From the sequence record SRR20825019_2087: DNA of 64,000 nucleotides; one strand, 5' to 3'. A program made the translations under genes and the position numbers. The notes under the pieces are model-generated. The model saw nothing but the letters and a program-made list of their open reading frames with translations. It did no database searches and was not told where the DNA came from. This document shows, piece after piece, positions 1 to 64,000 of the stretch (the stretch's first letter is position 1; the number at the start of each line of letters is the position of its first letter).

Positions 1-34
1 GGGCATCCTTGAATTCAAGGATGCCCGTTTTTTT
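1..34 (+). terminator. Intrinsic terminator of an upstream gene outside the window
   Basis: Perfect inverted repeat GGGCATCCTTG-AATT-CAAGGATGCCC followed by a T run. Confidence 0.85.
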
Positions 35-193
35 AATCACATTTCCACTCAAATAAGAAAGAAGAGAAATACAGCAATCAAATTATTCATCTCACTAGCT
101 AGAAGTTTTGTTCAATTGTCCCTCAGAAATTGTCAGTTGATCAACTGTTTCAACTTCCAAGCTACTTTGATTTAGTGTTTTCTAGTAAATCCC

Positions 194-201
194 TAATTTT
201 G
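194..201 (+). promoter_or_regulatory. Bacteroidota -7 promoter element for the alkB-like gene
   Basis: TAATTTTG matches TAnnTTTG, 10 nt before ATG 212. Confidence 0.6.
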
Positions 202-211
202 TCGTTGCAAT

Positions 212-820
212 ATGGATCTTTTCGAACACCTTCATGATGAATCAAGAAATCTTCTTCCCTCAGATGGGATCGTGAACTATTATGGTCGAATTCTCTCCGA
301 GCAAATGGCAAATGATTACTTCAAAAGCCTTTTGAACGAAATTGAATGGAAAAATGATGAAGCAGTGATCTTTGGAAAGCGCATCATTACTAAACGAAAA
401 GTAGCGTGGTATGGGGAGCAACGATTCGAATACACCTACTCCAACACCACAAAAAGAGCACTTCCTTTCACTCAAGAACTCCTCGAATTGAAGGCACTTA
501 CGGAGGAAAGAACAAAAGAATCCTTCAATTCATGTCTATTGAATTTATACCACGATGGAAGCGAAGGAATGGCTTGGCACAGCGACGGCGAAAAAGACCT
601 TCTCAAAAATGGTGCAATTGCCTCATTAAGCTTTGGGGCTGAACGAAAGTTTTCATTCAAACATAAAGAAACGAAGGAAACAGTATCGCTGGAACTAGCT
701 CATGGAAGTTTATTGGTAATGAAAGATATTACCCAGCACCACTGGCTGCATCGATTACCGCCAACAACAAAAATCCATTCTCCTAGAATCAATTTGACAT
801 TTAGAACAATCGTGCGCTAG
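212..820 (+). CDS. alkB: AlkB-family 2-oxoglutarate/Fe(II) dioxygenase (alkylated DNA repair)
   Basis: LLNLYHDG..MAWHSD (HxD), W.H, RINLTFR motifs. Confidence 0.9.
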   Translation: MDLFEHLHDESRNLLPSDGIVNYYGRILSEQMANDYFKSLLNEIEWKNDEAVIFGKRIITKRKVAWYGEQRFEYTYSNTTKRALPFTQELLELKALTEERTKESFNSCLLNLYHDGSEGMAWHSDGEKDLLKNGAIASLSFGAERKFSFKHKETKETVSLELAHGSLLVMKDITQHHWLHRLPPTTKIHSPRINLTFRTIVR

Positions 821-826
821 GATCCA

Positions 827-2365
827 TCATTGGGTCAATTCCTTATAAGCGGAATACTCGGCGTAATTCCATTCCAGCCAACTCCTCTTCTTCCATGACT
901 CAATGAATCTCTCTTTTCTTTGGGTAATTTTCTGCACATACGATTGAGGTGTCATATAAATCCTTGAATAGGAACTATTTAAAGACTCGGAAAAGGAAAC
1001 TTTAAAAAATGATTCTTTCTGGAACTCATCCGCGCCAATCAGCTTCTCTTCAGGTTGATCAAGAAAAGGCAAGGCAGAATCGGATAAACCAACCAAGTAA
1101 TTTAGGTGAATGAAAGACTTACTTGCATTCTCAAAATTATATTTCGCAATAATTCGGTCCCAATTAAAAAAAGTAGAAACCACCAATACGACCATCAAAG
1201 CGAATGCATTCCTTCGGAAAAAATAGTACTTCGATCGGGTTCGTTTTACTTTCCAATAGACAGTACACAAGGCAAAAACAACCAAAAAGAGAAAGAAAAA
1301 TATGGCAATTCTACGATCTGCTAGTGCATAATAATCGATATAATACCAATTTCTAATCCCCACGGAAATTGCAAGGATAAGATTCTGGAGCAACCAGAGA
1401 TAACTCAATCGTTTTAACCAGCTTCCCTTTGAGTAAAAATTCTGATTGTTTCGAAAAACGTACAAAACGAGTAGAATAGAAATTAGAATTGCCATAATCA
1501 ACACATATACTCCATTGTGTACAAAATCCTTTAAATACTGTCCTTCCCACTTAAAATTGAACCACACATAATTCACATCTAAGATGTTTAAAATCAGAAG
1601 TAAAACGTTCAATGCAGCGAACATAAAAACTGCTGATCTGTATTCATTGATTAAGCCAATGGGTGAAAATTGCGCATAAGGTCGATTTCTAATTCGCTTT
1701 AAATCGTCAGTTGATTGAGCGTCTGATGCTGCTATTCGCTCATTTCTTGAACGCACGAAAATGAACAAACTGACGATCACGCCGAGAAGAATTACACCAA
1801 CTAACACCATGTTTATCGAATCAAAAAATGCGCTCCATCCGTTGTAGATCATTTCAAAAAAGGAATCCGCGAGTTCTCCGAATTTTGGATTTGCCACTCC
1901 ATATATAATCACGAAACAAAAAATGATCATTAACGGAATGAGTAAAAGCAGATTTCTTCGAAGGTTGAATTTCACTTTTTTATGATTCACGCGAGAACTA
2001 GATAGCCGATTTTTCACTCTGGAGAAAGCAGAAAACAAACTCGAAAAGGACATTAAAAGTGAATTCAGCAATGAGTTAACTTCGGGAGCGCAAATCACCC
2101 CAATAAAAACGAAGAAACTGAGTATGTTTATCTGAATACTCAAGTTTGTATGATGAATCACTGAAAAAACAGAGGTCAAAACAACCGCCATGAAAACGAA
2201 ACTCACATTAAAATTCTTCAGTTTAATTTCTTTCGTCAGAATCAACCAAAGTAGCACGAGACCTTCAAAAAGAAAAAGGTTTAGTCCAAGTGAGCGCTTG
2301 TAAAAAACAAACGTGAAAACAAATGTGCTGAAAAGTAATGCGATAAGCGTTCGGCTTAGTGTCAT
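827..2365 (-). CDS. DUF4153/DUF4173-type polytopic membrane protein
   Basis: Many TM segments, YGVANPKF and Y.L..RRI motifs; ORF is open to 2434 but M24 (2365) is the likelier start. Confidence 0.7.
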   Translation of the reverse strand: MTLSRTLIALLFSTFVFTFVFYKRSLGLNLFLFEGLVLLWLILTKEIKLKNFNVSFVFMAVVLTSVFSVIHHTNLSIQINILSFFVFIGVICAPEVNSLLNSLLMSFSSLFSAFSRVKNRLSSSRVNHKKVKFNLRRNLLLLIPLMIIFCFVIIYGVANPKFGELADSFFEMIYNGWSAFFDSINMVLVGVILLGVIVSLFIFVRSRNERIAASDAQSTDDLKRIRNRPYAQFSPIGLINEYRSAVFMFAALNVLLLILNILDVNYVWFNFKWEGQYLKDFVHNGVYVLIMAILISILLVLYVFRNNQNFYSKGSWLKRLSYLWLLQNLILAISVGIRNWYYIDYYALADRRIAIFFFLFLVVFALCTVYWKVKRTRSKYYFFRRNAFALMVVLVVSTFFNWDRIIAKYNFENASKSFIHLNYLVGLSDSALPFLDQPEEKLIGADEFQKESFFKVSFSESLNSSYSRIYMTPQSYVQKITQRKERFIESWKKRSWLEWNYAEYSAYKELTQ

Positions 2366-2500
2366 GAGTGAATTTTGATTACTGAATGAACGCAGTTTTC
2401 TTTCTTGTAGTATTTTCCAAATTTGATTTAGCATTTATTAGGATTCCGAGTAACAAAAAAGATTTCTAACTTGGTCATTCAAACTATTTGAAAATCGCCT

Positions 2501-3025
2501 TTGAGCTTCGACGAAATATATCATGCACATAAAAATCTGGTATTTAACCTTGCATTGGGATATTGTCAGAACAAAGAGGACGCCGAAGAGATCACACAAG
2601 AAGTTTTTGTTTCCATTTTTGAAAAACAAGGACAATTTGAGGGAAATTCAAGTTTGAGTACATGGATTTATCGCATTACGGTCAATAAATCACTTGATTT
2701 TATAAAATCAAAGAAGCGTAAAAAAAGAAGTTTTCTATTTGGTTCAAAACGTTTAGATGATCCGAGTAAGTCGTTTGAACTTCCCAATTTCGATCATCCA
2801 GGTGTATTGTTGGAGTCGAAGGAAACAGTATCCGCCATTTTCGCTGCAATAAATCAACTTCCTGAAAGTCAAAAAACAGTAATCATTCTACTCAAAATGG
2901 AAGATAAAACGCAAGCTGAAACTGCTGAAATCATGCAAACAAGCATAAAAGCCGTTGAGTCATTGTATCAACGTGCAAAGAAAAATTTGAAGCAGTTTTT
3001 AAAAGACCCGAAGGATGGTGAATAA
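2501..3025 (+). CDS. ECF-type RNA polymerase sigma factor
   Basis: DAEEITQEVF, STWIYRITVN (region 2), LPESQK...S.KAVES...RAKKNL (region 4); TTG start. Confidence 0.92.
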   Translation: MSFDEIYHAHKNLVFNLALGYCQNKEDAEEITQEVFVSIFEKQGQFEGNSSLSTWIYRITVNKSLDFIKSKKRKKRSFLFGSKRLDDPSKSFELPNFDHPGVLLESKETVSAIFAAINQLPESQKTVIILLKMEDKTQAETAEIMQTSIKAVESLYQRAKKNLKQFLKDPKDGE

Positions 3026-3034
3026 AAGATCGTC
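3009..3034 (+). promoter_or_regulatory. Putative cognate ECF promoter, copy 1
   Basis: CGAAGGAT-N14-CGTC; the same motif and spacing recur at 5444-5469. Confidence 0.7.
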
Positions 3035-3044
3035 AAAAGAAGAA

Positions 3045-3302
3045 ATGGAACAGCAATTAGAAATATTAAAATTAGTTCAACGCGTTGAGGCTCCCGACTA
3101 CCTCTATGAGCGAATCATGAAGCGCGTAACCAAAGGCGAAGCAAGTATTATTCCTATTCGTTGGGTGGTTGCAGCTGCTGCCGCTCTCGTATTATTTTTC
3201 GCGGCAGATGCCTACTTGATTTATCAAAATCAGTCATCGAAAAAGCAAAACAGCATTGCGTCGCTTATCACTACACAAAGTAATCATCTTTACAATGAAT
3301 AA
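3045..3302 (+). CDS. Putative single-TM anti-sigma factor
   Basis: Directly after the ECF sigma; short cytoplasmic region (EAPDYLYERIM) plus one TM; ORF is open from 3015 but ATG 3045 lies downstream of the ECF promoter. Confidence 0.65.
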   Translation: MEQQLEILKLVQRVEAPDYLYERIMKRVTKGEASIIPIRWVVAAAAALVLFFAADAYLIYQNQSSKKQNSIASLITTQSNHLYNE

Positions 3303-3741
3303 GCTAAAATTCTATAAATGGTTGATCGCTGGTTTGGTACTGTCAAATGCACTTTTGATCTTGTTTCTAATTCTTGGAAAACCTCATCATCCTCAAAAAC
3401 CGCGAGATTTAATTATTGAAACGCTCCACTTTGATGAAAGTCAGATCAAACAATACGATGAACTTATTGTCTCTCATCGCAAATTGATTAATGACCATGA
3501 ATCTAAACTCGTTTTGGCAAAAAACTTGCTTTATCAAGAGCTTCGGAAGCCAGAAGACGGGTTAACTCGCGATTTTCTCTTGCAAAAGATCTCATCCGTC
3601 CAAAAAGATATTGAGCGAGCGCATTTTATGCACTTTTTAAACATCAAAGCACTTTGCAAAGAAGGACAAATGAAGGATTTTAATGCACTCAGTGAAGAAC
3701 TTGGAAAACTTTTTCAACCTCATCCACCTAGTAAAAAGTAA
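3295..3741 (+). CDS. Spy/CpxP-like periplasmic heavy-metal sensor family protein
   Basis: N-terminal TM, PHHP, L.FDE.Q and HF..IKALC..GQ...F helical pattern; overlaps the upstream stop. Confidence 0.65.
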   Translation: MNKLKFYKWLIAGLVLSNALLILFLILGKPHHPQKPRDLIIETLHFDESQIKQYDELIVSHRKLINDHESKLVLAKNLLYQELRKPEDGLTRDFLLQKISSVQKDIERAHFMHFLNIKALCKEGQMKDFNALSEELGKLFQPHPPSKK

Positions 3742-3751
3742 ATTAACCTCA

Positions 3752-4426
3752 ATGAAAAATGGTTTGATCCTATGCATATTCTTTTTTCTATTGAGTATTT
3801 CGGGATGCTTTGCTCAGCATGAATTAAATATACTGCCTACTTTTTATGGAGAACCATTGGAATTAGAAAAGAACTATTCACTCTCTGGCTCGGATTCCAT
3901 TCAATTCGAAACTCTAAAGTTTTATATCTCGAACCTACAGGCGAAGGATGAATCTGGAGAAACACATTCGTTCTCCGATAAGTATTTTTTGATCGATCTT
4001 GAACATCCGAAAAGTCAGATTATTCCATTTCCAAAAGGCACGCGCTTTACGCACCTAGAGTTCGACTTGGGAATTGATAGTTTAACGAATGTTTCTGGAG
4101 CGATGGAAGGTGCGTTGGATCCAACCAATGGAATGTACTGGACTTGGCAAAGTGGATATATTAACTTTAAATTGGAAGGCACGAGCACCAACTGTCCAGC
4201 GCGAAATCATTTTTTTCAGTATCATCTTGGTGGATATCAATTCCCCAATAATGCAATCCAACATGTTCGACTCGCTCTCAACGGAGACAATTGTCAACTT
4301 TTGTTTCCAGTAGATGAGTATTTACGCTCTGTGAACATCTCAGAAACGTATGAAATGATGCGTCCTTGCGAAAAAGCGGTTGAGCTTTCCTCTCTATTGA
4401 GTAAAGTATTTAAAACCCTTCCATGA
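3752..4426 (+). CDS. mbnP: MbnP-family copper-binding protein
   Basis: Signal peptide, LKFYISN, GALDP..GMYWTWQSGYINFKLEG (WxW), YHLGG; adjacent to an MbnH-like gene. Confidence 0.85.
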   Translation: MKNGLILCIFFFLLSISGCFAQHELNILPTFYGEPLELEKNYSLSGSDSIQFETLKFYISNLQAKDESGETHSFSDKYFLIDLEHPKSQIIPFPKGTRFTHLEFDLGIDSLTNVSGAMEGALDPTNGMYWTWQSGYINFKLEGTSTNCPARNHFFQYHLGGYQFPNNAIQHVRLALNGDNCQLLFPVDEYLRSVNISETYEMMRPCEKAVELSSLLSKVFKTLP

Positions 4427-5460
4427 ATAAATTTGGGCTAAAGTTTTTGTTCTTTGCATTTATAGGACTCGCCTGTGCAGTTCCACAGTTGAAAAAATGG
4501 AATTATCCCTCCTATTTTCCAACGCCCGTTTACGCTCTCGACAGTGTGACGCACTCAGAGGAAAAGGTTCAACTCGGTCGGGCATTATTCTACGACCCCA
4601 TTTTATCCTTAGATAGTACAATTTCATGTGCATCTTGCCATTCTCCGTTTAATGCTTTCGCACACACCGATCACGATTTAAGCCATGGGATCAACGATGA
4701 AATTGGGACTCGGAATGCTCCTGCTTTATTCAATTTAGCTTGGCAAAAAACATTTATGTGGGACGGCGCCATGAATCACATTGAAATGCAGGCACTCGCA
4801 CCGATTCATCATCCAAAAGAGATGAATGAAGACATCGCAAATGTTGTTGAAAAATTAAAACGCAGTGCTTTGTATCTTGATCTTTTCCGAAAAGCCTTTG
4901 GTGAATCTGAAATAACTGGCACCAAAGTACTCAAAGCGATTTCAAGCTTCGAATTGTCACTTATTTCAAGTAATTCAAAGTATGACCAAGTTAAAAATGG
5001 TCAAGCGAAATTTAGCGAGCAGGAAAAAAAAGGATACTCCATATTTAAAAAACATTGTAATAGCTGTCATACAGAACCACTTTTTAGTTCTTTTGAATTT
5101 GCAAACAACGGTTTACCAGTAGATACAACGCTCAATGACGTTGGAAGATTTGCTATTTCTAACAATCCATCGGATCGCATGAAGTTTAAAATTCCTTCAC
5201 TGAGAAATTTGACTTACACCTATCCATACATGCACGACGGTCGATTTAGAAAATTGAATCAGGTCATCACCCATTACACAAATGGAATAACGCACTCTCC
5301 TACTCTTTCCAAACAACTTCGAAAACCCATAAAACTGAGTTCAAATGACAAAGTGGATTTGATTTCCTTCTTGCTTACCCTTGACGACAAAACATTCGTT
5401 CAGGATACAGCACATCAATTTCCAAAATTAATTCTGGGTCAAGCGAAGGATCAAAACTAA
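4423..5460 (+). CDS. MbnH/MauG-like di-heme cytochrome c peroxidase-family enzyme
   Basis: Two CxxCH motifs (CASCH, CNSCH), RNAPALFN, FMWDG, FKIPSLRN, PYMHDGRF; ATGA overlap with mbnP. Confidence 0.9.
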   Translation: MNKFGLKFLFFAFIGLACAVPQLKKWNYPSYFPTPVYALDSVTHSEEKVQLGRALFYDPILSLDSTISCASCHSPFNAFAHTDHDLSHGINDEIGTRNAPALFNLAWQKTFMWDGAMNHIEMQALAPIHHPKEMNEDIANVVEKLKRSALYLDLFRKAFGESEITGTKVLKAISSFELSLISSNSKYDQVKNGQAKFSEQEKKGYSIFKKHCNSCHTEPLFSSFEFANNGLPVDTTLNDVGRFAISNNPSDRMKFKIPSLRNLTYTYPYMHDGRFRKLNQVITHYTNGITHSPTLSKQLRKPIKLSSNDKVDLISFLLTLDDKTFVQDTAHQFPKLILGQAKDQN

Positions 5461-5469
5461 AGCGACGTC
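5444..5469 (+). promoter_or_regulatory. Putative cognate ECF promoter, copy 2
   Basis: CGAAGGAT-N14-CGTC ending 23 nt before the YHYH gene start. Confidence 0.7.
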
Positions 5470-5492
5470 TAACTCGTTAAACATACTAAAGC

Positions 5493-6857
5493 ATGAAAAA
5501 AATCCTTCTTTTTAGCCTCTCATTTGGCGCGTTCGCGAGTCAAGCGCAGCTCAGTCCAGCAATTACTTCTTGGTTGCAGAATACAACTTTAACAGGGAGT
5601 TACTATACATCGGGAAATTCGACCGCGATTGATAATGGGATTCCATACAATTGTCAGCAAGTTGAATACTCTACAAATTATGTGTATGTATCAACCAATG
5701 GCGTGCCTTCCTATCCGACAGGTCCATTTTTGGATGGAAATCCATCGCAAGCATCTGATCAAAATGCTATTTTCAAAATTCCTTTGAATCCGCAAGAAAA
5801 CACGGGAACTCCTACGGCAACTACAGCTGGAAATGTGGGTGTATTTATCAATGGTGTAGCACTTTTTGATTATCGCGATGGTGTGGCATGGAACCCTACA
5901 ACTGGCGCATTATGTGGCGGTCCAGGAAATCCACCTTGCCCAGGCGGAATGGGAACTGCACAGGCATGGAACAGGGATGCAATTCCAGCAGAAATGGCAG
6001 GGTTTGATTGTTCTAAAGGTCACCCTGCGATGGGAAATTACCACCATCATCAAAACCCGTCGGCCTTCAAATTGGATTTGAATGTGCTTTCTTCAATTTG
6101 CAACTTATATGACGCCGATGGATTGTACGCCATTGATAGCAATATACATTCACCACTGATTGGATTCGCATACGATGGTTTCCCAATTTATGGCGCTTAC
6201 GGATACAAAAATGCCAACGGGACTGGTGGAATTACACGTATTAAGTCAGGATACCAAAAGAGAAACATTACTGTGAGAACTGAATACGCAAATGGTACAA
6301 ACGTAGATGATGGACCTCCAGTAAGTGCGACATATTTCTTAGGATACTTTAGAGAAGATTACGAATTCGTTACGAATGCTTCAGAAGACTATTTGGATGA
6401 GCACAACGGAAGATTTTGTGTTACTCCAGAATACCCAAACGGTACGTATGCTTATTTCTGTACGGTTGATGAAAATTGGAACTCAGCTTACCCATACGTA
6501 GTTGGACCAACATTCTATGGTGTGCACGAAAATCGTTTGGTAACAAGTATTGGTGAAACAACTACCGTGTATGATGGAACAAGCAGTGTTTCGGAAATTG
6601 ATGTGAATGAATTAAATATTTCTCTCTTCCCAAATCCAGCTTCAGACCTTATCGCCATTCAATTAAGCGGATTAAACAAAGAAGATTTAACGATTGAATT
6701 GGTTGATTTATCTGGAAAAGTGGTGAAATCATCACAAATAAACAAAGGACAAACGATTTCTTACTTTGATATTCAAGCAGTTTATGAAGGAAGTTACTTA
6801 ATTAGAATCTCTAATAATAGCTCATCTTCGATCCATAAAATTGCCATTAAACACTAG
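5493..6857 (+). CDS. YHYH-domain protein with T9SS type A C-terminal sorting domain
   Basis: Signal peptide; GHP..GNYHHH, HSPLIGFAYDGFPIYG, LDEHNGRFCVTPEYP; C-terminal FPNPA...G.Y.I......KI.IK. Confidence 0.88.
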   Translation: MKKILLFSLSFGAFASQAQLSPAITSWLQNTTLTGSYYTSGNSTAIDNGIPYNCQQVEYSTNYVYVSTNGVPSYPTGPFLDGNPSQASDQNAIFKIPLNPQENTGTPTATTAGNVGVFINGVALFDYRDGVAWNPTTGALCGGPGNPPCPGGMGTAQAWNRDAIPAEMAGFDCSKGHPAMGNYHHHQNPSAFKLDLNVLSSICNLYDADGLYAIDSNIHSPLIGFAYDGFPIYGAYGYKNANGTGGITRIKSGYQKRNITVRTEYANGTNVDDGPPVSATYFLGYFREDYEFVTNASEDYLDEHNGRFCVTPEYPNGTYAYFCTVDENWNSAYPYVVGPTFYGVHENRLVTSIGETTTVYDGTSSVSEIDVNELNISLFPNPASDLIAIQLSGLNKEDLTIELVDLSGKVVKSSQINKGQTISYFDIQAVYEGSYLIRISNNSSSSIHKIAIKH

Positions 6858-6884
6858 TAATTTCATCTTCGAAAATCTTACTTT

Positions 6885-6923
6885 ATGTCCAGAGGCCAAG
6901 TGCTTCTGGACATTTCTGTTTTT
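6885..6923 (+). terminator. Intrinsic terminator of the ECF/MbnPH/YHYH cluster
   Basis: ATGTCCAGAGGC-loop-GCTTCTGGACAT followed by a T-rich tract. Confidence 0.75.
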
Positions 6924-7053
6924 CTAAAATCGAATGACGTAGACTAAAACTTGGGATTTAGGTCTGAATTCGTTAATTTGTGAATGGAATACATTAAAAC
7001 GCTATTTCATTTACTAACCCCACTAACGCAGATCCCTACTTTAAAAGTTGAGC

Positions 7054-7785
7054 ATGATTGTTATTTCACGTAAATCAGAAGTACAGCCCATTATCGAAAA
7101 ATGCCTTAAAATCTATGCCCAAGATGGGGCTCAAAACTGCGTTAGAAACCTTCATGAATCCTTACTTACAAAAAGAGTAAAATTTCCTCTTCTTGAATAC
7201 TGTGGATACGAGCTTTACTTGAATACACCGCATGAAGAACATTTGAATTTATGCGATTCCATTGAACAATTAAAGACAGAAGGCGGAAATGTTTTATTAG
7301 GAACAATACTCCAACGACGTTTAGAAGATCACTTTGAAGAGTCAATTTTAAAAGCAGTAGAATATATTTCAAAATCTAACTTTTGGTATCCTTGTGATGT
7401 TATAGGTGAACGCGTTTTTGGAGTGTCATTACTGCGACAGCCAGCACAAACGATTGTTGAGATAGAACGTCTTTTTACACATCCGTCAAGTTGGGTCGTT
7501 CGATCGTTGGGAGCTGGCATTCACTACGCGATAAAAAATGGGCTTCCTGAGGACGATGTAAAAACACTATTCGCACTTTTGCTTGGGTCGGCTAAAAGCA
7601 CGGACAAAGAAATCCGACAAGGCATTGGTTGGGCAGCAAAAACAACGGCTAAGTTTCATCCTAGAATTATTGAATTTTATACCGCAGAAATCAATAATCG
7701 AGATAAAGTTGATAATTGGTTTAGTATGAAAACTGCAACTGGATTAAATGCGGGGCAATTCGACAAAAACGAGAACGGAGAATAA
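7054..7785 (+). CDS. AlkD-like HEAT-repeat DNA alkylation repair family protein
   Basis: W..CD, SSWVVRS, IRQGIGWA motifs; ORF is open from TTG 7048. Confidence 0.6.
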   Translation: MIVISRKSEVQPIIEKCLKIYAQDGAQNCVRNLHESLLTKRVKFPLLEYCGYELYLNTPHEEHLNLCDSIEQLKTEGGNVLLGTILQRRLEDHFEESILKAVEYISKSNFWYPCDVIGERVFGVSLLRQPAQTIVEIERLFTHPSSWVVRSLGAGIHYAIKNGLPEDDVKTLFALLLGSAKSTDKEIRQGIGWAAKTTAKFHPRIIEFYTAEINNRDKVDNWFSMKTATGLNAGQFDKNENGE

Positions 7786-7825
7786 AAAACACCAACTTCC
7801 AGAGAGGATTTTCTATTTTTAATCG

Positions 7826-8605
7826 GTGGTAAAAAAGAAAGTTAAAATTGTTGGTGAACGAAATTGTGGAACTAACCTCATTGAGCAGCTAGTTGACACA
7901 AATTTCGACGTTGAACTACTTAAGTTTTCTCCAAACAACCTTCAAATTTCCCTCTTAAAATATGTTCGGTATGATTTCATGCAAGATCTGATTCATTCTG
8001 CTCGTCAAGCAAAAGACTTGGGCTGGAAACATGGAATTCCATCATTAATTAACATAGACAGGTTTGCTCAAGATCAATTGGCGATCATTGGCATTTCGAA
8101 GAACCCATACGCATTTTTACTTTCGCTTTATCGGAGACCTTATCATTTCAAAGGAACGCTCGCTCCAACGTTTTCTGAATTTATTCAACAACCGTGGATA
8201 GCGAGAAAAAGAGATAATTGCCCTACAAAGAAATTAAGTTCGCCAGTGGAACTTTGGAACGTAAAAAATGCTGGATATCAACGCTTAGAAAAAGATCGTC
8301 CAACTTCCTTTCTATTCATGAAATACGAAGACTTGGTGCACGACCCGAAGAACACCCTAGACAGAATTAAAAGTCATTATCATTTAACCGAGTCAGGAGA
8401 CTCGTACACACTCATTGAGTCTTCGACCAAAGGCGACACAAAAAAACTTCGCGACTATAAGGAATATTACGGCAATGAAAGCTGGAAGGAAGAACTTACA
8501 GCCGAGCATATTTCTGAGATTAATAAAAAACTAAATCACAACCTAGTAGCTGAACTTGGTTATCAACTCCTTTCCCCAACAGACTTCACACCTAATTGTG
8601 TTTAA
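7826..8605 (+). CDS. Sulfotransferase-superfamily protein
   Basis: GERNCGTN (5'-PSB-like), KNPYAFLLS (3'-PB-like), KYEDLV.DP, terminal LGY. Confidence 0.65.
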   Translation: MVKKKVKIVGERNCGTNLIEQLVDTNFDVELLKFSPNNLQISLLKYVRYDFMQDLIHSARQAKDLGWKHGIPSLINIDRFAQDQLAIIGISKNPYAFLLSLYRRPYHFKGTLAPTFSEFIQQPWIARKRDNCPTKKLSSPVELWNVKNAGYQRLEKDRPTSFLFMKYEDLVHDPKNTLDRIKSHYHLTESGDSYTLIESSTKGDTKKLRDYKEYYGNESWKEELTAEHISEINKKLNHNLVAELGYQLLSPTDFTPNCV

Positions 8606-8616
8606 CCTTTAACATT

Positions 8617-9201
8617 ATGAGCGCATCCCACTTTCTTAAAACTGTTTTTCGCGAAGAGAATTACAACGAATCTGATCTTCATCGCATTCTTTCCAGTTTT
8701 CATAAAATCGAAGTAAAAAAAGGTGACTTTCTAATTCAAGAAGGTCAAATTAGCAGCTATTATTGGTTCGTAGAAGAAGGTTTTCTGCGTTCTTTTGTTG
8801 TCGACTATGCAGGAAATGACATCAGCACCCATTTTTATTCTGCCGGAAACATTGCCATTGATTGGTCATCTTTCTTTCAGCGAAAGCCAACTTTAGAAAA
8901 CATTCATGCGCTAACTGATTGCTTCATTTGGCAAGTAGATTTTGATTCATTTCAAGAATTATTTCATTCCATTGAGCAATTTCGAGAAGAAGGAAGGGCG
9001 CGATTAGTAGGAAGTTATTTTTCACTTAAAGCGCATAGTATTTCCTTAATTACCGATCCAGCGAAAGAACGATATTTGAGACTGATCAAAGAAAGACCGC
9101 ACATTCTACACGCCGTTTCTCTAAAACAAATTGCTTCCTTTTTGGGAATTACCGACACCTCTTTGAGTAGAATTCGAAAAGAAATTGCTTCCGAAGGTTG
9201 A
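8617..9201 (+). CDS. Crp/Fnr-family transcriptional regulator
   Basis: cNMP-binding-like N-terminus (FLIQEGQ, FVEEGFLRSF), HTH IASFLGITDTSLSRIRK. Confidence 0.9.
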   Translation: MSASHFLKTVFREENYNESDLHRILSSFHKIEVKKGDFLIQEGQISSYYWFVEEGFLRSFVVDYAGNDISTHFYSAGNIAIDWSSFFQRKPTLENIHALTDCFIWQVDFDSFQELFHSIEQFREEGRARLVGSYFSLKAHSISLITDPAKERYLRLIKERPHILHAVSLKQIASFLGITDTSLSRIRKEIASEG

Positions 9202-9206
9202 TTCAT

Positions 9207-9253
9207 TTCTTGTCTTATGACAAGAATCAACCGAAACCGTCGAAGTAGATTTG
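9207..9253 (+). promoter_or_regulatory. Palindromic operator (probably for the upstream Crp/Fnr regulator) plus -7 element
   Basis: TTCTTGTC-N4-GACAAGAA perfect inverted repeat at 9207-9226; TAGATTTG at 9246-9253. Confidence 0.7.
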
Positions 9254-9273
9254 TGGAATATAAAATGAAATCT

Positions 9274-9726
9274 ATGAAGACAATTTTTAACAAGGAGTGT
9301 CGCGAAGAACTGCTTAAGCGTATCGATCAGCTAAATGATCAAGATTCAGCCGTATGGGGAAAAATGAATCCCTATCAGATGTCTAAACACATGATTCTTG
9401 ACGCAGAAATGCTTTTAGGAAAAACAAGCTACAAACGTTTATTCATAGGGAAGCTCTTCGGAAAAGGAGCGCTAAAGAAAATCCTTTCGAACGAAAGCCC
9501 TATAAAACCCAATCAACCCACTCATGCGGCATTCAAAATTACCGAAACGGGAAAACTCTCTCCAAGTTCAGATCACTGGAAGGAACTTCTTCAGGAGTTT
9601 GGTTTAGAACAGGAAGCGACATTTAGTAATTTTGTGCATCCCTTTTTTGGACCTATGAGCAAAGAACAAATCGGAAAATATGCTTTCAAACACATCGATC
9701 ATCATTTAAGACAGTTTAATCGATGA
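9274..9726 (+). CDS. DUF1569 / DinB-like four-helix protein
   Basis: WGKMN..QM.KH, HPFFGPMS, KH.DHHLRQF; start 9265 or 9274, both downstream of the promoter. Confidence 0.85.
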   Translation: MKTIFNKECREELLKRIDQLNDQDSAVWGKMNPYQMSKHMILDAEMLLGKTSYKRLFIGKLFGKGALKKILSNESPIKPNQPTHAAFKITETGKLSPSSDHWKELLQEFGLEQEATFSNFVHPFFGPMSKEQIGKYAFKHIDHHLRQFNR

Positions 9727-10421
9727 TAGAATTCTCGTTCATAATCCTTGCACTTTTCGCGCTCTTTTTCTTTAGAAAAGGAGTTGCCGAATCGAATAGT
9801 CTTGTGTTTTTTCACATAGCATGGTTACTCGTTGTTGGAATCATTTCATCTACTGATTTTTTGGATAACCCAACCGCTATTCCACCGCGGATCATGATCA
9901 TTATGATTCCAACTATTGTTTCCACTGTGTATTTCTACCAAAAACTCAAGTACAAAACGCTGAATACAAATTACCTTTTGCTTGTGCATGTACTTCGAAT
10001 TCCCGTGGAGTTCGTTCTTCTAAAAATTTACCTAAACGGTCAAATTCCCGTCGAAATGACTTTTGAAGGATGGAATTTTGACATTGTCATGGGAATCACC
10101 GCGCTCATGCTCTTTTCAATTAGTGTGTTTACCAAAAAAACACTCTTTACTTCCCTATTGATCATTTGGAATATTCTGGGAATAATCATGCTTACCACAA
10201 TAGTCGTTATTGCTATTCTTTCTACACCAAGTTTCTTACAACAATTGGCCTTCGAACAACCAAACAAAGCTATTCTGCACTTTCCTACAACCTATTTGGC
10301 ATCTACAATTGTTCCGATTGTTTATCTGAGTCACTTTTTGAGTCTTCGACTTGAAATAAATAAATTGCGATTATTAATCCGCCAGAACAGTTCCGAAATG
10401 ACTCGAGAGCAAGGAAAATAA
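9723..10421 (+). CDS. Conserved multi-pass membrane protein
   Basis: About 7 TM segments, H..RIPVE, G.NFDI..G motifs; ATGA overlap with the upstream gene. Confidence 0.75.
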   Translation: MIEFSFIILALFALFFFRKGVAESNSLVFFHIAWLLVVGIISSTDFLDNPTAIPPRIMIIMIPTIVSTVYFYQKLKYKTLNTNYLLLVHVLRIPVEFVLLKIYLNGQIPVEMTFEGWNFDIVMGITALMLFSISVFTKKTLFTSLLIIWNILGIIMLTTIVVIAILSTPSFLQQLAFEQPNKAILHFPTTYLASTIVPIVYLSHFLSLRLEINKLRLLIRQNSSEMTREQGK

Positions 10422-10438
10422 CTATTCCTGAAAACTAA

Positions 10439-11059
10439 TCACGCTTTAAAAATTTCGATAATCGTTGATAAAATGTATTCAACACCGATGGAAATCACGA
10501 TGAATCCTATGATTCGTGAAAGAGCGTTAATTCCAGATGCTCCGAGTGCCTTCATGATGATGTGAGACGACATTAAAAGCACGCATGTTAGAGCACACGT
10601 AAGCGTAATTGCACCTAGAATCCACAATCGATCGTTTAGCATTTCATTTTCTTGGTAAAATGTGATTAACAAGGAGATAGATCCAGGACCGGCCAACATT
10701 GGAATTGCCAATGGTGTAAGTGTTATGTCTGACCGTGTAAAAGCGTCATCCTTTTCCCTTCTTTTCATTCCTTTATGTCGTGTAAAGTTTCCCGAGAGAA
10801 GTGCAAAACCAGAAGAAGCAATAATGATTCCTCCTGCGATTTTGAGCGACTGAAGGCTGATTCCGAAAAAGGTCAGCAAGTATTTTCCAAGATAAAAGGA
10901 GACGAGCAAAATAATGAGTGTATTGATTGCCGTCCAAATAGCGGTTTCATTAATTGCTTTCCGCGATTTGTCGCTAGTGAGACCAATAAAAATAGGGAGA
11001 GTTCCGAGAGGATTAATGACAGAAAATAGGGCTCCAAAGCTTACAAAAAATAGTTCCAT
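10439..11059 (-). CDS. MarC-family integral membrane protein
   Basis: NPLG..P.F, IAGG, PLAIPMLAGPG.I motifs. Confidence 0.92.
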   Translation of the reverse strand: MELFFVSFGALFSVINPLGTLPIFIGLTSDKSRKAINETAIWTAINTLIILLVSFYLGKYLLTFFGISLQSLKIAGGIIIASSGFALLSGNFTRHKGMKRREKDDAFTRSDITLTPLAIPMLAGPGSISLLITFYQENEMLNDRLWILGAITLTCALTCVLLMSSHIIMKALGASGINALSRIIGFIVISIGVEYILSTIIEIFKA

Positions 11060-11135
11060 GTTTTTTCTGCAAAGTAACCTCTCGCCTGTTTCCAGTGCGC
11101 GTAGTAAAGGTTAACTTGATGTTAAATTAAGGCAT

Positions 11136-11164
11136 AAAAAAAGACCGCCCAATTGGACGGTCTT
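11136..11164 (-). terminator. Intrinsic terminator after the small secreted protein
   Basis: AAGACCG.CCAATTGG.CGGTCTT hairpin with a T run on the minus strand. Confidence 0.75.
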
Positions 11165-11200
11165 AATTAACTATTATTCTAATAATTACTCAAAAGTCGA

Positions 11201-11563
11201 TTATTTTTTCTCCTTCTTTTCTTTTTTCTTTTTCATTTCTTTTTTCTCTGGAGCCGATTCAGAACGCTTGTCTGCATTCTTGTGAACTTCAGTCTCTGGA
11301 GCACCTACAGTTTCTTGTGCTTCTTGCTTATGCATCACTTCAGGACGCTTAGCCTTTCTTCCAGCTGGATCTTGCGTTGGTTTAACTGCAGGAGCAGCTT
11401 CCTCTTTAGCTCCAGTAGGTGCTACTATTACAGGCTTTCTTTCTTGCGTGATTGGAACTGTTTGTTGTTCCTTAACTGGAGTTTTTCTTTCTGTTTCTGT
11501 TTGTGCGCTGGACGTAAATCCAATTCCCACTATAGCTGTTAAAGCAATAAATACACTTTTCAT
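11201..11563 (-). CDS. Small exported low-complexity (K/E/P/A-rich) protein
   Basis: Signal peptide ending SSA|Q, disordered composition, poly-Lys/Glu tail, own promoter and terminator. Confidence 0.75.
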   Translation of the reverse strand: MKSVFIALTAIVGIGFTSSAQTETERKTPVKEQQTVPITQERKPVIVAPTGAKEEAAPAVKPTQDPAGRKAKRPEVMHKQEAQETVGAPETEVHKNADKRSESAPEKKEMKKKKEKKEKK

Positions 11564-11593
11564 CTTTCTTGTTTTTTAGTTTGATAGCACTAA

Positions 11594-11610
11594 TTCAATA
11601 TCTATGCCAA
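11594..11610 (-). promoter_or_regulatory. Putative sigma-54 (-24/-12) promoter
   Basis: TTGGCATAGATATTGAA: GG-N10-GA spacing, 30 nt upstream of ATG 11563. Confidence 0.55.
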
Positions 11611-11700
11611 ATTACAGTTTTATCCTGAATCTTAAAAACAACTTTTGTTAACATGTCTAATTCGTTCAAAATTGGTTAGTATGGAAAGGCATTCGTATTT

Positions 11701-13419
11701 TTGCATGAATTCAACGGCGTGTTAGAGACAAATCCAATTGAGAAAACTGAAGTCGTGAAGACTTTCTTTACTGAGTTTACATCAGATGTCAGTTCAATTG
11801 TCCTGCCGAAAAAATTCACCTTTCCTTTTTATTATCGTCCCCATGAACTCGCTAAACGTGCTGCTTCAGAATTGCAGGTTTATTTGAACGAGCAGAAAGA
11901 TTGGACCCATAACTTTGGAATCGATCCTGAAGCTGAAGGAATGGTTATTGGTAAAATGTTCGGTGTACTTGTAGTCCAAAACGGCGCAGGTGAACTAGGT
12001 TACCTCTCTGCATTTTCGGGAAAACTTGCGGGAAAGAACGATCACCCGAGATTTGTCCCTCCCGTTTTTGACATGCTCACAACCGATGGTTTCTTTAATC
12101 AAGAAGTTCAAGTACTGAACAAAATGAACGAAGAAGTTGAGCAATTGGAGAATTCTGAAGAATTCAAAGCTTTCGAAGCTCATTACAACGTAGAGCATAA
12201 ACATCTTTCCGACTTGCTCGAAAACGCACGTTTAGAACAAGTTGAAGGTCGAAGAATCCGAAAAGAACGCAGAGAAAAAGCAAGAAGTGAAATTTCCGCA
12301 GCAGAATTTGAGAAGTTTGAAAAACAACTTATTCAAGAGAGCTTGCATCAAAAGCATCTTTACAAAACATTCTCTCAAGAAAAAAAGATCGAGATTTCTG
12401 CGTTAGAAGACGAACTAAAAAAACGCGTCGATAGAATTAAACAGCTAAAAAGCGAACGAAAAAAATACTCCTATAACTTACAGCAGCGATTATTCGACCA
12501 ATATCACTTTTTGAATAATCAGGGAGAAATAAAGCGATTAACGGAGCTTTTTGAGGGAATTCCACCATCAGGAGCAGGAGAATGCGCAGCGCCGAAATTA
12601 CTTCACTATGCGTTTGAGAACAATCTAACGCCCATCGCATTAGCGGAATTTTGGTGGGGAGCATCCCCAAAATCAGAGATTCGAAAGCATGGTTTTTACT
12701 ATCCTGCCTGTCAAGGAAAGTGCAAACCTATTCTTACACACATGCTGAGTGGAACAGAAATGGATGAAAATCCTATGCTCAAAAATGCAGCTGAAGGGAA
12801 ATCACTTCCTGTTGTATATGAAGATCAGTATCTTTTGGTGATCAACAAACCCGCTGAGTTCTTATCTGTCCCTGGAAAAACAATCAAAGATTGCGTTTAT
12901 GAGCGAATGCGACAAGATTATCCGCATGCGACTGGACCACTCATCGTTCATCGTCTTGATATGTCGACTTCTGGACTGCTTCTTGTGGCAAAATCCATGG
13001 AAATTCATAAGGAACTTCAAAAACAATTTATTGATCGAACCATAAAGAAACGTTACGTTGCTTTGCTTGAAGGAACATTAACTGAAGACAACGGAACCAT
13101 TGAATTGCCGCTCAGGGTTGATCTCGATGATCGTCCACGACAGTTGGTTTGTTCCGAACATGGAAAGCATGCGAAGACAGTTTGGAGAGTACTTGAAAGG
13201 AGAAACAATCGAACGAAAGTCCATTTTGTGCCAATTACTGGAAGAACGCATCAACTCAGAGTTCACGCCGCACATTCACTTGGATTAGATGCTGCAATCG
13301 TTGGAGATGATTTATACGGAGAACCCGCAGACAGACTTTACTTGCACGCCGAATTACTAGAATTCAAGCATCCGATTACCAAAAAGACATTAAAAATTCA
13401 TGTATCACCTGATTTCTAA
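11701..13419 (+). CDS. Long-form RluA-family RNA pseudouridine synthase
   Basis: NKPAEFLSVPG, HRLDMSTSG, TGRTHQLRVH, GD.LYG, L.LHA; large N-terminal extension; true start is probably slightly downstream of TTG 11701. Confidence 0.9.
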   Translation: MHEFNGVLETNPIEKTEVVKTFFTEFTSDVSSIVLPKKFTFPFYYRPHELAKRAASELQVYLNEQKDWTHNFGIDPEAEGMVIGKMFGVLVVQNGAGELGYLSAFSGKLAGKNDHPRFVPPVFDMLTTDGFFNQEVQVLNKMNEEVEQLENSEEFKAFEAHYNVEHKHLSDLLENARLEQVEGRRIRKERREKARSEISAAEFEKFEKQLIQESLHQKHLYKTFSQEKKIEISALEDELKKRVDRIKQLKSERKKYSYNLQQRLFDQYHFLNNQGEIKRLTELFEGIPPSGAGECAAPKLLHYAFENNLTPIALAEFWWGASPKSEIRKHGFYYPACQGKCKPILTHMLSGTEMDENPMLKNAAEGKSLPVVYEDQYLLVINKPAEFLSVPGKTIKDCVYERMRQDYPHATGPLIVHRLDMSTSGLLLVAKSMEIHKELQKQFIDRTIKKRYVALLEGTLTEDNGTIELPLRVDLDDRPRQLVCSEHGKHAKTVWRVLERRNNRTKVHFVPITGRTHQLRVHAAHSLGLDAAIVGDDLYGEPADRLYLHAELLEFKHPITKKTLKIHVSPDF

Positions 13420-13425
13420 AACAAC

Positions 13426-13923
13426 ATGAAAATAAAAATTAGAAAAGCTGAGATTACCGACATTGAGAGCATTCTCGAGATCGTTAACTACGAAATCGCT
13501 CATACAACCGTCATTTATGATTATGCGGAGAAAACACTTGACGAGCAATTGGCTTGGTACAAGGATAAAATTGACCATAGCTTCCCGGTTATTGTGGCAA
13601 TAAAGGATGGAAAGGTTGTTGGTTTCGGTACCTATGGTTATTTCAGAACAAAAGCGGCATATCAAAAAACGATAGAACACTCGATTTACATTGCGAAGGA
13701 TTTTAGAGGATTTGGAATTGGGCACTTGCTTATGGAAAAACTTATTGAAATGGCAAAAACTGATGGATTTCATGTAATGATTGGCGTTATTGATGCTTCA
13801 AACGTTGGAAGTATTGAGTTTCACGAGCGATTCGGTTTTTCGGTAGCTGGTAAGTTTAAAGAAGTTGGTTACAAATTTGACCAATGGTTAGACATTCTCT
13901 TCATGCAAAAAATGCTTAATTAA
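13426..13923 (+). CDS. GNAT N-acetyltransferase (YncA/Pat-like)
   Basis: EHSIYI..DFRG.GIG, N..S..FHE.FGF, VGYKFD.WLD. Confidence 0.9.
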   Translation: MKIKIRKAEITDIESILEIVNYEIAHTTVIYDYAEKTLDEQLAWYKDKIDHSFPVIVAIKDGKVVGFGTYGYFRTKAAYQKTIEHSIYIAKDFRGFGIGHLLMEKLIEMAKTDGFHVMIGVIDASNVGSIEFHERFGFSVAGKFKEVGYKFDQWLDILFMQKMLN

Positions 13924-13932
13924 AACGATACT

Positions 13933-14472
13933 ATGACGGATTCCTTGTATCACCTTCGATTTCCTATTGGAGAATTTATCCCTCCAGAAAAAATTACTGC
14001 TGATCATTTTTCCACATGGATTTCGACAATAGAAAAGTTTCCTTCTCGTTTAACCCAATTGCTTAAAACGGTTTCTGAAGATCAACTCAATTGGCGTTAC
14101 CGTCCAGATGGATGGACAATTTTACAAGTCGTACATCATTGTTCAGATAGTCACATAAATTGCCTAATTCGATTTAAACTCGCTCTCACGGAAGAAAACC
14201 CGACTATTAAGCCGTATGATGAAGCTAAATGGGCCGGACTTCCTGATTATGCGTTCTCACCTGATGTCTCCATGACAATGTTGACCGCTGTACATTCCAA
14301 GTTGTCGATTCTCTTACGCAGCATGACGGAGAACGAATTTAACAGAACCTATTTTCATCCTGAACATCAGGCGTCTTTTCAGTTAAGCGAAATCTTGGGA
14401 ATGTATGCGTGGCACTGTGATCATCATTTTGCGCATATTGAGCAGGGACTTGCTTCCAAAGGAATCTATTAA
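13933..14472 (+). CDS. YfiT/BstA-family bacillithiol transferase (DinB superfamily)
   Basis: LRFPIG, YRPDGWT..QVVHH..DSH, PTIKPYDE..WA, YAWH..HH. Confidence 0.88.
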   Translation: MTDSLYHLRFPIGEFIPPEKITADHFSTWISTIEKFPSRLTQLLKTVSEDQLNWRYRPDGWTILQVVHHCSDSHINCLIRFKLALTEENPTIKPYDEAKWAGLPDYAFSPDVSMTMLTAVHSKLSILLRSMTENEFNRTYFHPEHQASFQLSEILGMYAWHCDHHFAHIEQGLASKGIY

Positions 14473-14476
14473 TCCG

Positions 14477-14977
14477 ATGAAAAAACTACTAACATATTTA
14501 GTTATCGTCCTTGTAATCGGTGGAATTGGAATGTACGCTTATATCAAACTTTCTGCTGCTGAAAAAGGAGAATTGGCACCAGAAATTGAAGCTACGTTGA
14601 TGGACGGGAGCACATTCAAACTCAGTGAACTCAAAGGAAACTACGTTTTACTCGATTTTTGGGGATCTTGGTGTTTACCTTGTAGGCGAGAGAATCCAGA
14701 ATTAGTAAAAATCCATGAAGCGTTCGGCGACCAACTCATCATTGTTTCAGTTGCGCTGGAAAAAGATAAGGAAGCAGGGATTCAAGCAAGTATTCAAGAT
14801 GGATTTACATGGAAACATCAAATCATTGAGCAAACACCTTTTGTTTTAATGTCGGCAATTGCCAGAAAATATGGCGTGACAGAAATCCCACAAAAGTTCC
14901 TTATCGACCCAGAAGGAAGAATAACGAATGCCTCGACCTACGAAGATATCTATTCAGCGTTGAGCGTTAAACGTTAG
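14477..14977 (+). CDS. TlpA/ResA-family thiol-disulfide oxidoreductase
   Basis: N-terminal TM, LLDFWGSWCLPCR, IP..FLIDPEG. Confidence 0.9.
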   Translation: MKKLLTYLVIVLVIGGIGMYAYIKLSAAEKGELAPEIEATLMDGSTFKLSELKGNYVLLDFWGSWCLPCRRENPELVKIHEAFGDQLIIVSVALEKDKEAGIQASIQDGFTWKHQIIEQTPFVLMSAIARKYGVTEIPQKFLIDPEGRITNASTYEDIYSALSVKR

Positions 14978-14995
14978 AAATAAATCAGACGGTTC

Positions 14996-15826
14996 TTAAA
15001 CCGACATGAAAGAGAAATTCGAATTGATGACAGATAATTCTTCCGCATTCACCGTAAGAACAGGCACCTGAAGTTCATTTTCAAGCACAAGCTGAATAAA
15101 CGAGTTTGGATTTGGGAAGATTCCCTCTTTAAAATACGACGCTGCGATTACATCAACATCTACCGATGCAGCATACGCCAATAATTCCTTTTCATAAGAA
15201 TCTGTTTTTGGCAAATTCACAATTTCGTGTTCTACACCGTTATCTGTAAGGTGTTTTCTAACCACCAATTGATTCGACTGCGTCTTTCTTTTCAACCATT
15301 GATCCTTATCGTGATAACCTACCAAATGAATCTTAGCGTTGAACTTTTTAGCTATACTCGAAGCAAACGTTACAATTTGAATTGATTCCTTTGCAAAGCT
15401 AAATGGCATTACAATGGTTTTAATTTTATCAACTGTTTTCTTTCCTTGAGTAATTAAAAAAGGAGAGCTAGCGTTGCTAATCATTTTTACTGCGTGACTA
15501 CCAAAAATCTTCTGCATTCCTTTTGCTCCGTGAGTTCCCATCACAATCAGGGCTGCTTTTAATATGTCACCTGCTTTGCCAACATCTTCAAAAATATCAC
15601 CTACAATTACATTTGTGGTAACCAATTCTCGGTGCTCTTCCTTCACTCCTGCAACTACTTCACGAAATCTAACACGTGCTTCTTCTTTTTCCGAAGATTT
15701 TGCAACGACATGCAATAAGTACACTGAGCCGCTATTTGCTTCAGCAAGATCAATTGCAAGTTGAAGAGCGCTTTCAGAAACTGGAGTAAAATCGAAAGGA
15801 ACAAGGTAAAGAGGTTGTGTAGACAT
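14996..15826 (-). CDS. Universal stress protein (tandem Usp domains)
   Basis: LVPFDF, LIVMGTHG..G....FGS. Confidence 0.88.
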   Translation of the reverse strand: MSTQPLYLVPFDFTPVSESALQLAIDLAEANSGSVYLLHVVAKSSEKEEARVRFREVVAGVKEEHRELVTTNVIVGDIFEDVGKAGDILKAALIVMGTHGAKGMQKIFGSHAVKMISNASSPFLITQGKKTVDKIKTIVMPFSFAKESIQIVTFASSIAKKFNAKIHLVGYHDKDQWLKRKTQSNQLVVRKHLTDNGVEHEIVNLPKTDSYEKELLAYAASVDVDVIAASYFKEGIFPNPNSFIQLVLENELQVPVLTVNAEELSVINSNFSFMSV

Positions 15827-15917
15827 ATAGTTATAATTTAGCTCGATAAAAGTAGCAATTTACTCGATAAGAGTGGGAGATTACCGCGAAGAGTTCGTGA
15901 AAACTTCTTATTTAGTT

Positions 15918-17021
15918 TCAAAAACCCAATTCCAACTGAACCGAGACACTTTCTTCTTCTGGTTCGTCGGTATCAAGCTTAGAAATCGAGATTCCGAGCA
16001 ATCTTACTGGCTTTGTAATTTCCTCTTGCTCTAATAAACTCTGAACAATCGGGAAAAAGAACTGTTTTTCGGAAACAAACGTGTCCAGCGTTTTGCTTCT
16101 TGTTTGCAATGTGAAATCGTTGTACTTGATTTTAAGCGTAATTGTCTTCCCTTGAAGCTCATTGCGAGTCATTCGCCGTTCAAGGTCGTCTGCGATTGCA
16201 GACAAGCGTTCTAGCATGAAGTCGATCGCGTTTAAATCTTGACTAAACGTTCTCTCGGCGGCTATTGATTTCCTAGTTCGATCTGGCTCAACAACGCTGT
16301 GCTGAACACCGCGAACGATGTCATAAAAATGCCTCCCCGCTTTGCCAAAAAACTGTGTTAAATAATCAAGCGATCGCTCTTTTAAATCACGACCGATAAA
16401 AATACCGTGCGTCTTCATTTTATCAGCAGTCACCTTCCCTACTCCGAAGAATTTTTCGATTGGCAAGCGCTCCAGAAACTCAATCACTTCATCTGGTGGA
16501 ATTGTTTTTTGACCATTTGGTTTATTAATATCGGAGGCAATCTTGGCAGTGAATTTATTAATTGAAATTCCCGCTGAAGCATTTAATCCAACCTCCTGTA
16601 AAATACGAGATCTTATTTCAAGGGCTAAAAGCGTTGCACTTGGATGATTGAATTTGTTTTCTGTAACATCTAGGAAAGCTTCATCCAATGAAAGCGGTTC
16701 AACGAGATCGGTATATTCATAAAATATCGACTGAATCTGTTGTGAAATCTCTTTGTAACGATCAAATCTCGGTGGGACAAAAATCAATTGGGGACACCTG
16801 CGCGCAGCCATAATTCCCGACATTGCCGATCGAACTCCAAATTTCCGTGCTTCGTAACTCGCTGCGGATACAACACCGCGCTCCTCAGAACCTCCAACCG
16901 CGAGTGGCTTCCCGCGAAGAAGCGGATTGTCAAGTTGTTCAACCGAAGCATAAAACGCGTCCATATCGACGTGAATTATCTTTCTAATAGGAAAGTCGTA
17001 TGCGCTCCAATCTTGATTCAT
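15918..17021 (-). CDS. dinB: DNA polymerase IV
   Basis: IIHVDMDAFYASVEQ, SYEARKFGVRSAM, SLDEAFLD, VRLLGI. Confidence 0.97.
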   Translation of the reverse strand: MNQDWSAYDFPIRKIIHVDMDAFYASVEQLDNPLLRGKPLAVGGSEERGVVSAASYEARKFGVRSAMSGIMAARRCPQLIFVPPRFDRYKEISQQIQSIFYEYTDLVEPLSLDEAFLDVTENKFNHPSATLLALEIRSRILQEVGLNASAGISINKFTAKIASDINKPNGQKTIPPDEVIEFLERLPIEKFFGVGKVTADKMKTHGIFIGRDLKERSLDYLTQFFGKAGRHFYDIVRGVQHSVVEPDRTRKSIAAERTFSQDLNAIDFMLERLSAIADDLERRMTRNELQGKTITLKIKYNDFTLQTRSKTLDTFVSEKQFFFPIVQSLLEQEEITKPVRLLGISISKLDTDEPEEESVSVQLELGF

Positions 17022-17056
17022 TGCAACAAAGATATCATCCTTTGATCTTGCCTGTA

Positions 17057-17728
17057 CTATAAATGTCGAAGATTCCCTTCGGGTAAGGCACTATAGATAG
17101 AAGTGCGAATCTTGGCTGATTTCAACGCCCTGTTCGTCCAAACATTACAGGTATTGAATAAGTGATAACTTCCTTTCGCTTCGTAGAAATTATCTCGTCC
17201 CCAGTATCCCTTTCCTTTAATCAATTGGATTCTGTGTTCTTTGTAGGAAAAACTCTTCTTGATAAATCGGACGAGGTCTGCGTAGCGCTCAGTAGAAATT
17301 TGAATTTTCTTTATGTTCGACGTTTTCTTCGGTAAATCCAAGTATTCGACATGCATAGCTGTTCCGCTTGGGAGAAAAACAGCATTAAAAGCCGTTGAGA
17401 ATTTTAATTCAGCCCATGTTGGAGTATTGAGAAAAAAACCTTTATCCCCCCAACCAATTCCGATAAAATCGCGCTTCGTGCTATCCTCAAAATCGGACAA
17501 TGGAAAAACAGCGTTCCAATTCGCCGTTTTCGTAACTACGGGAAGGCATAAATCTGTATGAACTCCGTTGGATCGAAGGTAAATAGTTACTTCTTCATCT
17601 TGGGAGAGTTCACCGCAAGGAATGATCATTCCGATTAATACAATTAACACGTAGGAACACAAAAACAGAAAGAAGAGTTCAAAAAACCTTCCAACCCCTT
17701 TCAAAAATGTGACAGCTATCTTTTTCAA
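17057..17728 (-). CDS. DUF2459 / TIGR02117-family protein
   Basis: NGVHTD...P, GWGDKGFF..TPTW, FYEA.G.Y....TCN.W. Confidence 0.8.
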   Translation of the reverse strand: MKKIAVTFLKGVGRFFELFFLFLCSYVLIVLIGMIIPCGELSQDEEVTIYLRSNGVHTDLCLPVVTKTANWNAVFPLSDFEDSTKRDFIGIGWGDKGFFLNTPTWAELKFSTAFNAVFLPSGTAMHVEYLDLPKKTSNIKKIQISTERYADLVRFIKKSFSYKEHRIQLIKGKGYWGRDNFYEAKGSYHLFNTCNVWTNRALKSAKIRTSIYSALPEGNLRHL

Positions 17729-17744
17729 ATACGTGTACTTGAGA

Positions 17745-17873
17745 CTATTTCTCGTCGTTAAGATCGGTATCGATCATCGTATCATTCTGTGCTGCTTTCT
17801 TCTTTTCCTGTGCGTTCTTGACAAGGTAAATAATCAAACCAACTACGCCTCCAATAAGTGCTCCCATTAACAT
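17745..17873 (-). CDS. 42-aa single-TM microprotein (not in the ORF track)
   Basis: Manual translation MLMGALIGGVVGLIIYLVKNAQEKKKAAQNDTMIDTDLNDEK*; hydrophobic GxxxG helix then a basic patch and acidic tail; ends 16 nt before the next gene. Confidence 0.7.
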   Translation of the reverse strand: MLMGALIGGVVGLIIYLVKNAQEKKKAAQNDTMIDTDLNDEK

Positions 17874-17936
17874 ACGCTACGATTTTTAAGATTAAGACGT
17901 ACAAGATAGCAATTAGAATCAAACAGAGCTATCCAA

Positions 17937-18003
17937 AATAAAAAAGGAGATCAGCGCTGACTGTCTCCTAAAATTCAATGATATCGCGGTTAGACTTATC
18001 ATT
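17937..18003 (-). ncRNA. Candidate small RNA of about 65 nt
   Basis: -7 element TAGATTTG (18014-18007), short non-coding body, GGAGA..TCAG-CG-CTGA-TCTCC hairpin and T run. Confidence 0.35.
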
Positions 18004-18078
18004 AGTCAAATCTAACTCTCGTAAGCTTGATATGCAATACGGAAAATACGTAATCTACTATGCGGAATTCCGCAATGC

Positions 18079-18978
18079 TTAATCCAATGTGAAACGAATT
18101 GGTAGCGAACACCTTGTTCTCACAATTATCCCGCCATTTTCTGCAGGCACCCAGTTAGGCATTAGCAATACAACCCGAATCGCTTCTTGATCTAATGATT
18201 CATGCACTCCTCTACTTACTTTAATCCCCGAAAAGCTCCCATCAATTTCCACAATGAATGAAATATAGACCACTCCTTGAATGTTCTTTTCTATTGCCTC
18301 CATGGGATACCAAACTATTTCAGAAATAAATTCTTTCATTCTAACAACTCCTCCAGTAAATTCCGCATCTACATCTGGAAATTCAACCATTTCACCTTTT
18401 AAATCTGCTTGTGATTCTAATTTCTGATTATAAATAGCAATCACTTTATCTTTTAGCTCTTGATTCCCTTCATAAGGATCGTAATTGTAATCATCCTCAA
18501 TACCAGAAAGGTCTATGATTTCGCGTTCCTCTTTTAAACTAAAATCCGTTGAATCTTCAATTAATCCTTGCTCATTGTACGTGTACCAAATACCTTCAAG
18601 GCCATCTGTACCTATCTTTCCTGATGTCTTCAAATTTCCATTCTCATAATACGTTTCCATGTACTTCAATGGTGATCCAGGAACTATTTTACTAGATAAA
18701 CTTCCATTTTCATAGTACGTCAACATATCATCAACGGGTTCATCATTTTTAAATATGACTTTCATCTGAATATTTCCACTTGGATATCTCGCTTCAAACT
18801 TTCCGTTCTTCTTTCCTTTTTTGTATTTTCCTTTCATGGAAATTTCCCCATTCGGATGCTGAGAAATACATTTTCCAGAATAATTTTCAGGGATTTCTCC
18901 TGTACAGTCGACTTGAGACAACGAATGGAAACCATTCATTACCAACACTATAAATGAAACACTAAAGATTAATTTCAT
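18079..18978 (-). CDS. TonB C-terminal domain protein with MORN-like repeats
   Basis: Signal peptide, repeated YYENG.L / G.W..Y...G units, C-terminal YP.EA....IQG.V...F.V..DG...LDQEAIRVV..MP.W.PA. Confidence 0.8.
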   Translation of the reverse strand: MKLIFSVSFIVLVMNGFHSLSQVDCTGEIPENYSGKCISQHPNGEISMKGKYKKGKKNGKFEARYPSGNIQMKVIFKNDEPVDDMLTYYENGSLSSKIVPGSPLKYMETYYENGNLKTSGKIGTDGLEGIWYTYNEQGLIEDSTDFSLKEEREIIDLSGIEDDYNYDPYEGNQELKDKVIAIYNQKLESQADLKGEMVEFPDVDAEFTGGVVRMKEFISEIVWYPMEAIEKNIQGVVYISFIVEIDGSFSGIKVSRGVHESLDQEAIRVVLLMPNWVPAENGGIIVRTRCSLPIRFTLD

Positions 18979-19075
18979 TGGATTAATTTTGGATCAAAAG
19001 TAAGAAGTTCGAGTGGCTTTTAATTGCTTTAGCAAAAGTTATTCTCACCTAATAAAATTCCATTAACTTAGTTAA

Positions 19076-19606
19076 ATGCAACGTCTGTGTGCCGCACTAC
19101 TCATTCTCCCTCTCTCTCCTTTACTTTTGCTAGTAATGATTTTGGTATGGATAATTGAATGGAAGCACCCCGTTTTTCTACAGGAAAGAATCGGCTACCA
19201 AAAAGAGCCTTTCACCATTTACAAGGTCCGTTCGATGAAAAATGGAAAGGTCACCTTGATAGGCAAAATATTGAGAAAAACAGGAATTGACGAGCTTCCT
19301 CAGCTCTTTAATATTGCTATGGGAGACATGAATTTCGTAGGTCCGCGTCCTTTAACATTTGCAGACATTGACCGTTTGGGGTGGACAACAAGTGCCTTTA
19401 ATAAGAGATGGTCTGTTAAACCTGGAATTACAGGACTTGCCCAGCTCGTAAACATCTGCGATGCGAATCTTTCTTGGCAGAATGATCAGGAATACATTGC
19501 ACATAGATCCGCTGGACTTGATTTAAAAATCATTTTCCGCTCCATTCTTGTGCCACTCATTGGAAAAACAACCGTTAAAAAAATCCTTAATAAATCCCAT
19601 CAATGA
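19076..19606 (+). CDS. Minimal monotopic phosphoglycosyl transferase (Bac_transf / PglC-like)
   Basis: F.QER.G, YK.RSM, LRKTGIDELPQLFN..GDM..VGPRP, KPGITGLAQ. Confidence 0.92.
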   Translation: MQRLCAALLILPLSPLLLLVMILVWIIEWKHPVFLQERIGYQKEPFTIYKVRSMKNGKVTLIGKILRKTGIDELPQLFNIAMGDMNFVGPRPLTFADIDRLGWTTSAFNKRWSVKPGITGLAQLVNICDANLSWQNDQEYIAHRSAGLDLKIIFRSILVPLIGKTTVKKILNKSHQ

Positions 19607-20619
19607 ATGTTCTCGTGAATGGCGTTGGCAACATAGGTTCAACGCTTCTTGCACTTTTGGCTCAATTTAAAGACGATCTTGAATTGGACACTATTTTCGC
19701 GTTAAAAAACACTCCAAAACCTTGGCACATTGAAGACCTCGCCTATTTCGCATCCTTGGGAATTAACGTATGTACTCGAAATAAAGAAGACGAATTCGTT
19801 TTTCTCGATGATATTATCGATCGTGTAGATTACATTTTTGACTGTACAGCGAACGGTGGCGGACTCAAAAACAAATCGTGGTACATTGACTTACCGAACT
19901 TAAAAGGAGCCTGTGCTCAGGGTAGTGAGAAGGATTTCGGGATCTCGTTTATGAGTGGAGTTAATGATGAAGCAGTTTTAAACAAGAAGTTCGTACACGT
20001 TGTCTCGTGTAACACGCATTCTTTAGCAAGTTTGTTAACGACATTTACCGGAAACAATCTCGAGAATCTGTTAGATGCAGACTTTGTTGTAGTGCGGCGA
20101 TCTGAAGACATTGGTAATCATCAGCGACTTGTGAGCGCGAACGTTGTAGCAAGACATTTGGACGATCAACTTGGGACACATCATTCTATCGATTTGCAGC
20201 ATCTTTTCGAAACAAAAGGAATTTTAGCTCGGGTCACTTCATCCGATATTACTACTCCAAGTCAGCTTATGCACGGAGTTCGATTCAATATTTCATTCAA
20301 GGAAAAGCAAACTGTTACGCAATTGGAGGACAGGATTTCTCAAAATTCCTTGATCTCCACCTCTACAAAATTTGATTCCAACGTAATCTTTGAACGCGGA
20401 AGAAGAATTGGCTTTCAAGGTCGAATTTTCTCCCATGCAATTGTGATTTCAAATAATTTATTGATCACACCGACATCAATTAAAGGTTGGGCATTCATTC
20501 CGCAAGAAGGAAACACATTACTTTCTACTATCCATGCTTTTCTGTTACAAACACGCCATCCAAAGAACAACGAACTCATGGAACAATTAAAAGCACAACT
20601 CGTATTAAAAACATGGTAA
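19603..20619 (+). CDS. Archaeal-type (class II) glyceraldehyde-3-phosphate dehydrogenase homologue
   Basis: VLVNGVGNIG Rossmann motif, QGSEK, VVSCNTH, VRR..D, THH..D, P.QLMH, PQEG. Confidence 0.75.
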   Translation: MNVLVNGVGNIGSTLLALLAQFKDDLELDTIFALKNTPKPWHIEDLAYFASLGINVCTRNKEDEFVFLDDIIDRVDYIFDCTANGGGLKNKSWYIDLPNLKGACAQGSEKDFGISFMSGVNDEAVLNKKFVHVVSCNTHSLASLLTTFTGNNLENLLDADFVVVRRSEDIGNHQRLVSANVVARHLDDQLGTHHSIDLQHLFETKGILARVTSSDITTPSQLMHGVRFNISFKEKQTVTQLEDRISQNSLISTSTKFDSNVIFERGRRIGFQGRIFSHAIVISNNLLITPTSIKGWAFIPQEGNTLLSTIHAFLLQTRHPKNNELMEQLKAQLVLKTW

Positions 20620-20644
20620 ATTACACTCCATAAACCCAACTCCC

Positions 20645-21835
20645 ATGAATTTATTTAAACCAGACACTAGCTTCACTAATGACTTCTACGAAATAGGACG
20701 TTTTACTCTCGTTTGGCGCTTATGTATTATTTTCACGGTTGTTTTTTTGCTACTCGCTGCGTTATTTTTTCAAATTGATTCAATAACATGCGCCATTTAC
20801 TCTTTTGTAGGTTGTTTGGCATTATTTTCTTTGATACATCTGAATAAATACAAAAAATGGAGACCTGTATTTTGGATTATCACAGTTAGTGCAACGATAC
20901 TCGTCGGTCTTTCATTAAATCTCACACGCGATACCATTCACTACACGGAAGTACTTTGGATGATGTCCATTGTTCTCTTCGCATACATAGGACTTACTCC
21001 TAAAATTGCCATGGGTTTTGCCATCGCTAATACACTGTCTGTTAGTTACTATGTCATTTTCAACCTCAATATCTACCTCACCCAAATAACTCCAATAGGT
21101 CCACTGGGTATTATCGCTATTTGTGTTGAAATCATTTTTGTCTTTTTTATTATCACATATCTAATTCAACAGAATATTAAGTTCCAGAATTTTTCTCAGG
21201 AAGAACTAAAGAAAAGTAATCTGAAACTTGAAGCTCAGAACAAAGAGAATGTTCTCTTACTGAAAGAAGTTCATCATAGGGTAAAAAACAATCTACAAAT
21301 TGTTGTAAGCCTGCTGAGAATTCAGGGCAGCGACATCTCTTCAACGGAAGCACAATCTCATTTCAACGACGCGATTAATCGAATCATGACGATTTCGCTA
21401 ATTCATCAGAAGCTCTATGAACTCGGAGAACTTTCAACGATTGAATTCAAAGAATACATTAAAGACCTTGTAACCGAGATTAAATCGTTGCATGTATGTT
21501 TAAAACCTATTGAGAAAGTTTTCTTTATTAATGTAGACGGTCTGGATTTAAAATCGGTTGTACCCATTGGATTAATTCTTAATGAGTTGATTACGAATTC
21601 AATCAAGCATGCATTTGATACTACTGAGCAACCTAAAATCAATATTGAACTCTACAATGCAACGGACGATAAAGCCGTGCTTTTGTATTCGGATAACGGA
21701 ACTTGGAAAGATTCGAAAAAGCTTGGTTTCGGTAGCGAGTTAATTCAAACGCTAGCGGATCAAATCGATGGAAAGCTAACACGAGAAAAGTCGGTTTACA
21801 TTATTCTTTTTCCAAAGCAAACAAAGGGCCAATAA
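20645..21835 (+). CDS. Membrane sensor histidine kinase (HisKA_2 type), no adjacent response regulator
   Basis: About 6 TM, KEVHHRVKNNLQ, NELITNS.KHAF, DNG, GFG. Confidence 0.9.
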   Translation: MNLFKPDTSFTNDFYEIGRFTLVWRLCIIFTVVFLLLAALFFQIDSITCAIYSFVGCLALFSLIHLNKYKKWRPVFWIITVSATILVGLSLNLTRDTIHYTEVLWMMSIVLFAYIGLTPKIAMGFAIANTLSVSYYVIFNLNIYLTQITPIGPLGIIAICVEIIFVFFIITYLIQQNIKFQNFSQEELKKSNLKLEAQNKENVLLLKEVHHRVKNNLQIVVSLLRIQGSDISSTEAQSHFNDAINRIMTISLIHQKLYELGELSTIEFKEYIKDLVTEIKSLHVCLKPIEKVFFINVDGLDLKSVVPIGLILNELITNSIKHAFDTTEQPKINIELYNATDDKAVLLYSDNGTWKDSKKLGFGSELIQTLADQIDGKLTREKSVYIILFPKQTKGQ

Positions 21836-21865
21836 AAAAACCAGCCTTCAAAGAAAACTGGTTTT
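21835..21865. terminator. Probable bidirectional terminator
   Basis: AAAACCAG...CTGGTTTT between convergent genes. Confidence 0.6.
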
Positions 21866-21886
21866 AATTATTTGTTTCGCCTCCGC

Positions 21887-23146
21887 TTAAACAAGCATGG
21901 AAACAGGATTCTCTAAAAATTCTGTCAATGTTTTAAGAAACGCTGATCCTACCGCTCCGTCCACCACTCGGTGATCGCAAGAAAGGCTCAGTTTCATAAC
22001 ATTTCCTGGAACAATTTGTCCATTCTTTATTACTGGAGTCTCTTTAATTTTTCCAACAGAAAGAATTGCACCATTTGGAGGATTGATAATTGAAGTAAAA
22101 TCTTCAATTCCATACATTCCTAAATTAGAAACAGCAAACGTTCCACCTTGCATTTCTTCTGGCTTCAATTTTTTATCTCTTGCTCTAGCTGCCAAATCTT
22201 TGATCTCTTCGCCAATTTGAGCAATTCCTTTATTATCGGTAAACTTCACAACAGGAACTACCAAGCCTTCATCCACAGCAACTGCCACGCCCACGTGAAT
22301 GTGGTCATAGTAGCGAATAGTATCTTCCATCCAACTAGCATTCACTTTAGGATGTTTTCTTAGTGCTGCTGCAACTGCTTTAATGATTAGATCATTGAAC
22401 GAGATCTTAACATCTCCTGCATTAATTGCCTTACGAGCAGCAATTGCATTGTCCATATCTACCTCCATTTTTAGGTAGAAGTGCGGCGCAGAAAATTTAG
22501 ATGATGTAAGTGTTCGAGCGATCGCTTTTCTCATCTGCGAGACAGTCTCTTCAGAATAAGACTCCGTTCCTACTGCCGCAGCAAACGTTTTTGGAGTTGC
22601 TGCTCCCGCTGCATAAGGTTGATAATGATCGATGTCCTTTTTAACAACACGTCCGCCTTCTCCCGTACCAATTACATTTGAAATGTCAATTCCTTTCTCG
22701 CTAGCAATTTTCTTAGCCAATGGAGAAGCATATATTCTTCCATTCGCGTCCGAAACAGGTGCACTTGTAGAAGCTACTGCAGTTTCCTTTACCTCAACAG
22801 GAGCAGCTGCTTTTGCAACAGGCTCTGGAGTTGGTTCAACTGCTTTTTTCTCTTCTTTAGCTGGTTCAGGACTTTCGGCAGAAGCCAAAATCTTCGATAC
22901 GTCTTCTCCTTTTTCTCCAATTACTGCCAAAATCGCATTAACAGGAGCTGTTTTTCCTTTTTCAACGCCAATGTGAAGCAATACACCATCATAAAAAGAT
23001 TCGAACTCCATTGTTGCTTTATCCGTTTCGATTTCCGCTAACAATTCTCCCGAAGCTACTGTATCTCCTACTTTTTTGCTCCATTCTGCCACAACTCCTT
23101 CTGTCATTGTGTCGCTCAGCTTGGGCATATAAATAATCTCAGCCAT
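21887..23146 (-). CDS. pdhC: Pyruvate dehydrogenase E2, dihydrolipoamide acetyltransferase
   Basis: MPKLSDTMTEG, lipoyl ETDKA, ASPLAKK E3-binding domain, DHRVVDG. Confidence 0.95.
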   Translation of the reverse strand: MAEIIYMPKLSDTMTEGVVAEWSKKVGDTVASGELLAEIETDKATMEFESFYDGVLLHIGVEKGKTAPVNAILAVIGEKGEDVSKILASAESPEPAKEEKKAVEPTPEPVAKAAAPVEVKETAVASTSAPVSDANGRIYASPLAKKIASEKGIDISNVIGTGEGGRVVKKDIDHYQPYAAGAATPKTFAAAVGTESYSEETVSQMRKAIARTLTSSKFSAPHFYLKMEVDMDNAIAARKAINAGDVKISFNDLIIKAVAAALRKHPKVNASWMEDTIRYYDHIHVGVAVAVDEGLVVPVVKFTDNKGIAQIGEEIKDLAARARDKKLKPEEMQGGTFAVSNLGMYGIEDFTSIINPPNGAILSVGKIKETPVIKNGQIVPGNVMKLSLSCDHRVVDGAVGSAFLKTLTEFLENPVSMLV

Positions 23147-23163
23147 CTTTTGTAATTTCTTAT

Positions 23164-24216
23164 TTAGTATTCAATGATGTATGGATAATTCTGATCCATA
23201 TAAACATCTTCGTATAATTCCTTTCCTTCTGGATAAGGTGAATTTTCCGCAAACTCAACAGATTCTGCAACTTCTTTCTTTACCCAGTCATTGATTTCAG
23301 TGATTCCTTTTTCTGTGAGCCACTTATTCTTTTGGATAACATTTAAACAGTGCTCAATTGGATCTTGCTCCATCCATTCCGAAACTTCTTCTTTCGTTCT
23401 GTATTTCTGCGGATCAGACATTGAGTGTCCTTTGTATCTGTAAGTTCTAATATCAAGTAATGTTGGTCCATCACCTTTACGAGCGCGGTCTGCAGCTTCT
23501 TCGATTGCTTCGTGCACAGCTTCAGGTGACATTCCGTTTACTGCTTTCGAAGGCATTTCATACGAAAGTCCAATTTTCGATAGATCAGTTACGTTAGTCG
23601 TTCGCTCTACTGAAGTTCCCATCGCATAATTGTTGTTCTCAATGATAAAAATCACTGGAAGCTTCCAATTCATTGCCATATTGAACGTTTCATGCAACGC
23701 ACCTTGACGAACTGCTCCGTCTCCCATGGAAACAAACACAACGTTCTTCGTATCGTTATACTTTTCAGCAAAAGCAATTCCTGTACCCATTGGAATTTGA
23801 GCACCAACAATTCCGTGACCTCCCATGAAGTTCACATTTTTGTCGAAAAAGTGCATCGAACCACCTTTACCTTTCGAACAGCCTGTCGTTCTTCCGTACA
23901 ATTCAGCCATGAGGATCCGAGGATCAGTTCCAAGTGCAATAGGGTGAGCGTGGTCTCGATATGCCGTCATGTGCTTATCACCTTTCTCACATCCACTTGC
24001 GGTTCCCGCTACAATGGCTTCCTGTCCAATATAAAGGTGGCAAAAACCGCCAAACTTCTGTTGAATATACAATTGACCTGCCTTTTCTTCGAATCTACGA
24101 ATCAATAGCATATCACGGTACCACTTGATGTACGTTTCCTTAGTAAACTTTGGTTTACCTCCTGATTTCGATTTAGTTGTCGCAACCGTAGGTTTTTTTG
24201 GGTCTTTCACCGCCAT
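23164..24216 (-). CDS. pdhA: Pyruvate dehydrogenase E1 alpha
   Basis: GFCHLYIGQEA, GKGGSMH, GDGA...NN TPP motif, YRYKGHSMSDP; start likely 24216 (ORF open to 24243). Confidence 0.96.
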   Translation of the reverse strand: MAVKDPKKPTVATTKSKSGGKPKFTKETYIKWYRDMLLIRRFEEKAGQLYIQQKFGGFCHLYIGQEAIVAGTASGCEKGDKHMTAYRDHAHPIALGTDPRILMAELYGRTTGCSKGKGGSMHFFDKNVNFMGGHGIVGAQIPMGTGIAFAEKYNDTKNVVFVSMGDGAVRQGALHETFNMAMNWKLPVIFIIENNNYAMGTSVERTTNVTDLSKIGLSYEMPSKAVNGMSPEAVHEAIEEAADRARKGDGPTLLDIRTYRYKGHSMSDPQKYRTKEEVSEWMEQDPIEHCLNVIQKNKWLTEKGITEINDWVKKEVAESVEFAENSPYPEGKELYEDVYMDQNYPYIIEY

Positions 24217-24360
24217 TTCGTTCTTCTTAATAATGGATGACAAATATATAAAATTCTCAATGGAACGAATCGGATATAATTCGAAAAGAACAGCTCTTAA
24301 ATCCGCTACGCTTCCAAGAATACTCCAATTGTTCTATTTCTAGTTTCAATTCTTCTCGAA

Positions 24361-25185
24361 TTACTCGATTTTTCTTTTGAGAAGAGGTTTAATTTCCCTT
24401 ATGGGAATTTCAAACTCAATAATTCCCGCAGAGTATGGAGCAATCTCATATTGATTGTAGAAGAATTGAATCGAATCTCCTTCAAATGAGAAATTTTCGT
24501 TTAAATGGAATTCCCCGTTTTCAAACCAAAATCCAGCTTCTGTCAAATCATCGTTCACCGCAATATCCTGAGACATTCGAAAGTACGCCTCTCCTATTTT
24601 CGTGAGAATCTCCACATTTGAAAAAAAGTCCGATAAGGTTAACAACTGCCCTGTTTTTCGGTCAATTAAGTTTACTCGTGAGAACCCATTTCCGTGCGCT
24701 CCACCAGTGTATGACCAAGTTCCAAGAGACAGTTTAATAAATTCAGCTTTAGATTCATCTATGCTCGTTCCTATTTCCAAATTCCAAATGGGCGGATCAT
24801 ATTCGCTCTCATATTCTACAATCTCGGATTCATACATGCTCGCAAACGAATCGAGTTGATTCACCACAAAACTTCTAGAAATTGGCTGAAGAATTTCAGT
24901 GCTCGAGGAAGTCGTATTTCCTATTATGAAGCGTTGGACTCGAAGATTTATCGAATCCTTAAACAAGCTATCGGCTTTCGAATAAAAGCTATAATTGATC
25001 GTACTTTCTAGCGAATCCGATTTACTCATTGTGAACAAGGTTTTAACAATCGTGCCTTCTTCAATTCTATTATTGACAAGTTCTACCGTTGGGTATTTAA
25101 CACCACAAGAAGTAACTCCAAGGCTTAGTAAAAAACCCAGCACTGCTACTAACCTCTTCGTTTTCAACTGATTCATTCTGAACAT
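24361..25185 (-). CDS. DUF3298/DUF4163 (RsiV/PdaC-like) lipoprotein
   Basis: Lipobox VTSC, YTGGAHG, YNQYEIAPY..G. Confidence 0.85.
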   Translation of the reverse strand: MFRMNQLKTKRLVAVLGFLLSLGVTSCGVKYPTVELVNNRIEEGTIVKTLFTMSKSDSLESTINYSFYSKADSLFKDSINLRVQRFIIGNTTSSSTEILQPISRSFVVNQLDSFASMYESEIVEYESEYDPPIWNLEIGTSIDESKAEFIKLSLGTWSYTGGAHGNGFSRVNLIDRKTGQLLTLSDFFSNVEILTKIGEAYFRMSQDIAVNDDLTEAGFWFENGEFHLNENFSFEGDSIQFFYNQYEIAPYSAGIIEFEIPIREIKPLLKRKIE

Positions 25186-25661
25186 TATTCTGTGATGCCA
25201 AATGCTAATGGAAGTAAATCAGCTGCGGATTCGAATACAATGCACACGCCATTTTGACTGACCAAAATAATCCGATAGCTCTTTTTCTGTCTCACTTCGG
25301 TTTCGAGCATTACTTGACGGCAAGCTCCACAAGGAGATAAAATTTTATCGAATGGAAGTAAGTCTCCATGCGCCACAACGCATAACGTTTCTATGTTTTC
25401 ATTTGGAAAATTAGCCCCCGCATAGAAAAGTGCAACACGCTCGGCACAAAGTCCAGAAGGATATGCGATGTTCTCTTGATTACTGCCCGTAATGATTGTT
25501 CCATTTGCAAGAAGCGCGGAAGCTCCTACATGAAATTTACTATACGGCGCATAGGCTGATTGAGAAACAGTTTGTGCCTTTACTACCAATTCCTGTTCAT
25601 CGGAGGAAAGTTCTTTCCAATGTTCAAAACGAGAAAATTGAATGGTGATTTCTTGCTTCAT
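25185..25661 (-). CDS. cdd: Cytidine deaminase
   Basis: AYAPYSKFHVGA, NQEN.AYP.GLCAER, PCGACRQ; start M7 at 25661. Confidence 0.93.
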   Translation of the reverse strand: MKQEITIQFSRFEHWKELSSDEQELVVKAQTVSQSAYAPYSKFHVGASALLANGTIITGSNQENIAYPSGLCAERVALFYAGANFPNENIETLCVVAHGDLLPFDKILSPCGACRQVMLETEVRQKKSYRIILVSQNGVCIVFESAADLLPLAFGITE

Positions 25662-25662
25662 A

Positions 25663-27255
25663 TTATTTATTAATTCCAATCACAAAGGCGACGGCCTCTG
25701 AAGATTTAGCAGAAGTTGAAAACGAAACGGTATTTGAACCTGAAAATTGTACATCGTTTGTCAACATACTTCCTAATGCGTTCTTCACTTTTGCTTCATA
25801 GTTTTCTCCTCTAGCGGAAGTTATTTTCTTACTTATTGCGTTATAATCAATCGGTTTTTTGGTGATCAAAATAGCAATCTTATCTTTTGTACCGATGTCG
25901 TCTGGTTCCATCGATGTATCTCTTGGAAACAAACGCGTACCTGTAATTCCACAATAGGGTGAATGTTTCGCGGTATATGGAAACAGCACATAACTGGTTC
26001 CGTCTTTCTCTTCGCCAAAAATGTAGGTGTAGCATTCAACATTGTTTGTTAACTCGACTTTAAAACGGTCTCCTTTTTTCAATTTCCCAACAGATTCGAA
26101 GTACATATCTCCTGCTTTCTTCAATGCGATGGTTTTCTTTCCTGCATTCAGCTCTAATCCGAAATCTCCTTTAAAAATCGATTGTTCTTTTTGGTTGGCA
26201 TTTCCCATTGGATAAAGTCCATACGACTCTACGTTGAAATCTTTGAAATCCGAGTAGCGAATCCAGAAAATCCCTTTCTTTCCCCAATCTTCTCCCCAAC
26301 TGTTCATGATTTGAAAGGCTCCTTCCCCATCAATCTTGTAATCGTCGTAGCCAATGATGCACATTGCGTGACCACCAAATCCACCTTTACTGTAATCCGA
26401 TCGGGTTGGAATCCACGTTTCTTTGCCCATCATATTTTGCATGAAAGAGCCACCAACCATCATTCCAATAATCACTGGCGATCCTTTTGATAAATTCTGT
26501 TTGATCGCGAGCATTTCCGTCATTCTAGACTGACCTTCAGACGTTAAACGCTGAAATCCTTTGATTTTATATGCTTCGGCTCTCGCTTTCAGTTGATTTC
26601 CAGGATCTCTATTGCAATCTGTTTGATCATATTTAAAATCATCGAAAGGAACGGCACCGATGTTCATCATATTATCCATCGCCAATTTTATGTAAGATCC
26701 CTGACACGTTTTGTGGTCCAAGCTGATTTGGTTATACATAAACGATGGACTAAAACGCACCGAATTTGGGTTCTTGCCTGTTCTTTGTGCTTCCAAAATA
26801 GTTCTAGCGGCGTAAGCACTAGCCCAAGCGACACATGAACCCTGTTGACCTTGGTTCAGCCGAGTTGGAATGTATTTCTCCAAAGAAAATCTTTCAGGAA
26901 GGGGATTTCTTACGTTATCGGCAAGCGGCTCATAAATTTCCGTTTGCTCATACACTTCCTTATTCAACTCACCACCACGGAAAAAATTGGAGATTCCACC
27001 TTCTTGAGAAGACACGAGGCCCGAGCAACTTTTTCCAAAAACGAAATAAAGTACCACTGCAACCGCTGCAAGAATTAATAAAAGCTTTGGTTTCTTCAAT
27101 AACATTGGAAGCAACGCACCTACAATATTCCCTATTCCTCCTCCAAGATTCCCGCCACCTCTGCCACTCATAGAACCTTGATTAGAGCTCGGTCTACTCG
27201 CTTTTTTCCTTCTGTTATTCCCTTGAGGATCATCCTCGGTCATTCGAATAGGCAT
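25663..27255 (-). CDS. Membrane-anchored C1 (papain-family) cysteine peptidase with a C-terminal DUF4384-like domain
   Basis: QGQQGSCVAW, GGHAMCIIGYDD, MNSWG..WG; N-terminal Gly-rich region and TM. Confidence 0.88.
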   Translation of the reverse strand: MPIRMTEDDPQGNNRRKKASRPSSNQGSMSGRGGGNLGGGIGNIVGALLPMLLKKPKLLLILAAVAVVLYFVFGKSCSGLVSSQEGGISNFFRGGELNKEVYEQTEIYEPLADNVRNPLPERFSLEKYIPTRLNQGQQGSCVAWASAYAARTILEAQRTGKNPNSVRFSPSFMYNQISLDHKTCQGSYIKLAMDNMMNIGAVPFDDFKYDQTDCNRDPGNQLKARAEAYKIKGFQRLTSEGQSRMTEMLAIKQNLSKGSPVIIGMMVGGSFMQNMMGKETWIPTRSDYSKGGFGGHAMCIIGYDDYKIDGEGAFQIMNSWGEDWGKKGIFWIRYSDFKDFNVESYGLYPMGNANQKEQSIFKGDFGLELNAGKKTIALKKAGDMYFESVGKLKKGDRFKVELTNNVECYTYIFGEEKDGTSYVLFPYTAKHSPYCGITGTRLFPRDTSMEPDDIGTKDKIAILITKKPIDYNAISKKITSARGENYEAKVKNALGSMLTNDVQFSGSNTVSFSTSAKSSEAVAFVIGINK

Positions 27256-27355
27256 AGTCTTGATTTTGTTTTCAGCTCAAAGAAATGAATTTTAATCCTG
27301 AATGTCAATATACTTGCAAGGAATGGACAATCTGAGTAGTTTTGCAGTCTGCATT

Positions 27356-28672
27356 ATGAATCAATATAAAAAAGTTGCTTTTTACACGCTTGGCTGCAAG
27401 CTGAACTTCTCGGAGACGTCGACGATTGCGCGTTCTTTCGAAGAGGGAGGTTATGCTAAAGTGGAATTTGACGATACACCAGATGTATTTGTCATCAACA
27501 CATGTTCCGTTACAGAAAACGCGGACAAAAAGTGTAAACAGCTTGTTAAAAAAGCCGCAGCGGTTAATCCAGAAGGTTTTGTGGCGATTATTGGTTGTTA
27601 TGCTCAACTCAAACCCGAAGCTATCGCTGCAATTCCCGGAGTAGATATTGTTCTCGGAGCAAATGATAAATTCAACTTGGTTGAGCACATTGAACAATTG
27701 GAAAAATCAGCAGATGTTGTTATTAAGAATGAGCACATTAAGCTGACGAATGAATTTGTTCCTGCCTTTTCTATCGGAGATCGTACCCGTTCCTTTTTGA
27801 AAATTCAAGACGGATGCGACTATTTCTGTACCTTCTGCACCATTCCTTTGGCCAGAGGTAAAAGTAGAAACGCAACAATTGCAGAAACGCTTCTCGAAGC
27901 GCAAAAAATTGCCAAAACGGAAATTAAGGAAGTTGTACTCACTGGAGTAAACATTGGCGATTTTGGTCAAGGAGGTGATGAAAACTTCTTTTCATTGGTC
28001 AAAGAACTCGATACCATTGAAGGAATCGATCGTTTCAGAATTTCTTCGATTGAGCCCAATTTGCTTTCAGATGAAATTATTGATTTCACGCTTTCAAAAT
28101 CGAAGCGATTTGTACCACACTTTCACATTCCGTTGCAATCTGGAAGCGATCGTTTATTGAAAGCCATGCGACGTAAATACGAGCGATCGTTGTTTGCAGA
28201 TCGTGTAACCCAGATAAAATCATTGAATCCAGACACTTGCATTGGAGTAGATGTGATTGTTGGTTTCCCTGGTGAGACAAATGAAGAATTCTTGGAAACA
28301 GTTGATTTCTTAAAAGATCTTGATATTTCTTATTTGCACGTGTTTACCTATTCGGAGCGCGCGAATACAACCGCGATAAAGTTGGGAGATCCGATTCCAA
28401 TGAACATCCGAAAAGAACGAAGCAAGCAATTGCATATTCTTTCCGATAAGAAAAAGCGTCAATTCTACGAAAACGCAATTGGAAAAACAGGAACCGTTCT
28501 TCTTGAAGGAGAAAATAATAACGGTTGGATGTATGGCTTCACCGAGAATTATGTGAAAGTAAAAGTTCCTTACGACGAGCAACTCACGAACACTTTTCAG
28601 TATGTTTTCTTAAAACAAATTGATCACGAAGGAATGATGTTGTGCGATGTTATTGTTCCTGCGGGAGTTTAA
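27356..28672 (+). CDS. mtaB: tRNA t6A37 methylthiotransferase (radical SAM)
   Basis: TLGCKLNFSET, NTCSVT, GCYAQ, CDYFCTFC; TAGTTTTG promoter supports start 27356. Confidence 0.93.
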   Translation: MNQYKKVAFYTLGCKLNFSETSTIARSFEEGGYAKVEFDDTPDVFVINTCSVTENADKKCKQLVKKAAAVNPEGFVAIIGCYAQLKPEAIAAIPGVDIVLGANDKFNLVEHIEQLEKSADVVIKNEHIKLTNEFVPAFSIGDRTRSFLKIQDGCDYFCTFCTIPLARGKSRNATIAETLLEAQKIAKTEIKEVVLTGVNIGDFGQGGDENFFSLVKELDTIEGIDRFRISSIEPNLLSDEIIDFTLSKSKRFVPHFHIPLQSGSDRLLKAMRRKYERSLFADRVTQIKSLNPDTCIGVDVIVGFPGETNEEFLETVDFLKDLDISYLHVFTYSERANTTAIKLGDPIPMNIRKERSKQLHILSDKKKRQFYENAIGKTGTVLLEGENNNGWMYGFTENYVKVKVPYDEQLTNTFQYVFLKQIDHEGMMLCDVIVPAGV

Positions 28673-29327
28673 TCCCCCGTGTCATTTCGCGTTTTCCGGG
28701 AGGTCCTGGCAATGCTTCAATCTTCATTCCTAGAGATTTCAAATCGCGCTTGAATTGTCCCATTGCGCAATACGAAACCAAGCACCCTCCTATTTTCAGT
28801 GAATTCACCATTTTCTCGAGGACTGATCTTTCCCACATTTCGGCTTGAGCCTTGGGTCCAAAGGCATCGAAATAAATGAGATCGAAATTATTGACCTCTA
28901 GTTCCAGATTTTGAATCTTTTGTGCGATTTTAGTTAAGTGAAAATCCTCTGAAATCTCTGTTTTCTTTTCCCAATCAGCTTCATGCATCTTAGCGAACGA
29001 AATTCGATATTCTTCGCCTAGTTCATCGAGATAATTTAGCTGCTCAATCAACTCTTTCTCGACAGGAAACGCTTCAATTCCTGTGTAGTCAACTTTCTTT
29101 TTTTGGTGAATTAAAGTGAGGAGGGCATTGAGTCCAGTTCCGAAACCCAACTCAAGAATTTTAATTGAATCATGTATGGTTTCACTTTCCCAAAAATCCA
29201 AGCCATGTTTAATGAAAACGTGCTTCGCTTCTTGAATTGCGCCGTGTGTTGAATGATAGTTTTCATCCATTTCTGGAATATAAATCGTGCTTGAACCATC
29301 CTCCGTAACTCTCACTTCTCGTTTCAT
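28650..29327 (-). CDS. mnmD: tRNA (mnm5s2U34) methyltransferase, stand-alone MnmC N-terminal type
   Basis: T.DGS.T, YHS.HGA.QE..HVF, LE.GFGTGLN, YFDAF.P, PGPPGKREM. Confidence 0.9.
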   Translation of the reverse strand: MKREVRVTEDGSSTIYIPEMDENYHSTHGAIQEAKHVFIKHGLDFWESETIHDSIKILELGFGTGLNALLTLIHQKKKVDYTGIEAFPVEKELIEQLNYLDELGEEYRISFAKMHEADWEKKTEISEDFHLTKIAQKIQNLELEVNNFDLIYFDAFGPKAQAEMWERSVLEKMVNSLKIGGCLVSYCAMGQFKRDLKSLGMKIEALPGPPGKREMTRGIKLPQEQ

Positions 29328-29331
29328 GGAT

Positions 29332-29429
29332 CAAAAGTAGTTAACAATTGTTCAAAACTTACCTTAACATCTTTTTCATAAAGACCCTTTCTTTTTAAAG
29401 TTGATAATGGAAATCTATCTGTATCTTTG
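29332..29429. promoter_or_regulatory. Divergent -7 promoters for mnmD and dnaB
   Basis: TACTTTTG (minus, 29339-29332) and TATCTTTG (plus, 29422-29429), 4 and 5 nt from the respective ATGs. Confidence 0.65.
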
Positions 29430-29434
29430 AAATC

Positions 29435-31000
29435 ATGGAAAATAAGCCTGAAAACGTACGTAAACCTATCAGCCGAACAAATAAAATTGCAAATCTTGCA
29501 GCTGAGCTGGGAGGGCGAGTACCACCGCAAGCAGTAGATTTAGAAAAAGCGGTTCTCGGAGCAATGATGCTTGAGAAAAATGCGGTGACTGAAACCATCG
29601 ATATTTTATCTCAGGAAAGTTTCTACGATCCAAAACATCAGTATATTTTCGCAGTGATTAAAGAACTGTTCGGAACGTCAAAACCTATTGATATTCTAAC
29701 AGTTACGGATAAATTAAAGAAAAACGGTGAACTCGAAGCTGCGGGTGGTGCTGTTTATATTTCTCAACTTACGAGTAGAATTGCCTCCACGGCACACGTT
29801 GAATATCACGCCAGAATAATTTCCGAAAAGCACATTAAACGCGAACTTATTCGCATGTGTTCAGAGGTGATGCGCGATGCGTTTGACGATACGAATGATG
29901 TTTTTGATGTCCTAAATAAGGCAGAAGGTGATCTCTTCAAGATTGCTGAAAACAACATGGGGAAAGCGGTTTCTGTTATGCAAAACGTTGTTCGTGAAGC
30001 GATTGAAGAAATTGAAAAAGCTGCGCAAAATGCAGATGGTATTTCAGGAGTTCCAACTGGATTCTTAGCTCTCGATAAACTTACTTCGGGTTGGCAGCGA
30101 TCGGATATGATTGTAATTGCCGCACGTCCTGCAATGGGTAAAACGGCTTTCGTACTTTCAATGGCGCGAAACACAGCTGTCGACCACAATAAAGGAGTGG
30201 CTATATTTTCGCTGGAGATGTCTTCTGTTCAGTTGGTTAAACGTTTGATTGCTTCTGAAACACGATTGAGCGCTGAAAAATTAAGAAAAGGAGATTTGCG
30301 CGATGATGAGTTCCAACAACTTCATACGCGAATTAGCAAATTGGCTACGGCTCCAATCTATATTGATGATACTCCGGGGATCAGTATTTTCGATTTACGT
30401 GCGAAGTGTCGCCGATTGAAAATGCAGTATGACATCCAAATAGTTATTATTGATTACTTGCAACTAATGACCGCTGGTCAAAAAGGTCAGGGTAATCGTG
30501 AGCAGGAGATTTCACAAATTTCGCGTTCGATTAAAGAAATTGCAAAAGAATTAAACGTTCCAATTATCGCACTTTCTCAGTTGAGTCGTTCGGTTGAGCA
30601 ACGTGGAGGGGATAAACGTCCAGTACTTTCAGATCTTCGTGAATCTGGAGCGATTGAGCAAGATGCTGATATCGTTTCATTTATTTATCGTCCAGAATAC
30701 TACGGATTCCTTCAGGATGAAGATGGAAATTCAAACGCAGGAGTGGGTGAAATTATCGTTGCAAAGCATAGAAATGGTGCGCTTGACAGTGTGAAATTAC
30801 GCTTCATTCCACAATATGCTCGTTTCGACAATATTGAAGGATATCAGGAAGAACCAAATGCTCCAGTTCCGTCTAAATTAAACGCTAATGATGGCTTTGA
30901 TAACCAAGGTTCTGGAAGTTACACAATACCAAGTAAGATGAATTCGTTTGATGAGGAGGTTGATTTCAATCAATCCGTGGATGAAGACGATCCATTTTAG
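29435..31000 (+). CDS. dnaB: Replicative DNA helicase
   Basis: AARPAMGKT, FSLEMS, IDYLQL, LSQLSR, DLRESGAIEQDAD, KHRNG; no intein. Confidence 0.98.
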   Translation: MENKPENVRKPISRTNKIANLAAELGGRVPPQAVDLEKAVLGAMMLEKNAVTETIDILSQESFYDPKHQYIFAVIKELFGTSKPIDILTVTDKLKKNGELEAAGGAVYISQLTSRIASTAHVEYHARIISEKHIKRELIRMCSEVMRDAFDDTNDVFDVLNKAEGDLFKIAENNMGKAVSVMQNVVREAIEEIEKAAQNADGISGVPTGFLALDKLTSGWQRSDMIVIAARPAMGKTAFVLSMARNTAVDHNKGVAIFSLEMSSVQLVKRLIASETRLSAEKLRKGDLRDDEFQQLHTRISKLATAPIYIDDTPGISIFDLRAKCRRLKMQYDIQIVIIDYLQLMTAGQKGQGNREQEISQISRSIKEIAKELNVPIIALSQLSRSVEQRGGDKRPVLSDLRESGAIEQDADIVSFIYRPEYYGFLQDEDGNSNAGVGEIIVAKHRNGALDSVKLRFIPQYARFDNIEGYQEEPNAPVPSKLNANDGFDNQGSGSYTIPSKMNSFDEEVDFNQSVDEDDPF

Positions 31001-31025
31001 GTAAGATTTTTGTAGATAAACAGGC

Positions 31026-32300
31026 ATGATAAAACAAGCAACTCTTTTTCTAATGCTCTTTTTTGCGGTTCCTTCGCAGGCATCGCAATTATTGATTCCA
31101 ATGGATGAAACCCAAAGCAATCATTTAAAGGCTTACGGTGCGGCATTTTATTTTCTTGAAAATGACATTGTCATCGATTGGTTGCTAAACTATCGCGGCG
31201 GATCGTTCTTGATTCCTCATTTATCTGCAGCGGAAGAAGAATTATTGATTCGTGGCGTGAGTTACGAAATTATAGCCGATGGGCAAGCGAACAATATTAA
31301 GCTGAAAATTGGCAATCCTGAAGAAAACATGGAAGTTGTTCAGCTGGAAAAAGCTCCAAAAATTGCTGTTTATACGCCATCGGGGATGATGCCTTGGGAC
31401 GATGCCGTAACACTCGTTTTAGAGTACGCTGAAATTCCTTATGATAAAATCTATGACTCTGCTGTTGTAATGGGCTTGTTGCCAGAATACGACTGGTTGC
31501 ACCTTCATCACGAGGATTTCACTGGTCAGTACGGAAAATTTTATGGCAGGTATCGTTCCGCATCGTGGTACCGTGAACAGGTTGCCGATTTAGAAGCTTC
31601 AGCCAAAGGACTCGGGTTTGATAAGGTTTCGGAAATGAAACTTGCCGTTGCTACGAATATTAAAAATTTCGTGACTGCTGGTGGCTTTCTTTTTACAATG
31701 TGTAGTGGAACGGATAGTTTCGACATTGCATTGGCAGCGCATAAAACTGACATTTGTGAAGTGATGTTTGACGGTGATCCTGCGAGTCATAATTGTCAAA
31801 GTGCCTTAGATTTCAGTAATACACTTGCCTTCGAAGATTTTACATTGGTTCGTGATCCATTGGAATATGAATACTCTAATATCGATGGTACAGAATTGAG
31901 AAACCCAAGTTTATCGGAAGCGCAAGGGGCGAAATTAGATAAGTTTACGCTGTTCGACTTCTCTGCAAAATGGGATGTTGTTCCTACAATGTTAACGCAA
32001 TGTCACACAGATGAGATTGACGGATTCATGGGGCAAACAACTGATTTTAAAACAGAGTTTATCAAACCAAATGTACTGGTGATGGGAGAAAGTAAACAAT
32101 ATGGAACTGCTCGTTACATTCACAGTGAACTTGGTCAGGGAACATGGACGTTTTATGGTGGACATGATCCTGAAGATTATCGTCACATTGTAGGTGATCC
32201 ACCAACGGATTTGAATTTGCATCCGAATTCACCTGGTTACCGTTTGATTTTAAATAATATCCTGTTTCCTGCTGCGAAGAAAAAGAAACGGAAGACGTAG
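31026..32300 (+). CDS. Conserved exported Bacteroidota protein with a class I glutamine amidotransferase-like fold (often auto-annotated 'asparagine synthetase B')
   Basis: Signal peptide, NHLKAYG, WLLNYRGGSF, DWLHLHHEDFTGQYGKF, GGFLFTMCSGTD, GHDPEDY, KKKKRKT end. Confidence 0.75.
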   Translation: MIKQATLFLMLFFAVPSQASQLLIPMDETQSNHLKAYGAAFYFLENDIVIDWLLNYRGGSFLIPHLSAAEEELLIRGVSYEIIADGQANNIKLKIGNPEENMEVVQLEKAPKIAVYTPSGMMPWDDAVTLVLEYAEIPYDKIYDSAVVMGLLPEYDWLHLHHEDFTGQYGKFYGRYRSASWYREQVADLEASAKGLGFDKVSEMKLAVATNIKNFVTAGGFLFTMCSGTDSFDIALAAHKTDICEVMFDGDPASHNCQSALDFSNTLAFEDFTLVRDPLEYEYSNIDGTELRNPSLSEAQGAKLDKFTLFDFSAKWDVVPTMLTQCHTDEIDGFMGQTTDFKTEFIKPNVLVMGESKQYGTARYIHSELGQGTWTFYGGHDPEDYRHIVGDPPTDLNLHPNSPGYRLILNNILFPAAKKKKRKT

Positions 32301-32309
32301 GTTTTACTT

Positions 32310-32882
32310 TTAATCCTTCATCAACTCAAAATACATCGTTTCGATTTGCTCGGTTTCGCCGATGTCAGAAATAAAATGTATTTCATTCCCGTATACTTCT
32401 TGATACAATCTGAAAAGGTAAAACCAAATGGTCGATGCCTTGAGATCTTCATGTAAATACGCTTCATAAAAGACGGGAAGAAACTTCATCTTCTGTTCAA
32501 TGTCGTTAGGAGTTCCAGACAGATGATGAAAAACCAATTGTGGAGTCATACAGGCAATCTCCCCTAGTTCTCTCGTTGGGTGCGGATGAATTTCCAAGTA
32601 TTTAATGACTTTTCTAAATAGAAATCGATCCGTTCCTATCCATTTCACAAAAATACTATCGTATTCGGTGCTTTCTCTCCCATAATCTTGTTCAACCCGC
32701 GCTACATCATTTCTAACTCCTTGATCGATCTGAAATACATTTTCAAGGAATGTACGGTGTTCTTCAGCTTCTCTCAATGAAAAAAGGTCTGTTTGCTTTA
32801 CAATTTCGACCAGAGAGTCTGTGTTTTGGCAATAACCACTCATCGAAGTGAGGGCAACCAATACCATTAACAAAAGCTTCAT
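32310..32882 (-). CDS. Exported hypothetical protein (DUF6624-like)
   Basis: Signal peptide, DQ.VR, .HP....G....P.LVFHH. Confidence 0.55.
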   Translation of the reverse strand: MKLLLMVLVALTSMSGYCQNTDSLVEIVKQTDLFSLREAEEHRTFLENVFQIDQGVRNDVARVEQDYGRESTEYDSIFVKWIGTDRFLFRKVIKYLEIHPHPTRELGEIACMTPQLVFHHLSGTPNDIEQKMKFLPVFYEAYLHEDLKASTIWFYLFRLYQEVYGNEIHFISDIGETEQIETMYFELMKD

Positions 32883-32924
32883 ATCTTAGGTTTAGTCATG
32901 TTAAGATACATTTATTCCAAACAT

Positions 32925-32952
32925 AAAAAGCCTCCCATTTCTGAGAGGCTTT
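32925..32952 (-). terminator. Intrinsic terminator
   Basis: AAAGCCTC...GAGGCTTT hairpin with a T run on the minus strand. Confidence 0.75.
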
Positions 32953-32985
32953 CAAAACAAAAATAATTATTGTTAGTCTAAGCGC

Positions 32986-35166
32986 TTATTGAACGACAAT
33001 AGTTGCTTGACTTGTTTTGTCATTTACTGTTACAGTAACGAAGTAAATTCCTTTTTCAAGATTCGTTGTTTCTACTTGTGCGTTTTGGATAGTTCCATTA
33101 AACGTTTCAGTATGACAAACTCGACCTTTTGTGTCAATTACTTGAACTGAAGCACCATCTACAGACTGTCCAAATTGGATACTGAATGTTCCATTATTTG
33201 GATTTGGATAGATTGAATAAGCTTCTTCTCCTAATTCGTTTAGGCCTGCACAATTTTCAACCGTTACAGTAATTGTATCAACTAACACACAGTTAGAAGC
33301 GTCAACCACTTGTCCGATCACCGTTTGCGTTGAAGCAACAGGGTAAACATTCCAGTTATTGTTAACACCATTCCAAGTGTACGAGTTGTATCCCAAACCT
33401 GGCTCAATTACGTAAGGAGCATCGGCTTGACAGATTACAGTATCTGCACCAAAATCAACTGTGTTGAATGTAAACTCAATTTCAGATGGACATCCAATAC
33501 GTTGTCCATTTGGATTTAAAATAATTGTTGCATCAGCATCAATAAACCCAGCAGTTTCATAAGTACCTCCGAAGTGTCCAGAACCTTCATAATGGAAATA
33601 CAAACGATTATTATCTGGATGGAATGTAAACGAAGCCAGATCTGAATATCCCGGGAGTTGAGATACTGGAGTAACAATATTCGTTGTAAGGTTATGTCCA
33701 ACGATTTGTCCATTTACCCATTCTCTATAATAAGCGATGTAATCCGCTCCATCAAATCCAAGATTTCCCCAATCTAACCAGTTTTCGCTTCCGTATAAAT
33801 TCATCGTAAACTGACCGATTGAATCAACGACACCTGAAGTAACATCAACTATGTAGAAAGTAGTTCCATTGTACAAACCAACTTTTCCGTAACCTGCAAA
33901 TAAACCTTCATTTCCATTATTTCCTAACGTTAATGATTGGCTAAGTGGAGTATTTACTCCTGTTAAACCTAGATCTCCATTCAATTCAGCAAACGAGTTC
34001 ACTGTAAACGCTCCAGACCATGCAGAAGGAAGTGTCATTGTAGTTGAATTGTAAAGCGTCCAAATTTTTCGCGCTGACAAATCAGAAAACAATCCGTCCA
34101 TTATTGGTAACGCAACTCCTGGAGATGTTAAATCTAAATTGTAACGTCCAGTAGCGTTGTCTCCAACGATGTAAACTGTAGAATCCGTGATCGCAATTCC
34201 TCCTCTATCATCACCTGTAATTGCATCATGATCCATAATGAATACGTTATTATTCGTAATCGTATCTATAATGAATGTTCCTGTACGCGCAAATAATGAA
34301 GAATAAATTACTTCAGGGCTTTGTGTAATAGGTCCATAAACATATCCAACAGCAGTATCAATTGGCATGGTGAAGTCAACATCATATCCATAGGCATACT
34401 CGATCGTTGATCCTCCCAATACTGGTGAATTTCCTCCTTCACACACTAAATAAGATTGTGGTGCTGGTGAATTTCCAATAGTAATAGATGTAGATGAACT
34501 TGTAGTACATCCAATTGCATCCGTTCCGGTATACATAAATGTGTATTCACCTGGTGGAAATCCAGCTGGATTGAACGTTGAACCAGTTACGCCAGGTCCC
34601 GTTATTGTTCCGCCAGCTGGCAAAACAGTAAATGTTGCCGTGTTATGACTACACACATAATTTGTATCAGGTATGATTGATGCAAATTGAACTGGTGTTC
34701 CTGCAGCACAATAATCGTATTCTAAACGAACGCGAGCACGCAATGTAATACAGAAAAAGTCAACTTGATTTGTTGGCACGAGAGCAACAGACCAGCTACC
34801 CGCAGATTGCCATGTGTCTAGGCTAGCACCTGGGAAAGAAACCAATGAAGAATCTTCAGGAGCACAATCACCTTGTGTTGTGTTTGTTGAGGCTCCGATT
34901 AGCGTAGTCACAGTTTGATCATACACATTTAGGAATTCTCCATTGTCTCCAAAATCTCCTTCGAAATAGACCATTAAACGAGCATTCCCAAAGGCTCCGA
35001 GTGGCATTCCTGAAAAAGTAAAATTGAGCGTATCACCGTACTGAACGATCGTATCGTAAGCAGTACCATTCGCATCGGCAACAGCCCAACCAGAATAGGT
35101 TTGAGCAGAACTTCCAAAACCTAAAAGACAGGTGAAAGTAATCATCAGTGAATAAATTTGTTTCAT
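32986..35166 (-). CDS. T9SS type A sorting domain-containing secreted protein
   Basis: Signal peptide, Ig-like Thr/Gly-rich modules with Cys pairs, C-terminal IYPNPNNG.F...GIYFV. Confidence 0.88.
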   Translation of the reverse strand: MKQIYSLMITFTCLLGFGSSAQTYSGWAVADANGTAYDTIVQYGDTLNFTFSGMPLGAFGNARLMVYFEGDFGDNGEFLNVYDQTVTTLIGASTNTTQGDCAPEDSSLVSFPGASLDTWQSAGSWSVALVPTNQVDFFCITLRARVRLEYDYCAAGTPVQFASIIPDTNYVCSHNTATFTVLPAGGTITGPGVTGSTFNPAGFPPGEYTFMYTGTDAIGCTTSSSTSITIGNSPAPQSYLVCEGGNSPVLGGSTIEYAYGYDVDFTMPIDTAVGYVYGPITQSPEVIYSSLFARTGTFIIDTITNNNVFIMDHDAITGDDRGGIAITDSTVYIVGDNATGRYNLDLTSPGVALPIMDGLFSDLSARKIWTLYNSTTMTLPSAWSGAFTVNSFAELNGDLGLTGVNTPLSQSLTLGNNGNEGLFAGYGKVGLYNGTTFYIVDVTSGVVDSIGQFTMNLYGSENWLDWGNLGFDGADYIAYYREWVNGQIVGHNLTTNIVTPVSQLPGYSDLASFTFHPDNNRLYFHYEGSGHFGGTYETAGFIDADATIILNPNGQRIGCPSEIEFTFNTVDFGADTVICQADAPYVIEPGLGYNSYTWNGVNNNWNVYPVASTQTVIGQVVDASNCVLVDTITVTVENCAGLNELGEEAYSIYPNPNNGTFSIQFGQSVDGASVQVIDTKGRVCHTETFNGTIQNAQVETTNLEKGIYFVTVTVNDKTSQATIVVQ

Positions 35167-35313
35167 AAAATTATGTTAGTGTTTATTTAACAAATTTATA
35201 TCATTTCCTGTTAATATTCTACACTTTTTTTTCGCTTTTTTTAGTTCAGGTAAAAATACCTAGTTACAACCGTAAACCGTTTTAGGAGAACCATCTACAA
35301 GGATCTAAAAAGC

Positions 35314-35342
35314 AAAAAACCGACCCTTTATGGAGGTCGGTT
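35314..35342 (-). terminator. gyrB terminator
   Basis: AACCGACC...GGTCGGTT hairpin and T run on the minus strand. Confidence 0.75.
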
Positions 35343-35365
35343 CAAATTTGAATTATTTCTTACGT

Positions 35366-37333
<1,968 letters not shown>

Positions 37334-37500
37334 TTAAGGAGCTCGCCCTCAAATTTCAATAACACACAAAAATAACTATCTAGCCCATCTTTTGACGGTA
37401 AATAGTAGTCTGAATGGCTTAACTTATCAACACTTTCATGGGAAAATTGTTAATAGTGCCGCTGTCGGGCGCATGCAAACAATAAAAAGCGGATTTAATT

Positions 37501-37525
37501 GGAACATTATTTGATCTCAAGCGTT
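37501..37525 (+). promoter_or_regulatory. Putative ECF (sigmaE-like) promoter for the OmpA-domain gene
   Basis: GGAAC-N16-CGTT just upstream of the ORF. Confidence 0.45.
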
Positions 37526-37532
37526 ATATATA

Positions 37533-38432
37533 GTGCACATAATGAATAACGTATCGGTTAAAATGCATCTTAAATCAGTTCTTCTTACTTTATCTATCTT
37601 ATTTTCTCTAGTCTCTTGGAGTGCTTCACCAACCATTCAAGGCACTTGGCAAGGAGTTATGTATCGGAAAGGAACGGATATGAAACAGGGAACTGTATTC
37701 TATATTGATCTGCATGTTGACGGTTCAAAAATTTCGGGAATGACGCGAGAAGAAACGTATGACTCTCCTAGTTTCAGTATTAAGAAAATTGAAGGCACAT
37801 CGGCTGATGGACACATTATTGTAAAGCAACAAGTGGAAATTAAGAGTGATAAAAACTCACGAGGTAAATGGTGTAAAATGGACATGGACCTTGTTTACAA
37901 TGCCGAAACGGGTTACTTAAGTGGCGACTTTGTGAGTTCTGACTGTAAACGAGTGCTTGGTTCTATTATTCTTTATCAAGCCGATTTCAAATTAGAGAAC
38001 GAGGAAATCCACAATGTAAGTCAGGTATGGTTTGCGCCATTTATTAAGGATTTCAATGAAGGGCTAAATGCTCCACTTATTCGAAAAAAGGAACGCGACA
38101 ATTTTGTTTTCGAACCCATCTTTTTCGACTTTGACAAAGCTACAATTCGACCAGAGCACTTTGATTTCCTGAACAGAATGATTAAAGTCGTAAAAGGACA
38201 CTCCGATTTGCGTGTAAATGTAACTGGACACACAGACGCCGACGGGACTTTTGACTATAATGATGGACTTTCAAAGCGCAGAGCCGATGCAATTATCGCT
38301 TACTTCGTTTCTCTTGGAATCTCTGCAGATCGCATTGTAATTGATTTTAAAGGTGAGCGATCGCCCATCGACACAAATACTACCAAAGAAGGAAAACAAC
38401 GCAACAGACGCGTTGATTTTAAGTTTATCTAA
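37533..38432 (+). CDS. OmpA C-terminal domain protein
   Basis: Signal peptide; IFFDFDK, GHTD.DG...YN..LS.RRA, GE..P, NRRVDF; true start may be 37542 or 37563. Confidence 0.88.
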   Translation: MHIMNNVSVKMHLKSVLLTLSILFSLVSWSASPTIQGTWQGVMYRKGTDMKQGTVFYIDLHVDGSKISGMTREETYDSPSFSIKKIEGTSADGHIIVKQQVEIKSDKNSRGKWCKMDMDLVYNAETGYLSGDFVSSDCKRVLGSIILYQADFKLENEEIHNVSQVWFAPFIKDFNEGLNAPLIRKKERDNFVFEPIFFDFDKATIRPEHFDFLNRMIKVVKGHSDLRVNVTGHTDADGTFDYNDGLSKRRADAIIAYFVSLGISADRIVIDFKGERSPIDTNTTKEGKQRNRRVDFKFI

Positions 38433-40972
38433 TGTTGGATTTGAAGTTTCCCAACTTTGTCATCTAAGCGGATATGATACATTCCCGACGGAAGTGATTC
38501 TATCGAAATCTGAATTCCCTTCACGAGATTTTCTTTCTGTAACACAACACTTCCCGTTAGCGTGCTAATCATCAAACTCTTTACATTTTCTGTTAGCGTG
38601 ATTTGATCATTTGCTGGATTCGGATAAATGAGGGTATTCAATTCTTTTTCCTTCACTCCAAGCGTCCAAGAGATATCATAAGACCACATAGATCTTCCGA
38701 AGGTCCCTGCGATCAATCGTTGATCATTCATATTAATATCTAGAGCTTCCACATTCACAGTTGGCAATCCAGTTCCTAGAAGTTCCCAACTCACTCCGTC
38801 ATTATCGGACATAAAGACTCCTGCATCTGTTGCAACGAATAAAAATTCGTTATTATCTCTATCGTACGTAACCAAATCATTAATTCCCACTGAAGGAAGA
38901 TTCGACGAAATAGCGGACCACGTAAAGCCACCATCCTCTGTTTTAAAGATATAAGGAGTGAATAGCGTTGGATAATAACCTGTTAATGTAACATAGAACT
39001 TATTCGCTGTTCTTTTCGAGAAATTGACGGATGTCACATAGTTTGATGGTAAACCTGCTGAAATGTTCGTCCAATTATTTATGGCCAGTTGACGATTTCC
39101 TTTCCAAACCAATCCGTCGCTTGTTCCTACTAAAATCTCGTTCTCGTTTGAAGGATTCTTTCCAAGCTCGGTGATGGTGTGATAACGATTTTCTGTAACT
39201 CCACTGCCAGGCACTCCTGAAAGCGTCAGGTCTGTTGATAGAGGCACCCAATTGTCATACGGCGGTGAATTCATATAAAGTAATCGGTTCGAACCCGCGA
39301 GAACAGAATGATCGTCAAAAACTTCATACGGTGTATCCCAATTCGTGTTTTCATTTGGGTTTATCGAAGAAACTCCCATTTGCTCTACTCCAACGCTCAC
39401 GGAAGAATAGTAAATATTTCCGCGTTGTGTTTCGAAGTAGGTTACTTCATCAACTGGGTCGACATAATAAGATTGGAATCCGTCTCCTCCAAAATCTCTT
39501 TCCCAAGAGGAAATGTAGTTCCCAGACGTCGTTCCATTATCTTGCGCTCCGCCAGCATACGTGCCATTTGTAAACGTATTCGCATTCACACGGTAAAACT
39601 GTGTGATCGGTAACTCACCTAATACCGACCAATTTTGACCGAGATTATCTGATTTGTACATTCCTCCATCTGTCCCAATAATCATAGTATTCGCGTCTTG
39701 AAAAATTAACTCGTGTTTATCCGCATGCACTTCATACGTCCACCAATCAGGGACATTCATCGCCCAAGAATTACCGCCGTCAAGACTTTGAAATTGATCC
39801 ACGCCAGGAATTACAATATGATCTTCATTAAAAGGATTTACATGAATTCTTCCAAAATACCATCCAAAACCTCCAAGTACGCTGTTCGTTAATCCGTTCG
39901 TTCCAGAATTCGCATTTAAACCTGTCCATGATGCACCCGCATTATTCGAAACATAAATCTCCGCGATCTGATAATCTGTACCGACATAAAGCGCATAGAG
40001 TTTGTTTGGATTACTCTCTGCCACTGCAATTCCAACACGTGAATGCTCCATTAAAGGAAGTCCATTCGTTAATTGCACCCAAGTAGAGCCAGCATCTGTC
40101 GACTTAAATATTTTGGAATCTAACCCCCGAGAGATCGACCGATCAGAAAGGTTGAGTCGATTAAATGTGCATGCATAGAGAACATTATTGTCCGTTGGAT
40201 CGGCAACGAGGTCGCACACTCCAGAAGAATCTGAAACAAACAATGTGTTATTCCATGTTGCTCCGCCATCGATGGATTTATAAACTCCTCTATCGGTTGT
40301 TTTCGCAAAACCGCTCCCTAACGCACCCACAATAATTGTGGACGGAGTTTGATCGTGAACGATGATTGACGTTACAATTCCAACAGAAGACAATCCAATT
40401 GAAGTCCATGTATTTCCCAAATCCGTGGATCGATAAACACCATTTCCGTTGTATGATCCTCCGCCAAAATTTCGATCTCCAGTTCCTACATAAATTGTTT
40501 GCTCATCCGCTGGATCAACGGCTATGGCTCCAATGGAGAAGTATGAATAATCGTCAAAAACGGGCGTCCAATTTAATCCACCGTCGAATGAGCGAAATAC
40601 ACCACCATTCGCAGCTCCGCAAAACAGCGTATCGCTTCCTCGGTGCAATGGACGAATTACATTCACACGACCTCCAATTTCTGTTGGACCTTCTAGTCTC
40701 CAAGCTTGATTCACATTTGGACCGCCAGACTTTTCTTTTTTGAGTTTGTTCACCTCTTCAATTCCCTGAAAATAGGCTTGTTGATCAAAACCCAACTCTG
40801 AATGAGATCGTTTCAGCATCCAATGATCCGTAGGTATTTTCGCTTCTTCTGTTTTTGGCAAAACTTTTGGCGAACATCCAGTCATAGTGATCGCATAGAA
40901 AAAGAGAACAAGGCTTGTTTTCGGGACTAACATGGAGTTCATAAGCGCGTTCAGTTTGAGGAATATTGTCAC
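38429..40972 (-). CDS. BNR/Asp-box (VPS10/GH74-like) beta-propeller protein with T9SS sorting domain
   Basis: Many S.D.G.TW repeats, GGAQDNG, GGDG; C-terminal IYPNPA...SGMY; exact start uncertain (40943/40934 possible). Confidence 0.85.
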   Translation of the reverse strand: MTIFLKLNALMNSMLVPKTSLVLFFYAITMTGCSPKVLPKTEEAKIPTDHWMLKRSHSELGFDQQAYFQGIEEVNKLKKEKSGGPNVNQAWRLEGPTEIGGRVNVIRPLHRGSDTLFCGAANGGVFRSFDGGLNWTPVFDDYSYFSIGAIAVDPADEQTIYVGTGDRNFGGGSYNGNGVYRSTDLGNTWTSIGLSSVGIVTSIIVHDQTPSTIIVGALGSGFAKTTDRGVYKSIDGGATWNNTLFVSDSSGVCDLVADPTDNNVLYACTFNRLNLSDRSISRGLDSKIFKSTDAGSTWVQLTNGLPLMEHSRVGIAVAESNPNKLYALYVGTDYQIAEIYVSNNAGASWTGLNANSGTNGLTNSVLGGFGWYFGRIHVNPFNEDHIVIPGVDQFQSLDGGNSWAMNVPDWWTYEVHADKHELIFQDANTMIIGTDGGMYKSDNLGQNWSVLGELPITQFYRVNANTFTNGTYAGGAQDNGTTSGNYISSWERDFGGDGFQSYYVDPVDEVTYFETQRGNIYYSSVSVGVEQMGVSSINPNENTNWDTPYEVFDDHSVLAGSNRLLYMNSPPYDNWVPLSTDLTLSGVPGSGVTENRYHTITELGKNPSNENEILVGTSDGLVWKGNRQLAINNWTNISAGLPSNYVTSVNFSKRTANKFYVTLTGYYPTLFTPYIFKTEDGGFTWSAISSNLPSVGINDLVTYDRDNNEFLFVATDAGVFMSDNDGVSWELLGTGLPTVNVEALDINMNDQRLIAGTFGRSMWSYDISWTLGVKEKELNTLIYPNPANDQITLTENVKSLMISTLTGSVVLQKENLVKGIQISIESLPSGMYHIRLDDKVGKLQIQH

Positions 40973-41036
40973 AAGTTACCAAAAACGCTTCGACATTGAT
41001 TATTCCTAGAACCAAATTTCACCGATTATATACCTA

Positions 41037-43460
41037 TCAAATTCGTGCTTTTTTCACTTTAAATTCAAAAATGATCCCCAATGTTGGCTGTACGATTCCC
41101 GATTTGTTTTCAATAAATTTCGTCGCGTAGCGATTTGGATTATTTGGATCTGTGATCGGCTTCCCTTGTGCATCACGTTGAAGCAATAATATCGGCGCCA
41201 ATGTTGTTTTATACCCATAAGCGTTCTGAACATCAAAGTAGATGTTGAGCGAAACCTTTTCCAGGTCGAAGCGTTTGTCCACACGGATATTTAACTGATG
41301 GAAATTCGTTTCACGCTGCGTATTTAGCAAATCGTAATTTAATACTCCTGTATTATTTACATCCCAAACTTCTTTTAGACTTGAGGCTGCGACATCCACA
41401 GGCGTGTATGGCGCGCCACCTGAGTACAACCAACGGAATCCAACTTCCCACCCCTTTTTGAAGCGCTTACCACCTGTTACGGAGACTATATTTTTACTAT
41501 CCCAAGATGAAGGAATGCATCCACCATTTTTCGATAGAAACTCAGATGTAACATAGGTGTACGCCACAATTCCATAAAATCCTTTGACCAGTTTCTGCTG
41601 ATACAAAAACTCAACACCGTAAGATCGTCCTTCTGAACTCGACGAAACTTCTTCATTGCCCACAATTCCAAAATCTGACCCCAAATTGGCGAGTGAGATT
41701 GAATCAGAAACAGAAAACGGGTAGTTCGAATAGAGTTTGTAAAATCCTTCCACCGAAAACTTTGAACTAAAGTTTGTTTCATGCGCTACTCCAGCAATTA
41801 ACTGATCCACACGGAGGTAGCTGACATCGTTTTTTCTGTTTACCAAACTCGCATTTTGATCTCTGAACCCAAGAATTGTATACGACGGCAACTGATGATA
41901 GCGTGCGACGTTTGCACTCACAGACCAACGTTCCGTTACCGCATAACTGGCAGAAAACATTGGGGAAAGTTGATTCAATGGATTTGTCATCGCTGACGAA
42001 TAATTAGAAATATCCGTTCGAAGTCCTAAACTTAAATCGAGTCGTTCATTTAAGTAAGATTTACTCACTTGTCCGAATGCCGCAGCTTTGCTCAGGAATA
42101 AGTCCGATTGAAAATCTACTGTTACCACATTTGAATCAACAGAAATTCGATTGAATGTACTGCTGAAATACCGCGCATATTCATATCCAACACCAGCATT
42201 TACTTTGTATCCTTTTTTCAGCCAAGTATTCTCAAAACGCATTTTATTCTCCGCTTCGAAAGAAGAATAATCAAGGATTTTATTTGCTTCTGACTCTACA
42301 TTATCGGCATACTTTTGTGCGTTATTCTTCAACATATTTCTACTCAAAAACACTTGCTGATAACTGTTCGCGCTATAATGTGTGTAGATGACTCCAAACG
42401 TATAATTCCACTGATCTTGTGCTGGAATATTTCCTAAAAAATATTGGTTCAACTCCCGTTGATCAACATCTTCAACACCGTCATTTACTTTTTCGTTTAA
42501 CACAAATTTATCCAAAGCTCCTAGACCAATAAATGAAATTTTGTTCTTGTCATTAATCTTGTGATTCACCTTAAACTGCGCGTCGTTATAAGTTGGCAGG
42601 AAAGGTAATTTTAGCGCTGAAAACAGAAATTGCAAGTAAGATCTTCTTGCCGAAAAAATGAAATCTGTTTTCTTTCCAATCGGACCGTCCAACGTGAGTG
42701 CTACGTCGCTTGAGCCGACCGCAATATTTGCCAATAAAGCATCTTTATTTCCATCTTTTTGCTTGAATGCAATCACGGAACTCAGCCCATTTGCATAATT
42801 CGAAGGAAAAGCTCCTGCGTAAAAATCAACTTCTCTGATGAAGTTCACGTTCAACAATCCTACTGGACCGCCGCTGCTCCCCTGCGTTGCGAAGTGATTA
42901 ATATTCGGAACTTCGATTCCGTCTAAGTAAAACCGATTCTCTCCCGGAGCTCCACCTCTAATAATGACATCATTCCTAAACGAAGCCCTCGAAGCCACTC
43001 CCGGAAGCGCTTGAAGCACCTTGCTCACATCTCGATTTGCTCCTGGAAGTCGTTCAATTTCCGCAGAACTCAAGGTTTTTAAAGAAACGGGCGATTCTTT
43101 TCTTTTGTAAAATGGACTCGCGGTAACTTTCACTTCTTTCTGCTCTATAATTTCCTCCACTAATGGAAAGTTAAGTTCAACGACCCGCGAATTTGTAACT
43201 GTAATATCATTGATTACCAACTCTTCAAAACCAAAAGAAAAAGCTCTAAACGAATAAATCCCGGGCTCAAGTCCAGAAATCTCAAAATTCCCATCAATGT
43301 CTGAAGTACTTCCTTTCGATAAGCCTACTACTTGAACTTTTGTAAATTCTATGGACTGATTGTTAATCGCGTTGTACACTCTTCCTTTCACTGTTCCAGT
43401 CTGACCCAACGCTCCAAAAGTTGCAGCCATCCAAAATATCATTGACAAAGTCCATCTCAT
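41037..43460 (-). CDS. TonB-dependent receptor
   Basis: Carboxypeptidase-regulatory-like N domain, plug LPGV...IIRGG...EN..YLDG, beta-barrel; start M29 supported by promoter and signal peptide. Confidence 0.9.
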   Translation of the reverse strand: MRWTLSMIFWMAATFGALGQTGTVKGRVYNAINNQSIEFTKVQVVGLSKGSTSDIDGNFEISGLEPGIYSFRAFSFGFEELVINDITVTNSRVVELNFPLVEEIIEQKEVKVTASPFYKRKESPVSLKTLSSAEIERLPGANRDVSKVLQALPGVASRASFRNDVIIRGGAPGENRFYLDGIEVPNINHFATQGSSGGPVGLLNVNFIREVDFYAGAFPSNYANGLSSVIAFKQKDGNKDALLANIAVGSSDVALTLDGPIGKKTDFIFSARRSYLQFLFSALKLPFLPTYNDAQFKVNHKINDKNKISFIGLGALDKFVLNEKVNDGVEDVDQRELNQYFLGNIPAQDQWNYTFGVIYTHYSANSYQQVFLSRNMLKNNAQKYADNVESEANKILDYSSFEAENKMRFENTWLKKGYKVNAGVGYEYARYFSSTFNRISVDSNVVTVDFQSDLFLSKAAAFGQVSKSYLNERLDLSLGLRTDISNYSSAMTNPLNQLSPMFSASYAVTERWSVSANVARYHQLPSYTILGFRDQNASLVNRKNDVSYLRVDQLIAGVAHETNFSSKFSVEGFYKLYSNYPFSVSDSISLANLGSDFGIVGNEEVSSSSEGRSYGVEFLYQQKLVKGFYGIVAYTYVTSEFLSKNGGCIPSSWDSKNIVSVTGGKRFKKGWEVGFRWLYSGGAPYTPVDVAASSLKEVWDVNNTGVLNYDLLNTQRETNFHQLNIRVDKRFDLEKVSLNIYFDVQNAYGYKTTLAPILLLQRDAQGKPITDPNNPNRYATKFIENKSGIVQPTLGIIFEFKVKKARI

Positions 43461-43506
43461 GCTGCAAATATACATATTGTTTAACGAAACACTAAAATTG
43501 TTAAAC

Positions 43507-43539
43507 AAAAAAAAGGCCAACTCTATCAAGGGTTGGTCT
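43507..43539 (-). terminator. Intrinsic terminator after the DUF2147 gene
   Basis: AGACCAAC...GTTGGCCT hairpin then a T run on the minus strand. Confidence 0.7.
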
Positions 43540-43561
43540 CTCAAAATTCTTTTGTTTGCGA

Positions 43562-43993
43562 TTACTCATTGAATCGAATCCACGTTTGAGTTCTGTAAAA
43601 CGGACCTACAAAACCTCTCACCATTAAAATTTTATCACTCTCTGAGCTCAACCACATTTCTACGTTGTAAACTTTTCCATCTTCTGGGTCAACGATAGTA
43701 CCACTTTTCCATTTGGAACCGTTCCACTTCAATCCTCTTACAAGCTGCAATCCAACCAATGGCTGATCTTTTCTATCATCGGTACACTTTTTACATGTAG
43801 GATTTTCTTCTCTTCCCTCTCTTGGAAAAAGATAAATAATCTTTCCATAAAGCTTTCCGTCCTTTTTATACAATTCAACAACTGATTTTTCTTTGTCAGT
43901 TTTATCATCAATCGTAATCCACTTACCTACACAGCTTTGTCCAAATGTTGATAGCGATACGAAAATTGCAATTATTGCGATAAGTCCTTTCAT
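43562..43993 (-). CDS. DUF2147 family protein
   Basis: GKW.TIDD, C.KC, G.I.DP..GK.Y, VRGF.G...RTQTW.R. Confidence 0.9.
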   Translation of the reverse strand: MKGLIAIIAIFVSLSTFGQSCVGKWITIDDKTDKEKSVVELYKKDGKLYGKIIYLFPREGREENPTCKKCTDDRKDQPLVGLQLVRGLKWNGSKWKSGTIVDPEDGKVYNVEMWLSSESDKILMVRGFVGPFYRTQTWIRFNE

Positions 43994-44038
43994 AATTTTA
44001 TTGTTTAATTTCTCTAAAATACTGTTTAGTTTTATTTA

Positions 44039-44596
44039 TTATGCAAGCCTAAGGAAATTTTTTAAAATCGTCTTTCCCATGGGCGTCATTACAGATTCTG
44101 GATGAAACTGTACTCCAAATAGCTTTCGTTCCTCATTACTTAGCGCCATCAACACCCCACTTTCCGCAGTTGCAATGGTTAAAAAATCGCCACTATTTTC
44201 TTTCACGGCCCAACTATGGTACAAACCAACTTCAATTTTTTCAGGAAGCTTTTCAAACAAAGGACTTTTCAATAACTGTACCGTTTCTTGCACACCGTGC
44301 TTCACCTGTGGTAAGTTATATAGCTCACCGCCCAGAAACTCTCCTATTGCCTGCATCCCAAGACAAACACCCAAAATTGGAACTTTACCTTCCGCTAGAC
44401 GGATTATTTCATTCATTCTTCCTGAGTCTTTTGGAAGTCCAGGCCCAGGTGAGAGCACTATTCCATCAAACGCCAATGGATTAATTTCAGGAGCATCATT
44501 TTTCATTACTTCTACCTGAACATCTAATCCCGTGAGATAGTGCGCCAAATTAAAGGTGAAAGAATCGTAATTGTCTATAAGAAGTAATCGCTGCAC
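44039..44596 (-). CDS. trpG: Anthranilate / aminodeoxychorismate synthase component II
   Basis: IDNYDSFT.NL, SPGPG.P, GVCLG.Q, YHS, QFHPES; could equally be pabA. Confidence 0.88.
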   Translation of the reverse strand: MQRLLLIDNYDSFTFNLAHYLTGLDVQVEVMKNDAPEINPLAFDGIVLSPGPGLPKDSGRMNEIIRLAEGKVPILGVCLGMQAIGEFLGGELYNLPQVKHGVQETVQLLKSPLFEKLPEKIEVGLYHSWAVKENSGDFLTIATAESGVLMALSNEERKLFGVQFHPESVMTPMGKTILKNFLRLA

Positions 44597-44619
44597 GAAC
44601 TCTATAATTTTATGTAAAC

Positions 44620-45015
44620 TTGTACAAAATTAATCAGTTGAAGAAAGTAATACAAATTCCAGGCGCTCCAGCACCAATTGGCCCATATAGTCAAGCCATT
44701 CTTGTAGACGGTACACTGTATGTTTCAGGACAGATTCCAATGAACCCTGTAAATGGTGACATTGAATACGATAGCATTGAAAAAGCGACGCATCAAGTGA
44801 TGAAAAACATTTCATCTTTGTTGGAAGAAGCTGAAATGACCGTTGAGAATATTGTTAAATGCAGTATTTTCTTGAAAGATTTGGAAGATTTCGGAGCCGT
44901 AAATGAAATATACGGAAGCTATTTTCGTTCATTGCCTCCAGCAAGAGAGACAGTTCAGGTAGCTCGACTTCCCAAAGATGTATCCATAGAAATTTCGTGT
45001 ATCGCCGTTAAATAA
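44620..45015 (+). CDS. ridA: RidA-family reactive intermediate deaminase
   Basis: APAPIGPYSQA, SGQI, PAR..V.V..LP....IEI; start may be TTG 44638. Confidence 0.92.
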   Translation: MYKINQLKKVIQIPGAPAPIGPYSQAILVDGTLYVSGQIPMNPVNGDIEYDSIEKATHQVMKNISSLLEEAEMTVENIVKCSIFLKDLEDFGAVNEIYGSYFRSLPPARETVQVARLPKDVSIEISCIAVK

Positions 45016-45020
45016 ACTGA

Positions 45021-46928
45021 TTGAATTCATCATCCGCATATAAACTCAGTGTAATCATCGTCAACTACAACGTTGAACATTTTCTGAACCAATGTTTAGA
45101 TTCTGTGAAGCGCGCATCAGCAAACTCTTCTGTGGAAGTACTGATTGTTGACAATAATTCTGTGGATGGCTCTCTGAAAATGCTAGAAACTCATTATCCC
45201 GAGTTTACATTGATTGCCAATAAGGACAATGCTGGATTTTCCAAGGCAAACAATCAGGCCATTCGGATTGCGAAAGGAGAGTATATTTTACTCCTCAATC
45301 CAGATACCGTTGTTTCGGAAGACACCTTTGAAAAAGTAATCGCTTTCATGGACGAACATCCAAATGCGGGCGGTTTAGGAGTGCACATGATTGACGGAAG
45401 AGGGCATTTTTTACCCGAATCCAAGCGTGGACTCCCAACACCTTCTGTAGCGTTTTATAAAATCTTTGGTTTATCGAAAGTCTTTCCGAAATCAAAACGC
45501 TTTGGACAATATCATTTGGGACATATTTCGGAAAACGAAACGGCAAAAATTGATGTATTAAGTGGCGCTTTTATGCTAATGCGTAAAACGGCACTTGACA
45601 AAGTTGGATTGTTGGACGAAGACTATTTCATGTATGGTGAGGACATCGATCTTTCCTACAGAATTCAGCAAGGAGGATACGATAATTACTATTTTCCAGA
45701 AACAAGCATCATTCATTACAAAGGAGAAAGCACCAAGAAAAGTTCGGTGAATTACGTTTTTATTTTCTACAAAGCGATGGTCATTTTCGCTGAGAAGCAT
45801 TTCAGTGGAAAAAACGCGTGGCTTCTTTCGTTTTTGATCAACGTCGCGATTTATCTTCGGGCATTCATGGCCGTTTGTGCGCGAGTTGTTCAACGCATCT
45901 TCCTACCTTTTGTTGATTTCATTTATATCGCTACAGGCGCCTATTTCTTGACGAATTATTGGAAAATGGCGAATATTCTCTTCCCAGAAGACCTTATTCG
46001 TTATTCCATCCCCATTTATAGCATTGTTTGGATCGTTTCAGCACTCATAAATGGAGCTTACGATGCACCTGTGAAACTTTTTCGCTTTGTAAAAAGCACT
46101 TTTATAGGAACCGCATTGATATTAATCGCTTATGCCATTCTTCCAAAAGAGTATCAGTTTTCACGTTTATTTATATTCGCTGGCGCAGGTTGGGCATTGA
46201 CTTATCACATTAGTTCACGGGTTTTTCTTCACCTGTTTGTTGGAGGTAAAAGTCGACTTTACTCTAAACGAAAACGTCCATTTTCGGTCATTTCAGAGAA
46301 AGAAGAATTCGATCGAATAAAAACATTGTTGACACAAACACAAACGGGACTAGGCTCTATCCAACATCATGCTTTAGGCAAAGAAAGCAAGTCATTTGCA
46401 GGCGAATTGATCTTCTCATCGAAAGATTTAAGCTACAAGGCAATCATTGAACAGATGAAAAAATTGAAAAGCGATCAACAAGATTTCAAGATAGCTCCGC
46501 CTAATAGTCTGATTCTCATAGGAAGTAACTCAATTGACACAGCGGGCGATCTTTACATTCTCAATATCAACGCGCTTAACAGTACAGAGAACAAGCGAAA
46601 AAAGCGTTTGTTTGACCTGTGTGTTTCATTCGGACTTCTTGTTACATTACCTATTTCCATTTTCTTGTTTAAAGACAAGAAGCGCTTTGCGTCGAATACA
46701 CTCTCAATTTTCCTTGGAAAGGCCTCTTTTATTGGATATACCGACACCGAAATGAAAACAGATGTTCGGCTCCCAAAAACAAAAATTGGCATTCTTTCTC
46801 CTTCGGAAGCTATAGACGATTCAACCCCAATTATCCGCAAGAAGTTAAACTTATTATACGCCAGAGACTACTCAATGAGAAAAGACTTATCCATATTGCT
46901 GAAAGCTTGGGAGAATCTTGATCGCTAG
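45021..46928 (+). CDS. GT2 glycosyltransferase fused to TM helices and a degenerate sugar-transferase domain
   Basis: VIIVNYN, VDNNS.DG, LLNPD, GAFM, FMYGED.D; C-terminal KRLFD...SFIGY...Y..DY....DL.IL. Confidence 0.88.
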   Translation: MNSSSAYKLSVIIVNYNVEHFLNQCLDSVKRASANSSVEVLIVDNNSVDGSLKMLETHYPEFTLIANKDNAGFSKANNQAIRIAKGEYILLLNPDTVVSEDTFEKVIAFMDEHPNAGGLGVHMIDGRGHFLPESKRGLPTPSVAFYKIFGLSKVFPKSKRFGQYHLGHISENETAKIDVLSGAFMLMRKTALDKVGLLDEDYFMYGEDIDLSYRIQQGGYDNYYFPETSIIHYKGESTKKSSVNYVFIFYKAMVIFAEKHFSGKNAWLLSFLINVAIYLRAFMAVCARVVQRIFLPFVDFIYIATGAYFLTNYWKMANILFPEDLIRYSIPIYSIVWIVSALINGAYDAPVKLFRFVKSTFIGTALILIAYAILPKEYQFSRLFIFAGAGWALTYHISSRVFLHLFVGGKSRLYSKRKRPFSVISEKEEFDRIKTLLTQTQTGLGSIQHHALGKESKSFAGELIFSSKDLSYKAIIEQMKKLKSDQQDFKIAPPNSLILIGSNSIDTAGDLYILNINALNSTENKRKKRLFDLCVSFGLLVTLPISIFLFKDKKRFASNTLSIFLGKASFIGYTDTEMKTDVRLPKTKIGILSPSEAIDDSTPIIRKKLNLLYARDYSMRKDLSILLKAWENLDR

Positions 46929-47000
46929 TTCACTTGCCAAAAACGAAAATTAGCTTATTTTTGTAGCCATTAAAGAGAACTTGATTTTTTTAAGTATTAT

Positions 47001-48344
47001 ATGGCTCAAATAGAAATTAGACTCCCAAAAATGGGAGAAAGCGTAACCGAAGCAACAATCACCAACTGGTTAAAAAACGTTGGAGATACTGTAGAAATGG
47101 ACGAACCTTTGGTTGAAGTTGCTACAGATAAGGTGGATAACGAGTTACCTTCTGAAGCGGAAGGAGTCCTTATCAAGCGATTATTCGAGAAAGATCAAGT
47201 AGCTCAAGTTGGTGATGTAATTGCTATCATTTCCACAGATGGATCTGGTGCTGCGGAATCTGCTCCAGTAAAAGAGTCTACTCCAACTGCTACAGCTGCG
47301 GAAGTAACACCAGTTGTTTCAAGCAACACAGCCCCAATGAACGGTGTGGATGCCGTTGAAAAAACAGGACCTTCAGGAAAATTTTATTCTCCACTTGTGA
47401 GAAGCATTGCTTCGAGTGAAAACATTTCTATGCAAGAATTAGAAACGATTTCTGGAACTGGACAAGGAGGAAGAGTAACCAAAAAAGACATATTATCTTT
47501 CATTGATGGAGGAAGAGCAGTTGCAAAGCCTGCTGCTACTGAGGCCGTGAAAGCGACAACTGCTCCAGCAGCTCAACCAGCAACAGGAGGTGGATTCTTG
47601 GCAAACATTAAAGAGCCAGTAGTTCTTCCAATGCCTGGAGACGAAATTATAGAGATGGACCGTATGCGTAAGCTTATTGCGGATCACATGGTAATGTCTA
47701 CACACGTTTCACCGCACGTTACAAGTTATGTTGAGGCGGACGTTACCGAAATCGTGAATTGGAGAAATCGCGTTAAGAAATCCTATGCAGACCGCGAAGG
47801 AGAAAATATCACCTTCACTCCTATTTTCATAGAAGCGGTAGTGAAAGCAATTAAAGATTTCCCAATGATCAATGTTTCAGTTTCTGGAACAAACATCATT
47901 AAAAGAAAAGATATCAATGTAGGAATGGCGACCGCGTTGCCTTCTGGAAACTTAATAGTTCCTGTAATTAAACAGGCAGATCGATTGAACCTTACGGGAC
48001 TTTCAAAATCTGTGAATGAACTTGCAAGAAATGCGAGAGATAATAAATTGAAACCAGAAGATATTCAAGGTGGTACATATACAGTAACCAACGTAGGTAC
48101 TTTTGGAAACGTGATGGGAACACCTATCATTAATCAACCTCAAGTAGCAATTCTCGCACTTGGAGCCATTCGTAAAGTTCCAGCAGTTATAGAAACACCA
48201 CATGGAGACTTCATTGGAATTCGCCATAAAATGTTCCTTTCTCACTCATACGATCACCGAGTAGTTGACGGCGCATTAGGTGGACAATTTGTTCGTCGCG
48301 TTGCTGATTACTTAGAACAATTCGACGGAAAACGCGAAATTTAA
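47001..48344 (+). CDS. 2-oxoacid dehydrogenase E2 acyltransferase (probably branched-chain type)
   Basis: LPKMGES..E, ATDKVD lipoyl site, YSPLVR, YDHRVVDG. Confidence 0.9.
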   Translation: MAQIEIRLPKMGESVTEATITNWLKNVGDTVEMDEPLVEVATDKVDNELPSEAEGVLIKRLFEKDQVAQVGDVIAIISTDGSGAAESAPVKESTPTATAAEVTPVVSSNTAPMNGVDAVEKTGPSGKFYSPLVRSIASSENISMQELETISGTGQGGRVTKKDILSFIDGGRAVAKPAATEAVKATTAPAAQPATGGGFLANIKEPVVLPMPGDEIIEMDRMRKLIADHMVMSTHVSPHVTSYVEADVTEIVNWRNRVKKSYADREGENITFTPIFIEAVVKAIKDFPMINVSVSGTNIIKRKDINVGMATALPSGNLIVPVIKQADRLNLTGLSKSVNELARNARDNKLKPEDIQGGTYTVTNVGTFGNVMGTPIINQPQVAILALGAIRKVPAVIETPHGDFIGIRHKMFLSHSYDHRVVDGALGGQFVRRVADYLEQFDGKREI

Positions 48345-48358
48345 CTTGATAAACACTT

Positions 48359-50668
48359 ATGAAAACACTACTCACACTTTCACTTCTTGCATTCTCATTC
48401 TGCTCACTTTCCCAAATGACAGAGTTGGAAGTAAGAAAAATGGTTAACACTGCAGACGAACAACAACTTGTTTTCGAGAGCTCTCGTATGCTACAAGAAA
48501 ACTTTTATTTCCATGCAGAGATCGTCGTCGATAAATTATTGACGTTGAAGCCTCAAAGTGCAAACTACAATTACAAAAAGGGGTTCATTATTTTGGACTC
48601 TCGCTCAGATTTTGAGACAGCTATGCGTCATTTGCAGATAGCTGTTACAAACACGAATAAGAACTACGATGCTTTCTCTGCAAGAGAAGAAAGTGCGCCA
48701 ATCGATGCTTATTTTCACTTAGCGCGTTGTTATCATTTGGACGAGCAGCTTGATAAAGCAACAGAATATTTCAACCTGTTCATTGCAAATTCTTCGAAAA
48801 AATCGGAGCGTGTGCAGCAAGCTGAATTGATGCTGAAACAAGTCGCAGTGGCAAAAGACCTTATTGCTCACCCAAAATCAGCAGAAGTAAAAAACATCGG
48901 TGCAATTGTAAATGCTGGAACTCCAGAATACGCACCAGTCGTTTCTTTGGATGGAACTTCATTGTACTTTACTTCACGTCGAGAATGGCCAGACAAAAGC
49001 TCTGATCAATTCAAAGATCCGATGCTCAATAACTATCCTGAAGATATTTATGTGAGTTATGCCGATTTTGAAGGTGAATGGACTTCTCCTGAAAAACTTG
49101 CATTTTGTAACAATCAAATGAACGAGGCTACGATCGCGGTAAGTTCTGATGAGAAAAGAATCTTCGTTTATCAAGACGTTACAGGTGGTGGTGATATTTA
49201 TTACTCTGATTTCTCAGGAAATCAATTCGATGTTCTTAATGAATTGAATTACACTGAAGTAAACACTAAATATTGGGAAACGCACTGTACAGTTACTCCA
49301 GATGGACAAACGATGTACTTTGTTTCTGATCGTCCAGGAGGATTTGGCGGACGCGATATTTACCGAATTGTAAAGTTGCCAAATGGTCAATGGAGTAAAG
49401 CCCAAAATATGGGACCAGAAATTAATACTCCGAATGACGAGGACTCTCCTTTTATTGACGTCAACAACAAAACTCTTTACTACTCAAGTAATGGAGCAAA
49501 AAGCATGGGTGATTTCGACGTTTTTGTAACATTCAGAGATGCTGATAACAACTGGTCTGAGCCATTAAATATGGGTTATCCAATTAACTCTACTGGAGCT
49601 GACATCTTTTATACAACTACAATTGATGGATTGAAAGGATACCTTTCTTCTTTCAGAAAAGGTGGATTTGGAGAGAAAGACATCTACGAAATCCGTAACG
49701 ATTACTTGGGTAACCGACCAATTAGTGCGCTTCGTGGAGCATTTGTTTCTCTTAACGGAAATCCTGTTTCAGACGACATGAAAGTTGTATTGAAATGCGT
49801 AAACTGTCAATCAGAAGAAGCAAAATCAACTGATCTTCGTGTGAAAAACGGAACATTCTTCGCAGTACTTGAAAGATGTAAGGATTATGCTATCGAATAT
49901 TATGATGCACAAGGGAAACTTCTCGGTAAGGATAATTATACTACGCTTTGTAATTCTGAAAACGAAGAAATCGATGCGACTTACTACCTTGGAGATTACA
50001 ACCTTGCTCTATCGACAAAGGATAGTAAAACCTTATCAAGTGTTCAAGGAGCAAAAATTGATCTTATCGATTCTAAGACAAGAGAAGTTGTTCGCTCATA
50101 TACTACTGACGTAAATGGAACAGTTTCTCAGAACTTCATTAGCGACAAGAAGTTTGGAGATCCAGTTAACGTGGAAATCGTTGTGACTAAGGAAGACTAT
50201 CAAAAACAAACATTTATTCTTGATACAGTCTTAAGAAAAGACGGTACGATTAAAATTGACTTCGCGCTTGTTCCGATTAAAATTGGAGGTGATGTATCTG
50301 AATTAATTGACATCAATCCTATATACTTCGATCTAGATAAATCTGATATTCGTCCAGATGCAGCTATTGAATTGGACAAAATCGTGAGAATTATGAACGA
50401 TAATCCTACAATGAGAATTGAATTAGCTTCTCATACTGATTGTCGCGCAAGCAAAGGATATAACCAATCTTTATCTGAACGACGTGCTAAATCGTCAGCG
50501 TCTTATATCCGTCAACGAATCACTAATCCTAGCAGAATCTACGGAAAAGGATACGGAGAAAGCAAATTGAAAAATGGTTGCGAGTGTGAAGGTGAAGTAC
50601 AATCAACTTGTTCTGAAGCAGAACATCAAGCAAACAGACGTACTGAATTTACTATTTTACAACGATAG
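48359..50668 (+). CDS. TPR-PD40-OmpA_C protein (PorE-like architecture)
   Basis: TPR helices, PD40 repeats (YF.S.R.GG.GG.DIY), IYFDLDK, SHTDCR...YN..LS.RRA, GYGE, NRRTEF. Confidence 0.9.
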   Translation: MKTLLTLSLLAFSFCSLSQMTELEVRKMVNTADEQQLVFESSRMLQENFYFHAEIVVDKLLTLKPQSANYNYKKGFIILDSRSDFETAMRHLQIAVTNTNKNYDAFSAREESAPIDAYFHLARCYHLDEQLDKATEYFNLFIANSSKKSERVQQAELMLKQVAVAKDLIAHPKSAEVKNIGAIVNAGTPEYAPVVSLDGTSLYFTSRREWPDKSSDQFKDPMLNNYPEDIYVSYADFEGEWTSPEKLAFCNNQMNEATIAVSSDEKRIFVYQDVTGGGDIYYSDFSGNQFDVLNELNYTEVNTKYWETHCTVTPDGQTMYFVSDRPGGFGGRDIYRIVKLPNGQWSKAQNMGPEINTPNDEDSPFIDVNNKTLYYSSNGAKSMGDFDVFVTFRDADNNWSEPLNMGYPINSTGADIFYTTTIDGLKGYLSSFRKGGFGEKDIYEIRNDYLGNRPISALRGAFVSLNGNPVSDDMKVVLKCVNCQSEEAKSTDLRVKNGTFFAVLERCKDYAIEYYDAQGKLLGKDNYTTLCNSENEEIDATYYLGDYNLALSTKDSKTLSSVQGAKIDLIDSKTREVVRSYTTDVNGTVSQNFISDKKFGDPVNVEIVVTKEDYQKQTFILDTVLRKDGTIKIDFALVPIKIGGDVSELIDINPIYFDLDKSDIRPDAAIELDKIVRIMNDNPTMRIELASHTDCRASKGYNQSLSERRAKSSASYIRQRITNPSRIYGKGYGESKLKNGCECEGEVQSTCSEAEHQANRRTEFTILQR

Positions 50669-50689
50669 AATTTCATTCATATACTTAAG

Positions 50690-50720
50690 AAAGGGGCAGA
50701 GTAATCTGCCTCTTTTTTTT
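50690..50720 (+). terminator. Intrinsic terminator
   Basis: AAAGGGGCAGA-GTAA-TCTGCCTCTTT followed by a T run. Confidence 0.85.
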
Positions 50721-50812
50721 GCGCAAAAAATTGTCATGTCAATCATTTTCAGATATTTGTAACCTGAACACTATTTATTGCGTAAAAAAAATCACACCGA
50801 AACTATTACATT

Positions 50813-52915
50813 ATGCGTGCACATTCCCTTAATGCACTGTTCGTCTTTCTGCTCATTAGTTTGAGTAGTATTTCTCAGCTTACTGAAGCCGAGGTAAGAC
50901 AAACAGCTCTCAGCAAAGACAAAAATGAATTGATTATAAAAGCTTCCACTCTAATGCAGGAAGGCTATCTATACTTTTCAGAAATACTCATTGACAGACT
51001 CATTGAACTCGACCCGGAGAGTCCTAATTTCAATTATCGAAAAGGCTTCTTGATGATTGAAATCAGAACAGATTATCAAAACGCAATCCCGCATTTGGAA
51101 AAGGCGATTCTAGACACCGATCCGAATTACGATATGTATTCTTCCAAAGAACGCAGCGCGGCAGTTGACGCATATTTTCACTTGGCTACTGCGTATCATC
51201 TCAATGAAGAAATCGCTAAAGCAGAAGAACTCTACGCAAAGTTTAAGTTACTTTCTAAAAAGAAATCCGAACTACTTCCGGTAACCGATTTAAGATTGGC
51301 CCAATGTGCAGAAGCAAAGCGTCAAATGGCGTCACCAGTAAATGTTCGCCTAAAAAACATGGGAAGCGCCGTAAATAGTCAGTATCCGGATTATAGTCCA
51401 GTCGTTTCTTTTGATGGTTCAGCACTTTACTATACTTCTCGACGTCCTTGGATCAATGGCGAAACCGATGAATTTAAAGATCCTCGAATCAACCAATATC
51501 CTGAAGATGTTTATGTAAGTTACATGGATTTTGATTCAACGTGGATGGAACCGGTTCGCTTAGAATTTTGTGCCCCAAATAGAAACGAAGCGACCGTTGC
51601 CGTGAGTTTAGATGAACGAAAACTCTATTTATATGAGGATTCAACAGGAAATGGAGATATCTACTTCACGGATTTCTACCAAAATATGTTTCAAAAAATT
51701 GAGGCTTTACCCATTAAGGATGTAAATACTAAGTATTGGGAAACTCACGCGATGATGGCGCACGATCAAAAAATGGTGTTTTTCGTTTCTGATCGTCCAG
51801 GAGGTTTGGGTGGAAGAGATATCTACTGTATTACCAAAGATTCCAAAGGTAAATGGGGATCACCAAAAAATCTTGGTCCAAATATAAACGGACCGAACGA
51901 TGACGATGCGCCGTTTATCGCCATTGATAATCGAACGCTCTATTTTGCGACGAATGACACACGAAGTATTGGAGGATTCGACATTATGCGCGCTGAACTA
52001 CAGGACGACGGCTCTTGGTCGAAAGCTGAAAATCTTGGATATCCGTTCAATTCAACAAATGACGATATTTTTTATACGACCACTATTGATGGTCGAAGAG
52101 GTTACATGACTTCTTTCCGCCCTGATGGAAAAGGAGAAAAAGACATCTACGAAATCTACAATGATTACTTAGGAATTAAGGACATTGCTGTTCTAAAAGG
52201 AATTGTAAAAACATCCGATGGTCGTCCGTTGCCTGAGCAATTTGCCATCAACATAAAATTGGTTTGTTTGAATTGTGATGAAAACGCCATTGATCGCCAA
52301 GTTTTCCCGAGGTTTCGAGACGGTGCGTTTATGACCGGGTTGAATCCTTGTAAAACCTATCGTTTGGAATACACAGACCTTGCAAGTCAGAAAGAAATGG
52401 GCAGCGATGAATTTACCACTTTCTGCGATACAGCATTTCAAGAAATTTATCGCGAAATCATTATCGATATAGATAATGGAGTAATCATTCGTCCACCAGA
52501 TAGCGTTGTTGTACTTCCACCAGTAGATGTTGTAGAATACAAAAATCTAGAGTTCATGCATTATTTTGGGTACAACAAGAACAAGTTGACCATTGATCGC
52601 GGTGAATTAAAAGATTTCGTAAAAGAAGTTGAGCAACAAATTAAAGATGGACGTGAAAAAATTACGATAAACGTCTACTCTTCCGCTTCAAAAGTCCCTA
52701 CGAAAACGTATTCAACGAATGACAATCTAGCAAAAATCCGTGCGGAGAATATGAAATATGATCTTGTCGCATATTTTGAAAAGAATCAAGATTTCAGAGG
52801 AAAAGTAACTGTAACGATTGTGTCTGCCGAAGTTCAAGGACCAGAATACGACAAAGATGCTGTGGATCAGAAGAAATACTACCCATACCAGTATGTTGGG
52901 TTAAAAACCGAATAA
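50813..52915 (+). CDS. TPR-PD40 paralogue with a divergent OmpA-like C-terminus
   Basis: Colinear with the upstream gene (YPED.YVSY.DF, VNTKYWETH, DIFYTTTIDG, EKDIYEI.NDYLG); C-terminus SASKVPT...N..LA..RA. Confidence 0.85.
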   Translation: MRAHSLNALFVFLLISLSSISQLTEAEVRQTALSKDKNELIIKASTLMQEGYLYFSEILIDRLIELDPESPNFNYRKGFLMIEIRTDYQNAIPHLEKAILDTDPNYDMYSSKERSAAVDAYFHLATAYHLNEEIAKAEELYAKFKLLSKKKSELLPVTDLRLAQCAEAKRQMASPVNVRLKNMGSAVNSQYPDYSPVVSFDGSALYYTSRRPWINGETDEFKDPRINQYPEDVYVSYMDFDSTWMEPVRLEFCAPNRNEATVAVSLDERKLYLYEDSTGNGDIYFTDFYQNMFQKIEALPIKDVNTKYWETHAMMAHDQKMVFFVSDRPGGLGGRDIYCITKDSKGKWGSPKNLGPNINGPNDDDAPFIAIDNRTLYFATNDTRSIGGFDIMRAELQDDGSWSKAENLGYPFNSTNDDIFYTTTIDGRRGYMTSFRPDGKGEKDIYEIYNDYLGIKDIAVLKGIVKTSDGRPLPEQFAINIKLVCLNCDENAIDRQVFPRFRDGAFMTGLNPCKTYRLEYTDLASQKEMGSDEFTTFCDTAFQEIYREIIIDIDNGVIIRPPDSVVVLPPVDVVEYKNLEFMHYFGYNKNKLTIDRGELKDFVKEVEQQIKDGREKITINVYSSASKVPTKTYSTNDNLAKIRAENMKYDLVAYFEKNQDFRGKVTVTIVSAEVQGPEYDKDAVDQKKYYPYQYVGLKTE

Positions 52916-52932
52916 TTTTCGATCTATTATTG

Positions 52933-52963
52933 AAAGAGTTCAATTTGTTGGACTCTTTTTTTT
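52933..52963 (+). terminator. Intrinsic terminator
   Basis: AAAGAGTTCAA-loop-TTGGACTCTTT followed by a T run. Confidence 0.8.
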
Positions 52964-53082
52964 GCTCAAAACTCAGCAATTACACTATTTCTTTCGAATT
53001 GTTTGAATGCCATTCCTAAAGAAATTAGTCTGTTAATGAACTTGCTCCATGAGAAGGAATTATGTCGTTTAACTTTAACTAC

Positions 53083-53200
53083 CATTTAAACACATTCATT
53101 GGAAAACCTCTTTAACCCTTCGTTTATAGAAGGTTAAGATTTTCCATGACTATTCACTGAAGGGTTGTCTTATTCGTTTATAAGTCAACCCTTATTTTTC
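53083..53200 (+). ncRNA. Candidate twin-hairpin small RNA or leader
   Basis: Two stem-loops sharing the apical 10-mer TTCGTTTATA; the second is followed by TATTTTT; TAACTTTA -7-like element at 53070-53077. Confidence 0.4.
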
Positions 53201-53304
53201 ACCCCTTATGATCATTACGCAGTCGACGAAAGATTCACTAGAATTTGATTCTAAATTTTGTTCCCCTGTATCTGATGCGTATATTTGAATCATATCCCAA
53301 TTCC

Positions 53305-54162
53305 ATGAACATTACATTAGAAAAACCGCTTGCCATTATTGATCTCGAAGCAACAGGTCTTAGTATTACGACCGATAGAATTGTTGAAATCGCTATTATT
53401 AAAATTCATCCAGACGGAAGTGAAACGAACTTTTTAAAAAGGGTCAATCCAGGAATTCCAATTCCCGAAGAAGTGAGTGCCATTCATGGGATTTTTCAAA
53501 AAGACATTGCCGACGCGCCAAGTTTTAAGGACATCTTACCTGAATTAGAAGCTTTTATCGAAGATGCTGATTTTGCTGGTTACAATTCGAATAAATTCGA
53601 CCTTCCCCTACTCGCCGAAGAAATGCTCCGAGCAGAAAGTAGTTTAGACATCTCTGAAAAGCGCCATATCGACGTGCAGAACATTTTTCACAAGATGGAG
53701 CAACGAACCTTAGTAGCTGCATTGAAATTTTACTGCCAACAAGACCTTGTGAATGCACACTCAGCAATGGCCGATGCCAGAGCAACTTGGGATGTGTTGG
53801 AAGCCCAATTGAGTAAGTACCAAGAATTGAAACCAGATGTGGATTTCTTAAACGATTTCTCGCGTCACAACGATACAGATCGGTTAGATTTTGCAGGACG
53901 TTTAGCCATCAATAAAGAAGGACATTCAACCTACAATTTTGGAAAACACAAAGGCAGAACGATTAAAGAAGTCGCTGATATGGAGCCCGGATATTATGGC
54001 TGGATGATGGACGCGGACTTCCCACTTTATACGAAGCAATGTCTTCGAAAGGAAATGGAGAAGATCAAATCTGAACGTTCGAAAGCGAAGGCGAAAAATA
54101 AAGCGAAGGAAGAAGAACAAATCCAAAGCAAACTCGAAGCTCTAAAAAATAAGTTTAAGTAG
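53305..54162 (+). CDS. DnaQ-like (DEDDh) 3'-5' exonuclease
   Basis: IDLEATG, IHGI, YNS..FD, AHSA.AD, C-terminal FGKHKG....P.YY.W; start M21 follows TATATTTG. Confidence 0.92.
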   Translation: MNITLEKPLAIIDLEATGLSITTDRIVEIAIIKIHPDGSETNFLKRVNPGIPIPEEVSAIHGIFQKDIADAPSFKDILPELEAFIEDADFAGYNSNKFDLPLLAEEMLRAESSLDISEKRHIDVQNIFHKMEQRTLVAALKFYCQQDLVNAHSAMADARATWDVLEAQLSKYQELKPDVDFLNDFSRHNDTDRLDFAGRLAINKEGHSTYNFGKHKGRTIKEVADMEPGYYGWMMDADFPLYTKQCLRKEMEKIKSERSKAKAKNKAKEEEQIQSKLEALKNKFK

Positions 54163-54163
54163 C

Positions 54164-54775
54164 ATGAAAATCATCTGTATTGGAAGAAATTATGCGGATC
54201 ACGCAAAAGAAATGAACTCCGCGGTACCTGATGTACCAATGTTCTTTATGAAGCCAGACATTGCTTTACTTCGACCTGGAACGCCTTTTTTCTACCCCAA
54301 TTTCACCAAGGATATTCATTTTGAATGTGAATTGGTGGTGAAAATAGATCGCGTTGGAAAAAACATCGCCGAAAAGTTCGCGCACAAGTACTACAGCGAA
54401 ATTGGGTTGGGAATTGATTTTACAGCGCGCGATCTTCAGCAGCAGTGCAAAGAAAAAGGTCACCCGTGGGAAATTGCTAAGTCGTTTGAAGGGAGCGCAC
54501 CAATTTCTGCTAAGTTTATTCCTAAAGAAGAACTTGACCTTTCGAAGCTAGAGTTTTCACTACTTCAAAACGAAAAACAGGTACAAAAGGGAATCTCTAG
54601 CGACATGATTTTCTCTATCGACCAAATCATTTCATACGTTTCCCAGTTCATGACGCTCAAAAAAGGAGATTTGATATACACGGGAACGCCATCTGGGGTT
54701 GGTCCGATTGCTATTGGCGATGAACTTATTGGCAAAATTGGCGATCGAGAAATGTTTAATGTAAGAGTGAAATAA
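54164..54775 (+). CDS. Fumarylacetoacetate hydrolase family protein
   Basis: CIGRNY..H..E, F.KP, DFTARDLQ, GDLIYTGTP.GVG. Confidence 0.93.
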   Translation: MKIICIGRNYADHAKEMNSAVPDVPMFFMKPDIALLRPGTPFFYPNFTKDIHFECELVVKIDRVGKNIAEKFAHKYYSEIGLGIDFTARDLQQQCKEKGHPWEIAKSFEGSAPISAKFIPKEELDLSKLEFSLLQNEKQVQKGISSDMIFSIDQIISYVSQFMTLKKGDLIYTGTPSGVGPIAIGDELIGKIGDREMFNVRVK

Positions 54776-54920
54776 TTTTTTTTCGCGCGGATTGCAAATC
54801 CGCACGTACTCGTACATTCACGTGACTCGTACAATTAAGTGAACTGATCAAATAATTTCGTTGCGCGAATTTCAAATCTGCGCGTACCCGTAACATAAAA
54901 ACATCCGTACTCGTAAATTA
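54771..54920. repeat. Tandem REP-like palindromic repeat (2 units, period about 78 bp)
   Basis: GCGCGGATTGCAAATCCGCACGTACTCGTA (54785-54814) versus GCGCGAATTTCAAATCTGCGCGTACCCGTA (54863-54892), 25/30 identical. Confidence 0.7.
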
Positions 54921-54922
54921 CC

Positions 54923-56659
54923 TTAAATTCTACTCTGATACGTGAACAAATCGTAGTAACGTCCTTTGAGATCAATCAGTTCTTGGTGTTTTCCGCGCTC
55001 AACGATGTTCCCTTCTTCGATCACTAAAATCTGGTCGGCTTGTTGGATCGTACTCAAACGGTGTGCGATTACAAACGTCGTTCGATTTTTCATCAACACA
55101 TTCAAACTTTTCTGAATAAACGATTCGCTCTCTGTATCTAAGTTCGATGTTGCTTCGTCGAGAATAATGATTTTCGGATCTGCCAATAATGCTCGCGCAA
55201 TTGAAATTCGTTGACGTTGTCCACCCGAAAGTTTCACTCCCCGTTCTCCAATGACTGTGTCGAGCCCATCATCAAAACGATCCGTAAACTCCTTTACATA
55301 AGCTCCTTCAACCGCCATCAGAAGTTGTTCTTCCGTTGCATTTGGTCGTGGGAACATAATATTTTCGCGAATTGTTCCTTCAAAAAGGAAATCGTCTTGA
55401 AGTACCACACCGAGCATTCTTCGGTAGCTGGTTAAGCTCACCTTCGACAAATCTTTTCCGTCTATGGTAACTGTTCCGTCTATCGGGTTCAAGAATGTTG
55501 CTGCCAATCCAGCGATCGTAGATTTACCTGATCCAGAAGAACCGACCAATGCCGTGACTGATCCCATTGGCGCATCGAATGAAATTCCGTGAAGAACTTC
55601 CTTGCTTTCTTCGTAGCTAAACGACACATTATCGAATCGAATATCTCCTTTTATCTCATCCAAAACGATTGTTCTTACTTCTGGATTGTCTTCATCTTCC
55701 ATCTCCATTAGCTCTTGCGTACGGTCTAATCCCGCCATTGCTTCACTGATTTGACTACCAATATTGCTCATTTGAACAATTGGTGCGACCATAAATCCAA
55801 GGAACATGATAAAGGATATGAACTCCCCTTTGTCCATTGTTCCATCCATCATAAAATAAGAACCAAACGCCATGATTCCGGCCGTTGTAATTCCTAACAA
55901 AAGTGTGCTTGAACTAGAAATAAAGGCGGTAGCTGTTAAACTCTTTTTAACGTTTTCAAAAAGACGGTTAACCCCTTCTGCAAAGGATTTGTTTTCTTGT
56001 TCTTCCGCGTTGAAAGCTTTGATGATCCGAACACCGTTCAACGTTTCTGTGAGTCTACCTGTTACTTCGGCATTAATTTTCCCTCTATTTTTAAATATTG
56101 GACGAATTCTTCCAAATGCTTTGAGCATTAATAATCCAAAAATTGCCACGGGAATTACTGTAAATAAAGTCATCCAAGGATTTAAATAGATCAGCGCACC
56201 CAAGGCAACTAACGCTGTGAGCGATCCACCGACCAATTGTACTAGTCCCGTTCCAATAATGTTTCTAACTCCTTCAACATCCGACATCACGCGAGAAACC
56301 AATGCTCCCGATTTGTTGTTGTCAAAGAAACTAATCGGCAATTTCAACAATTTTCGTTGTACATCCGTTCTCATTTCGGAAATCATTCGCTGTGCTTCGA
56401 CACTGAGTAATTTCGTCAGTAAAAAAGAAGAGATGGATTGTATCGCAATAGCCACAACAATGGCAACCACAATGATTATTAACATGTTGTAATCCTTGGC
56501 TTTTACAACATCATCTATTAAATAAGGAGTTACCGCTGGGATAAGCAATCCAGATAAACTGCGAAAGACGATTAAAACTAAACCGAGGGAAACTATTTTT
56601 TTGCGTGGCCAAATATATTCTTTAAATGCCCACGAAAAGGATACTTTTTTATTGCTCAT
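54923..56659 (-). CDS. ABC exporter, fused permease/ATPase (MsbA/Sav1866-like)
   Basis: 6-TM domain, GSSGSGKS, LSGGQRQR, ILDEATS.LD, IAHRLST; no C39 peptidase domain. Confidence 0.95.
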   Translation of the reverse strand: MSNKKVSFSWAFKEYIWPRKKIVSLGLVLIVFRSLSGLLIPAVTPYLIDDVVKAKDYNMLIIIVVAIVVAIAIQSISSFLLTKLLSVEAQRMISEMRTDVQRKLLKLPISFFDNNKSGALVSRVMSDVEGVRNIIGTGLVQLVGGSLTALVALGALIYLNPWMTLFTVIPVAIFGLLMLKAFGRIRPIFKNRGKINAEVTGRLTETLNGVRIIKAFNAEEQENKSFAEGVNRLFENVKKSLTATAFISSSSTLLLGITTAGIMAFGSYFMMDGTMDKGEFISFIMFLGFMVAPIVQMSNIGSQISEAMAGLDRTQELMEMEDEDNPEVRTIVLDEIKGDIRFDNVSFSYEESKEVLHGISFDAPMGSVTALVGSSGSGKSTIAGLAATFLNPIDGTVTIDGKDLSKVSLTSYRRMLGVVLQDDFLFEGTIRENIMFPRPNATEEQLLMAVEGAYVKEFTDRFDDGLDTVIGERGVKLSGGQRQRISIARALLADPKIIILDEATSNLDTESESFIQKSLNVLMKNRTTFVIAHRLSTIQQADQILVIEEGNIVERGKHQELIDLKGRYYDLFTYQSRI

Positions 56660-56768
56660 ATCCGAGCCTGTCGAATATCAGACCAAAGTATAAATTCTGA
56701 CAATAAGGCAGTTTAGATTTAAACTAAATGTCCTTAACAGTAATTAATGACACGAAACAAATGCAATA

Positions 56769-57560
56769 TCAAGCACAATTCATCTCCATTTTTGCGTAAA
56801 AACCACTTTCGGAGTCGTCATATTCTATACTTCCTTGCATTACTGAAAGTCTGCTTTCAATATTCTTTAGACCTATTCCTTTTTTTTGCGCGAGAATTTC
56901 GGGTTTAAATCCACTTCCGTTATCCTTGTATGACAGAGTGAGGATGTCAGTCTCGGAATTTGAAGTAAGCTCGATATTGACCTCTGTCGCTTCCGAATGC
57001 TTCAACGTATTCGTGATTAGTTCCTGAAGGATTCTATAGATGTTTAGTTCCTCAGACTTCCCTATTCGACTAACTAGATTCGTTTCAAATCGGCATGTTA
57101 TTCGGCCCGTATCTTGCACCGTTTCCAATAGGCTTCGAATCGCTTCAACTAATCCTAGTTTGCTTAGCACAATCGGACTCAAATTTTGAGAAATCGTTCG
57201 TGTGCTATGGATCATTCCTTCGAAAAATGAATTCATCTTGCCTTTGATCCTTTCCAACTCCGACTCTTCCAAAGAAGTGGAAACTTGCTGAAAGTAAATC
57301 TTGGTGGTAGTTAACATTGCTCCAATATTATCATGGAGATCCTTTGAAATTCGGGATCGTTCACTTTCTTGACTCTCAATCGATGCTTTTAAAAGTTCCG
57401 TTTGATACTCGGACTCTAACAGCTGTTTTTCCTTGTGTTGGATCAACAATCTTCGATGATAAATCACAAAAAACATAATTACCGCTGCCGATAGCAAGAC
57501 AACAATGAGCATTGCTATGATAATTACTTGCAACTCTATTTCTTGACTGGTTGAATCCAT
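56769..57560 (-). CDS. Single-TM HisKA_3 (NarX/DegS-like) histidine kinase lacking a sensor domain
   Basis: QE.ER.RISKDLHDNIG, YRILQE...N.LKHS.A, DNG.GF, GIGL.NI..R; start M20 (57560). Confidence 0.92.
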   Translation of the reverse strand: MDSTSQEIELQVIIIAMLIVVLLSAAVIMFFVIYHRRLLIQHKEKQLLESEYQTELLKASIESQESERSRISKDLHDNIGAMLTTTKIYFQQVSTSLEESELERIKGKMNSFFEGMIHSTRTISQNLSPIVLSKLGLVEAIRSLLETVQDTGRITCRFETNLVSRIGKSEELNIYRILQELITNTLKHSEATEVNIELTSNSETDILTLSYKDNGSGFKPEILAQKKGIGLKNIESRLSVMQGSIEYDDSESGFYAKMEMNCA

Positions 57561-58183
57561 ATTGCGAGTGTATAAAAAATGATTAGAATAATATTTACAA
57601 CTGCGTGTAGTCCCCAAATTGCATAACTGTCCTCCAGCGACAATTTGAGTGCATTATTGATGTAAAAAAGGATCAGATTTCCAGAGAAATAAATGAGTAA
57701 TCCTGAACTAACCCAAAACAACGGATTTTTCTCCACTCTCGAATATTCGGGTTCTCTCAATAACGAGTAAAAAGATGCCAAAACAATAAGAATCATTGAT
57801 ACTGAGAGAACCGTGATTGAAATCGAGTTGAATTCATAAAAACCTTGATAGAATAAGGAAACCGAGATCGAAAAAAGTGAGAATGCAGTTCCAAGCAATA
57901 CCACACCAAGTGTTGAGATTAGTTTAGAAAGCATTTTGTGAAAAATGTTCAACAGCAATAGGAACTCAACAACCGTGTAGACATGATAAATTGGAAGATT
58001 GTTCACTTCCTTATACCACAGCACATTTGTCGCGATTTCAACCACAAAGATTACCAAAAGAAGTAACGCTAACTTTTTTTGAAGTGCTGTGAGTCTAGCA
58101 AAAAAGACCAATGAAAAAAACAGCGGAACAACTACCGAAAAAGCAGAAGTCAACCGAAGAATTTCAAAAAAACCTTTGCTCAT
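57536..58183 (-). CDS. Multi-pass (6-7 TM) membrane protein, probable accessory receptor of the kinase
   Basis: Hydrophobic helices, NNL.IYH.Y...EF and P.FW...GLL.YF motifs; overlaps both neighbours. Confidence 0.8.
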   Translation of the reverse strand: MSKGFFEILRLTSAFSVVVPLFFSLVFFARLTALQKKLALLLLVIFVVEIATNVLWYKEVNNLPIYHVYTVVEFLLLLNIFHKMLSKLISTLGVVLLGTAFSLFSISVSLFYQGFYEFNSISITVLSVSMILIVLASFYSLLREPEYSRVEKNPLFWVSSGLLIYFSGNLILFYINNALKLSLEDSYAIWGLHAVVNIILIIFYTLAIWIQPVKK

Positions 58184-58926
58184 TAATTCTGCGCTTCATT
58201 CCTTCTTCCACATGTAGGCGGACAAGGGCTAGAATACTCGATAAATGTTTCATTTTTTGTCACCTCAATTACACCATGCTGAGCAATATCCTTTTCACTT
58301 TCAACATGTTTAATTCCTAAAATTGGCGTGAATGAAATCATGCTATTGTCCATCATTTTATTCATATCGACACCTGGATACAGCATAATTCCGTTTACTG
58401 ATCCACGTCCTCTAATTTCATTAATATGTTTAATCATTGTCTCTCCGATTTCGAAAAAATGTACCCTAACCATTTCCCCGGTCAACGAAGCGTCGACTTT
58501 CTGCTTTGCTAAAAACAAATCATCCAAGAGACTTGTTTCCATGACGTGCCAATTTCTAGTGATCATTTCTTTAAAAATTCCAGGGACGATATCAGAAAGT
58601 GGGTGAACATCTGCTTTGCCTGGAGCTTCAAACCCACTCAACGGAAGGTAAACGATCTCCTTTGATTCTATAAAATGTATTTCGAGAATAGGATAGAAAG
58701 TAAACTGCTCAGCCTGCGGGTTGGATTTCAACGCTAGCTGGATGTTAATCAACTTAATCTCCTCCAACGCATTAAACTCAGTTAATACCTCTTGCGACAT
58801 CTCAAAATGATACACGCGTTTGTGCTGATTTGTTCTCGGGCACCATTTATGAAAATGATTTGCGAGTTCCAATACATTAGCCTTCTTCCAATTATCAATA
58901 TCTGCAAAAGCTATTTCATTCTTCAT
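58183..58926 (-). CDS. Hypothetical protein with an internal duplication and C-terminal PCPPTC motif
   Basis: 247 aa, no signal peptide, ends FIEYSSPCPPTCGRRNEAQN; TAATG stop/start overlap with the membrane gene. Confidence 0.8.
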   Translation of the reverse strand: MKNEIAFADIDNWKKANVLELANHFHKWCPRTNQHKRVYHFEMSQEVLTEFNALEEIKLINIQLALKSNPQAEQFTFYPILEIHFIESKEIVYLPLSGFEAPGKADVHPLSDIVPGIFKEMITRNWHVMETSLLDDLFLAKQKVDASLTGEMVRVHFFEIGETMIKHINEIRGRGSVNGIMLYPGVDMNKMMDNSMISFTPILGIKHVESEKDIAQHGVIEVTKNETFIEYSSPCPPTCGRRNEAQN

Positions 58927-58956
58927 TTTTCTTTGTTTAGTTTAGTGACTCTATTT

Positions 58957-59610
58957 CTACGCTGAAATGATGTTTTCCCTTACCGCCTTTAAAACAAGAC
59001 CAGCGGAGTTTCTAACGCCCAATTTGCTCAACAAGGTTTTCCGATATCCTTCTATGGTTCTTACACTTAAAAATAGTCGATCTGCGATTTCTGCAGTCGT
59101 TAGTTCTTCAGCTATAAGCGTGAGAATGCTCATTTCTCGCTCCGTTAATTCGTAGTTATTTCCAATAGAAGGAATTCCCCCCTTTTTTTCTTTCAGTTCT
59201 TTAAGAATCACTGTTGACACAAGTGAATTGATGTACACACCTTCTCGATATGTTCTTACAATTGCTTCTTCGAGTTCATCTTTTCCGGTATCTTTTAACA
59301 AGTACGCATTCGCTCCAATTTCCATCAAGTAAGAAATCATTCGCTCTTCTTTGTGCATTGTAAGGATGATTATTTTAACCTCAGGATACTCTTTCTTAAG
59401 TCGCTTGGTGATTTCAATGCCATCCGTTTCTTCCAGTTCTAAATCGAGGAGAATCACATGCGGAAGTCCTCGAGATAACTCCGAAAATAGTTCCACATCA
59501 TTCATTACATCAAACCTTAATGAAACCAAAGGCATAGTCGCCAAAAGTGACTTTATTCCTTCACGAAATAAGGTGTGATCGTCAACAATTCCTACTTGGA
59601 TTTTCTCCAT
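58957..59610 (-). CDS. NarL/LuxR-family response regulator
   Basis: VDDH.LFREG, LLDL, ILTMH, YLLKD, LTERE..IL...TT.EIA..LFLS.RT.E.YR. Confidence 0.95.
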   Translation of the reverse strand: MEKIQVGIVDDHTLFREGIKSLLATMPLVSLRFDVMNDVELFSELSRGLPHVILLDLELEETDGIEITKRLKKEYPEVKIIILTMHKEERMISYLMEIGANAYLLKDTGKDELEEAIVRTYREGVYINSLVSTVILKELKEKKGGIPSIGNNYELTEREMSILTLIAEELTTAEIADRLFLSVRTIEGYRKTLLSKLGVRNSAGLVLKAVRENIISA

Positions 59611-59693
59611 CTAGCGGTGTTAGGTTTATTTATACAAGTACCAAGTTACTAAAACTGAACAAAAATTCAAGAGGAGCTTTGGGATAAATGCTC

Positions 59694-59762
59694 CCGTATT
59701 TCCCACATTTTCATTTTCCGTAGTTATGGTCTGGTGAGAAGGAGAATTGATCCCAACCTTTG
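59694..59762 (+). promoter_or_regulatory. Tandem imperfect palindromes (putative response-regulator boxes) plus a -7-like element
   Basis: CCGTA-TT-TCCCA (59694-59705), CCGTA-GT-TATGG (59718-59729), 25 nt gap, AACCTTTG (59755-59762). Confidence 0.5.
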
Positions 59763-59835
59763 TAGTGTCATCAATTGACAGGTGGATTCTGAAAAACCTT
59801 TAACAGAGTAGGAACAAAATAATCTAACAACAAAA

Positions 59836-60249
59836 ATGGCAGATCTTAGAAAATTTGTGTGGAGCGGAACCCATGATGGAATGAAAGTCGATGTTTATTC
59901 GGGTTTCCCAAGAGTAGTTATTGGACATGGTGAAGTAAATGAATTGAAGCCACTTTACATTCGCGTTACAGGAACGTTAAATGTTCCGCGGAGAACAGAA
60001 ACGCTCGAAATTATTATGCCGAATGAAAGTGATACAGGGGTGTGTACCCTTGTTATGAGTGGGGTAAGACAGGACAACTGTCCTTATCGTGTACAGGGAA
60101 AGTCTTTATTTATCAAGCATCCTAGTGCTGAAATCAAAATTGACGCAGTCGATAGAAAGTACACTTGGGTAGAAATTTCAGGACTTATTAAATTGGCGTT
60201 TGGCTTGTGGCCACAAGGACATGCAATGACCGAGGAGGATCTCGCGTAG
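59836..60249 (+). CDS. Hypothetical beta-rich protein, 137 aa, no signal peptide
   Basis: Clean ORF with an A-rich Bacteroidota-type initiation region and its own terminator; no family recognised. Confidence 0.75.
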   Translation: MADLRKFVWSGTHDGMKVDVYSGFPRVVIGHGEVNELKPLYIRVTGTLNVPRRTETLEIIMPNESDTGVCTLVMSGVRQDNCPYRVQGKSLFIKHPSAEIKIDAVDRKYTWVEISGLIKLAFGLWPQGHAMTEEDLA

Positions 60250-60268
60250 ACTCCAATATCCAAGATAC

Positions 60269-60302
60269 AAAAAAGGAGAGGCCGTTTAGAGTCTCTCCTT
60301 TT
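60269..60302. terminator. Bidirectional intrinsic terminator
   Basis: AAAAGGAGAG...CTCTCCTTTT between convergent genes. Confidence 0.8.
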
Positions 60303-60360
60303 ATACGTTTACCTTTTTACGGAACAAACTTCATTGTTCAGCAGATTCAAGCGTTAAAAA

Positions 60361-62277
60361 CTATTCGTTTACGGACTTCGCGATCACCCATTTCTTGGTT
60401 CGAACATCTTGATAATTCTGCATTAATTCTTTAAATCGCTGTACTTCATCTTCTCCACTAATGTAGCGTTTGATGACCTTCACGGCATATACATACTGCA
60501 ATACATTCTCAGATTTTTGAAAAACATTCACAGAAATTTCCCCAATATCGTTGGAGAACGTTACCGTAGAAAGATCCTCCGCATTCGAAATTTTGGAGGA
60601 CGCCTGAACAAACACGGAAAAATTCATTTCTTTTAAAAACGGCAGAACCAAGTAATTCCCATACGTTTCATTGAGTTCATCACCCTGATAAAGACCGATT
60701 GGCAGCTCACTTGAAGCATTCATCCAAAAAAGTGAATCTTCGATTTCCGTTATAATTTCTTTAGAAACTTTCTCTCCTTCATACGTTACTTGGTATGGAT
60801 AAAAATCACTCACTTCTTTAGGATCGGGTAGAATTGAATCTTTTGAAATATTCAACTCTTCCAACCAGACCGATTTACTATTGCTTCTCGTTAAAAACGA
60901 ATAATGCCCTGTCAACTGATCTTTTCTACGAACGTTCAATTCTCCACCCTCTTCCCAATTAACGATTACCATTCCATTGTGTCGATTGTCTTTTCTGGTG
61001 CTTTCTGGAAGCGCATATCCACCAGATTGTTCTAGTTCATCTCCCCCAATCATAGTAATAGACTGATTTCCTTCGAGATAATATGGAATTTCATCCAGGT
61101 AATAGAACTTTCCTTCACCACTTGGCGGGAATAAAAAATGTGGTCGATCCAAATCGTCGTAAATCACTAAATAACGATGCGAGAGTTGTTCTAACGAAAC
61201 AAAACCTTGTTCAAATTTTCCATCGAGTAAACTTTTTGTAAATCCACGTTCTGCTTTGATTCCTTTTTCGTCCAGAAACTTTATAATAAAACGCATGAAT
61301 AACACGCCATCTATTTCCTTTCTTTTCAGAAAATCGCTCGATAATTTTAGATACTCTGTGCTTTTGGAGTTATTCCAAGTACATTCTGTTTCAAAAAAGT
61401 TGATGATTTTTTTGAGTTGAATAAGTTTATCATCGCCTGCATACAACACTCCTTCTTGTTCAAAATACTTATGAATCGAAAATGATTTATTGAAATTACT
61501 CGGATAGTTTCTAATCTCTGAATCGTACACTGCTTTGTAATCGATCGTTTCTCCAGGTGTCCATAAAGCATACACAAAACTCGGAGCAGTTGGAGGCAGC
61601 GCGTTGAAAAAATCCGTTTTCATACTTGCAACCCCTGTCTTTTCCCAAGAAACAGTTGGAATTCCCTTTTCTTCTTTCTGAATCGATTTTGGCATATTGT
61701 TCAAAGAGTATGCTGTTAGCTCCAATCGCGACATATTTCTCAAGGTAATTCGAGAATAAAGTGAAGGAATATCATCTTCAAGGTACATCAAATCAGAAAA
61801 GATATATCCCGGCAAATCCACTTGATAGGCAATGTCGATCACATCTCCCACTTGAACTTGAGGATATGCCAGTTGAAACCTTCTGACTGTTCGAGTTCCA
61901 TACTTATTCTTCTCTTTGGAAAACGTCTCAATAATTTGGTTTCCCGCAAGATTAATAATCGTTCCATCTGCTTTTAGCGTTCTAGCGTTAATCATCGCGA
62001 TACTTCCGCTTCCTGTTAGGAACATTTCGTGTTTACTGTATTTCTCGGCTGCTTTCTCAGAGTTAATGTAAATCCGTTTGAAAACGACGATTTGCATTTC
62101 AAACATATCCTTGAAGTCCAAGGTAGTTACGTTGTTCACGAAAAAGGCTGATTCTTTTTTGAGTGAATCTGGCACTTCAACTGGTGAAAACTCAGGCCAG
62201 ATATACGTTCCACGCGCACCATCGGCATGAGATAAAAATGCAAAAAGTAAAATGGTGATTGTCAGGATTGTTTTCAT
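60361..62277 (-). CDS. DUF3857-domain exported protein (transglutaminase-like, apparently non-catalytic)
   Basis: Signal peptide, ARTLK.DG, P.V.VGD.ID..Y; no recognisable GxC catalytic motif. Confidence 0.7.
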   Translation of the reverse strand: MKTILTITILLFAFLSHADGARGTYIWPEFSPVEVPDSLKKESAFFVNNVTTLDFKDMFEMQIVVFKRIYINSEKAAEKYSKHEMFLTGSGSIAMINARTLKADGTIINLAGNQIIETFSKEKNKYGTRTVRRFQLAYPQVQVGDVIDIAYQVDLPGYIFSDLMYLEDDIPSLYSRITLRNMSRLELTAYSLNNMPKSIQKEEKGIPTVSWEKTGVASMKTDFFNALPPTAPSFVYALWTPGETIDYKAVYDSEIRNYPSNFNKSFSIHKYFEQEGVLYAGDDKLIQLKKIINFFETECTWNNSKSTEYLKLSSDFLKRKEIDGVLFMRFIIKFLDEKGIKAERGFTKSLLDGKFEQGFVSLEQLSHRYLVIYDDLDRPHFLFPPSGEGKFYYLDEIPYYLEGNQSITMIGGDELEQSGGYALPESTRKDNRHNGMVIVNWEEGGELNVRRKDQLTGHYSFLTRSNSKSVWLEELNISKDSILPDPKEVSDFYPYQVTYEGEKVSKEIITEIEDSLFWMNASSELPIGLYQGDELNETYGNYLVLPFLKEMNFSVFVQASSKISNAEDLSTVTFSNDIGEISVNVFQKSENVLQYVYAVKVIKRYISGEDEVQRFKELMQNYQDVRTKKWVIAKSVNE

Positions 62278-63944
62278 TTATTCAACTTTATGGGTTTAGC
62301 TATAATTTCTTCCCAACCAGTGATTAATTCATCGTCTTCAAACTCTTTGGTGGAAGCTTTTCTTTGGAGTGGGTACATAAGTTTGATCCGATTCCCTTCA
62401 TTCTGAATCGTGATTGGCTGTTTTGGTTTATCTGCAAACTCCAGTGATTCATTCTGTTGTGAAAGTACAATCACGTTCACGTCTGAATCAAAGAGCGGAT
62501 AAGTATTGTTTTGACAAAGTGCTGTAATTATTGATGGGTTAAGAATGAATGACGGTTCCAATAAAGACTTTGAGCCAATTTTCGAAATCATTGTAGACTT
62601 CATCTGAGTACTTGCTACTAAAACAGCATCTCCTTCAGAAATCGTCAGGCTGTCCACCTTCCACTCGAGGTTTGTTGTATTTCTTAACATTCGTTCGATT
62701 GAGCGTTCAGGATCGTGTTCCTTCTTTGCCATATACTGAAAATAATTGCTCATTTTTCCCTGAGCGTCTATGTTCAAATGTACTTTCGCATTTTCAAGAT
62801 CAACGGTATACGTAAGTTCAACGCCATGAGGGAAAAGAGGCTCTGCGGGTACATCTAAATAATACCCTTCGTGTCTTCCGACTAGAAAAACTTCCGTTCC
62901 CAAAATCTGAATGCTCGGATCTCCAAATCGACAAACTTCTTCTGTTGCATCGAGAAAGAACCATTGATCAGACAATTTCAGTGCGCAAATAGTGTGATTA
63001 GCCGAACCAAGTGCTGGAAAATCGAGCTTTCCTTCTTTAGAATTTGTTCTTGAAATTGCTGAATATGCCTCCATTCCGAATGATCTGTAGAGTGCAGTAA
63101 GCAAAGTCGCCATATCTTTACAATCTCCCAAGCCATTTTGTAAAACCTGTTCGCAATGACGTGGAATAACCGCGTTAATACCATTTTCGACATCGATGTA
63201 ACGAATTTTCTCTTGAACATACGTGAAGCACGCTTCTGCCAATGCTCGTTGATCTCCCAGCTTCGCAATTTCCTTTAATTCCTTCGGAATCACTTGCTCT
63301 GAAATGACCAGTTGCGGATCTATGCGACTTTGAAACCAATCGGAAAAATACTTATTTGGATCAGCAGTTTTTGGATGAATTAAGAACTTCAATATTTCCA
63401 ATGAATCAAAACTCTCCTGTGAAAAGGAAACTTTTCCTTCAAACGACTTATTTAATGAAGTCGTCATCCGCATACTTTCGGGTAATGTGTATTCGTAGGT
63501 ACATCCTTCGGACTCAAAGAATCCTTTTTTAAACATTCGAGAAAGAAAGATCGTGTGTTTATCCTTCGTAGCAAAAACGACTTTAAATTTCATTCCTGCT
63601 GGAATCACGAATCTATAGTATTTTGTTCCTGTAAAGAAGGAATTCCAACTCATCGTTGAAATCGTAAGGTTATCTTTTAAACTAACAGTTTTCCATTTTC
63701 CTTTGCTCCACTCGCTCACTTCTAGCGATTGAAGTTCAGATAATTCGTTGACAGGAAATCCGATTCGCTCACCAAACAGCGAGGTGTTTTCTCCTTCAAT
63801 TTCAATGCGAGATTGATAATTGTTTGCATCCAAAACGGTATAAGAATGAGATTCGCGCGAAATGGTCAATCCTTCCTCCGAAAAGGAAAAAAACGACATT
63901 AGCAAAAGCAAATGAGTGAGAAGGGTTATTCTAAGCACAACCAA
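62274..63944 (-). CDS. Transglutaminase-like domain protein
   Basis: VQ.KIRY, GDCKD.A.LL, NH.I, FLDAT (Cys-His-Asp triad); ATGA overlap with the partner gene. Confidence 0.85.
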   Translation of the reverse strand: MVVLRITLLTHLLLLMSFFSFSEEGLTISRESHSYTVLDANNYQSRIEIEGENTSLFGERIGFPVNELSELQSLEVSEWSKGKWKTVSLKDNLTISTMSWNSFFTGTKYYRFVIPAGMKFKVVFATKDKHTIFLSRMFKKGFFESEGCTYEYTLPESMRMTTSLNKSFEGKVSFSQESFDSLEILKFLIHPKTADPNKYFSDWFQSRIDPQLVISEQVIPKELKEIAKLGDQRALAEACFTYVQEKIRYIDVENGINAVIPRHCEQVLQNGLGDCKDMATLLTALYRSFGMEAYSAISRTNSKEGKLDFPALGSANHTICALKLSDQWFFLDATEEVCRFGDPSIQILGTEVFLVGRHEGYYLDVPAEPLFPHGVELTYTVDLENAKVHLNIDAQGKMSNYFQYMAKKEHDPERSIERMLRNTTNLEWKVDSLTISEGDAVLVASTQMKSTMISKIGSKSLLEPSFILNPSIITALCQNNTYPLFDSDVNVIVLSQQNESLEFADKPKQPITIQNEGNRIKLMYPLQRKASTKEFEDDELITGWEEIIAKPIKLNK

Positions 63945-64000
63945 AGTTAAGCATCATTGAAAAATAATTGCAAGTTTTATTCACTATTTCACAACGTTTT

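Follow-up and report, generated by a model that had tools for sequence, protein, structure and literature searches.

What informs a histidine kinase that carries no sensing domain, and why is its gene found next to genes for a seven-helix membrane (7TM) protein and a soluble protein ending in a Cys-Pro tail? The question is raised by four minus-strand genes in the window (the whole 64,000-nucleotide stretch of DNA that was analyzed), described in an initial annotation as a tightly coupled operon and a candidate peptide- or thiol-based signaling system. The open reading frames and a direct reading of the sequence confirmed the four genes and the described junctions (Table 1), and we found them to be a member of a widespread, unnamed Bacteroidota signaling module. 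For the two accessory proteins we favor, at a probability of roughly one in two, a reading in which they jointly serve as the input device for an intramembrane-coupled kinase, with the tail as a docking and specificity element.

Table 1. Features of the four-gene locus; positions are counted from the first letter of the window
Feature	Position	Strand	Basis
NarL/LuxR-type response regulator (RR)	58957-59610	-	217 aa; Pfam Response_reg (5.5e-22) and GerE (8.2e-15)
PCP-tail protein, soluble, two tandem repeats and tail	58183-58926	-	247 aa; no Pfam or NCBIfam match
Tail-protein repeat A, residues 1-108	58603-58926	-	alignable with repeat B
Tail-protein repeat B, residues 109-229	58240-58602	-	with tail, aligns to single-repeat tail proteins
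Tail E-Y-S-S-P-C-P-P-T-C, residues 230-239	58210-58239	-	conservation in 130 sequences
Stand-alone 7TM protein, GPCR/rhodopsin-type fold	57536-58183	-	215 aa; hydropathy and AF2 model
Sensor-less HisKA_3 kinase, ATG at 57560	56769-57560	-	263 aa; Pfam HisKA_3 and HATPase_c
7TM/kinase gene overlap, 25 nt, translational coupling	57536-57560	-	sequence reading; conserved among loci
Possible Bacteroidota -7 promoter box TAACTTGG	59641-59648	-	pattern match only

The RR gene is separated by 30 nt from the tail gene, whose product ends in IEYSSPCPPTCGRRNEAQN. The stop codon of the tail gene and the start codon of the 7TM gene overlap as TAATG, and the kinase reading frame is open further upstream, to a TTG at 57617. 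In all 28 loci measured, the overlap of the 7TM gene with the kinase gene was 19 to 34 nt, and in 19 of them it was exactly 25 nt. Upstream of the RR gene, the candidate box, lying about 30 nt ahead of the start codon, was the only Bacteroidota-type -7-like box found, as a pattern match to a consensus that no tool supplied. The promoter earlier proposed at 59694-59835 was not recovered, as a sigma-70 scan gave no minus-strand site there.

The RR has the receiver and the C-terminal GerE/LuxR helix-turn-helix of the NarL/LuxR (FixJ) class in Pfam, and the kinase is of the HisKA_3 type (HisKA_3 7.5e-06, 26.8 bits against a cutoff of 24; HATPase_c 4.8e-11). Hydropathy gave the kinase a single hydrophobic segment starting at residue 12, and its architecture consists of an 11-residue stub, a transmembrane helix (residues 12-33; bases 57462-57527), a coiled linker, His76, and the ATPase domain. 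The claim that it lacks a sensor domain, made from an estimate of about 10 residues ahead of the helix, held, and with only 11 residues before one helix the kinase is unable to sense outside the cell. The phospho-accepting H76 and the adjacent D77 were invariant (H76 in 37 sequences), and conservation was 0.79 in the transmembrane helix, 0.77 in the DHp domain, and 0.66 in the ATPase domain. By its 11 external residues the kinase fits the functional definition of the intramembrane-sensing class, but it has one helix and not the usual two. Kinases of this class are set through intramembrane helix contacts with accessory membrane proteins, and a sensory rhodopsin acts on its transducer in the same way.

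Two known systems of Gram-positive bacteria offer comparisons. In LiaFSR and related Firmicutes systems, a HisKA_3 kinase without an extracytoplasmic sensor works with a NarL-type regulator and needs co-encoded accessory proteins. The sensor-less HisKA_3 kinase and the NarL-type regulator are common to both, but here the kinase has one helix instead of two and reached 93.9 bits with the NCBIfam Strep_LiaS model (cutoff 450), its membrane partner is a 7TM bundle, a soluble tail protein is added, the accessory proteins match no Pfam or NCBIfam model, LiaF included, and the phylum is Bacteroidota. The SaePQRS system of Staphylococcus aureus is likewise a four-gene unit, comprising a regulator, a membrane protein, a small accessory protein (sometimes a lipoprotein), and a kinase whose external loop is minimal, and its accessory proteins probably assemble with the kinase into a complex. 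Its kinase and regulator are nevertheless of a different class, no sequence relation was detected, and our locus differs by the 7TM fold and by the conserved Cys-Pro tail, which has no counterpart there.

The membrane protein had been given six or seven transmembrane segments, and its seven hydrophobic segments settled the number. The 50 best VIA matches of the high-confidence AF2 model (pLDDT 91, pTM 0.88) were all GPCR or microbial-rhodopsin folds (Z 10.7-13.9, 187-213 residues aligned), although, by the tool's own caveat, Z in the 11-12 range may reflect merely the common 7TM arrangement. Lys and Arg counts place the N-terminus outside and loops 1-2, 3-4, and 5-6 and the C-terminus inside. 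The window protein had no Pfam match; a profile of its family matched 64 of 401 sampled Bacteroidota genomes (about one in six), often in several copies. Given the fold of the model and the gene overlap with the kinase in 28 of 28 loci, the protein is a plausible receptor, as the initial annotation had supposed.

Seven-helix proteins that feed histidine kinases are known. Sensory rhodopsin II is a seven-helix receptor that passes its signal sideways within the membrane to HtrII, which controls a histidine kinase. The rhodopsins Kin4B8, NM-R3, and KR2 were among the best fold matches of our model (Z 11.4-12.4), but helix 7 of the window protein (residues 187-210) has no lysine and so lacks the retinal lysine of microbial rhodopsins, and the partner here is the kinase itself. 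The bacterial 7TMR-DISM module (PF07695) feeds histidine kinases and other outputs, but it is part of one polypeptide with its output and an extracellular domain, whereas the 7TM protein here stands alone. Against its model, one of 47 members scored weakly over the full length (E 0.06; 13.7 bits, cutoff 29) and the window protein gave no match; fused 7TM-kinase or longer 7TM forms were not found, which is weak evidence.

The pairing of the 7TM protein with a Cys-tailed protein could also mean that the former is an enzyme modifying or cleaving the tail, by lipidation or CAAX-like trimming, and the latter its substrate. The genes are tightly paired, an invariant Cys lies near the C-terminus of the tail protein, and the close 7TM family has conserved intrahelical polar residues (E49, H67, H193, and N197). 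Of these, however, E49, H193, and N197 lose their conservation in the wider family, Pfam searched at E up to 1 linked none of the 47 members to a membrane protease or transferase family, receptors and rhodopsins but no enzyme make up the 50 best fold matches, and the distance from the Cys to the C-terminus ranges from 4 to more than 30 residues. We give an enzymatic role very little credence. Two more specific ideas were considered for the 7TM protein. An Rce1-like (CPBP/Rce1) protease, a type marked by Glu, His, and His-x3-Asn motifs, found no support: there was no Pfam match among the 47 members at E up to 1, no conserved H193 and N197 in the wider family, and no such protease among the 50 best fold matches, though a member could be absent from that list. 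A bis-His heme site was dropped as not being general in the family, since among the more distant members position 193 is most often Asn (27 of 63) and position 67 keeps its His in only 38 of 63.

The soluble protein proved to be a tandem duplication of a new domain of about 100 aa. Its N half aligned to its C half with an hhalign probability of 98.7% (E 3.4e-16), W13, F25, and R37 of repeat A matching W126, F138, and R154 of repeat B. Repeat B and the tail aligned over 119 columns to the single-repeat tail proteins of other cassettes (97.2%, E 4.1e-11), which are the commoner version. Named relatives of the protein were not found: all 130 family members were without a Pfam match, PADLOC had no match for the accessory proteins, the ESM Atlas matches were unnamed Bacteroidota clusters only, and the PDB held no sequence relative. 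PDB sequence searches with three profiles in all gave no usable match, two being empty and the third listing four chains at E 0.69-1.8. The AF2 model (pLDDT 76, pTM 0.78) gave no fold match either; the best Foldseek E was 0.035, and the best Z in a wide VIA search was 4.5, for halves of DNA-clamp-like proteins and below the tool's meaningful level. The protein has no signal peptide and no membrane segment, its hydropathy maximum being 0.73 with no segment at the threshold of 1.6.

The tail is the best-conserved part of this family. In an alignment of 130 sequences with a mean column identity of 14%, C235 and P236 were invariant and P234 and C239 at least 90% conserved; the CPPxC-type tail is the family hallmark, in support of the initial annotation. 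Judged from the sequences, the conservation is far beyond chance. The general pattern is aromatic-acidic-aromatic-x-x-P-C-P-x-x-C, followed in the window protein by a variable extension (residues 240-247). A C-x(2-4)-C motif was found in the last 20 residues of 137 of 146 family representatives, six of the nine exceptions being fragments, and PCPPTC itself in 40 of 42 orthologous loci across Aquimarina and Kordia, the remaining two having PCPPC and PCPSTC. In the monomer model the tail is disordered (pLDDT <50). A low-identity family with a top-conserved tail that is disordered in the monomer is typical of a short docking motif.

The same residues could instead be the sensing chemistry, their Cys being oxidized, binding a soft metal (copper, zinc), or ligating heme via Cys-Pro, with the result passed to the 7TM protein and the kinase. 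The Cys-Pro dipeptide is the heme-regulatory motif, Sco proteins bind copper through CxxxC, and corynebacteria sense heme by means of multi-TM HisKA_3 kinases paired with NarL-type regulators. The invariant C235 and P236 would fit such chemistry, as would the second Cys found one to six residues after the first in 39 of 44 tail proteins, and a ligand present on both sides of the membrane would explain a tail common to exported and nonexported forms. However, five of the 44 lack the second Cys, and look-alikes in the same gene position have Val or Ser for the first (L123, with PVPP, L084, L119, and L120). Furthermore, the tail prolines are conserved as strongly as the Cys (P104 is invariant in one alignment), the window protein has no other conserved Cys or His within its own clade, and the 7TM family has no general bis-His heme site. 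We regard sensing by the tail as unlikely; it could coexist with docking.

Comparison of paralogous cassettes revealed a pattern in the tail core. Where one cassette encodes two or three tail proteins, these have the same C-P-x-x-C core (six of six cassettes), and in genomes with at least two tailed cassettes the cores differed between cassettes (nine of nine). At L039, both tail proteins have PCPSTC, yet they are scarcely alignable elsewhere. Identical tails within a cassette could stem from gene conversion and not from selection, which counts against docking.

The gene order recurred in Flavobacteriales, Roseivirga, and Saprospiraceae. Tail gene, 7TM gene, and kinase gene followed each other on the same strand in all 42 Flavobacteriales loci (the kinase missing only at the contig end of L002), in three of three Roseivirga loci, further Roseivirga paralogues, and G137, and in seven of seven Saprospiraceae loci as far as the contigs extend. 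Subfamily alignments were used in the locus scan. The RR gene was present in all 42 related loci, but its position was not fixed: it lies upstream in L001 and L002, as in the window, downstream in 40 loci, and in divergent orientation in Saprospiraceae. The proposal of a conserved four-gene unit is borne out by the co-occurrence in the 42 Flavobacteriales loci, and tailed genes beside RR/kinase pairs in other Bacteroidota, to which the initial annotation had pointed, are now verified in Flavobacteriales, Roseivirga, Saprospiraceae, and the wider 7TM loci. Full-text literature searches on combinations of the motif, the 7TM protein, and the kinase found no paper describing the module.

Among the inspected 7TM loci, a Cys-Pro-tailed ORF lay directly upstream of the 7TM gene in 17 of 18 and 27 of 40 (44 of 58), with no recognizable tailed ORF in the other 14. 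The kinase downstream was of the HisKA_3 or PAS-HisKA type and in every case had one helix; HisKA_3 kinases were found at 14 of 18 and 27 of 40 loci, and six of six further loci tested had a PAS-HisKA-HATPase kinase with one helix. The constant unit is the pair of tail gene and 7TM gene: the kinase class changes and the pair stays. The flanks held no conserved regulon or effector genes and were conserved only within Aquimarina, where they are housekeeping genes.

These counts bear on whether the pair is an input at all. With or without the 7TM protein, the tail protein could be an effector or product of the regulator that merely shares a transcript with it, as do stress-response genes in some envelope-stress operons; the whole sensor would then be the 7TM protein with the kinase, or just the kinase. 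Such a role is compatible with the upstream position of the gene, with the 14 loci lacking a tailed ORF, and with the much wider occurrence of the 7TM family (64 of 401 genomes) compared with the two-repeat tail family (2 of 401). We consider it quite improbable, however: a tailed ORF stands beside the 7TM gene at 44 of 58 loci over very distant lineages and two kinase classes, TAATG or ATGA coupling between the two genes is seen, the tails within a cassette are identical, and the tail proteins are without an enzyme or stress-protein signature.

The location of the tail proteins complicates any single scheme. A signal peptide, anchor, or lipobox was found on 22 of 44 tail proteins, plus one uncertain case, and the window protein is among those without. 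As exported and nonexported tail proteins both exist, a single docking site on one side of the 7TM protein cannot serve all. Periplasmic 7TM loops were no better conserved in partners of exported tail proteins, nor cytoplasmic loops in partners of nonexported ones, a comparison uninformative on the docking face. The best-conserved polar 7TM positions (N61, N62, and H67) are on the periplasmic side.

Could the tail then act outside the cell? The initial annotation had proposed a released, disulfide-closed cyclic quorum peptide, and an Agr- or Com-like signal of this kind would be cut off, closed, exported, and sensed outside by the 7TM protein, the folded part serving as a large leader. The periplasmic 7TM positions, the export of about half of the wider-family tail proteins, the cassette-specific tail variants, and an ABC exporter gene 110 nt downstream in the window are consistent with it. 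Against this, the window tail protein has neither a signal peptide nor a membrane segment, both its repeats are conserved as folded domains, and the cassettes share no conserved peptidase, cyclase, or dedicated exporter; the ABC gene does not recur beside them, the flanks differing between genera. The tail is near-invariant across genera and not strain-specific, PCPPTC being unchanged in 40 of 42 loci over Aquimarina and Kordia, and its second Cys is dispensable in five of 44 proteins.

The known peptide systems underline the difference. Agr-type systems consist of an AgrB peptidase, a short AgrD precursor, a multi-helix HPK10 kinase, and a LytTR regulator; ComP and ComA, like the kinase and regulator here, are of HisKA_3 and NarL type. 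As in Agr and ComQXPA, a Cys-bearing polypeptide is encoded at our locus together with membrane protein, kinase, and regulator, but the polypeptide here is a folded protein of 120-290 aa with no processing enzyme, the kinase has no multi-helix receptor, and the tail is conserved across genera. Pfam gave only Response_reg/GerE- and HisKA_3/HATPase-type matches, none for the accessory proteins and none to AgrB, AgrD, or LytTR components. A released peptide signal is thus very unlikely.

The initial annotation had alternatively suggested a redox or metal switch docking on the receptor, and within this alternative docking is the best fit to the data. Our preferred reading takes gene order, overlap, conservation, folds, and the within- versus between-cassette tail pattern as observed; which proteins touch, which way control runs, and what kind of stimulus acts are inferred. 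The 7TM protein would perceive or relay this stimulus as the subunit in the membrane, and it would set the activity of the kinase through intramembrane helix-helix contact. The tail protein would be a dedicated partner whose proline-stiffened Cys tail docks on the 7TM-kinase complex, with the two variable tail residues insulating the paralogous cassettes of one genome. Its folded repeats may carry whatever the tail protein itself senses, and the LuxR-type regulator would provide the transcriptional output.

Some further observations count against docking: the conserved 7TM polar positions are periplasmic, yet the window tail protein is cytoplasmic; upstream genes in regulator operons can be effectors and not inputs; and 14 of 58 7TM loci have no tailed ORF, with loop conservation equal across partner types. 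A bolder and, in our view, unlikely extension would make the tail protein and the 7TM protein a protein-borne ligand and its GPCR-fold receptor. A short Cys peptide, stiffened by proline and borne at the end of a carrier domain, would be read by the receptor and the event relayed inside the membrane to the one-helix kinase, the two variable residues forming a barcode for up to four or five parallel channels per genome; with the carrier a surface lipoprotein or released from damaged cells, the result might be a self or kin signal of Bacteroidota that depends on contact or lysis.

Sensor-less kinases of two-component systems are a long-standing puzzle, as it is unclear what informs the kinase. 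Here the input device seems to be separate and modular, made of two protein families that no database names and wired to two kinase classes. Its 7TM part has a fold as in eukaryotic GPCRs and microbial rhodopsins, and its tail is among the most conserved short motifs that we met in Bacteroidota in the present analysis. With the stimulus and the tail's role defined, a new class of bacterial receptors would come into view, signaling in marine and gut Bacteroidota would become more tractable, and synthetic circuits would gain a set of naturally insulated receptor-tail pairs.

The ORF table and the sequence place the four genes of the window cassette in one direction on the minus strand, with a 30-nt gap between the regulator and tail-protein genes, a TAATG overlap between the tail-protein gene and that of the 215-aa membrane protein (7TM protein), and a 25-nt overlap between the 7TM and kinase genes. 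Pfam searches identified Response_reg and GerE in the regulator and HisKA_3 and HATPase_c in the kinase, and found no match for the tail protein or the 7TM protein; the same result was obtained with NCBIfam. A hydropathy scan gave seven membrane segments in the 215-aa protein, one in the kinase, from residue 12, and none in the 247-aa tail protein. As the ORF, Pfam/NCBIfam, and hydropathy results agree with it, the description in the initial annotation is correct in its gene order, gap, overlaps, and one-TM kinase; its "6–7 TM" protein is indeed multihelical, and the exact count is seven.

Coordinates of the window cassette, its neighbors, and features of related loci (L numbers).
Feature	Location	Coordinates	Strand	Size or detail	Source
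Regulator	window	58957-59610	minus	217 aa	ORF table and sequence
Tail protein	window	58183-58926	minus	247 aa, C terminus ...IEYSSPCPPTCGRRNEAQN	ORF table and sequence
7TM membrane protein	window	57536-58183	minus	215 aa	ORF table and sequence
Kinase	window	56769-57560	minus	263 aa counted from ATG	ORF table and sequence
MsbA-like ABC exporter	window	54923-56659	minus		
Divergent ORF	window	59836-60249	plus	137 aa	
Two large overlapping genes	window	60361-63944	minus	638 aa and 556 aa	
Extra lipoprotein gene	L007	7494-8207		~237 aa	
Extra lipoprotein gene	L016	7500-8216		~237 aa	
Extra lipoprotein gene	L029	7640-8362		~237 aa	
Extra lipoprotein gene	L031	7454-8158		~237 aa	
Extra lipoprotein gene	L039	7681-8397		~237 aa	
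Partial second 7TM match	L029	8402-8653			
Three-tail cassette	L057	5609-9879			
Open frame, kinase match to regulator end	L020	7347-8804		486 codons	
Tandem 7TM genes	L088	2757-5132			
Tandem 7TM genes	L101	2771-4118			
Tandem 7TM genes	L118	2817-4238			
Tandem 7TM genes	L085	1498-2737			

On the same strand, 110 nt past the kinase stop, begins an MsbA-like ABC exporter gene (ABC_membrane and ABC_tran), whose position adjoining the cassette is not conserved in other loci. The 137-aa ORF divergent from the regulator has no family match; it is kept beside the regulator in L001 and L002 (41–44% identity), there on the cassette strand, and is absent from the other loci. The two large genes upstream of the cassette region encode a DUF3857/DUF3858 protein and a transglutaminase-like protein, respectively.

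We scanned one genome per species and obtained 42 loci, which come from Aquimarina, Kordia, and two MAGs, one of Flavobacteriales and the other of Crocinitomicaceae; in these and the other related loci, each ORF was called mechanically from the start codon that first follows a stop. In tblastn with the four window proteins, the tail gene was followed by the 7TM gene in all 42 loci, and the kinase came next in 41, the exception (L002) stopping at a contig edge. The regulator was likewise found in every locus; it lies upstream in L001 and L002, an arrangement shared with the window, and downstream in the remaining 40. Among 28 loci in which the overlap of the 7TM and kinase genes was measured, it always fell between 19 and 34 nt, and in 19 it was exactly 25 nt. 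PCPPTC was the tail sequence in 40 of the 42 loci; L002 has PCPPC, and L039 has PCPSTC. The tail was also nearly unchanged in the alignment of 20 close relatives of the 247-aa protein, for the most part from Aquimarina. In Aquimarina spongiae (L020), no stop interrupts the frame from the kinase match to the regulator end, which may represent a kinase–regulator fusion or an artefact of how the match was extended. Beyond these genera, a subfamily scan recovered the order tail gene, 7TM gene, and overlapping kinase gene in three of three Roseivirga loci (23–30% identity), and the same order was seen in seven of seven Saprospiraceae loci as far as the contigs extend, with the regulator divergent upstream in six.

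When the tail-family profile was run against 1.84 billion cluster representatives, 152 proteins matched at E values up to 0.001. Among 146 new family members, 137 carried C-x(2-4)-C inside the last 20 residues; the other nine were six fragments without the C terminus, two proteins whose second Cys comes five residues later, and a single PSPP protein. Across 130 aligned sequences, whose column identity averages 14%, only W126, C235, and P236 were invariant, while P234 and C239 were at least 90% conserved. The conservation of gene neighborhood and tail that the initial annotation had proposed to check was thus found in both respects. Many distant members also have an invariant W-x-x-C-D near the N terminus (alignment A4 of the Roseivirga-type subfamily, many representatives), giving a third conserved Cys that the window's clade lacks. 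None of the 130 members matched Pfam, and no PDB chain matched the family profile. The AlphaFold model of the 247-aa protein (pLDDT 76, pTM 0.78) has two alpha/beta halves that resemble each other, and its tail is disordered; the halves match in hhalign (98.7% probability, E = 3.4e-16), and the protein is therefore a tandem duplication. No meaningful fold relative was found by Foldseek (E ≥ 0.035) or by VIA, an independent fold search (best Z 4.5). Single-repeat proteins of other cassettes align with the second repeat and tail of the 247-aa family (97.2% probability, E = 4.1e-11).

Several cassettes contain more than one tail protein. In Aquimarina litoralis (genome G001), the second cassette (L057) has three in succession, namely a 245-aa lipoprotein, a 214-aa protein with a signal anchor, and a 140-aa protein lacking a signal, all ending in PCPNTC and followed by the 7TM gene (overlapping the preceding gene by 1 nt, ATGA), the kinase, and the regulator; the shortest of the three bears an additional CPDNC close to its N terminus. 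In five Aquimarina loci, an extra lipoprotein gene is inserted between the 7TM and kinase genes. The encoded ~237-aa proteins have acidic residues after their lipoprotein signal, share the tail of the local 247-aa-type protein, and are otherwise alignable with the 247-aa family over the last 73 columns only (hhalign, 94.9%); in L039, both proteins have changed jointly to PCPSTC. In L029, the C-terminal third of the 7TM protein has a second, partial match after the inserted gene and just before the kinase; this match looks like a remnant keeping the overlap with the kinase start. The tail core was identical among co-resident tail proteins in six of six multi-tail cassettes and differed between cassettes in all nine genomes with several (G001, G002, G075, G087, G089, G183, G191, G337, and G401); one Roseivirga genome has at least four cassettes, whose tails are CPSTC, CPPFC, CPTNC, and CPPTC.

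The 215-aa protein was modeled as seven helices with pLDDT 91 and pTM 0.88. Foldseek returned no significant E value for the model, and the 50 best VIA matches were all GPCRs, designed GPCR-like folds, or microbial rhodopsins (187–213 residues aligned, rmsd ~4 Å), with Z scores of 10.7–13.9 that, by VIA's own warning, may for helical bundles reflect a shared arrangement only. For this reason, we assign the protein the GPCR/rhodopsin topology and do not claim homology; helix 7 contains no lysine. Counts of K and R place the N terminus outside and the C terminus inside in the window protein and 18 distant relatives, and the best-conserved polar positions of the family, N62 (52 of 63), N61, and H67, are on the periplasmic side. 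Two or three tandem 7TM genes precede one kinase gene in four loci, which points to hetero-oligomeric assemblies of these proteins in some genomes.

In a prevalence sample of 401 genomes spread evenly over the phylum Bacteroidota, the 7TM profile matched 64 genomes, often several times each, and the two-repeat tail profile matched two. Seventeen of the 18 best new 7TM matches had a directly upstream ORF of 118–250 aa with a PCP-type tail end, and their 1.5-kb flanks contained a HisKA_3 kinase in 14 and a regulator in 12. Among 40 further 7TM loci, a PCP-tailed ORF was directly upstream in 27 and a HisKA_3 kinase directly downstream in 27. In six loci without a HisKA_3 kinase, the overlapping downstream gene encoded a one-helix PAS-HisKA-HATPase kinase (543–667 aa) in five and, in the sixth, a 408-aa protein that lacks HisKA and has a HATPase_c match and only a weak PAS match; a receiver domain occurs in one of these six, and a LuxR-type regulator lay further on in both of the loci inspected for it. 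No kinase adjoins the 7TM gene in L108. The constant unit is the pair of tail protein and 7TM protein, and the kinase class and the regulator position vary.

The kinase offers no site for binding a signal. Because of this, and because its single helix is conserved like the phospho-accepting DHp domain (0.79 vs. 0.77) and the gene overlap is kept, helix-to-helix coupling with the 7TM protein is the most economical reading. No element of this very divergent family is better conserved than the tail, which is predicted to be disordered when modeled alone; its identity within and difference between cassettes complete a pattern that a docking motif with specificity residues would be expected to show. 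As the pattern fits, we favor a three-protein sensor of tail protein, 7TM protein, and kinase, at a probability of roughly 0.5; that the tail would dock on the 7TM–kinase complex is a more tentative proposal, at less than even odds. The released peptide suggested by the initial annotation fits the data least, with no signal peptide on the window tail protein, no processing or export gene conserved in the cassettes, and a tail constant across genera.

Some observations do not fit docking. Using a hydropathy threshold and inspection by eye, we found a signal-like N terminus in 22 of 44 tail proteins, plus one uncertain case; tail proteins are thus half exported and half not, while their 7TM partners all have one topology, and one docking face therefore cannot serve both. 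Loop conservation of the 7TM partners did not separate the two classes. The conserved polar 7TM positions are, moreover, periplasmic, whereas the window tail protein is cytoplasmic. A ligand found on both membrane sides (a metal, heme, oxidant, or quinone) and bound by the Cys of the tail would reconcile exported and nonexported tail proteins with a single 7TM topology, and we keep this as the main rival because it would resolve the conflict over the docking face. Against obligatory two-thiol chemistry, 5 of the 44 proteins lack the second Cys (39 have it), and the first is missing from a few look-alikes, proteins in the tail-gene position that keep the prolines without Cys (PVPP in L123; L084, L119, and L120 alike).

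LiaFSR and SaePQRS are intramembrane-sensing two-component systems that depend on accessory proteins. The proposed three-protein sensor may resemble them in its mode of working, and its geometry may be like that of sensory rhodopsin and its transducer. However, neither accessory protein of the module matches a curated model, the window kinase is far under the LiaS cut-off, and a 7TMR-DISM match was found in only 1 of 47 7TM members and was weak; the module thus lies outside the LiaFSR, SaePQRS, and sensory-rhodopsin families. Our full-text literature searches turned up no published description of the module, and we rate it as a two-component system whose input device, made of two proteins, is new and modular, and as common enough in Bacteroidota to matter.
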